A stretch of DNA of 23,188 bases, taken from a virus. Lineage: Duplodnaviria > Heunggongvirae > Uroviricota > Caudoviricetes. The notes under the pieces were generated by a model. The model ran no database searches, had not been told where the DNA came from, and worked only from the letters and a program-made list of their open reading frames with translations. The stretch is taken from IMG/VR virus record IMGVR_UViG_2728369607_000006; one strand, given 5' to 3'. Shown here piece by piece: positions 1 to 23,188 of the stretch; positions within the stretch are counted from its first letter, which is position 1; each line of letters begins with the position of its first letter. The position numbers and the translations under genes were made by a program.

Positions 1-520
1 ATGGAAGTCAACAAAAAGCAGCTGGCTGACATTTTCGGCGCGAGTATCCGTACCATTCAGAACTGGCAGGAGCAGGGAATGCCCGTTCTGCGGGGTGGTG
101 GGAAGGGTAATGAGGTGCTTTATGATTCTGCCGCCGTCATAAAATGGTATGCCGAAAGGGATGCTGAAATTGAGAACGAAAAGCTGCGCCGGGAAGTTGA
201 AGAACTGCGGCAGGCCAGCGAGACAGATCTCCAGCCAGGGACTATTGAGTACGAACGCCATCGACTTACGCGTGCGCAGGCCGACGCACAGGAGCTGAAA
301 AATGCCAGAGACTCCGCTGAAGTGGTGGAAACCGCATTCTGTACTTTCGTGCTGTCGCGGATCGCAGGTGAAATTGCCAGTATTCTCGACGGGATCCCCC
401 TGTCGGTGCAGCGGCGTTTTCCGGAACTGGAAAACCGACATGTTGATTTCCTGAAACGGGATATCATCAAAGCCATGAACAAAGCAGCCGCGCTGGATGA
501 ACTGATACCGGGGTTGCTGA

Positions 521-546
<26 letters not shown>
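1..546 (+). CDS. nu1: Terminase small subunit (gpNu1), N-terminal HTH DNA-binding protein
   Basis: 181-aa ORF starting MEVNKKQLADIFGASIRTIQNWQEQGMPVLRGGGKGNEV, essentially identical to lambda gpNu1 as recalled; 26-bp overlap with downstream A as in lambda. Confidence 0.95.
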
Positions 547-4227
<3,681 letters not shown>

Positions 4228-4247
<20 letters not shown>

Positions 4248-5547
4248 TCTCCCGCATATTGCCAGCATGGCTTTTAATGAGCCGCTGATGCTTGAACCCG
4301 CCTATGCGCGGGTTTTCTTTTGTGCGCTTGCAGGCCAGCTTGGGATCAGTCGCCTGACGGATGCAGTATCCGGCGACAGCCTGACTGCCGGAGAGGCACC
4401 CGCGGCGCTGGCGTTATCCGGTGATGATGACGGACCACGACAGGCCCGCAGTTATCAGGTCATGAACGGCATCGCCGTGCTGCCGGTGTCCGGTACGCTG
4501 GTCAGCCGGACGCGGGCGCTGCAGCCGTATTCGGGAATGACCGGTTACAACGGCATTATCGCCCGTCTGCAACAGGCTGCCAGCGATCCGATGGTGGACG
4601 GCATTCTGCTGGATATGGACACACCGGGCGGGATGGTGGCGGGAGCATTTGACTGTGCTGACATCATCGCCCGTGTGCGTGACATAAAGCCGGTATGGGC
4701 GCTGGCCAACGACATGAACTGCAGTGCAGGTCAGCTGCTTGCCAGCGCCGCCTCCCGGCGTCTGGTCACGCAGACCGCCCGGACAGGCTCCATCGGCGTC
4801 ATGATGGCTCACAGTAATTACGGCGCTGCCCTGGAGAAACAGGGCGTGGAAATCACGCTGATTTACAGCGGCAGCCATAAGGTGGATGGCAACCCCTACA
4901 GCCATCTACCGGGTGATGTCCGGGAGACACTGCAGTCCCGGATGGATGCAACCCGCCGGATGTTTGCGCAGAAGGTGTCGGCATATACCGGCCTGTCCGT
5001 GCAGGCTGTGCTGGATACCGAGGCTGCAGTGTACAGCGGTCAGGAGGCCATTGATGCCGGACTGGCTGATGAACTTGTTAACAGTACCGATGCGATCACC
5101 GTCATGCGTGATGCACTGGATGCACGTAAATCCCGTCTCTCAGGAGGGCGAATGACCAAAGAGACTCAATCAACAACTGTTTCAGCCACTGCTTCGCAGG
5201 CTGACGTTACTGACGTGGTGCAAGCGACGGAGGGCGAAAACGCCAGCGCGGCGCAGCCGGACGTGAACGCGCAGATCACCGCTGCGGTTGCGGCAGAAAA
5301 CAGCCGCATTATGGGGATCCTCAACTGTGAGGAAGCTCACGGACGCGAAGAACAGGCACGTGTGCTGGCCGAAACCCCCGGTATGACCGTGGAAACGGCC
5401 CGCCGCATTCTGGCAGCTGCACCACAGAGTGCACAGGCGCGCAGTGACACTGCGCTGGATCGTCTGATGCAGGGGGCACCGGCACCACTGGCTGCAGGTA
5501 ACCCGGCATCTGATGCCGTTAACGATTTGCTGAACACACCAGTGTAA
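4228..5547 (+). CDS. C: Capsid assembly protease / scaffold gpC (ClpP-like S49 family)
   Basis: GTG at 4228 gives (M)TAELRNLPHIASMAFNEPLMLEP..., 439 aa matching lambda gpC; the ORF track extends upstream to 4093 but the lambda-equivalent start is the GTG overlapping the B 3' end. Confidence 0.9.
4942..5547 (+). CDS. nu3: Scaffolding protein Nu3 (in-frame internal start within C)
   Basis: In-frame ATG at 4942 (MDATRRMFAQKVSAY...) sharing the C stop; corresponds to lambda Nu3 nested in C. Confidence 0.7.
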   Translation: MDATRRMFAQKVSAYTGLSVQAVLDTEAAVYSGQEAIDAGLADELVNSTDAITVMRDALDARKSRLSGGRMTKETQSTTVSATASQADVTDVVQATEGENASAAQPDVNAQITAAVAAENSRIMGILNCEEAHGREEQARVLAETPGMTVETARRILAAAPQSAQARSDTALDRLMQGAPAPLAAGNPASDAVNDLLNTPV

Positions 5548-5556
5548 GGGATGTTT

Positions 5557-5889
5557 ATGACGAGCAAAGAAACCTTTACCCATTACCAGCCGCTGGGCAA
5601 CAGTGACCCGGCACATACGGCAACCGCGCCCGGCGGATTGAGTGCGAAAGCGCCTGCAATGACCCCGCTGATGCTGGACACCTCCACCCGTAAGCTGGTT
5701 GCGTGGGATGGCACCACCGACGGTACTGCCGTTGGCATTCTGGCGGTTGATGCTGACCAGAACAGCACCACGCTGACGTTCTACAAGTCCGGCACGTTCC
5801 GTTATGAGGATGTGCTCTGGCCGGAGGCTGCCAGCGACGAGACGAAAAAACGGACCGCGTTTGCCGGAACGGCAATCAGCATCGTTTAA
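5557..5889 (+). CDS. D: Head decoration protein gpD
   Basis: 110 aa [27 protein letters not shown]...AISIV, near-identical to lambda gpD; the ORF track starts 2 codons upstream (5551). Confidence 0.93.
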
Positions 5890-5920
5890 CCTGACCCTTC
5901 ATCACTACTTCATCACTAAA

Positions 5921-5942
5921 GGCCGCCTGTGCGGCTTTTTTT
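5921..5942 (+). terminator. D-E intergenic GC hairpin followed by T-run (terminator-like or mRNA-stabilising stem-loop)
   Basis: GCCGC-CTGT-GCGGC stem-loop followed by TTTTTTT; preceded by a short direct repeat (CATCACTACTTCATCACT). Confidence 0.5.
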
Positions 5943-5955
5943 ACGGGATTTTTTT

Positions 5956-6940
5956 ATGTCGATGTACACAACCGCCCAGCTGCTGGCGGCAAATGAGCAG
6001 AAATTTAAGTTTGATCCGCTGTTTCTGCGTCTCTTTTTCCGTGAGAGCTATCCCTTCACCACGGAGAAAGTCTATCTCTCACAAATTCCGGGACTGGTAA
6101 ACATGGCGCTGTACGTTTCGCCGATTGTTTCCGGTGAGGTTATCCGTTCCCGTGGCGGATCCACCTCTGAATTTACGCCGGGATATGTCAAACCCAAGCA
6201 TGAGGTGAATCCGCAGATGACCCTGCGTCGCCTGCCGGATGAAGATCCGCAGAATCTGGCGGACCCGGCTTACCGCCGCCGTCGCATCATCATGCAGAAC
6301 ATGCGAGACGAAGAGCTGGCCATTGCTCAGGTCGAAGAGATGCAGGCAGTTTCTGCTGTGCTTAAGGGCAAATACACCATGACCGGTGAAGCCTTCGATC
6401 CGGTTGTCCGGTGGTACGGAGTGGAGCAAGCGTGACAAGTCCACGTATGACCCGACCGACGATATCGAAGCCTATGCGCTGAACGCCAGCGGCGTGGTGA
6501 ATATCATCGTGTTTGATCCGAAAGGCTGGGCGCTGTTCCGTTCCTTCAAAGCCGTCAAGGAGAAGCTGGATACCCGTCGCGGCTCTAATTCCGAGCTGGA
6601 GACAGCGGTAAAAGACCTGGGCGAAGCGGTGTCCTATAAGGGGATGTATGGCGATACGGCGATCGTCGTGTATTCCGGACAGTACGTGGAAAACGACGTC
6701 AAAAAGAACTTCCTGCCGGACAACACGATGGTGCTGGGGAACACTCAGGCACGCGGTCTGCGCACCTATGGCTGCATTCAGGATGCGGACGCACAGCGCG
6801 AAGGTATTAACGCCTCTGCCCGCTACCCGAAAAACTGGGTGACCACCGGCGATCCGGCGCGTGAGTTCACCATGATTCAGTCAGCACCGCTGATGCTGCT
6901 GGCTGATCCTGATGCGTTCGTGTCCGTACAACTGGCGTAA
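5956..6940 (+). pseudogene. E: Major capsid protein gene E, disrupted by an out-of-frame 41-bp internal deletion
   Basis: N-terminal 150 codons (5956-6405, MSMYTTAQLL...GEAFDPV) are in frame 1 and run into a TGA at 6433-6435. The C-terminal 177 codons (SGGTEWSKRDK...VSVQLA) resume at 6407 in frame 2 and end at 6940. Lambda residues 151-164 (EVDMGRSEENNITQ, recalled) are missing; 985 bp here versus 1026 bp in lambda. Confidence 0.8.
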
Positions 6941-6942
6941 TC

Positions 6943-6968
6943 ATGGCCCTTCGGGGCCATTTTCTCTC
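6943..6968 (+). terminator. E-FI intergenic hairpin with TTCG tetraloop and T-rich tail
   Basis: ATGGCCC-TTCG-GGGCCAT perfect 7-bp stem followed by TTTCTCTCT. Confidence 0.4.
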
Positions 6969-6981
6969 TGTGGAGGAGTCC

Positions 6982-7377
6982 ATGACGAAAGATGAACTGA
7001 TTGCCCGTCTTCAGGTGCTGGGTGAGCAACTGAACCGTGATGTCAGCCTGACGGGGACGAAAGAAGAACTGGTGCTCCGTGTGGCAGAGCTGGAAGAGGA
7101 GCTTGATGACACGGATGACGCTGCCGGTCAGGACACATCTGTCAGCCCGGAAAATGCGCTGACCGGACATGAAAATGAGGTGGTATCAGCGCAGCCGGAT
7201 ACCGTGATTGATACGGCTGCTCTGGTCACGGTCGTGGCACTGGTGACGCTGCATACTGATGCACTTCACGCCACGCGGGATGAGCCTGTGGCATTTGTGC
7301 TGCCGGGAACGGCGTTTCGTGTCTCTGCCGGTGTGGCAGCCGAAATGACAGAACATGGCCTGGCCAGAATGCAATAA
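6982..7377 (+). CDS. FI: Head assembly / DNA packaging protein gpFI
   Basis: MTKDELIARLQVLGEQLNRDVSLTGTKEEL... (131 aa) matches lambda gpFI; GGAGGA Shine-Dalgarno at 6973-6978. The ORF track start at 6943 is an upstream over-extension. Confidence 0.9.
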   Translation: MTKDELIARLQVLGEQLNRDVSLTGTKEELVLRVAELEEELDDTDDAAGQDTSVSPENALTGHENEVVSAQPDTVIDTAALVTVVALVTLHTDALHATRDEPVAFVLPGTAFRVSAGVAAEMTEHGLARMQ

Positions 7378-7388
7378 CGGGAGGCGCT

Positions 7389-7742
7389 GTGGCTGATTCC
7401 GATAACCTGTTCGATGCTGCCATTGCCCGCGCCGATGAAACGATACGCGGGTACATGGGAACGTCAGCCACCATGACATCCGGTGAGCTGTCCGGTGCTG
7501 TGATACGTGGTGTTTTTGATGACCCTGAAAATATCAGCTATGCCGGACAGGGGGTGCGCGTTGAAGGCTCCAGCCCGTCCCTGTTTGTCCGGACTGATGA
7601 TGTGCGGCAGCTGCGGCGTGGAGACACACTGACCATCGGCGAGGAAAACTTCTGGGTGGACCGGATTTCGCCGGATGATGGCGGAAGCTGTCATCTCTGG
7701 CTTGGGCGTGGCGTGCCGCCTGCCGTTAACCGTCGCCGCTGA
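7389..7742 (+). CDS. FII: Head-tail connector protein gpFII
   Basis: 117 aa with GTG start, (M)ADSDNLFDAAIARADETIRGYMG..., lambda gpFII size and position. Confidence 0.9.
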   Translation: MADSDNLFDAAIARADETIRGYMGTSATMTSGELSGAVIRGVFDDPENISYAGQGVRVEGSSPSLFVRTDDVRQLRRGDTLTIGEENFWVDRISPDDGGSCHLWLGRGVPPAVNRRR

Positions 7743-7753
7743 AAGGGGGATGT

Positions 7754-8332
7754 ATGGCCATAAAAGGTCTTGAGCAGGCCGTTGAAAACCTCAGCCGTAT
7801 CAGCAAAACGGCGGTGCCTGGTGCCGCCGCAATGGCCATTAACCGCGTTGCGTCATCCGCGATATCGCAGTCTGCGTCACAGGTTGCCCGTGAGACAAAG
7901 GTACGCCGGAAACTGGTAAAGGAAAGGGCCAGGCTGAAAAGGGCCACGGTCAAAAATCCGCAGGCCAGAATCAAAGTTAACCGGGGGGATTTGCCCGTAA
8001 TCAAGCTGGGTAATGCGCGGGTTGTCCTGTCCCGCCGCAGGCGTCGTAAAAAGGGGCAGCGTTCATCCCTGAAAGGTGGCGGCAGCGTGCTTGTGGTGGG
8101 AAACCGTCGTATTCCCGGCGCGTTTATTCAGCAACTGAAAAATGGCCGGTGGCATGTCATGCAGCGTGTGGCCGGGAAAAACCGTTACCCCATTGATGTG
8201 GTGAAAATCCCGATGGCGGTGCCGCTTACCACGGCGTTTAAACAGAATATTGAACGGATACGGCGTGAACGTCTTCCGAAAGAGCTGGGCTATGCGCTGC
8301 AGCATCAACTGAGAATGGTAATAAAGCGATGA
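7754..8332 (+). CDS. Z: Tail completion protein gpZ
   Basis: 192 aa MAIKGLEQAVENLSRISKTAVPGAAAMAINR..., lambda gpZ size and position. Confidence 0.9.
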   Translation: MAIKGLEQAVENLSRISKTAVPGAAAMAINRVASSAISQSASQVARETKVRRKLVKERARLKRATVKNPQARIKVNRGDLPVIKLGNARVVLSRRRRRKKGQRSSLKGGGSVLVVGNRRIPGAFIQQLKNGRWHVMQRVAGKNRYPIDVVKIPMAVPLTTAFKQNIERIRRERLPKELGYALQHQLRMVIKR

Positions 8333-8724
8333 AACATACTGAACTCCGTGCAGCCGTACTGGATGCACTGGAGAAGCATGACACCGGGGCGACGCTTTTT
8401 GATGGTCGCCCCGCTGTTTTTGATGAGGCGGATTTTCCGGCAATTGCCGTTTATCTCACCGGCGCTGAATACACGGGCGAAGAGCTGGACAGTGATACCT
8501 GGCAGGCGGAGCTGCATATCGAAGTTTTCCTGCCTGCTCAGGTGCCGGATTCAGAGCTGGATTCGTGGATGGAGTCCCGGATTTATCCGGTGATGAGCGA
8601 TGTCCCGGCACTGTCAGATTTGATCACCAGTATGGTGGCCAGTGGCTATGACTACCGGCGCGACGATGATGCGGGCCTGTGGAGTTCAGCCGATCTGACT
8701 TATGTCATTACCTATGAAATGTGA
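8329..8724 (+). CDS. U: Tail terminator protein gpU
   Basis: 131 aa [26 protein letters not shown]..., lambda gpU; 4-bp overlap with Z. Confidence 0.9.
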
Positions 8725-8731
8725 GGACGAT

Positions 8732-9472
8732 ATGCCTGTACCAAATCCAGTAATGCCGGTGAAAGGGGCCGGGACCACACTGTGGGTTTATAAGGGGAAC
8801 GGTGACCCTTATGCGAACCCGCTTTCAGACGTTGACTGGTCGCGTCTGGCTAAAGTTAAAGACCTGACGCCCGGCGAACTGACCGCTGAGTCCTATGACG
8901 ACAGCTATCTCGATGATGAAGATGCGGACTGGACTGCGACCGGGCAGGGGCAGAAATCTGCCGGAGATACCAGCTTCACGCTGGCGTGGATGCCCGGAGA
9001 GCAGGGGCAGCAGGCGCTGCTGGCGTGGTTTAATGAAGGGGATACCCGTGCCTATAAAATCCGCTTCCCGAACGGCACGGTCGATGTGTTCCGCGGCTGG
9101 GTCAGCAGTATCGGTAAGGCGGTGACGGCGAAGGAAGTGATCACCCGCACGGTGAAAGTCACCAACGTGAGACGTCCGTCGATGGCAGAAGATCGCAGCA
9201 CGGTAACAGCGGCAACCGGCATGACCGTGACGCCTGCCAGCACTTCGGTGGTGAAAGGGCAGAGCACCACGCTGACCGTGGCATTCCAGCCGGAAGGCGC
9301 AACCGACAAGAGCTTCCGTGCGGTGTCTGCGGATAAAACAAAAGCCACCGTGTCGGTCAGTGGTATGACCATCACCGTGAAAGGTGTTGCTGCAGGCAAG
9401 GTCAACATTCCGGTTGTATCCGGTAATGGTGAACTTGCTGTGGTTGCAGAAATCACCGTCACCGACAGTTAA
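8732..9472 (+). CDS. V: Major tail tube protein gpV with C-terminal Ig-like domain
   Basis: [22 protein letters not shown]... (246 aa) matches lambda gpV; C-terminal [23 protein letters not shown] segment is the Ig-like region. The ORF track start at 8702 is an over-extension. Confidence 0.93.
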
Positions 9473-9487
9473 TCCGGAGAGTCAGCG

Positions 9488-9910
9488 ATGTTCCTGAAAA
9501 CCGAATCATTTGAATATAACGGTGTGAGCGTCACGCTTTCTGAACTGTCAGCCCTGCAGCGAATTGAGCATCTCGCCCTGCTGAAACGACAGGCAGAACA
9601 GGCGGGATCCAGTCTCAATCGACAGGTGAGCGTGGAAGATCTCGTCAGAACCGGTGCTTTTCTGGTGGCGATGTCCCTGTGGCATAGCCATCCGCAGAAG
9701 ACAAAGATGCCGTCCATGAATGAAGCCGTTAAACAAATTGAGCAGGAAGTGCTTACCACCTGGCCCACAGAGGCAATTGCTCAGGCTGAAAATGTGGTAA
9801 TGCGTCTGTCCGGTATGTCTGAGTTTGTTGTGAATGATGCACCTGAACAGGCAGATGACGCCGGGCCAGCAGAGCCTGTTTCTGCGGGAAAGTGTTCGAC
9901 GGTGAGCTGA
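9488..9910 (+). CDS. G: Tail assembly chaperone gpG
   Basis: 140 aa MFLKTESFEYNGVSVTLSELSALQRIEHL..., lambda gpG; contains the slippery site near its 3' end. Confidence 0.9.
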   Translation: MFLKTESFEYNGVSVTLSELSALQRIEHLALLKRQAEQAGSSLNRQVSVEDLVRTGAFLVAMSLWHSHPQKTKMPSMNEAVKQIEQEVLTTWPTEAIAQAENVVMRLSGMSEFVVNDAPEQADDAGPAEPVSAGKCSTVS

Positions 9911-10326
9911 GTTTTGCCCTGAAACTGGCGCGTGAGATGGGGCGACCCGACTGGCGCGCCATGCTTGCCGGGATGTCATCCACGGAGTATGCCGACTGGC
10001 ACCGCTTTTACAGTACCCATTATTTTCATGATGTTCTGCTGGATATGCACTTTTCCGGGCTGACGTACACCGTACTCAGCCTGTTTTTCAGCGATCCGGA
10101 TATGCATCCGCTGGATTTCAGTCTGCTGAACCGGCGCGAGGCTGACGAAGAGCCTGAAGATGATGTGCTGATGCAGAAAGCGGCAGGGCTTGCCGGAGGC
10201 GTCCGCTTTGGTCCGGACGGGAATGAAGTTATCCCCGCTTCCCCGGATGTGGCGGACATGACGGAGGATGACGTAATGCTGATGACAGTATCAGAAGGGA
10301 TCGCAGGAGGAGTCCGGTATGGCTGA
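9488..10326 (+). CDS. T: Tail assembly chaperone gpG-T fusion produced by programmed -1 ribosomal frameshift
   Basis: The -1 frame ORF 9892-10326 (FDGELSFALKLAREMGRPDW...) has no independent start context and continues from G at the G GGA AAG heptamer (9886-9892); its stop overlaps the H start. Same arrangement as lambda G/GT. Confidence 0.8.
9886..9892 (+). promoter_or_regulatory. Programmed -1 frameshift slippery heptamer G GGA AAG (G to G-T)
   Basis: GGGAAAG read as G|GGA|AAG in the G frame, 6 codons before the G stop; the -1 frame is open from here to 10326. Confidence 0.8.
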
Positions 10327-12898
10327 ACCGGTAGGCGATCTGGTCGTTGATTTAAGTCTGGATGCGGCCAGATTTGACGAGCAGATGGCCAGAGTCAGGC
10401 GTCATTTTTCCGGTACGGAAACTGATGCGAAAAAAACAGCGGCAGTCGTTGAACAGTCGCTGAGCCGACAGGCGCTGGCTGCACAGAAAGCGGGGATTTC
10501 CGTCGGGCAGTATAAAGCCGCCATGCGTATGCTGCCTGCACAGTTCACCGACGTGGCCACGCAGCTTGCAGGCGGGCAAAGCCCGTGGCTGATCCTGCTG
10601 CAACAGGGGGGGCAGGTTAAGGACTCCTTCGGCGGGATGATCCCCATGTTCAGGGGGCTTGCCGGTGCGATCACCCTGCCGATGGTGGGGGCCACCTCGC
10701 TGGCGGTGGCGACCGGTGCGCTGGCGTATGCCTGGTATCGGGGCAACTCAACCCTGTCCGATTTCAACAAAACGCTGGTCCTTTCCGGCAATCAGGCCGG
10801 GCTGACGGCAGATCGTATGCTGGTCCTGTCCAGAGCCGGGCAGGCGGCAGGGCTGACGTTTAACCAGACCAGCGAGTCACTCAGCGCACTGGTTAAGGCG
10901 GGGGTAAGCGGTGAGGCTCAGATTGCGTCCATCAGCCAGAGTGTGGCGCGTTTCTCCTCTGCATCCGGCGTGGAGGTGGACAAGGTCGCTGAAGCCTTCG
11001 GGAAGCTGACCACTGACCCGACGTCGGGGCTGACAGCGATGGCGCGTCAGTTCCATAACGTGACGGCGGAGCAGATTGCGTATGTTGCTCAGTTGCAGCG
11101 TTCCGGAGATGAAGCCGGGGCATTGCAGGCGGCGAACGAGGCCGCAACGAAAGGGTTTGATGACCAGACCCGCCGCCTGAAAGAGAACATGGGCACGCTG
11201 GAGACCTGGGCAGACAGGACAGCACGGGCATTCAAATCCATGTGGGATGCGGTGCTGGATATTGGTCGCCCGGACACTGCCCAGGGAATGCTGGAGAAAG
11301 CAGAAAAGGCTTTTGATGAGGCGGACAAAAAATGGCAGTGGTATCAGAGCCGGAGCCACCGGCGCGGTAAAACCTCAGCATTTCTTGCCAATCTCCGGGG
11401 AGCATGGGAGGACAGAGCGAATGCGCAACTTGGGCTTTCAGCCGCCACGTTGCAGGCCGATCTTGAAAAGGCCAGAGAGATGGCAGCAAAGGACTGGGCC
11501 GAGTCTGAGGCATCACGGCTGAAATATACCGAAGAGGCGCAGAAGGCTTACGAACGGCTGCAGACGCCGCTGGAGAAATATACCGCCCGTCAGGAAGAAC
11601 TGAACAAGGCACTGAAAGACGGGAAAATCCTGCAGGCGGATTACAACACGCTGATGGCGGCGGCGAAAAAGGATTATGAAGCGACGCTGAAAAAGCCGAA
11701 ACAGTCCGGCGTGAAGGTGTCTGCGGGCGATCGTCAGGAAGACAGTGCTCATGCTGCCCTGCTGACGCTTCAGGCTGAACTCCGGACGCTGGAGAAGCAT
11801 GCCGGAGCAAATGAGAAAATCAGCCAGCAGCGCCGGGATTTGTGGAAGGCGGAGAGTCAGTTCGCGGTACTGGAGGAGGCGGCGCAACGTCGCCAGCTGT
11901 CTGCACAGGAGAAATCCCTGCTGGCGCATAAAGATGAGACGCTGGAGTACAAACGCCAGCTGGCTGCACTTGGCGACAAGGTTACGTATCAGGAGCGCCT
12001 GAACGCGCTGGCGCAGCAGGCGGATAAATTCGCACAGCAGCAACGGGCAAAACGGGCCGCCATTGATGCGAAAAGCCGGGGGCTGACTGACCGGCAGGCA
12101 GAACGGGAAGCCACGGAACAGCGCCTGAAGGAACAGTATGGCGATAATCCGCTGGCGCTGAATAACGTCATGTCAGAGCAGAAAAAGACCTGGGCGGCTG
12201 AAGACCAGCTTCGCGGGAGCTGGATGGCAGGCCTGAAGTCCGGCTGGAGTGAGTGGGAAGAGAGCGCCACGGACAGTATGTCGCAGGTTAAAAGTGCAGC
12301 CACGCAGACCTTTGATGGTATTGCACAGAATATGGCGGCGATGCTGACCGGCAGTGAGCAGAACTGGCGCAGCTTCACCCGTTCCGTGCTGTCCATGATG
12401 ACAGAAATTCTGCTTAAGCAGGCAATGGTGGGGATTGTCGGGAGTATCGGCAGCGCCATTGGCGGGGCTGTTGGTGGCGGCGCATCCGCGTCAGGCGGTA
12501 CAGCCATTCAGGCCGCTGCGGCGAAATTCCATTTTGCAACCGGAGGATTTACGGGAACCGGCGGCAAATATGAGCCAGCGGGGATTGTTCACCGTGGTGA
12601 ATTTGTCTTCACGAAGGAGGCAACCAGCCGGATTGGCGTGGGGAATCTTTACCGGCTGATGCGCGGCTATGCCACCGGCGGTTATGTCGGTACACCGGGC
12701 AGCATGGCGGACAGTCGGTCGCAGGCGTCCGGGACGTTTGAGCAGAATAACCATGTGGTGATTAACAACGACGGCACGAACGGTCAGATAGGTCCGGCTG
12801 CTCTGAAGGCGGTGTATGACATGGCCCGCAAGGGTGCCCGTGATGAAATTCAGACACAGATGCGTGATGGTGGCCTGTTCTCCGGAGGTGGACGATGA
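10319..12898 (+). CDS. H: Tail tape measure protein gpH
   Basis: 859-aa ORF MAEPVGDLVVDLSLDAARFDEQMARVRRHF... with a Gly-rich C-terminal region and long coiled-coil-like middle; lambda gpH is 853 aa as recalled. Confidence 0.93.
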   Translation: MAEPVGDLVVDLSLDAARFDEQMARVRRHFSGTETDAKKTAAVVEQSLSRQALAAQKAGISVGQYKAAMRMLPAQFTDVATQLAGGQSPWLILLQQGGQVKDSFGGMIPMFRGLAGAITLPMVGATSLAVATGALAYAWYRGNSTLSDFNKTLVLSGNQAGLTADRMLVLSRAGQAAGLTFNQTSESLSALVKAGVSGEAQIASISQSVARFSSASGVEVDKVAEAFGKLTTDPTSGLTAMARQFHNVTAEQIAYVAQLQRSGDEAGALQAANEAATKGFDDQTRRLKENMGTLETWADRTARAFKSMWDAVLDIGRPDTAQGMLEKAEKAFDEADKKWQWYQSRSHRRGKTSAFLANLRGAWEDRANAQLGLSAATLQADLEKAREMAAKDWAESEASRLKYTEEAQKAYERLQTPLEKYTARQEELNKALKDGKILQADYNTLMAAAKKDYEATLKKPKQSGVKVSAGDRQEDSAHAALLTLQAELRTLEKHAGANEKISQQRRDLWKAESQFAVLEEAAQRRQLSAQEKSLLAHKDETLEYKRQLAALGDKVTYQERLNALAQQADKFAQQQRAKRAAIDAKSRGLTDRQAEREATEQRLKEQYGDNPLALNNVMSEQKKTWAAEDQLRGSWMAGLKSGWSEWEESATDSMSQVKSAATQTFDGIAQNMAAMLTGSEQNWRSFTRSVLSMMTEILLKQAMVGIVGSIGSAIGGAVGGGASASGGTAIQAAAAKFHFATGGFTGTGGKYEPAGIVHRGEFVFTKEATSRIGVGNLYRLMRGYATGGYVGTPGSMADSRSQASGTFEQNNHVVINNDGTNGQIGPAALKAVYDMARKGARDEIQTQMRDGGLFSGGGR

Positions 12899-13224
12899 AG
12901 ACCTTCCGCTGGAAAGTGAAACCCGGTATGGATGTGGCTTCGGTCCCTTCTGTAAGAAAGGTGCGCTTTGGTGATGGCTATTCTCAGCGAGCGCCTGCCG
13001 GGCTGAATGCCAACCTGAAAACGTACAGCGTGACGCTTTCTGTCCCCCGTGAGGAGGCCACGGTACTGGAGTCGTTTCTGGAAGAGCACGGGGGCTGGAA
13101 AGCCTTTCTGTGGACGCCGCCTTATGAGTGGCGGCAGATAAAGGTGACCTGCGCAAAATGGTCGTCGCGGGTCAGTATGTTGCGTGTTGAGTTCAGCGCA
13201 GAGTTTGAACAGGTGGTGAACTGA
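12895..13224 (+). CDS. M: Tail tip protein gpM
   Basis: 109 aa MKTFRWKVKPGMDVASVPSVRKVRFGDGYSQRAP..., lambda gpM size and position. Confidence 0.9.
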   Translation: MKTFRWKVKPGMDVASVPSVRKVRFGDGYSQRAPAGLNANLKTYSVTLSVPREEATVLESFLEEHGGWKAFLWTPPYEWRQIKVTCAKWSSRVSMLRVEFSAEFEQVVN

Positions 13225-13922
13225 TGCAGGATATCCGGCAGGAAACACTGAATGAATGCACCCGTGCGGAGCAGTCGGCCAGCGTGGTGCTCTGGGAAAT
13301 CGACCTGACAGAGGTCGGTGGAGAACGTTATTTTTTCTGTAATGAGCAGAACGAAAAAGGTGAGCCGGTCACCTGGCAGGGGCGACAGTATCAGCCGTAT
13401 CCCATTCAGGGGAGCGGTTTTGAACTGAATGGCAAAGGCACCAGTACGCGCCCCACGCTGACGGTTTCTAACCTGTACGGTATGGTCACCGGGATGGCGG
13501 AAGATATGCAGAGTCTGGTCGGCGGAACGGTGGTCCGGCGTAAGGTTTACGCCCGTTTTCTGGATGCGGTGAACTTCGTCAACGGAAACAGTTACGCCGA
13601 TCCGGAGCAGGAGGTGATCAGCCGCTGGCGCATTGAGCAGTGCAGCGAACTGAGCGCGGTGAGTGCCTCCTTTGTACTGTCCACGCCGACGGAAACGGAT
13701 GGCGCTGTTTTTCCGGGACGTATCATGCTGGCCAACACCTGCACCTGGACCTATCGCGGTGACGAGTGCGGTTATAGCGGTCCGGCTGTCGCGGATGAAT
13801 ATGACCAGCCAACGTCCGATATCACGAAGGATAAATGCAGCAAATGCCTGAGCGGTTGTAAGTTCCGCAATAACGTCGGCAACTTTGGCGGCTTCCTTTC
13901 CATTAACAAACTTTCGCAGTAA
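13224..13922 (+). CDS. L: Tail tip protein gpL (Cys-rich C-terminus)
   Basis: 232 aa MQDIRQETLNECTRAEQSASVVLWEIDLTEVGG..., C-terminal CTWTYRGDECGYSG...CSKCLSGC cysteine cluster; lambda gpL. Confidence 0.9.
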   Translation: MQDIRQETLNECTRAEQSASVVLWEIDLTEVGGERYFFCNEQNEKGEPVTWQGRQYQPYPIQGSGFELNGKGTSTRPTLTVSNLYGMVTGMAEDMQSLVGGTVVRRKVYARFLDAVNFVNGNSYADPEQEVISRWRIEQCSELSAVSASFVLSTPTETDGAVFPGRIMLANTCTWTYRGDECGYSGPAVADEYDQPTSDITKDKCSKCLSGCKFRNNVGNFGGFLSINKLSQ

Positions 13923-13927
13923 ATCCC

Positions 13928-14671
13928 ATGACACAGACAGAATCAGCGATTCTGGCGCACGCCCGGCGATGTGCGCCAGCGGAGTCGTGCGGCTTCGTGG
14001 TAAGCACGCCGGAGGGGGAAAGATATTTTCCCTGCGTGAATATCTCCGGTGAGCCGGAGGCGTATTTCCGTATGTCGCCGGAAGACTGGCTGCAGGCAGA
14101 AATGCAGGGTGAGATTGTGGCGCTGGTCCACAGCCACCCCGGTGGTCTGCCCTGGCTGAGTGAGGCCGACCGGCGGCTGCAGGTGCAGAGTGATTTGCCG
14201 TGGTGGCTGGTCTGCCGGGGGACGATTCATAAGTTCCGCTGTGTGCCGCATCTCACCGGGCGGCGCTTTGAGCACGGTGTGACGGACTGTTACACACTGT
14301 TCCGGGATGCTTATCATCTGGCGGGGATTGAGATGCCGGACTTTTATCGTGAGGATGACTGGTGGCGTAACGGCCAGAATCTCTATCTGGATAATCTGGA
14401 GGCGACGGGGCTGTATCAGGTGCCGTTGTCAGCGGCACAGCCGGGCGATGTGCTGCTGTGCTGTTTTGGTTCATCAGTGCCGAATCACGCCGCAATTTAC
14501 TGCGGCGACGGCGAGCTGCTGCACCATATTCCTGAACAACTGAGCAAACGAGAGAGGTACACCGACAAATGGCAGCGACGCACACACTCCCTCTGGCGTC
14601 ACCGGGCATGGCGCGCATCTGCCTTTACGGGGATTTACAACGATTTGGTCGCCGCATCGACCTTCGTGTGA
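13928..14671 (+). CDS. K: Tail tip assembly protein gpK (JAB/MPN-like N-terminal domain plus NlpC/P60-like C-terminal domain)
   Basis: 247-aa ORF starting 6 bp after the L stop; contains a JAMM-like motif (E...VHSHPGGLPWLSEAD) and a C-terminal Cys/His-containing region. The C-terminal 199 aa (from MSPEDWLQAEM...) match the lambda reference gpK as recalled; overlaps I by 103 bp as in lambda. Confidence 0.85.
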   Translation: MTQTESAILAHARRCAPAESCGFVVSTPEGERYFPCVNISGEPEAYFRMSPEDWLQAEMQGEIVALVHSHPGGLPWLSEADRRLQVQSDLPWWLVCRGTIHKFRCVPHLTGRRFEHGVTDCYTLFRDAYHLAGIEMPDFYREDDWWRNGQNLYLDNLEATGLYQVPLSAAQPGDVLLCCFGSSVPNHAAIYCGDGELLHHIPEQLSKRERYTDKWQRRTHSLWRHRAWRASAFTGIYNDLVAASTFV

Positions 14672-15240
14672 AAACGGGGGCTGAAGCCATCCGGGCACTG
14701 GCCACACAGCTCCCGGCGTTTCGTCAGAAACTGAGCGACGGCTGGTATCAGGTACGGATTGCCGGGCGGGACGTCAGCACGTCCGGGTTAACGGCGCAGT
14801 TACATGAGACTCTGCCTGATGGCGCTGTGATTCATATTGTTCCCAGAGTCGCCGGGGCCAAGTCAGGTGGCGTATTCCAGATTGTCCTGGGGGCTGCCGC
14901 CATTGCCGGATCATTCTTTACCGCCGGAGCCACCCTTGCAGCATGGGGGGCAGCCATTGGGACCGGTGGTATGACCGGCATCCTGTTTTCTCTCGGTGCC
15001 AGTATGGTGCTCGGTGGTGTGGCGCAGATGCTGGCACCGAAAGCCAGAACTCCCCGTACACAGACAACGGATAACGGTAAGCAGAACACCTATTTCTCCT
15101 CACTGGATAACATGGTTGCCCAGGGCAATGTTCTGCCTGTTCTGTACGGGGAAATGCGCGTGGGGTCTCGCGTGGTTTCTCAGGAGATCAGCACGGCAGA
15201 CGAAGGGGACGGTGGTCAGGTTGTGGTGATTGGTCGCTGA
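14569..15240 (+). CDS. I: Tail tip assembly protein gpI (ubiquitin-like N-terminus, Gly/Ala-rich hydrophobic middle)
   Basis: 223 aa MAATHTLPLASPGMARICLYGDLQRFGRRIDLRV..., lambda gpI; start lies inside the 3' end of K in another frame. Confidence 0.9.
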   Translation: MAATHTLPLASPGMARICLYGDLQRFGRRIDLRVKTGAEAIRALATQLPAFRQKLSDGWYQVRIAGRDVSTSGLTAQLHETLPDGAVIHIVPRVAGAKSGGVFQIVLGAAAIAGSFFTAGATLAAWGAAIGTGGMTGILFSLGASMVLGGVAQMLAPKARTPRTQTTDNGKQNTYFSSLDNMVAQGNVLPVLYGEMRVGSRVVSQEISTADEGDGGQVVVIGR

Positions 15241-15258
15241 TGCAAAATGTTTTATGTG

Positions 15259-15280
15259 AAACCGCCTGCGGGCGGTTTTG
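15259..15280 (+). terminator. I-J intergenic hairpin (terminator-like)
   Basis: AAACCGCC-TGCG-GGCGGTTT stem-loop followed by TGTCATTT, just upstream of the J ribosome-binding site. Confidence 0.4.
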
Positions 15281-15300
15281 TCATTTATGGAGCGTGAGGA

Positions 15301-18300
15301 ATGGGTAAAGGCAGCAGTAAGGGGCATACCCCGCGCGAAGCGAAGGACAACCTGAAGTCCACGCAGCTGCTGAGTGTGATCGATGCCATCAGCGAAGGGC
15401 CGGTTGAAGGTCCGGTGGATGGATTAAAAAGCGTGCTGCTGAACAGTACGCCGGTGCTGGACACTGAGGGGAATACCAACATCTCCGGTGTCACGGTGGT
15501 GTTCCGTGCCGGTGAGCAGGAGCAGACACCGCCGGAGGGGTTTGAATCCTCCGGCTCCGAGACGGTGCTGGGTACGGAAGTGAAATATGACACGCCGATC
15601 ACCCGCACCATTACGTCTGCAAACATCGACCGTCTGCGCTTTACCTTCGGCGTGCAGGCACTGGTGGAAACCACCTCAAAGGGGGACCGGAATCCGTCGG
15701 AAGTCCGCCTGCTGGTTCAGATCCAGCGTAATGGTGGCTGGGTGACGGAAAAAGACATCACCATTAAGGGCAAAACCACCTCGCAGTATCTGGCCTCGGT
15801 GGTGGTGGGTAACCTGCCGCCGCGCCCGTTCAATATACGGATGCGCAGGATGACGCCGGACAGCACCACAGACCAGCTGCAGAACAAAACGCTCTGGTCG
15901 TCATACACCGAAATCATCGATGTGAAACAGTGCTACCCGAACACGGCACTGGTCGGCGTGCAGGTGGATTCGGAGCAGTTCGGCAGCCAGCAGGTGAGCC
16001 GTAATTATCATCTGCGCGGGCGCATTCTGCAGGTGCCGTCGAACTATAACCCGCAGACGCGGCAATACAGCGGTATCTGGGACGGAACGTTTAAGCCAGC
16101 ATACAGCAACAACATGGCCTGGTGTCTGTGGGATATGCTGACCCATCCGCGCTACGGCATGGGGAAACGTCTTGGTGCGGCGGATGTGGACAAATGGGCG
16201 CTGTATGTCATCGGCCAGCATTGCGATCAGTCGGTGCCGGACGGTTTTGGCGGCACGGAGCCGCGCATCACCTGTAATGCGTACCTGACCACACAGCGCA
16301 AGGCGTGGGATGTGCTCAGTGATTTCTGCTCTGCGATGCGCTGTATGCCGGTATGGAACGGGCAGACGCTGACGTTCGTGCAGGACCGACCGTCGGATAA
16401 GGTGTGGATCTATAACCGCAGTAATGTGGTGATGCCGGATGATGGTGCGCCGTTCCGCTACAGCTTCAGCGCCCTGAAGGACCGCCATAATGCCGTTGAG
16501 GTGAACTGGATTGACCCGAATAACGGCTGGGAGACGGCGACAGAGCTTGTGGAGGACACGCAGGCCATTGCCCGTTACGGTCGTAACGTCACGAAGATGG
16601 ATGCTTTTGGCTGTACCAGCCGGGGGCAGGCACACCGCGCCGGGCTGTGGCTGATTAAAACAGAACTGCTGGAAACGCAGACCGTGGACTTCAGCGTGGG
16701 TGCCGAAGGGCTTCGCCATGTACCGGGCGATGTCATTGAAATCTGCGATGATGACTATGCCGGTATCCGCACCGGCGGGCGCGTGCTGGCGGTAAACAGC
16801 CAGACCCGGACGCTGACGCTCGACCGTGAAATCACGCTGCCATCTTCCGGCACCACGCTGATAAGCCTGGTTGACGGGCAGGGGAGTCCGGTCAGCGTGG
16901 AGGTTCAGTCCGTCACCGACGGCGTGAAGGTGAAAGTGAGCCGTGTTCCTGACGGCGTTGCTGAATACAGCGTATGGGGGCTGAAGCTGCCGACGTTGCG
17001 CCAGCGCCTGTTCCGCTGCGTGAGTATCCGTGAGAACGACGACGGCACGTATGCCATCACCGCCGTGCAGCATGTACCGGAAAAAGAGGCCATCGTGGAT
17101 AACGGGGCGCACTTTGACGGCGACCAGAGCGGCACGGTAAATGGTGTCACGCCGCCAGCGGTGCAGCACCTGACCGCAGAAGTCACCGCAGACAGCGGGG
17201 AATACCAGGTGCTGGCGCGCTGGGACACGCCGAAGGTGGTGAAGGGCGTGAGCTTCCTGCTTCGCCTGACCGTGGCAGCGGATGACGGCCGTGAGCGGCT
17301 GGTCAGCACGGCCCGGACGACGGAAACCACTTACCGCTTCACACAACTGGCTCTGGGGAACTACAGGCTGACAGTCCGGGCAGTAAATGCGTGGGGGCAG
17401 CAGGGCGATCCGGCGTCGGTATCGTTCCGGATTGCCGCACCGGCAGCGCCGTCGCGGATTGAGCTGACGCCGGGCTATTTTCAGATAACCGCCACGCCGC
17501 ATCTTGCGGTTTATGACCCGACGGTACAGTTTGAGTTCTGGTTCTCGGAAAAACGGATTGCGGATATCAGGCAGGTTGAAACCAGCGCGCGTTATCTTGG
17601 TACGGCACTGTACTGGATAGCCGCCAGTATCAATATCAAACCGGGCCATGATTATTATTTTTACGTTCGCAGTGTGAACACCGTTGGCAAATCGGCATTC
17701 GTGGAGGCTGTCGGTCAGCCGAGTGATGATGCATCAGGCTATCTGGATTTTTTCAAAGGCGAGATAGGGAAAACCCATCTGGCTCAGGAGCTGTGGACGC
17801 AGATTGATAACGGTCAGCTTGCGCCTGACCTGACTGAAATCAGGACGTCCATAACGGATGTCAGCAATGAAATAACACAGACCGTCAATAAGAAACTGGA
17901 AGACCAGAGTGCAGCGATCCAGCAGATACAGAAGGTTCAGGTTGATACAAATAATAACCTGAACAGCATGTGGGCAGTGAAGCTGCAGCAGATGCAGGAC
18001 GGACGCCTTTATATCGCGGGTATCGGTGCCGGTATTGAGAACACCCCTGACGGCATGCAGAGTCAGGTGCTGCTGGCAGCAGACAGGATTGCGATGATTA
18101 ATCCTGCGAATGGCAACACAAAGCCGATGTTTGTTGGTCAGGGCGATCAGATATTCATGAATGAAGTGTTCCTGAAACGCCTGACGGCCCCCACCATTAC
18201 CAGCGGCGGTAATCCTCCGGCATTTTCCCTGACATCAGACGGGAGACTGACGGCGAAAAATGCGGATATCAGTGGCAGTGTGAATGCGAACTCAGGAACG

Positions 18301-18798
18301 CTCAACAATGTCACGATTAACCAGAACTGTACGATTAAGGGCATGCTGGAGGCGACCCAGGTCAGAGGAGATTTCGTTAAAGCTGTATCAAAAGCCTTCC
18401 CGAAAAAAGTCGGTACGTGGGGTAACACGGAAACACCAAACGGTACGGTTACAGTCACCATCAGCGATGATCATAACTTTGACCGCCAGATTATTATTCC
18501 GCCCATTATTTTTAACGGTATAGCGTATGACGATCCGGGGAGCGGAAATAACCCAGGAGGCACGCGATACACGGGTTATGGTTTTGAAGTTCGCAAAAAC
18601 GGCGTATTAATCGCATCCAGAGAAACTAAAGGGGCCATTCCCGGTAGTTACAGTGCAGTTATTGATATGCCGAGTGGCAGGGGAAGCGTCACTCTGGAGT
18701 TTAAGATTTTCCAGAAAGGCAATCAGGGGGCAGGCAATATCACCGACTGTACGGTGATTGTGACCAAAAAAGCCGCTTCCGGCATCAGTATTCGTTGA
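15301..18798 (+). CDS. J: Central tail fiber / host specificity protein gpJ
   Basis: 1165-aa [37 protein letters not shown]...; N-terminal ~1000 aa lambda-J-like, C-terminal ~150 aa divergent from lambda J as recalled (lambda J is 1132 aa); Shine-Dalgarno TGAGGA at 15295-15300. Confidence 0.93.
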
Positions 18799-18816
18799 AA
18801 TATTTATAACCCCAAT

Positions 18817-18848
18817 AAAGGGCGTCAGGAATGACGCCTTTTTTATTG
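18817..18848 (+). terminator. Rho-independent terminator downstream of J
   Basis: GGCGTCA-GGAA-TGACGCC 7-bp stem with flanking A/T extension, followed by TTTTTTATT. Confidence 0.6.
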
Positions 18849-18868
18849 CAGAAAAGCGAGAGGTAATT

Positions 18869-19468
18869 ATGCGTAAAGTTTGTGCAGCAATTTTGTCCGC
18901 AGCCATTTGTCTGGCCGTATCCGGTGCGCCTGCATGGGCGTCTGAACATCAGTCCACGCTGAGCGCGGGGTATCTTCATGCCTCGACGAACGTCCCCGGC
19001 AGTGATGATCTGAACGGGATTAACGTGAAATACCGTTATGAGTTTACGGACACACTGGGGCTGGTGACGTCATTCAGCTATGCAGGAGACAAGAATCGCC
19101 AGCTGACCCGTTACAGCGATACCCGCTGGCATGAAGATTCCGTTCGTAACCGCTGGTTCAGCGTAATGGCGGGGCCGTCTGTGCGCGTGAATGAATGGTT
19201 CAGCGCGTATGCGATGGCGGGTGTAGCTTACAGCCGTGTGTCGACTTTCTCCGGGGATTATATCCGCGTAACTGACAATAAGGGGAAAACGCACGATGTG
19301 CTGACCGGAAGTGATGACGGTCGCCACAGCAACACGTCTCTGGCGTGGGGGGCTGGCGTGCAGTTTAACCCGACCGAGTCCGTGGCCATTGATGTCGCTT
19401 ATGAAGGTTCCGGCAGTGGCGACTGGCGCACTGACGGTTTCATCGTGGGTGTCGGTTATAAATTCTGA
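18869..19468 (+). CDS. lom: Lom/Ail/PagC-family outer membrane beta-barrel protein (lysogenic-conversion moron)
   Basis: 199 aa with signal peptide MRKVCAAILSAAICLAVSGAPAWA; C-terminus AYEGSGSGDWRTDGFIVGVGYKF identical to lambda Lom and ends in aromatic F typical of outer-membrane beta-barrels; flanked by hairpin terminators on both sides; Shine-Dalgarno GAGAGG upstream. Confidence 0.85.
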   Translation: MRKVCAAILSAAICLAVSGAPAWASEHQSTLSAGYLHASTNVPGSDDLNGINVKYRYEFTDTLGLVTSFSYAGDKNRQLTRYSDTRWHEDSVRNRWFSVMAGPSVRVNEWFSAYAMAGVAYSRVSTFSGDYIRVTDNKGKTHDVLTGSDDGRHSNTSLAWGAGVQFNPTESVAIDVAYEGSGSGDWRTDGFIVGVGYKF

Positions 19469-19494
19469 TTAGCCAGGTAACACAGTGTTATGAC

Positions 19495-19522
19495 AGCCCG
19501 CCGGTTCAGGCGGGCTTTTTTG
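19495..19522 (+). terminator. Rho-independent terminator downstream of lom
   Basis: AGCCCGCC-GGTTCA-GGCGGGCT 8-bp GC-rich stem followed by TTTTTT, immediately before the stf ribosome-binding site. Confidence 0.6.
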
Positions 19523-19532
19523 TGGGGTGAAT

Positions 19533-22500
19533 ATGGCAGTAAAGATTTCAGGTGTACTGAAAGACGGCACAGGAAAACCGGTACAGAACTGCACAATCCA
19601 GCTGAAAGCAAAACGTAACAGCACCACGGTGGTGGTGAACACGCTGGCCTCAGAAAATCCGGATGAAGCCGGGCGTTACAGCATGGACGTTGAGTACGGG
19701 CAGTACAGCGTTATTCTGTTGGTGGAGGGATTCCCGCCGTCACATGCCGGGACCATCACCGTGTATGAAGATTCCCGACCCGGTACGCTGAATGATTTTC
19801 TCGGTGCCATGACGGAGGATGATGCCCGTCCTGAGGCACTGCGCCGTTTTGAACTGATGGTGGAAGAGGTGGCGCGTAACGCGTCCGCGGTGGCACAGAA
19901 CACGGCAGCCGCGAAGAAGTCAGCCAGCGATGCCAGCACATCAGCCCGTGAGGCGGCAACCCATGCGACTGATGCTGCAGGCTCAGCACGCGCAGCCAGC
20001 ACGTCAGCCGGACAGGCCGCGTCGTCGGCTCAGTCAGCGTCTTCCAGCGCAGGAACGGCATCAACAAAGGCCACTGAAGCGGAAAAAAGTGCTGCCGCTG
20101 CAGAGTCCTCAAAAAGCGCGGCGGCCACCAGTGCCGGTGCCGCGAAAACGTCAGAAACGAATGCTGCAGCGTCACAACAATCAGCAGCCACTTCTGCATC
20201 CACCGCGACTACGAAAGCGTCAGAAGCTGCCACCTCAGCCCGGGATGCGGCGGCTTCAAAAGAGGCGGCAAAATCATCAGAAACGAACGCATCCTCGAGC
20301 GCCAGTAGCGCAGCTTCCTCGGCAGCAGCGGCAGGAAATTCCGCGAAGGCGGCAAAAACGTCCGAGACGAACGCCAGGTCTTCTGAAACGGCAGCGGGAC
20401 AGAGCGCCTCGGCTGCGGCAGGCTCAAAAACAGCGGCTGCGTCGTCTGCCAGTGCAGCGTCAACAAGTGCCGGGCAGGCCTCAGCCAGTGCCACCGCCGC
20501 CGGAAAATCGGCAGAAAGCGCCGCATCGTCTGCTTCAACAGCCACAACGAAGGCTGGCGAAGCCACTGAACAGGCCAGCGCAGCAGCGAGGTCTGCTTCC
20601 GCAGCGAAGACATCCGAAACGAACGCGAAAGCGTCGGAAACCAGCGCAGAATCCTCAAAAACGGCTGCCGCATCGTCCGCCAGTTCGGCGGCGTCATCGG
20701 CCTCATCGGCGTCTGCTTCAAAAGATGAGGCGACCAGACAAGCGTCAGCAGCGAAGGGCAGCGCCACGACGGCATCCACGAAGGCAACAGAGGCTGCTGG
20801 CAGTGCGACGGCGGCAGCACAGAGCAAGAGTACGGCAGAATCCGCAGCAACGCGCGCCGAGACAGCAGCAAAACGGGCAGAGGATATTGCATCCGCTGTG
20901 GCGCTTGAGGATGCGAGCACGACGAAAAAGGGGATAGTACAGCTCAGTAGTGCGACTAACAGCACTTCCGAGTCACTGGCGGCAACACCAAAAGCCGTTA
21001 AGGCCGCGTATGACCTGGCTAACGGGAAATACACCGCACAGGATGCAACGACAGCACAGAAAGGGATAATCCAGCTAAGCAGCGCGACCAACAGCACGTC
21101 TGAAACGCTTGCCGCGACACCAAAGGCAGTAAAAACAGCCTATGACAATGCTGAGAAACGTCTGCAGAAAGATCAGAACGGTGCGGATATCCCTGGCAAA
21201 GACACCTTTACGAAAAATATTGGTGCCTGCCGTGCCTTTGGTGGGTCAGTAAGCACAATAACAGGAAACTGGACGACTGCACAGTTTATCGAGTGGCTGG
21301 ATTCTCAGGGAGCATTTAACCATCCCTACTGGATGTGCAAGGGTTCCTGGTCTTATGGCAATAATAAAATCATTACTGATACTGACTGCGGTAATATTCA
21401 TCTCGCCGGAGCTGTCATTGAAGTAATGGGGATAAAGTCAGCGATGACGATCCGCATTACCACACCGACCACCTCCACTGGTGGTGGAACAACTAACGCC
21501 CAGTTTACCTATATTAATCACGGAACAGATTATTCACCTGGCTGGCGAAGGGACTATAACTCCAGAAATAAGCCAACGGCATCAGAGATCGGGGCGTTAC
21601 CGTCAGGTGGAACAGCAGTATCATCAGTTAATCTGTCTTCAAAAGGTCGGGTAACCGCGCTGACAGACAATACGCAGGGGGCAACAGGTCTTGAGTTATA
21701 CGAGGTGTATAACAACGGATATCCAACAGCGTATGGAAATATCATTCACCTGAAAGGGATGACAGCCGTTGGCGAAGGTGAGTTACTCATCGGCTGGAGT
21801 GGTACAAGCGGTGCTCATGCTCCGGCATTTATTCGTTCACGACGGGATACGACCGACGCAAACTGGTCGCCGTGGGCGCAGCTTTACACCTCGGCTCATC
21901 CTCCTGCAGAGTTTTATCCAGTCGGTGCACCAATCCCGTGGCCATCAGATACCGTTCCGTCTGGCTATGCCCTGATGCAGGGGCAGACTTTTGACAAATC
22001 TGCATACCCGAAACTTGCAGCGGCTTATCCGTCAGGCGTGATCCCTGATATGCGTGGCTGGACGATTAAGGGCAAACCTACCAGTGGTCGGGCCGTATTG
22101 TCTCAGGAACAGGACGGCATTAAATCGCATACCCACAGCGCCAGCGCATCCAGTACGGATTTGGGGACGAAAACCACATCGTCGTTTGATTACGGCACTA
22201 AATCCACGAATAACACTGGTGCGCATACCCATAGTTTAAGTGGCAGCACGAATGCAGCTGGTAATCACAGCCATAGAGATGGCCGTCGATTTAACCCCAG
22301 TGTTTTTAAAGATACTTATCAATATGGTTATACAAGCTCAGGTCAAAATACCTGGGGTGTACAAGGCTCAGTAGGTATGTCTACGGGGTGGTTAGCGAAT
22401 ACCAGTACAGATGGTAATCATAGCCATTCACTGTCCGGCACAGCAGCATCTGCAGGTGCACACGCGCATACTGTCGGTATTGGTGCTCATACGCACTCCG

Positions 22501-22604
22501 TTGCGATTGGTTCACATGGACACACCATCACCGTTAACGCTGCTGGTAACGCGGAAAACACCGTCAAAAACATCGCATTTAACTATATTGTGAGGCTTGC
22601 ATAA
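19533..22604 (+). CDS. stf: Side tail fiber protein Stf (long variant with repeat tract and His-rich distal tip)
   Basis: ATG at 19533 ([27 protein letters not shown]...) matches the lambda Stf N-terminus; the ORF track starts 2 codons upstream at GTG 19527. C-terminus ...[19 protein letters not shown] matches lambda Stf. About 1023 aa versus 774 aa recalled for full-length lambda Stf; stop overlaps the tfa start (TAATG). Confidence 0.9.
19890..20890 (+). repeat. Imperfect tandem repeat tract encoding the Ala/Ser/Thr-rich shaft of Stf
   Basis: Recurrent nucleotide motifs such as gcg/aaa-acg-tc(a/c)-ga(a/g)-acg-aa(c/t)-gc encoding AKTSETNA (at least 4 copies) and many SASAA/ASSAS variants; low-complexity GC-rich coding sequence. 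Boundaries approximate. Confidence 0.7.
20927..21143 (+). repeat. Two copies of an ~86-bp unit (period ~131 bp) encoding the phage fibre repeat KKGI(V/I)[11 protein letters not shown](S/T)LAATPKAVK(A/T)AYD
   Basis: Copy 1 at 20927-21012 and copy 2 at 21058-21143; the protein sequence is conserved while many synonymous positions differ (agtagtgcgact versus agcagcgcgacc). Confidence 0.75.
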
Positions 22605-23188
22605 TGGCATTCAGAATGAGTGAACAACCACGGACCATAAAAATTTATAATCTGCTGGCCGGAACTAATGAATTTATTGGTGAAGGTGACGCATATATTC
22701 CGCCTCATACAGGTCTGCCAGCAAACAGTACCGATATTGCACCACCAGATATTCCTGCTGGCTTCGTGGCTGTTTTCAACAGTGATGAGGCATCGTGGCA
22801 TCTCGTTGAAGATCATCGGGGAAAAACCGTCTATGACGTGGCTTCCGGCGACGCGTTATTTATTTCTGAACTCGGTCCGTTACCGGAAAATGTTACCTGG
22901 TTATCGCCGGGAGGGGAATATCAGAAGTGGAACGGCACAGCCTGGGTGAAAGATGCAGAAGCAGAAAAACTGTTCCGGATCCGAGAGGCGGAAGAAACAA
23001 AAAACAGCCTGATGCAGGTAGCCAGTGAGCATATTGCGCCACTTCAGGATGCTGTAGATCTGGAAATCGCAACGGAGGAAGAAACCTCATTGCTGGAAGC
23101 CTGGAAAAAGTATCGGGTGTTGCTGAACCGTGTTGATACATCAACTGCACCTGATATTGAGTGGCCTACGAACCCTGTCAGGGAGTAA
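22604..23188 (+). CDS. tfa: Tail fiber assembly chaperone Tfa
   Basis: 194 aa [37 protein letters not shown]..., near-identical to lambda Tfa; its stop codon is the last 3 bases of the window. Confidence 0.93.

Follow-up and report, generated by a model that had tools for sequence, protein, structure and literature searches.

The gene for the major capsid protein gpE is broken by a 41-bp loss in the stretch of DNA analysed here (23,188 nucleotides in all, hereafter the window), and on balance we attribute this gap to an error that entered the draft assembly of NCCP15656 during closure of gaps in the prophage region, rather than to a mutation of the bacterium. The window lies in contig ATLX01000007.1 (GCA_001466815.1) of E. 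coli NCCP15656 and comprises a complete lambda-type late operon, with the ATG of Nu1 at its start and the stop codon of tfa at its end. The features on which the argument turns are the following:

1–23188, + strand: late operon with the genes Nu1, A, W, B, C/Nu3, D, E, FI, FII, Z, U, V, G, T, H, M, L, K, I, J, lom, stf and tfa
5557–5889, + strand: D, head decoration protein, intact, with the rare variant T69N
5897–5918, + strand: two tandem copies of CTTCATCACTA in the D–E spacer, unique to this assembly
5908–6405, + strand: 498-bp block with the duplication at its left end and the deletion at its right, same sequence as in NCCP15655
5956–6405, + strand: E codons 1–150 (gpE), from the sequence, the list of open reading frames, DNA and protein alignments and Pfam
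6405–6407, + strand: deletion junction, with 41 bp missing between T6405 and T6407, from DNA alignments
6406–6435, + strand: out-of-frame tail VRWYGVEQA and TGA stop (6433–6435), from the sequence and the list of open reading frames
6407–6940, + strand: E codons 165–341 in a shifted frame, from the sequence, the list of open reading frames, alignments and Pfam
6982–7377, + strand: FI, intact, the first gene 3' of the broken E

The frame that opens at the ATG at 5956 encodes gpE residues 1–150 (ending in GEAFDPV, to 6405) and then runs through VRWYGVEQA into the TGA at 6433–6435, giving a truncated product of 159 aa by direct reading of the sequence and by the list of open reading frames. The other frame picks up from 6407 with SGGTEWSKRDK and continues to the normal C-terminus VSVQLA at 6940. 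In DNA alignments E contains a single 41-bp gap relative to lambda (NC_001416), NCCP15655 and OkiPb01685; the missing bases read GAGGTGGATATGGGCCGCAGTGCGGCGAACAACATCACACA in the closest relatives, and every relative that was aligned has them. At the protein level codons 151–164 are gone (EVDMGRSEENNITQ in lambda, EVDMGRSAANNITQ in the closest relatives), the loss amounting to these codons minus one base. The base G6406 can be assigned to either flank, which leaves the exact placement uncertain by this one G and makes the microhomology 1 bp. The first-pass annotation had described just this lesion: codons 1–150 up to 6405 and 165–341 from 6407 in another frame, codons 151–164 replaced by a single base with a net loss of 41 bp, and a stop after nine missense codons. 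The sequence, the open reading frames and the alignments confirm it in each of these respects. As a difference in the sequence itself, the gap is deterministic and does not depend on statistics.

Both halves of the broken gene are recognisably gpE. The protein encoded by codons 1–150 is the same as in the intact E of NCCP15655, both fragments are 97–98% identical to lambda gpE in protein alignments, and each matches the Pfam family PF03864 (Phage_cap_E), the N-terminal fragment with E = 6.7e-27 over profile positions 1–148 and the C-terminal fragment with E = 1.8e-35 over positions 158–328. Membership of the gpE family (PF03864, HK97 fold) is therefore plain from the sequence, and the head genes follow the lambda order, C/Nu3–D–E–FI, as seen from the genes annotated in the nearest relative and the Pfam families on the contig. 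What the gene lacks is one uninterrupted open reading frame of ~341 aa, the frame breaking at 6405/6407. The downstream fragment lacks an ATG, and its only in-frame start candidate, GTG 6386, is not preceded by anything resembling a Shine-Dalgarno sequence; judged from these signals, independent translation of this fragment is unlikely.

That both fragments retain perfect gpE sequence is the one point in favour of a functional split gene, in which frameshifting would restore a gpE 14 residues shorter or the two pieces would act together as a split capsid protein. We give this reading next to no credence. Not one of the ~4,400 E copies in complete genomes is arranged in this way, the two-frame arrangement is not kept even in the sister strain NCCP15655, and the downstream fragment is without a start signal; the absence of any conservation effectively refutes the idea. 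A programmed frameshift would call for a slippery sequence and a conserved two-frame arrangement, and neither was found: there is no slippery heptamer at 6397–6435, unlike at the G–T overlap. There, where G (9488–9910) runs into T (9892–10326), the sequence GGGAAAG is present at 9886–9892; it is the slippery heptamer of the programmed -1 frameshift that yields gpGT in lambda, and it is conserved here.

The rest of the operon is in good order. The 23 annotated genes of OkiPb01685 (NZ_AP042523.1), the closest complete genome, were mapped onto the window, and all 22 genes besides E are full length and free of internal stops, which bears out the earlier statement that the late operon is otherwise complete. 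Only two amino-acid changes separate these genes from those of OkiPb01685, D2E in Nu1 and T69N in gpD. Relative to lambda itself, the first 12 kb are 97.4% identical.

The broken allele appears to be confined to a single sequence. Searched as exact proteins among ~15 billion, the two E fragments were found on one contig only, and no copy was present in Logan or ENA. A 45-mer spanning the junction (6384–6428) had no match in 5,426 complete E. coli genomes, 50,697 phage records or 72,556 plasmids. A control 45-mer taken 60 bp upstream in E matched at 4,418 places in 3,140 of the complete E. coli genomes, showing that the search works. Complete genomes that carry E have a mean of ~1.4 copies and a maximum of 5. 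Exact-match scans likewise returned no junction 40-mer from GTDB species representatives and IMG/VR and no junction 24-mer from JGI metagenome contigs. A pseudogene would be expected to share its lesion with related strains or lineages; here NCCP15655 is intact and the junction is unmatched.

It was the rare T69N variant of gpD, found on four contigs only, that led us to the sister strain, since one of the four is ATLW01000004.1 of NCCP15655. [quoted passage not shown] In NCCP15655 E is intact at 341 aa; the protein covers PF03864 profile positions 1–328 and matches the structure 7VI9 over residues 1–341 (E = 4e-225) as well as 7SJ5. The same prophage is present in OkiPb01685 (NZ_AP042523.1, 626382–649599), and in both strains E encodes 341 aa and the D–E spacer contains the 11-mer CTTCATCACTA once. 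In lambda E occupies the same place between D and FI (NC_001416, 6135–7160), and the allele in the window differs in being without the 41 bp and in stopping after 159 aa.

The 11-mer provides a second indel. Lambda, NCCP15655 and OkiPb01685 each have it once, the window has it twice in tandem, and the junction of this duplication was found in none of the 5,426 complete E. coli genomes. The duplication lies 498 bp upstream of the 41-bp deletion, just 5' of a conserved hairpin. Eight variable alignment columns fall within the 41 bp plus the 10 bp that follow, and the duplication is 4–6 bp from two polymorphic sites. We considered whether the indels sit at clusters of polymorphism, as branch points in an assembly graph would, and set this aside as weak support, since the whole gene is densely polymorphic.

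Over the comparable 16.5 kb the two sister assemblies differ by 7 SNPs, the 11-bp duplication and the 41-bp deletion. The SNPs (window positions 2008, 2029, 2502, 2536, 2595, 4680 and 4689) are without exception synonymous and upstream of the junction, and form two patches, one at 2008–2595 covering the end of A and W and one at 4680–4689 in C; the 9,454 bp past the junction are identical. The comparison with OkiPb01685 gives a similar picture, with 17 SNPs and the same two indels all within the first 6.4 kb and 100% identity over the 16,783 bp downstream of the junction. At four of the five SNPs in 2008–2595 NCCP15656 has a haplotype common in other lambda-like prophages. Being synonymous and in part of a common haplotype, the SNPs between the sisters are natural alleles and not random base-calling errors, and the patch at 2008–2595 suggests, from its sequence, that a second set of lambda-like head genes either took part in gene conversion or contributed mixed-in reads. 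The CLC assembler calls A when votes are tied, and all 7 SNPs have A in one of the two assemblies. Tie-breaking as the sole cause of the SNPs was rejected, again on the grounds that all 7 are synonymous and that four of the five in 2008–2595 belong to a common natural haplotype.

The way in which the source genome was built is central to how the two indels are to be read. NCCP15656 is a clinical O8:H49 STEC isolate from Korea carrying stx1a and stx2a, sequenced on an Illumina GAIIx from a 500-bp paired-end library (27.86 million reads, 235x, 4.93 Mb; PMC4436796), figures from which a mean read length of ~41.5 nt can be worked out. It was assembled with CLC Genomics Workbench 5.1 and scaffolded with SSPACE, after which gaps were filled both automatically, by IMAGE, and by hand, leaving 15 contigs (PMC4436796). 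This is very few for a polylysogenic STEC with such reads, which implies that many repeat-associated gaps were closed computationally. IMAGE disregards the estimated gap size, and in an E. coli benchmark its use took the number of indel errors from 4 to 17 and that of SNP errors from 12 to 40 (PMC3446322). Error-prone closure of gaps from short reads is thus documented for the method behind this draft, and the anomalies seen here are both clustered locally and unique to one assembly. The deposited record itself holds no Ns, no other marks of joins and no annotation of closed gaps. At its 5' side ATLX01000007.1 ends ~675 bp before Nu1, between bor and ylcI-like genes (contig positions 1–675, upstream of the window), where the NCCP15655 contig runs through. 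A contig end at this place indicates that the lysis/bor region is repeated elsewhere in the NCCP15656 genome, consistent with several lambdoid prophages.

From these observations we infer that both indels would be join errors. With reads of ~42 nt, contigs would have broken in the D–E region, and a piece of ~500 bp (5908–6405) would have been assembled separately and pasted in as gap fill. At its left join an 11-bp overlap would have been left untrimmed, producing the tandem duplication at 5897–5918, and at its right join a gap of 41 bp would have been closed at zero length, producing the apparent deletion at 6405/6406. The real strain would then have an intact 341-aa E like its sister, in a prophage with a complete late operon. 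Several lines of evidence argue for this reading. The two indels occur in a single gap-filled draft and nowhere else, and they lie at the edge of the sole region in which the sister assemblies disagree. An untrimmed contig overlap would leave exactly an 11-bp tandem copy, a small gap closed as zero length would leave a blunt 41-bp loss, and faulty joins arise as neighbouring pairs by construction, which fits two indels so close together. The patches of SNPs look as expected if reads had been mixed, or sequence exchanged, with another lambda-like copy. Such copies are common in E. coli; in NCCP15656 itself the synonymous haplotype patch is the only sign of a second set of lambda-like head genes. 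Finally, a microhomology of 1 bp is atypical of deletions by slippage, and we count this towards an artefact as well.

Some considerations weigh against an assembly error. A de novo assembler would faithfully keep a genuine 41-bp deletion, natural slippage could plausibly yield an 11-bp tandem duplication as well, and prophage genes do decay through small deletions, other truncated E alleles being present in E. coli (for example protein P0008, described below). These points lead to the principal rival reading, which we consider possible but less likely: that E codons 151–164 were really lost and the frame shifted by a 41-bp deletion after NCCP15656 and NCCP15655 had split. Apart from resting on the sequence as deposited, a genuine deletion would agree with the finding that the damage is limited to E and spares the 22 other late genes, as a first and recent lesion predicts, and with the intact sister, which would make the event very young. 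It would also strike an essential shell protein, 98% identical to lambda gpE (HK97 fold; 7VI9, 7SJ5), and the natural occurrence of truncated E alleles such as P0008 speaks for it as well. That lambda E is essential is known from its amber mutants. Against it stand the confinement of the deletion to one gap-filled draft made from ~42-nt reads, its position at the boundary of the sole region where the sister assemblies disagree, the 1-bp microhomology, and above all the need for a second independent and unique indel 498 bp away despite an ANIb of 99.98–99.99. By a rough estimate, which assumes tens of indels between the two genomes, the chance of a second independent real indel within ~500 bp is ~1%.

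If the deletion were real, E would encode a 159-aa fragment with the N-arm, the E-loop, the long helix and 9 missense residues, without the A-domain or the C-terminal half of the HK97 fold. The prophage could still induce, replicate, lyse its host and make tails, and expression of the downstream genes should persist under Q-antiterminated late transcription; the prophage would make no capsids unless another lambdoid prophage supplied gpE. The first-pass annotation had gone from the broken frame to an inactivated E, to the absence of any capsid, and to a defective prophage that was recently inactivated. It had also named an assembly artefact as something to rule out, which is the reading we consider more likely. 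Of this, the molecular lesion stands as deposited. The step from it to the organism is unsafe when taken from one gap-filled draft with a second unique indel, and the statement that no capsid can be built overlooks possible complementation by another lambda-like prophage in a polylysogenic STEC. Recent inactivation would follow from the intact E of the near-clonal NCCP15655 if the sequence were true, but here it is probably in error. A further elaboration of the genuine deletion, to which we attach very little probability, is that the 159-aa fragment, expressed late under Q, would poison the capsids of co-resident or superinfecting lambda-like phages, including Stx phages with lambda-type heads, or that the prophage, now headless, would be setting out on the way to becoming a tail-only, F-pyocin-like producer.

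A faulty join might also conceal a larger event at E, namely an IS insertion, a rearrangement or a mixed culture, with the flanks abutted and the insert dropped together with the 41 bp. The protein P0008 (from E. coli O74, on 5 contigs) offers a parallel, as it follows gpE residues 1–153 with the unrelated peptide RGLFRRRSLRYCTCF and its break falls within the same 14-codon stretch; short reads do not span repeated elements, and manual gap filling was used for NCCP15656. We nevertheless regard a hidden insert as improbable. No insert sequence is present, an IS would give a target-site duplication and not a 41-bp loss, and the coincidence of positions is based on a single example. The foreign tail of P0008 was not encoded in any of the loci fetched. 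A hot spot for contig breaks near codons 150–153 was also considered from other partial E proteins (P0007, P0009 and P0025) and rejected, the lengths of the partial proteins being broadly spread in both clusters.

The favoured reading, two join errors around a pasted block, can be compared with known errors of gap closure. Errors of the IMAGE type consist of small indels at closed gaps (PMC3446322), and in the present case a block of ~500 bp in a repeat-prone prophage has a unique indel at either end. Defective lambdoid prophages such as DLP12 of K-12 and those of the O157 pool resemble the window in being lambda-type and damaged in a gene essential for morphogenesis. The classical examples differ from the present case in having many deletions and IS insertions that are lineage-wide, whereas here there is one small lesion, in one draft, which may not be real. 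If it is an artefact, the finding serves as a warning only: frameshifted prophage 'pseudogenes' in early, heavily gap-filled short-read drafts should neither be taken for biology nor enter surveys of prophage decay. If it is real, it adds one more case of a well-known process, in which a prophage is inactivated when an essential head gene suffers a small deletion; its one notable point would be its age, the event postdating the divergence of two nearly clonal clinical O8:H49 STEC isolates. On both readings the finding is an ordinary one; it needs no new mechanism and opens no new question.

Two further observations concern the surroundings of E and of the prophage. On each side of E (5918–5942 and 6943–6960) lies a GC-rich hairpin with a T run after it, and both hairpins are kept in lambda. 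The hairpin before E consists of AAAGGCCGC-CUGU-GCGGCUUU plus U7 and folds with -12 to -13 kcal/mol, and the one after E reads ATGGCCC-TTCG-GGGCCAT; from their sequence they are probably mRNA-stabilising or attenuating structures. In relatives the prophage lies beside ompT-envY-ybcH-nfrA-nfrB, with essD, rrrD, rzpD, bor and nohD upstream (locus L001, 26191–29218; locus L020, 13629–23072). We take a flank of ompT-envY-ybcH-nfrA together with essD/rrrD/rzpD/nohD to be the DLP12 locus of K-12, and the prophage looks like a full-length counterpart of that cryptic prophage.

What the first reader, a model, noticed from the sequence alone, without database searches (positions are those of the whole stretch)
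18300..19400. Apparent module swap covering the J receptor-binding C-terminus, the J-lom intergenic region and the lom N-terminus
J follows lambda J through about ...[16 protein letters not shown], then the last ~150 residues diverge in sequence and length (whole J is 1165 aa versus 1132 recalled for lambda), ending ...[12 protein letters not shown]. Downstream, Lom has a divergent N-terminal two-thirds but a C-terminal strand identical to lambda Lom. The lambda J C-terminal domain is the LamB-binding determinant, so this element probably has a different or altered receptor specificity, and the J distal domain and lom appear to travel together as one exchangeable unit.
Basis: partly seen in the sequence, partly recalled or inferred. 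Interest (0 to 1): 0.5.

Follow-up and report, generated by a model that had tools for sequence, protein, structure and literature searches.

The report
434-type J tip and lom cassettes
Compared with phage lambda, this lambda-like phage carries the phage-434 version of the tail-tip receptor-binding domain (probably OmpC-specific) and of the neighbouring lom gene; this is a common, already sequenced arrangement, and the two pieces prove to be separate swappable cassettes rather than one unit.

Summary
The block is real. Against lambda, identity collapses between window 18307 and 19396: J aa 1003-1165 is 38% identical and Lom aa 25-176 is 38%. The same block is about 97% identical to phage 434, whose J confers OmpC use, so a receptor change relative to lambda is well supported.

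- J does not follow lambda up to that point. A separate patch (17716-18135, in the alpha-helical shaft) differs from both lambda and 434 and carries 28 of the 33 extra residues.
- J-distal and lom are not one unit. In 61 related loci the same lom sits behind four or more distal-domain types, with the junction at the J stop codon, and lom is precisely absent from 13 loci. It is a moron cassette (18848-19515) between the J terminator and the stf ribosome-binding site.

The allele pair is ordinary: it covers at least 80% of the query in 1974 of 5426 complete E. coli genomes.

One lead survives. PDB 9wso contains lambda Lom together with LamB, expressed lambda Lom blocks lambda-vir, and every typed partner of the window-type lom with a known receptor uses OmpC. 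Lom type may therefore track the receptor class. This is untested.

The parts
15301..18798 (+). Gene J (tip attachment protein / central tail fibre), 1165 aa
   Evidence: ORF. Pfam hits above threshold: Phage-tail_3, FNIII-A_GpJ, Ig_J, Ig_J_second, Phage_Tail_Tip and Ig_GpJ_C. aa 1-805 are 98% identical to lambda and 434 J.
17716..18135 (+). Patch A: variant of the J alpha-helical shaft and upper fibre (aa 806-945) with a 28-residue insertion. It differs from both lambda and 434.
   Evidence: 41-42% aa identity to lambda and 434 with 28 gap columns. The insertion lies between lambda aa 835 and 839, inside the shaft described by Ge & Wang 2024. It assorts independently of the distal domain.
18136..18306 (+). 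Conserved junction segment (J aa 946-1002, ...[14 protein letters not shown]...[16 protein letters not shown]). It is shared by all distal-domain types and is the probable left crossover site.
   Evidence: 89% aa identity to lambda and 434. At least 70% nucleotide identity to the window in about 99% of 68 relatives. Brodel et al. chose lambda aa 964 (window aa 992) in this stretch as their engineering fusion point.
18307..18798 (+). J receptor-binding (Ig-like) domain cassette, 434 type (aa 1003-1165). Predicted OmpC-specific.
   Evidence: 158/163 identical to 434 J and 38% to lambda J. PF12421 Ig_GpJ_C at aa 1029-1164, 88.9 bits against a cut-off of 26.2. Aligns end to end with solved lambda and A8 gpJ distal domains. 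Only 35-37% of relatives share this type.
18821..18847 (+). Intrinsic terminator after J (hairpin GGCGTCAGGAATGACGCC followed by TTTTTTATT)
   Evidence: Sequence. Fold energy -15.9 kcal/mol. The hairpin was found by the scan. A terminator is annotated at the same place in phage 434. It is retained in lom-less relatives.
18848..19515 (+). lom moron cassette (RBS, lom and its own terminator), present or absent as a block
   Evidence: 12 lom-less relatives align up to window 18847-18848 and resume at 19516-19520. In most of them the J terminator T-run is joined directly to the stf RBS.
18869..19468 (+). lom, 434 type: Ail/Lom-family outer-membrane beta-barrel protein, 199 aa
   Evidence: PF06316 Ail_Lom over the full length, E 1.3e-122. 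192/199 identical to 434 Lom and 46% to lambda Lom. Matches solved lambda Lom (9wso), OmpX and Ail. N-terminal signal-like sequence ...APAWA/SE and C-terminal ...GYKF are read from the sequence.
19397..19468 (+). Conserved 3' end of lom (aa 177-199). This is the right edge of the lambda/434-type difference.
   Evidence: 23/23 aa identical to lambda. Nucleotide identity returns to 92-95% from about 19400 and continues into stf.
19495..19521 (+). Intrinsic terminator after lom
   Evidence: Found by the scan. Sequence. Fold energy -18.3 kcal/mol. A terminator is annotated at the equivalent place in 434.
19533..22604 (+). stf (side tail fibre), downstream neighbour. Its first ~0.9 kb (to about 20441) is shared with lambda at 87.6% nucleotide identity, and is 93-97% identical over its first ~110 nt.
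   Evidence: ORF (listed from GTG 19527; ATG 19533 gives MAVKISGVL as in lambda). Pfam phage_tail_N, Phage_fiber_2 and Collar. Identity profile.

Best explanation
The window is the late (head-tail) region of a lambda-like temperate phage or prophage of E. coli. Both happen to be of the phage-434 type, whereas lambda carries a different allele of each.

Cassette 1 (18307-18798) encodes the C-terminal Ig-like receptor-binding domain of the trimeric tail-tip protein J. It is exchanged by homologous recombination between the conserved fibre segment just upstream (18136-18306) and the J 3' end and terminator. Because it is 97% identical to the 434 domain, the phage most probably adsorbs irreversibly to the porin OmpC rather than to LamB. 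This step is inferred.

Cassette 2 (18848-19515) is a moron: a ribosome-binding site, lom and its own terminator, inserted exactly between the J terminator and the stf ribosome-binding site. It encodes an Ail/Lom-family outer-membrane beta-barrel protein.

A third mosaic patch further upstream (17716-18135) lengthens the J alpha-helical shaft by 28 residues and accounts for most of the length difference from lambda.
For: - Sharp identity boundaries against lambda, with 97-98% flanks and about 98% identity to 434 inside the block.
- The domain boundary agrees with Pfam: Phage_Tail_Tip ends at aa 1000 and Ig_GpJ_C starts at aa 1029.
- Independent assortment. Among 61 IMG/VR loci, intact window-type lom follows distal types C0 (19 loci), C2 (17), C3 (2) and C5 (1). 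lom is absent from 13 loci across C0, C2, C3 and C4.
- Pairwise profiles confine the distal-domain swap to about 18300-18810.
- In the population profile, only about 35% of relatives are at least 90% identical to the window inside the distal domain, against about 85% across most of lom.
- The exact cassette edges and both terminators are mapped.
- 434 J confers OmpC use (Hantke 1978 cited).
- Distal-domain swapping at this same junction has been shown to work by engineering.
- The allele pair is widespread: it covers at least 80% of the query in 1974 of 5426 complete E. coli genomes, with two genomes 100% identical.
Against: - OmpC use is inferred from 97% identity. Five substitutions separate this domain from 434's, and their effect is unknown.
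- No sigma-70-like promoter was found for lom by the simple scan, so one defining feature of a moron is unconfirmed.
- The sample of relatives was chosen by similarity of the J middle region and includes clonal relatives, so the counts are not independent events.
- There is partial linkage between distal type and a Lom loop variant.
Confidence: 0.82

Rival explanations
1. One reading: the J distal domain, the intergenic region and lom form one physical exchange unit that moves together between phages.
For: - Against lambda the divergence is continuous from 18307 to 19396.
- Lambda's own pair is always found together, in 22 phage records and 96-100 E. coli genomes.
- There is partial linkage between distal type and a Lom loop variant.
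Against: - The same lom follows four or more distal types, with the junction at the J stop codon.
- lom is precisely deleted or absent in 13 of 61 loci.
- The intergenic region goes with lom, not with J.
- The lambda pair occurs only in near-identical (at least 99%) lambda copies, so it amounts to a single lineage and offers no independent support.
Confidence: 0.07
2. Functional coupling without physical linkage. Lom is an exclusion factor that binds the receptor used by the adjacent J tip, so selection keeps the lom type matched to the receptor class (lambda-type Lom with LamB, window/434-type Lom with OmpC) while distal-domain sequence types swap freely within a class.
For: - PDB 9wso contains lambda Lom and the same maltoporin sequence as the gpJ-LamB complex 8xcj.
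- Expressed lambda Lom gives strong defence against lambda-vir and none against T7.
- All three typed partners of window-type lom with a known receptor use OmpC: C0 = 434; C2 = '1A2'; C3 = 'A8' and phi330.
- lom lies next to receptor-binding genes even in the podophage 933W.
- lom mutations recur in lambda coevolution lines.
Against: - There are effectively only two independent lom classes with known receptors, so the association has almost no statistical weight.
- Window-type lom is simply the majority allele.
- lom is dispensable: absent from 13 of 61 loci.
- Stx1_132418/L099 pairs an A8-like distal domain (77%) with a lambda-like Lom (60%). If that domain binds OmpC, it is a counter-example.
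- The nature of the 9wso interface is unknown to me, and no paper on it was found.
- The lysogen level of Lom does not exclude lambda-vir.
Confidence: 0.3
3. The block diverged in place from a lambda-like ancestor by point mutation under diversifying selation-free drift or diversifying selection, without recombination.
For: Receptor-binding domains and surface loops are common targets of diversifying selection (general knowledge).
Against: - Step-like boundaries, from 97% to below 50% within tens of bases.
- Several indels.
- The block is about 98% identical to 434, while the flanks are equally close to lambda and 434.
- The same alleles recur in different combinations.
Confidence: 0.02
4. Assembly chimera or artefact at 18300-19400.
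For: None found.
Against: The 1101-nt stretch is 100% identical in two complete E. coli chromosomes and 99.8% identical in many others. The 3-kb stretch 17000-20000 is contiguous in isolated phages, for example PhiR42_1 at 99.5%.
Confidence: 0.01

Closest known systems
Phage 434 host-range (h434) region: J C-terminal domain plus 434 lom (OL657226)
   Same: J aa 1003-1165 is 158/163 identical and Lom is 192/199 identical. The terminator-lom-terminator layout is the same. 434 J confers OmpC use.
   Different: Five substitutions in the distal domain and seven in Lom. 434 has the short, lambda-type alpha-helical shaft where the window has a 28-residue-longer variant (patch A). The stf genes diverge after about window 19954.
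Lambda J receptor-binding domain with LamB (PDB 8xcj) and lambda Lom (PDB 9wso)
   Same: Same gene order J-lom-stf, same Pfam families (PF12421, PF06316), and the same conserved junction sequences on both sides.
   Different: 38% aa identity in the distal domain, with four indel sites. 38% identity in Lom aa 25-176. Lambda binds LamB. The lambda alleles are confined to lambda itself: 22 phage records and 100 of 5426 genomes, mostly laboratory strains.
Engineered lambda gpJ chimeras A8 and 1A2 (Brodel et al. 2024; PDB 9wca/9wcb)
   Same: Distal domains were swapped at lambda aa 964, in the same conserved stretch that ends at the natural breakpoint here. Specificity changed from LamB to OmpC. 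Both donor types occur naturally upstream of the window-type lom.
   Different: Different distal-domain sequence types: C3 and C2 are 41-44% identical to the window's C0. They are laboratory constructs.
Morons of lambdoid phages (for example the HK97 gene 15 element; Cumby et al. 2012, PMC3594210)
   Same: A discrete extra gene inserted between two genes that are adjacent in relatives, with its own terminator. Lambda lom is reported to be expressed from the prophage.
   Different: No promoter-like site was detected upstream of lom by the simple scan. The composition contrast is modest.
Receptor-blocking exclusion proteins encoded next to receptor-binding genes (Cor of phi80/N15/HK022 and Llp of T5, both acting on FhuA; recalled from memory, not checked here)
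   Same: Position immediately downstream of the receptor-binding gene. For lambda Lom there is a solved co-complex with the phage's own receptor and a homotypic defence phenotype.
   Different: Unrelated protein family: Lom is an 8-stranded Ail/OmpX-like barrel. No functional data exist for the window-type Lom. This is a resemblance in how it may work, not family membership.

Membership tests
Lambda-type tip attachment protein J with C-terminal Ig-like receptor-binding domain | Full J domain series (hub, FNIII/Ig, tail-tip fibre, Ig_GpJ_C), each above the Pfam gathering score | tested here: met
   Six Pfam families above their cut-offs, with Ig_GpJ_C at aa 1029-1164 scoring 88.9 bits against 26.2. 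NCBIfam lambda_TipJ aligns to the last 220 aa, below the whole-protein cut-off because only a fragment was submitted.
Lambda-type tip attachment protein J with C-terminal Ig-like receptor-binding domain | Ig-like fold of the distal domain | tested here: inconclusive
   The single-sequence AlphaFold2 model had a mean pLDDT of 50.5, too low for a fold search. At sequence level the domain aligns end to end with solved lambda and A8 gpJ (E 1e-110 to 1e-119).
434-type (h434) J distal domain | Near-identity to phage 434 J aa 975-1137 | tested here: met
   158/163 identical with no gaps.
434-type (h434) J distal domain | OmpC-dependent, LamB-independent adsorption | not testable with these tools
   Inferred from the literature on 434 and lambda h434. 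Needs plating on ompC and lamB deletion strains.
Ail/Lom family outer-membrane beta-barrel (PF06316) | Full-length match to the family profile above the gathering score | tested here: met
   E 1.3e-122, 407 bits against a cut-off of 23, profile positions 1-199 of 199. PDB matches to lambda Lom, OmpX and Ail.
Ail/Lom family outer-membrane beta-barrel (PF06316) | Signal peptide, and a C-terminal aromatic residue typical of outer-membrane barrels | tested here: met
   Read from the sequence: MRKVCAAILSAAICLAVSGAPAWA/SE... and ...GVGYKF. No dedicated predictor was run.
Ail/Lom family outer-membrane beta-barrel (PF06316) | Eight-stranded barrel fold | tested here: inconclusive
   The single-sequence model had a mean pLDDT of 38.1. 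The fold is inferred only from homology to solved OmpX and Ail.
Moron (independent accessory cassette in a phage late operon) | Present or absent as a block between genes that are adjacent in related phages | tested here: met
   12 lom-less loci join window 18847-18848 to 19516-19520.
Moron (independent accessory cassette in a phage late operon) | Own terminator | tested here: met
   Hairpin 19495-19516 followed by a T-run, -18.3 kcal/mol.
Moron (independent accessory cassette in a phage late operon) | Own promoter active in the lysogen | tested here: inconclusive
   No sigma-70-like site in 18650-19650 by the consensus scan. Prophage expression is reported only for lambda lom.
Receptor-masking exclusion factor matched to the phage's own receptor (works-like class: Cor, Llp) | Encoded next to the receptor-binding gene | tested here: met
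   lom starts 70 nt after the J stop codon. The same synteny holds in all lom-bearing relatives, and lom is near the tail-fibre genes in 933W.
Receptor-masking exclusion factor matched to the phage's own receptor (works-like class: Cor, Llp) | Binds the receptor of the cognate phage | not testable with these tools
   The only evidence is for lambda Lom: it shares PDB entry 9wso with LamB. Nothing is known for the window-type Lom and OmpC.
Receptor-masking exclusion factor matched to the phage's own receptor (works-like class: Cor, Llp) | Allele type tracks the receptor class across phages | tested here: inconclusive
   Consistent for the lambda type (LamB) and for C0, C2 and C3 (all OmpC) with window-type lom. 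However, there are only two independent lom classes with known receptors, and one ambiguous pairing (Stx1_132418/L099).

The most novel reading that the evidence does not exclude
Lom proteins may be receptor-matched exclusion factors. Under this reading, the window/434-type Lom binds or masks OmpC, just as lambda Lom appears to bind LamB (PDB 9wso). Its job would be to protect lysogens or late-infected cells from wasteful adsorption by kin phages. That would explain why lom sits next to the receptor-binding gene, and why the lom type correlates with the receptor class (OmpC versus LamB) even though distal-domain sequence types recombine freely around it.
Probability: 0.3. Interest if true: 0.65.

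Novelty: already known. Interest (0 to 1): 0.3.

Why it matters
As it stands, this is a textbook example of lambdoid mosaicism. It is useful mainly for annotation: this prophage should be called an OmpC-type (h434-like) lambdoid, not a LamB-type one. It also gives precise natural junctions for engineering J.

The part that could matter is the lom lead. Lom has lacked a clear phage-related function for decades. If lom alleles are matched to the receptor used by the neighbouring J tip, that would give Lom a role parallel to Cor and Llp. It would explain the conserved position of lom beside receptor-binding genes in both siphophages and podophages, and it would predict which resident prophages interfere with OmpC-targeted or LamB-targeted therapeutic phages and delivery particles.

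Tried and rejected
- Structure prediction of the J distal part (aa 946-1165) and of Lom. Only single window sequences could be submitted. Mean pLDDT was 50.5 and 38.1, too poor for a fold search, so no fold comparison was run.
- PADLOC scan of window and lambda Lom: no defence-family match.
- Promoter scan around lom: nothing found.
- Search for an independent lineage with a lambda-type (LamB) distal domain, to replicate the lom/receptor association. None exists in the phage collection (21 records at or above 99%, all others below 50%), and megablast of lambda's version of the block found only near-identical (at least 95%) copies in E. coli genomes.
- Phage D2, the only partial match, is a lambda copy with a deletion from lambda 18698 to 19462 that removes the end of the distal domain and most of lom. 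It is not informative.
- The lambda h434 imm21 laboratory hybrid carries 434-type annotation coordinates from J through the Nle effector genes, so it does not define a minimal exchange unit.
- Genome-collection scan with Lom. The 100% lambda-lom hits were low-coverage contigs in unrelated genera, apparently lambda DNA contamination.
- The C5 distal type has no relative above 60% identity in the phage collection, so its receptor stays unknown.
- Literature searches found no paper on a Lom-LamB or Lom-OmpC interaction.
Full report
WHAT IS THERE

The window is the left (head-tail) arm of a lambda-like phage. It is collinear with lambda from nu1 to the tail-fibre assembly gene. In the region of the finding:
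- J is 15301..18798 (1165 aa).
- A lom-like ORF is 18869..19468 (199 aa).
- stf follows, from 19533.
- Pfam assigns J the complete lambda gpJ domain series. It ends with Phage_Tail_Tip (aa 872-1000) and the receptor-binding Ig_GpJ_C domain (aa 1029-1164).
- Pfam assigns the 199-aa protein to Ail_Lom over its full length, E 1e-122.

CHECKING THE OBSERVATION

Against lambda NC_001416, blastn gives:
- 96.9-97.8% identity up to window 17797;
- a weak 76.5% match over 17967-18354;
- nothing over 18354-19341;
- 87.6% from 19341 onwards.

A 60-nt sliding profile and mismatch maps put the edges of the unalignable block at about 18305-18320 and about 19396-19408.

At the protein level:
- J aa 1003-1165 is 38% identical to lambda, with 17 gap columns;
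- Lom aa 25-176 is 38% identical;
- Lom aa 177-199 is 23/23 identical.

- J aa 806-945 (17716-18135) is also highly divergent: 41% identity with a 28-residue insertion. This patch, not the distal domain, explains 28 of the 33 extra residues relative to lambda.
- The divergent part of Lom is 88% of the protein, not two-thirds.

WHAT THE BLOCK IS

The same block is about 98% identical in nucleotides to phage 434 (OL657226). J aa 1003-1165 is 158/163 identical and Lom is 192/199 identical. Patch A, by contrast, differs equally from lambda and from 434, which are alike there.

So relative to lambda the window has three mosaic segments. Two of them, the distal J domain and lom, are of the 434 type.

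The arrangement is common:
- The 1101-nt stretch is covered at 80% or more in 1974 of 5426 complete E. coli genomes, and is 100% identical in two of them.
- The 3-kb stretch 17000-20000 is 95-99.5% identical in many isolated phages, including PhiR42_1, Kati, mEp332, ev099 and Ayreon.
- Lambda's own version is the rare one. It occurs in 22 phage records, all at or above 99%, and in 100 genomes, mostly K-12 lysogens and BL21(DE3) derivatives. At protein level no other phage has a lambda-type distal domain above 50% identity, apart from a deleted lambda copy.

RECEPTOR SPECIFICITY

- Ge & Wang 2024 state that replacing lambda J with the 434 tail-fibre gene makes the phage bind OmpC, the 434 receptor. 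They define the J domains as hub, FNIII, alpha-helical shaft, beta-prism fibre and receptor-binding domain.
- Hantke 1978, cited by Brodel et al., is the original 434/OmpC report.
- With 97% identity to 434 in the domain that determines specificity, OmpC use by this phage is the best inference. It remains an inference.
- The left breakpoint (window aa 1002/1003, lambda aa 974/975) lies at the end of the conserved stretch ...[16 protein letters not shown]. [quoted passage not shown]

DO J-DISTAL AND LOM TRAVEL TOGETHER?

I fetched 80 IMG/VR loci sharing the J middle region at 97% aa identity or more. Among the 61 typable loci:

| Distal type | Intact window-type lom | Disrupted | Absent | Contig ends before lom |
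|---|---|---|---|---|
| C0 (window/434) | 19 | 4 | 1 | 3 |
| C2 | 17 | 0 | 4 | 1 |
| C3 | 2 | 1 | 7 | 0 |
| C4 (C2-like, truncated) | 0 | 0 | 1 | 0 |
| C5 | 1 | 0 | 0 | 0 |

Further evidence:
- Pairwise identity profiles against C2, C3 and C5 relatives show divergence only between about 18300 and about 18810. lom is 93-100% identical, and the intergenic region goes with lom.
- Across 68 loci spanning the region, 96-100% are at least 90% identical to the window through almost all of 17300-18140. Only about 35% are inside the distal domain, and about 85% are across most of lom.
- Lom-less relatives align up to window 18847-18848 and resume at 19516-19520. In most of them the T-run of the J terminator is joined directly to the stf ribosome-binding site.

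Hence lom with its RBS and its own terminator (18848-19515) is a discrete insertion between two terminator hairpins, of -15.9 and -18.3 kcal/mol. That is the classical moron layout.

The 'one exchangeable unit' reading is therefore not supported. The long continuous divergence from lambda arises because lambda differs in two adjacent cassettes. A Lom loop variant (aa 72-80, GDKNRQLTR versus NAEDEQKTH) shows partial linkage with distal type, but every combination occurs, as expected for close neighbours that do recombine.

- The PDB holds lambda Lom in entry 9wso. The same entry contains the maltoporin sequence used in the gpJ-LamB complex 8xcj. So lambda Lom has been solved together with lambda's own receptor. 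I found no paper describing it.
- Separately, a 2025 Cell Host & Microbe study found that expressed lambda Lom gives strong defence against lambda-vir but none against T7. The authors proposed exclusion of kin phage, while noting that the lysogen level of Lom does not exclude lambda-vir.

I then asked which receptors the partners of the window-type lom use:
- C0 is 434 (OmpC).
- C3 is the 'A8' gpJ, solved with OmpC in 9wcb. It is also, at 99% identity, the distal domain of phi330, which fails to plate on an ompC deletion strain and carries a 95% window-type Lom.
- C2 is the '1A2' gpJ of Brodel et al. (127 of 150 residues recovered by exact 4-mers from the OCR-damaged supplement), which is also OmpC-dependent.

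So every partner of the window-type lom whose receptor is known uses OmpC. The LamB-binding lambda domain is paired with the Lom type that co-occurs with LamB in a solved structure. This is consistent with lom type tracking the receptor class.

The support is thin:
- There are effectively two independent lom classes with known receptors.
- The window type is simply the majority allele.
- lom is dispensable.
- Stx1_132418/L099 pairs an A8-like domain (77%) with a lambda-like Lom (60%), and its receptor is unknown.

I rate this reading at about 0.3.

COMPARISON WITH WHAT IS KNOWN

- The closest known object is the phage 434 host-range region with its lom.
- Membership of the gpJ and Ail/Lom families is met by profile and by solved-structure sequence matches.
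- Fold-level confirmation failed because only single-sequence models could be made.
- The moron definition is met for block presence/absence and for the terminator, but not shown for a promoter.
- The resemblance to Cor and Llp (receptor-blocking proteins encoded beside receptor-binding genes; recalled from memory) concerns how Lom may work. It is not family membership.

VERDICT

The receptor-switch interpretation is well supported by homology. The single-unit interpretation is not. Interest is low to moderate (0.3), carried mainly by the untested idea that Lom is matched to the receptor.

Noticed in passing
window 17716-18135 (J aa 806-945): A third mosaic patch in J differs from both lambda and 434 (41% aa identity). 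It inserts 28 residues into the alpha-helical shaft, the element that flips and partly refolds on receptor binding in lambda. Most relatives in the IMG/VR sample carry this long form, and it assorts independently of the distal domain.
   Followed up: partly
window ~11304-11507 (tape measure gene H, 10319..12898): A divergent patch with a 6-residue insertion at lambda H aa ~323-385, in an otherwise ~97% identical gene. A 2026 Nature paper links variation in TMP aa 300-400 (phage PhiR68.2, a close relative of this window) to ManYZ-independent injection and reduced sensitivity to the SNIPE nuclease.
   Followed up: no
window 19059-19118 (Lom aa ~64-83): A mini-variable patch within window-type lom (aa 72-80 GDKNRQLTR versus NAEDEQKTH/NAKDEQKTH). 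It is probably a surface loop and is only partly linked to the J distal type.
   Followed up: partly
window 19533-22604 (stf): The side tail fibre gene is intact, lacking the frameshift that splits it into two ORFs (orf-401 and orf-314) in the lambda reference genome, and is 1023 aa long. Residues 101-470 are 36% Ala and 22% Ser, a low-complexity stretch. Similarity to lambda and 434 stf is patchy after the N-terminal domain.
   Followed up: no
L084-L101, L104, L108, L111, L112 (GTDB genome contigs): Lambda lom at 95-100% identity turns up in short or low-coverage contigs of Neobacillus, Kitasatospora, Pseudomonas, Shewanella, Bradyrhizobium and others. This is almost certainly lambda DNA contamination of those assemblies.
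   Followed up: no
L122 (phage D2, OM475427): A lambda-identical J up to lambda 18698, then a deletion to lambda 19462. It removes the end of the receptor-binding domain and most of lom, leaving a J/lom-tail fusion ORF. The right edge of the deletion lies within a few bases of where detectable similarity between the two lom types resumes (lambda 19458).
   Followed up: partly
L127 (phage 933W, NC_000924 43752-45427): In this short-tailed Stx phage, a distinct Lom type (33% identical to the window's) lies three genes downstream of the tail fibre gene. So lom keeps its position beside receptor-binding genes across tail morphotypes.
   Followed up: no
L124 / L099 (Stx1_132418 and a mis-binned MAG contig): A third Lom class (60% identical to lambda Lom, 46% to the window's) follows an A8-like J distal domain (77%). 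It is a natural test case for whether lom type follows the receptor.
   Followed up: partly

Follow-up and report, generated by a model that had tools for sequence, protein, structure and literature searches.

Modular architecture and allele distribution of the side tail fibre gene stf of a lambda-like Escherichia coli prophage

We analyzed the side tail fibre gene (stf) carried on a 23,188-nucleotide stretch of viral DNA (hereafter, the window) and conclude with high confidence that it is intact, that it belongs to a lambda-like prophage of E. coli and that its allele architecture is a common natural one. Sequence comparison identifies stf as a mosaic of modules, as judged from its architecture, its homologies, the distribution of its alleles and signatures of exchange. 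An earlier, sequence-only reading of this DNA had correctly called the gene a mosaic Stf; it also considered it an unusual "long variant", but this part is not supported, as the length had been measured against lambda only. Indeed, the allele is already known: it is present in RefSeq, near-identical copies are carried by isolated phages, and for every module there is a relative that is characterised or of solved structure.

In the window, J is followed by lom, stf and tfa, in line with how RefSeq annotates the source genome. The stf open reading frame begins at an ATG that is also the start used by RefSeq, with a GTG two codons upstream as an alternative start. The Caudo_TAP gene tfa lies immediately 3' of stf, its start sharing 1 nt with the stf stop codon, and is 94% identical to lambda tfa in DNA. 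Pfam identified phage_tail_N, two copies of Phage_fiber_2 and Collar in the Stf protein, and NCBIfam assigned neither the complete protein nor its central region to a family. The N-domain has a homologue of solved structure in 9E7M, central domain A in 8JU3 and the tip in 2XGF (E values of 1e-51 to 1e-85). The genes of the locus and the modules of stf are as follows.

15301-18798: J
18869-19468: lom
19533..22604, + strand: stf, side tail fibre gene (ORF call; 1023 aa plus stop codon)
19533..19835, + strand: N-terminal tail-attachment (collar) domain and linker, aa 1-101 (PF08400, E 1e-71)
19836..20912, + strand: Ala/Ser/Thr-rich heptad shaft (proximal coiled coil), aa 102-460 (7-residue periodicity)
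20442..20756, + strand: 105-aa (15-heptad) shaft segment not in lambda Stf, aa 304-408 (global alignment)
20931..21047, + strand: fibre repeat 1 (Phage_fiber_2), aa 467-505 (Pfam PF03406)
21063..21173, + strand: fibre repeat 2 (Phage_fiber_2), aa 511-547 (Pfam PF03406)
21168..21602, + strand: central domain A, Mu S' / P2-type tail fibre knob, aa 546-690 (8JU3 match)
21603..21914, + strand: central domain B, second shuffled tail-fibre domain, aa 691-794 (sequence homologues)
21915..22265, + strand: collar domain and proximal needle strands with HxH motifs 1-2, aa 795-911 (Pfam Collar; 2XGF alignment)
22266..22427, + strand: hypervariable head (putative receptor-binding) cassette between HxH motifs 3 and 4, aa 912-965
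22428..22601, + strand: returning needle strands with HxH motifs 5-7 and conserved C terminus, aa 966-1023 (2XGF alignment)
22604..23188, + strand: tfa, tail fibre assembly chaperone, 194 aa (Pfam Caudo_TAP, E 1e-44)

As a reference we used Ur-lambda Stf, which we rebuilt from J02459 by fusing the orf-401 and orf-314 frames. Since this protein has 774 aa, the Stf of the window is 249 aa longer, in good agreement with the approximately 250 aa estimated previously. Residues 1-94 match the lambda Stf N terminus resolved in 9E7M/9MGH (E 1e-51), the N-domain is 93% identical to that of lambda, and the two proteins share about 395 N-terminal residues as well as a 229-aa collar and needle tip (71% identity). 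The termini are therefore shared, as had been noted, but not merely the "extreme" C terminus, since this whole 229-aa tip is common to both. Within the tip, which is about 16 aa shorter than that of lambda (229 versus 245 aa), the collar and proximal needle strands (aa 795-911) are 83% identical to lambda, and from position 22455 onward the DNA identity is 94%.

The shaft has a period of strictly 7 residues (z about 9 versus shuffles). Residues 116-460 consist of 38% Ala, 24% Ser and 12% Thr, and 47 unbroken heptads extend from residue 130 to residue 458, with Ala at one core position in 46/47 and Ser at the other in 37/47. Lambda has 32 heptads with the same positional pattern, and its equivalent region has been modelled as a trimeric coiled coil (PMC12617516). 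The Ala/Ser/Thr tract is indeed longer than in lambda, by 105 aa in the alignment, and the similarity in DNA ends at 20441 and restarts at 20746. At the DNA level, Tandem Repeats Finder and a direct-repeat search of the shaft detected no true tandem array: Tandem Repeats Finder returned just two units (9-12 nt), and dispersed repeats reached at most 23-29 nt, at 65-86% identity. The "repeat tract" is a heptad pattern at the protein level only.

The fibre repeat had been reported in two copies, and PF03406 likewise gives two stretches. Their proteins are identical in 26 of 32 positions and their DNA is only 70% identical, indicating that the duplication is old; a recent internal duplication was rejected on this ground. 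The number of copies ranges from 1 to 4 among alleles, and the first repeat begins at residue 467 in 63 of the 66 surveyed.

Downstream of the repeats, about 250 aa (aa 546-794, nt 21168-21914) form a central region that stands in place of about 135 unrelated lambda residues. Alignment confirmed that it is without counterpart in lambda Stf, as had been proposed. By homology, this region is made of shuffled tail-fibre domains common to Mu S', P1 Sv' and P2-like fibres. Central domain A matches residues 177-334 of the Mu tail fibre S' (8JU3; domain E 3e-68), with identities of 82-84% to P2-like phages and 69-72% to Mu S'. An AF2 monomer model covering aa 540-800 was confident for this domain only (pLDDT 75-93), and its sole significant Foldseek match in the PDB was 8JU3 (E 9e-20). 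Homologues of central domain B are present in P1 Sv', in phage Goslar (77%) and in Vibrio phages (45%). With domain B alone as the query, no PDB sequence was matched even at E = 10, and its pLDDT of 30-60 in the monomer model was too low for fold assignment. Pfam at E values up to 10 returned just Gp34_trimer across the A/B junction, at 20.4 bits versus a cut-off of 27. The A+B pair occurs in 17 alleles of the 66-allele survey.

The resemblance of the tip to T4 gp37 was borne out, as 2XGF, the solved structure of the gp37 tip, is a homologue (E 2e-84). We found seven HxH motifs, at residues 866, 898, 912, 963, 977, 986 and 995 (nt 22128-22523), all of which align one-to-one with the iron-binding motifs of gp37 (2XGF), whose needle carries seven iron atoms (PMC6957217). 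Clustered HxH motifs had thus been recognized, although six were listed rather than seven; a "His-rich tip" is, however, no trait of this variant, as HxH motifs number 8 in lambda Stf and 7 here.

Base composition differs along the gene. GC is 0.48 and 0.52 in the central domains, 0.43 in the tip segment and 0.62 in the shaft, and the trend holds at the third codon position, with GC3 values of 0.59 (N domain), 0.53 (shaft), 0.48 and 0.43 (central domains) and 0.29 (head; 15/51 codons, binomial p = 0.005 versus 0.5). The central and tip segments are hence AT-richer, as first observed by eye on the letters, and their suggested origin as acquired DNA is in agreement with their coincidence with exchanged modules. 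Ala codons, on the other hand, largely account for the high GC of the "lambda-like flanks": in the shaft, GC2 is 0.77 and GC3 only 0.53.

To place this protein among natural Stf proteins, we surveyed 66 complete alleles with this N-domain. Because their lengths span 652-1176 aa, 1023 aa is unremarkable. The Stf of the window is 100% identical to WP_072199933.1 in E. coli OkiPb01685, and the stf allele was found at a coverage of at least 80% in 636/5426 complete E. coli genomes. Furthermore, the isolated phages mEp460_ev081, PhiR26_1, PhiR42_1 and PhiR68_2 are 97.6-99.1% identical to it (99.1% in DNA for the mEp460_ev081 tail fibre gene and 97.8% for PhiR26_1). In the literature on mEp460, the PhiR phages and this allele, we found no specific receptor or experimental report.

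Three other readings of the gene were weighed against a common natural mosaic. A long shaft of low complexity, 74% Ala, Ser and Thr, is compositionally repetitive and could in principle have been collapsed or expanded during assembly. However, tandem repeats are absent from its DNA, the reading frame and heptad register are unbroken, and stf is matched over its full length, in one aligned piece, in many independent complete and phage genomes. Since the tract length agrees with that in many independent complete and cultured-phage genomes, an expansion by assembly is very unlikely, and we attach practically no weight to an artefact. The gene could also be an unusual, expanded derivative of lambda stf that gained shaft repeats, an extra fibre repeat, a foreign central domain and a distinctive His-rich tip. 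It does exceed Ur-lambda Stf by 249 aa with exactly these differences, and GC3 is lower in its central and head segments. Nevertheless, many alleles are longer still (up to 1176 aa), HxH motifs are more numerous in lambda (8 versus 7), and the fibre repeats have diverged to 70% identity in DNA. The 466-aa N-domain and shaft is common to 63/66 alleles and K-12 Rac StfR, which contradicts a "long variant with expanded shaft" and indicates that the lambda shaft, without the 15 heptads, is the deviant one; similarly, the aa 304-408 segment was found at 90% identity or more in 65/66 other alleles. Because the 66 alleles were picked for a near-identical N-domain, 466 aa is the usual form within a large E. 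coli clade and may not be so for all Stf. Taken together, an origin as an expanded lambda derivative appears quite improbable.

The third reading concerns the internal Mu S' / P1 Sv'-type domains, which might form a second, lateral receptor-binding site, for instance for LPS core sugars, and make the fibre bispecific. In Mu and P1, these domains come from the variable part of the fibre that determines host range. Across the alleles, their presence is also independent of which tip cassette is carried, as could be the case for a specificity determinant. On the other side, their P1 counterpart is the proximal 60% of Sv' and not its distal end, and the same domains occur in either order, as shaft knobs, in many fibres. 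We therefore regard a lateral site as unlikely.

We next consider the head cassette, which is the AT-rich segment of the tip, within the common mosaic architecture. The cassette is bounded by the direct repeat GGTAATCAYAGCCAT at 22260-22274 and 22413-22427, two GNHSH-coding 15-mers. We aligned 40 distinct tip sequences, drawn from 53 alleles, and found residues 915-962 to be hypervariable, with about nine cassette types between near-invariant flanks. The cassette of the window is present in 15 alleles, joined to at least six other architectures. It corresponds in position to a subdomain of the T4 gp37 tip (residues about 929-959) that binds LPS and OmpC (PMC6957217).

The cassette is 96% identical in DNA, and 94% in protein, to gp37 of the virulent T-even-type phage P896, whereas the flanks are only 68-71% identical in DNA (Fisher p about 1e-14). 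This difference argues for a recent exchange of the cassette, and we consider it probable, though well short of certain, that these approximately 160 bp were recently exchanged between a virulent T-even-type (P896-like) myophage lineage and temperate lambdoid prophages. Composition suggests a direction, as the cassette GC3 of about 0.25-0.29 fits the T-even genome and not the Stf flanks. As the cassette is rare among T-even records (1 match) yet common among prophages, this direction is only tentative. If the exchange is real, the His-box motifs would be portable recombination handles through which unrelated phages, virulent and temperate, exchange receptor specificity in the E. coli populations of today, and phages of very different lifestyle with this cassette would have a receptor in common. 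The P896-shared cassette would also be a clean natural case in which a receptor-binding cassette was swapped at His-box motifs, and it could inform the engineering of host range.

We propose the following model for the fibre. By homology, each fibre would consist of three Stf chains, attached to the collar around the tail by the N-terminal domain (aa 1-101). The Ala/Ser-core coiled coil of 47 heptads would form the proximal shaft, whose 15 additional heptads would, under standard helix geometry, make it about 15-16 nm longer than that of lambda. In place of the lambda hinge and distal coiled coil, there would then be two short fibre repeats and two globular knobs of the type known from Mu S', P1 Sv' and P2 H. 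These would be followed by a T4 gp37-type tip, a collar and then an up-and-down needle whose seven HxH motifs are predicted to coordinate seven metal ions. At its far end, the head cassette (about 50 residues) would touch the host receptor, by analogy with lambda and T4 probably an outer-membrane porin and/or LPS. The tip would be folded by the Tfa chaperone encoded directly 3' of stf. The modules of this mosaic gene are exchanged at conserved junctions: one follows the fibre repeat, another precedes the collar, and the His-box motifs beside the head cassette provide the others.

The closest experimental reference is Ur-lambda Stf, whose architecture has been described and which is the only one for which trimeric virion fibres and faster adsorption were demonstrated (PMC12617516). 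It has the same J-lom-stf-tfa locus, Ala/Ser heptad pattern in the shaft, type of fibre repeat, and collar and HxH needle. Unlike the Stf described here, it has 15 fewer heptads, one fibre repeat instead of two and, at the place of the two knob domains, a hinge with a distal coiled coil (about aa 394-525). In the tip, lambda alone has a 10-aa duplication (SFDYGTKTTG) and an extra GIGAHQHPVV unit, hence its 8 HxH motifs versus 7. Since the head cassette also differs from that of lambda, the receptor need not be OmpC as in lambda. Laboratory lambda is thus a poor standard for Stf length, its fibre being a short outlier. The natural module junctions match R393 and S528, the fusion points of functional engineered lambda Stf chimeras (PMC11338833); this coincidence with chimeras engineered for phage-based delivery is of modest practical value.

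The K-12 Rac StfR (1120 aa) shares the 466-aa N-domain and shaft and the 7-HxH tip framework, but carries another head cassette. The isolated lambdoid phage Kati has the same tip (99.6%), but in both Rac StfR and Kati the fibre repeat is single and the central region is longer and of another kind. Neither the window nor the adjoining downstream part of the source genome, where a methyltransferase gene and a truncated tfa are located, contains an invertase, an invertible segment or an inverted alternative; in contrast, Rac and mEp460_ev081 have a pin-like gene at the downstream position. Similarly to the T4 gp37 tip (2XGF), the tip has a collar, needle and head layout, and a 15-residue C-terminal stretch is identical. 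However, gp37 belongs to a myophage long tail fibre and here the tip is on a siphophage side fibre, and the T4 head cassette is shorter and unrelated in sequence. Mu S' (8JU3), P1 Sv' and P2-like H share the fibre repeat and central domain A (about 70-84% identical). P1 Sv', which is 73% identical over 96% of the query, also has central domain B, although the order of domains A and B is reversed. Unlike in Mu and P1, the domains are internal here and are followed by a gp37-type tip instead of the Mu/P1 distal domain with its U/U' chaperone. Finally, mEp460_ev081 and PhiR26_1 carry essentially the allele described here.

The window spans the late morphogenesis genes of a lambda-like prophage, beginning with the terminase genes and ending with tfa, and its distal end is organized as follows.

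15301-18798: J, upstream of stf
18869-19468: lom, between J and stf
19533-22604, plus strand: stf, an intact ORF of 1023 aa
22604-23188: tfa, tail fibre assembly gene, 194 aa, with a 1-base overlap with the stf stop codon

One E. coli chromosome, that of strain OkiPb01685 (bovine faeces, Okinawa), contains this stretch with 100% identity; there, the prophage adjoins ompT/envY and Stf is WP_072199933.1, annotated as "prophage tail fiber N-terminal domain-containing protein." Between tfa and ompT/envY (a DLP12-type locus), this chromosome (L084 9629-10741) contains a small ORF, a truncated pseudogene for tail fibre assembly and, on the opposite strand, a class I SAM-dependent methyltransferase. 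A pin-like serine recombinase occupies the equivalent position in Rac (L085 6085-6675) and in phage mEp460_ev081 (L002 6745-7335). J is 1165 aa long, compared to 1132 aa in lambda, and its C-terminal ~250 aa (18034-18798, aa 912-1165) share just 53% identity with the lambda protein; within this part, GC3 drops from ~0.74 to ~0.51. The receptor-binding domain of this central tail fibre probably differs from that of the LamB-specific lambda J.

For comparison, we restored the full-length Stf of Ur-lambda (774 aa) from J02459, fusing the orf-401 and orf-314 frames across the known frameshift, and aligned it globally with the Stf of the window. The differences from lambda described in the sequence-only reading, including a central domain that lambda lacks, were borne out. 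The two proteins are ~90% identical over residues 1-303, after which a block of 105 aa (304-408) has no counterpart in lambda. Two Phage_fiber_2 repeats are present rather than one, residues ~546-794 replace ~135 unrelated lambda residues, and the final 229 residues are 71% identical to the lambda tip. DNA similarity to lambda extends over 19533-20441, 20746-21003, 21924-22202 and 22419-23188, and these junctions agree with the protein alignment.

The shaft had been taken for a repeat tract. Tandem-repeat analysis of the shaft found no DNA-level repeat, and the pattern is one of protein heptads, with identity autocorrelation maxima at all multiples of 7 (z ~9). Residues 130-458 comprise 47 uninterrupted heptads, with alanine at one core position in 46 and serine at the other in 37. 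In the lambda shaft this pattern extends over 32 heptads, exactly 15 fewer, and the equivalent region of Ur-lambda was modelled as a proximal trimeric coiled coil in a cryo-EM/cryo-ET study (PMC12617516). By standard helix geometry, the extra 105 residues would add ~15-16 nm of length. Two long ORFs overlap the shaft (20030-21097, minus strand, 355 aa; 19930-20937, plus strand in another frame, 335 aa) and look like by-products of its stop-poor, Ala-codon-rich composition; a comparable antisense "orf206b" is annotated over the same region in the lambda record. The two fibre repeats (20931-21173) are identical at 26 of 32 protein positions but only ~70% identical in DNA, indicating that the duplication is old. 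A 23-nt direct repeat, 78% identical, links 19740-19762 (SHAGTITV, N-domain) and 22512-22534 (SHGHTITV, tip), and is probably a chance match of two short copies.

Scanning IMG/VR with the N-domain recovered 80 loci, 66 of them with complete Stf ORFs. These alleles ranged from 652 to 1176 aa and carried one to four fibre repeats; as the loci were picked for near-identical N-domains, the length comparison holds for this E. coli clade. The first fibre repeat starts at residue 467 in 63/66 alleles, as in the window, compared to residue 362 in lambda, and 65/66 carry the 105-aa segment at ≥90% identity. The 466-aa N-domain plus shaft also recurs in K-12 Rac StfR, a protein of 1120 aa. Lambda is therefore the short outlier within this clade, and the allele that had been called a long variant with an expanded shaft is, at 1023 aa, about average. 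Among 5426 complete E. coli genomes, 5174 were matched by stf, 636 with at least 80% of the gene covered, and 126 records were ≥99% identical. The same allele occurs at full length in the isolated phages mEp460_ev081 (99.1%) and PhiR26_1, PhiR42_1 and PhiR68_2 (~97.7%). Because gene length agrees across these independent genomes and phages, an assembly expansion of the shaft is very unlikely.

The AT-richness noted in the central and tip segments is real and persists at third codon positions: GC3 is 0.59 in the N-domain, 0.53 in the shaft, 0.55 in the repeats, 0.48 and 0.43 in the two central domains, 0.50 in the collar, 0.29 in the head and 0.43 in the distal needle. Alanine codons account for most of the very high GC of the shaft as a whole (0.62), where GC2 is 0.77.

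In the central region, a PDB sequence search aligned residues 538-695 with residues 177-334 of structure 8JU3, the tail fibre S' of Mu (domain E 3e-68). An AF2 monomer model was confident for domain A only (aa 546-690), and 8JU3 was its single significant PDB fold match; searching PDB sequences with domain B alone (aa 691-794) gave no structural match. By tblastn against phage genomes, the whole region is present in P1 Sv' (73% identity, 96% coverage), P7 and SSU5, its first half in P2-like phages (82-84%) and Mu/D108 S' (69-72%), and its second half in phage Goslar (77%) and Vibrio phages (45%). In P1, the match sits in the proximal 60% of the invertible Sv' segment and runs in reverse order, B-like (L083 2573-2820, window 21645-21892) then A-like (3006-3411, window 21163-21568), indicating that the two domains are independent modules, shuffled separately. 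Found in 17/66 alleles, they are common tail-fibre building blocks.

Residues 794-1023 matched the T4 gp37 receptor-binding tip 2XGF (E 2e-84), in agreement with the likeness to gp37 proposed earlier. The HxH motifs are clustered as described but number seven instead of six, and all align with 2XGF motifs; the T4 needle holds seven iron atoms (PMC6957217). Since lambda Stf has eight such motifs, the His-rich tip is a canonical Stf/gp37 feature rather than one special to this variant. When 40 distinct tip sequences, representing 53 alleles, were aligned, the segment between motifs 3 and 4, where T4 gp37 carries its receptor-contacting subdomain (PMC6957217), fell into about nine unrelated cassette types, and its flanks were almost invariant. 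The window's cassette, which corresponds to the AT-rich tip segment noted initially, is the commonest type (15 alleles) and is combined with at least six other architectures.

A search with this cassette alone found one virulent T-even-type phage, P896 (Gaprivervirus), plus lambdoid phages.

Codon-aligned comparison of Stf with P896 gp37
Cassette, aa 912-965: nucleotide identity 156/162 (96%), third-position identity 51/54
Upstream flank: nucleotide identity 68%, third-position identity 36%
Downstream flank: nucleotide identity 71%, third-position identity 43%

The difference between cassette and flanks is highly significant (Fisher's test, p ~1e-14). Copies of a 15-nt direct repeat, GGTAATCAYAGCCAT, which encodes GNHSH, bound the cassette on both sides (22260-22274 and 22413-22427); the positions compared are 22260-22427 of the window and about 2519-2726 of the P896 locus (L086, OL451225). 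GC3 is 0.25-0.29 in the cassette, 0.26-0.37 in P896 gp37 and 0.49 in the Stf flanks. This sharp identity block and the GC3 match support the proposed horizontal acquisition of the tip segment and suggest a T-even-like source, although we only infer that the exchange ran from T-even phage to Stf. Most cassette types in lambdoid alleles are AT-richer than their own flanks.

By homology, each fibre would consist of three chains whose N-domains attach to the collar on the tail. Proximally, the shaft would be an Ala/Ser coiled coil; the middle would consist of the fibre repeats plus two knob domains, and a gp37-type collar, needle and head would bind the receptor, with Tfa as a putative folding chaperone. 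Our default guess for the receptor of the head cassette, by analogy with lambda and T4, would be a porin and/or LPS. Working lambda Stf chimeras have been built with fusion points at R393 and S528 (PMC11338833), and the natural junctions fall at these same positions, one following the fibre repeat and the other immediately preceding the collar.

Overall, the initial observation was sound, and its interpretation was partly right but lambda-centric: this Stf is a common, already catalogued mosaic allele made of known modules. References cited in PMC3157838 and PMC12617516 date recognition of the Stf/gp37 tip relationship to the 1980s-90s, and the concept that adhesins recombine at conserved motifs is well established (cited in PMC3157838 from Tetart et al. 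1996, 1998). Mild novelty lies only in the cassette with sharp boundaries that Stf has in common with a T-even-type phage.
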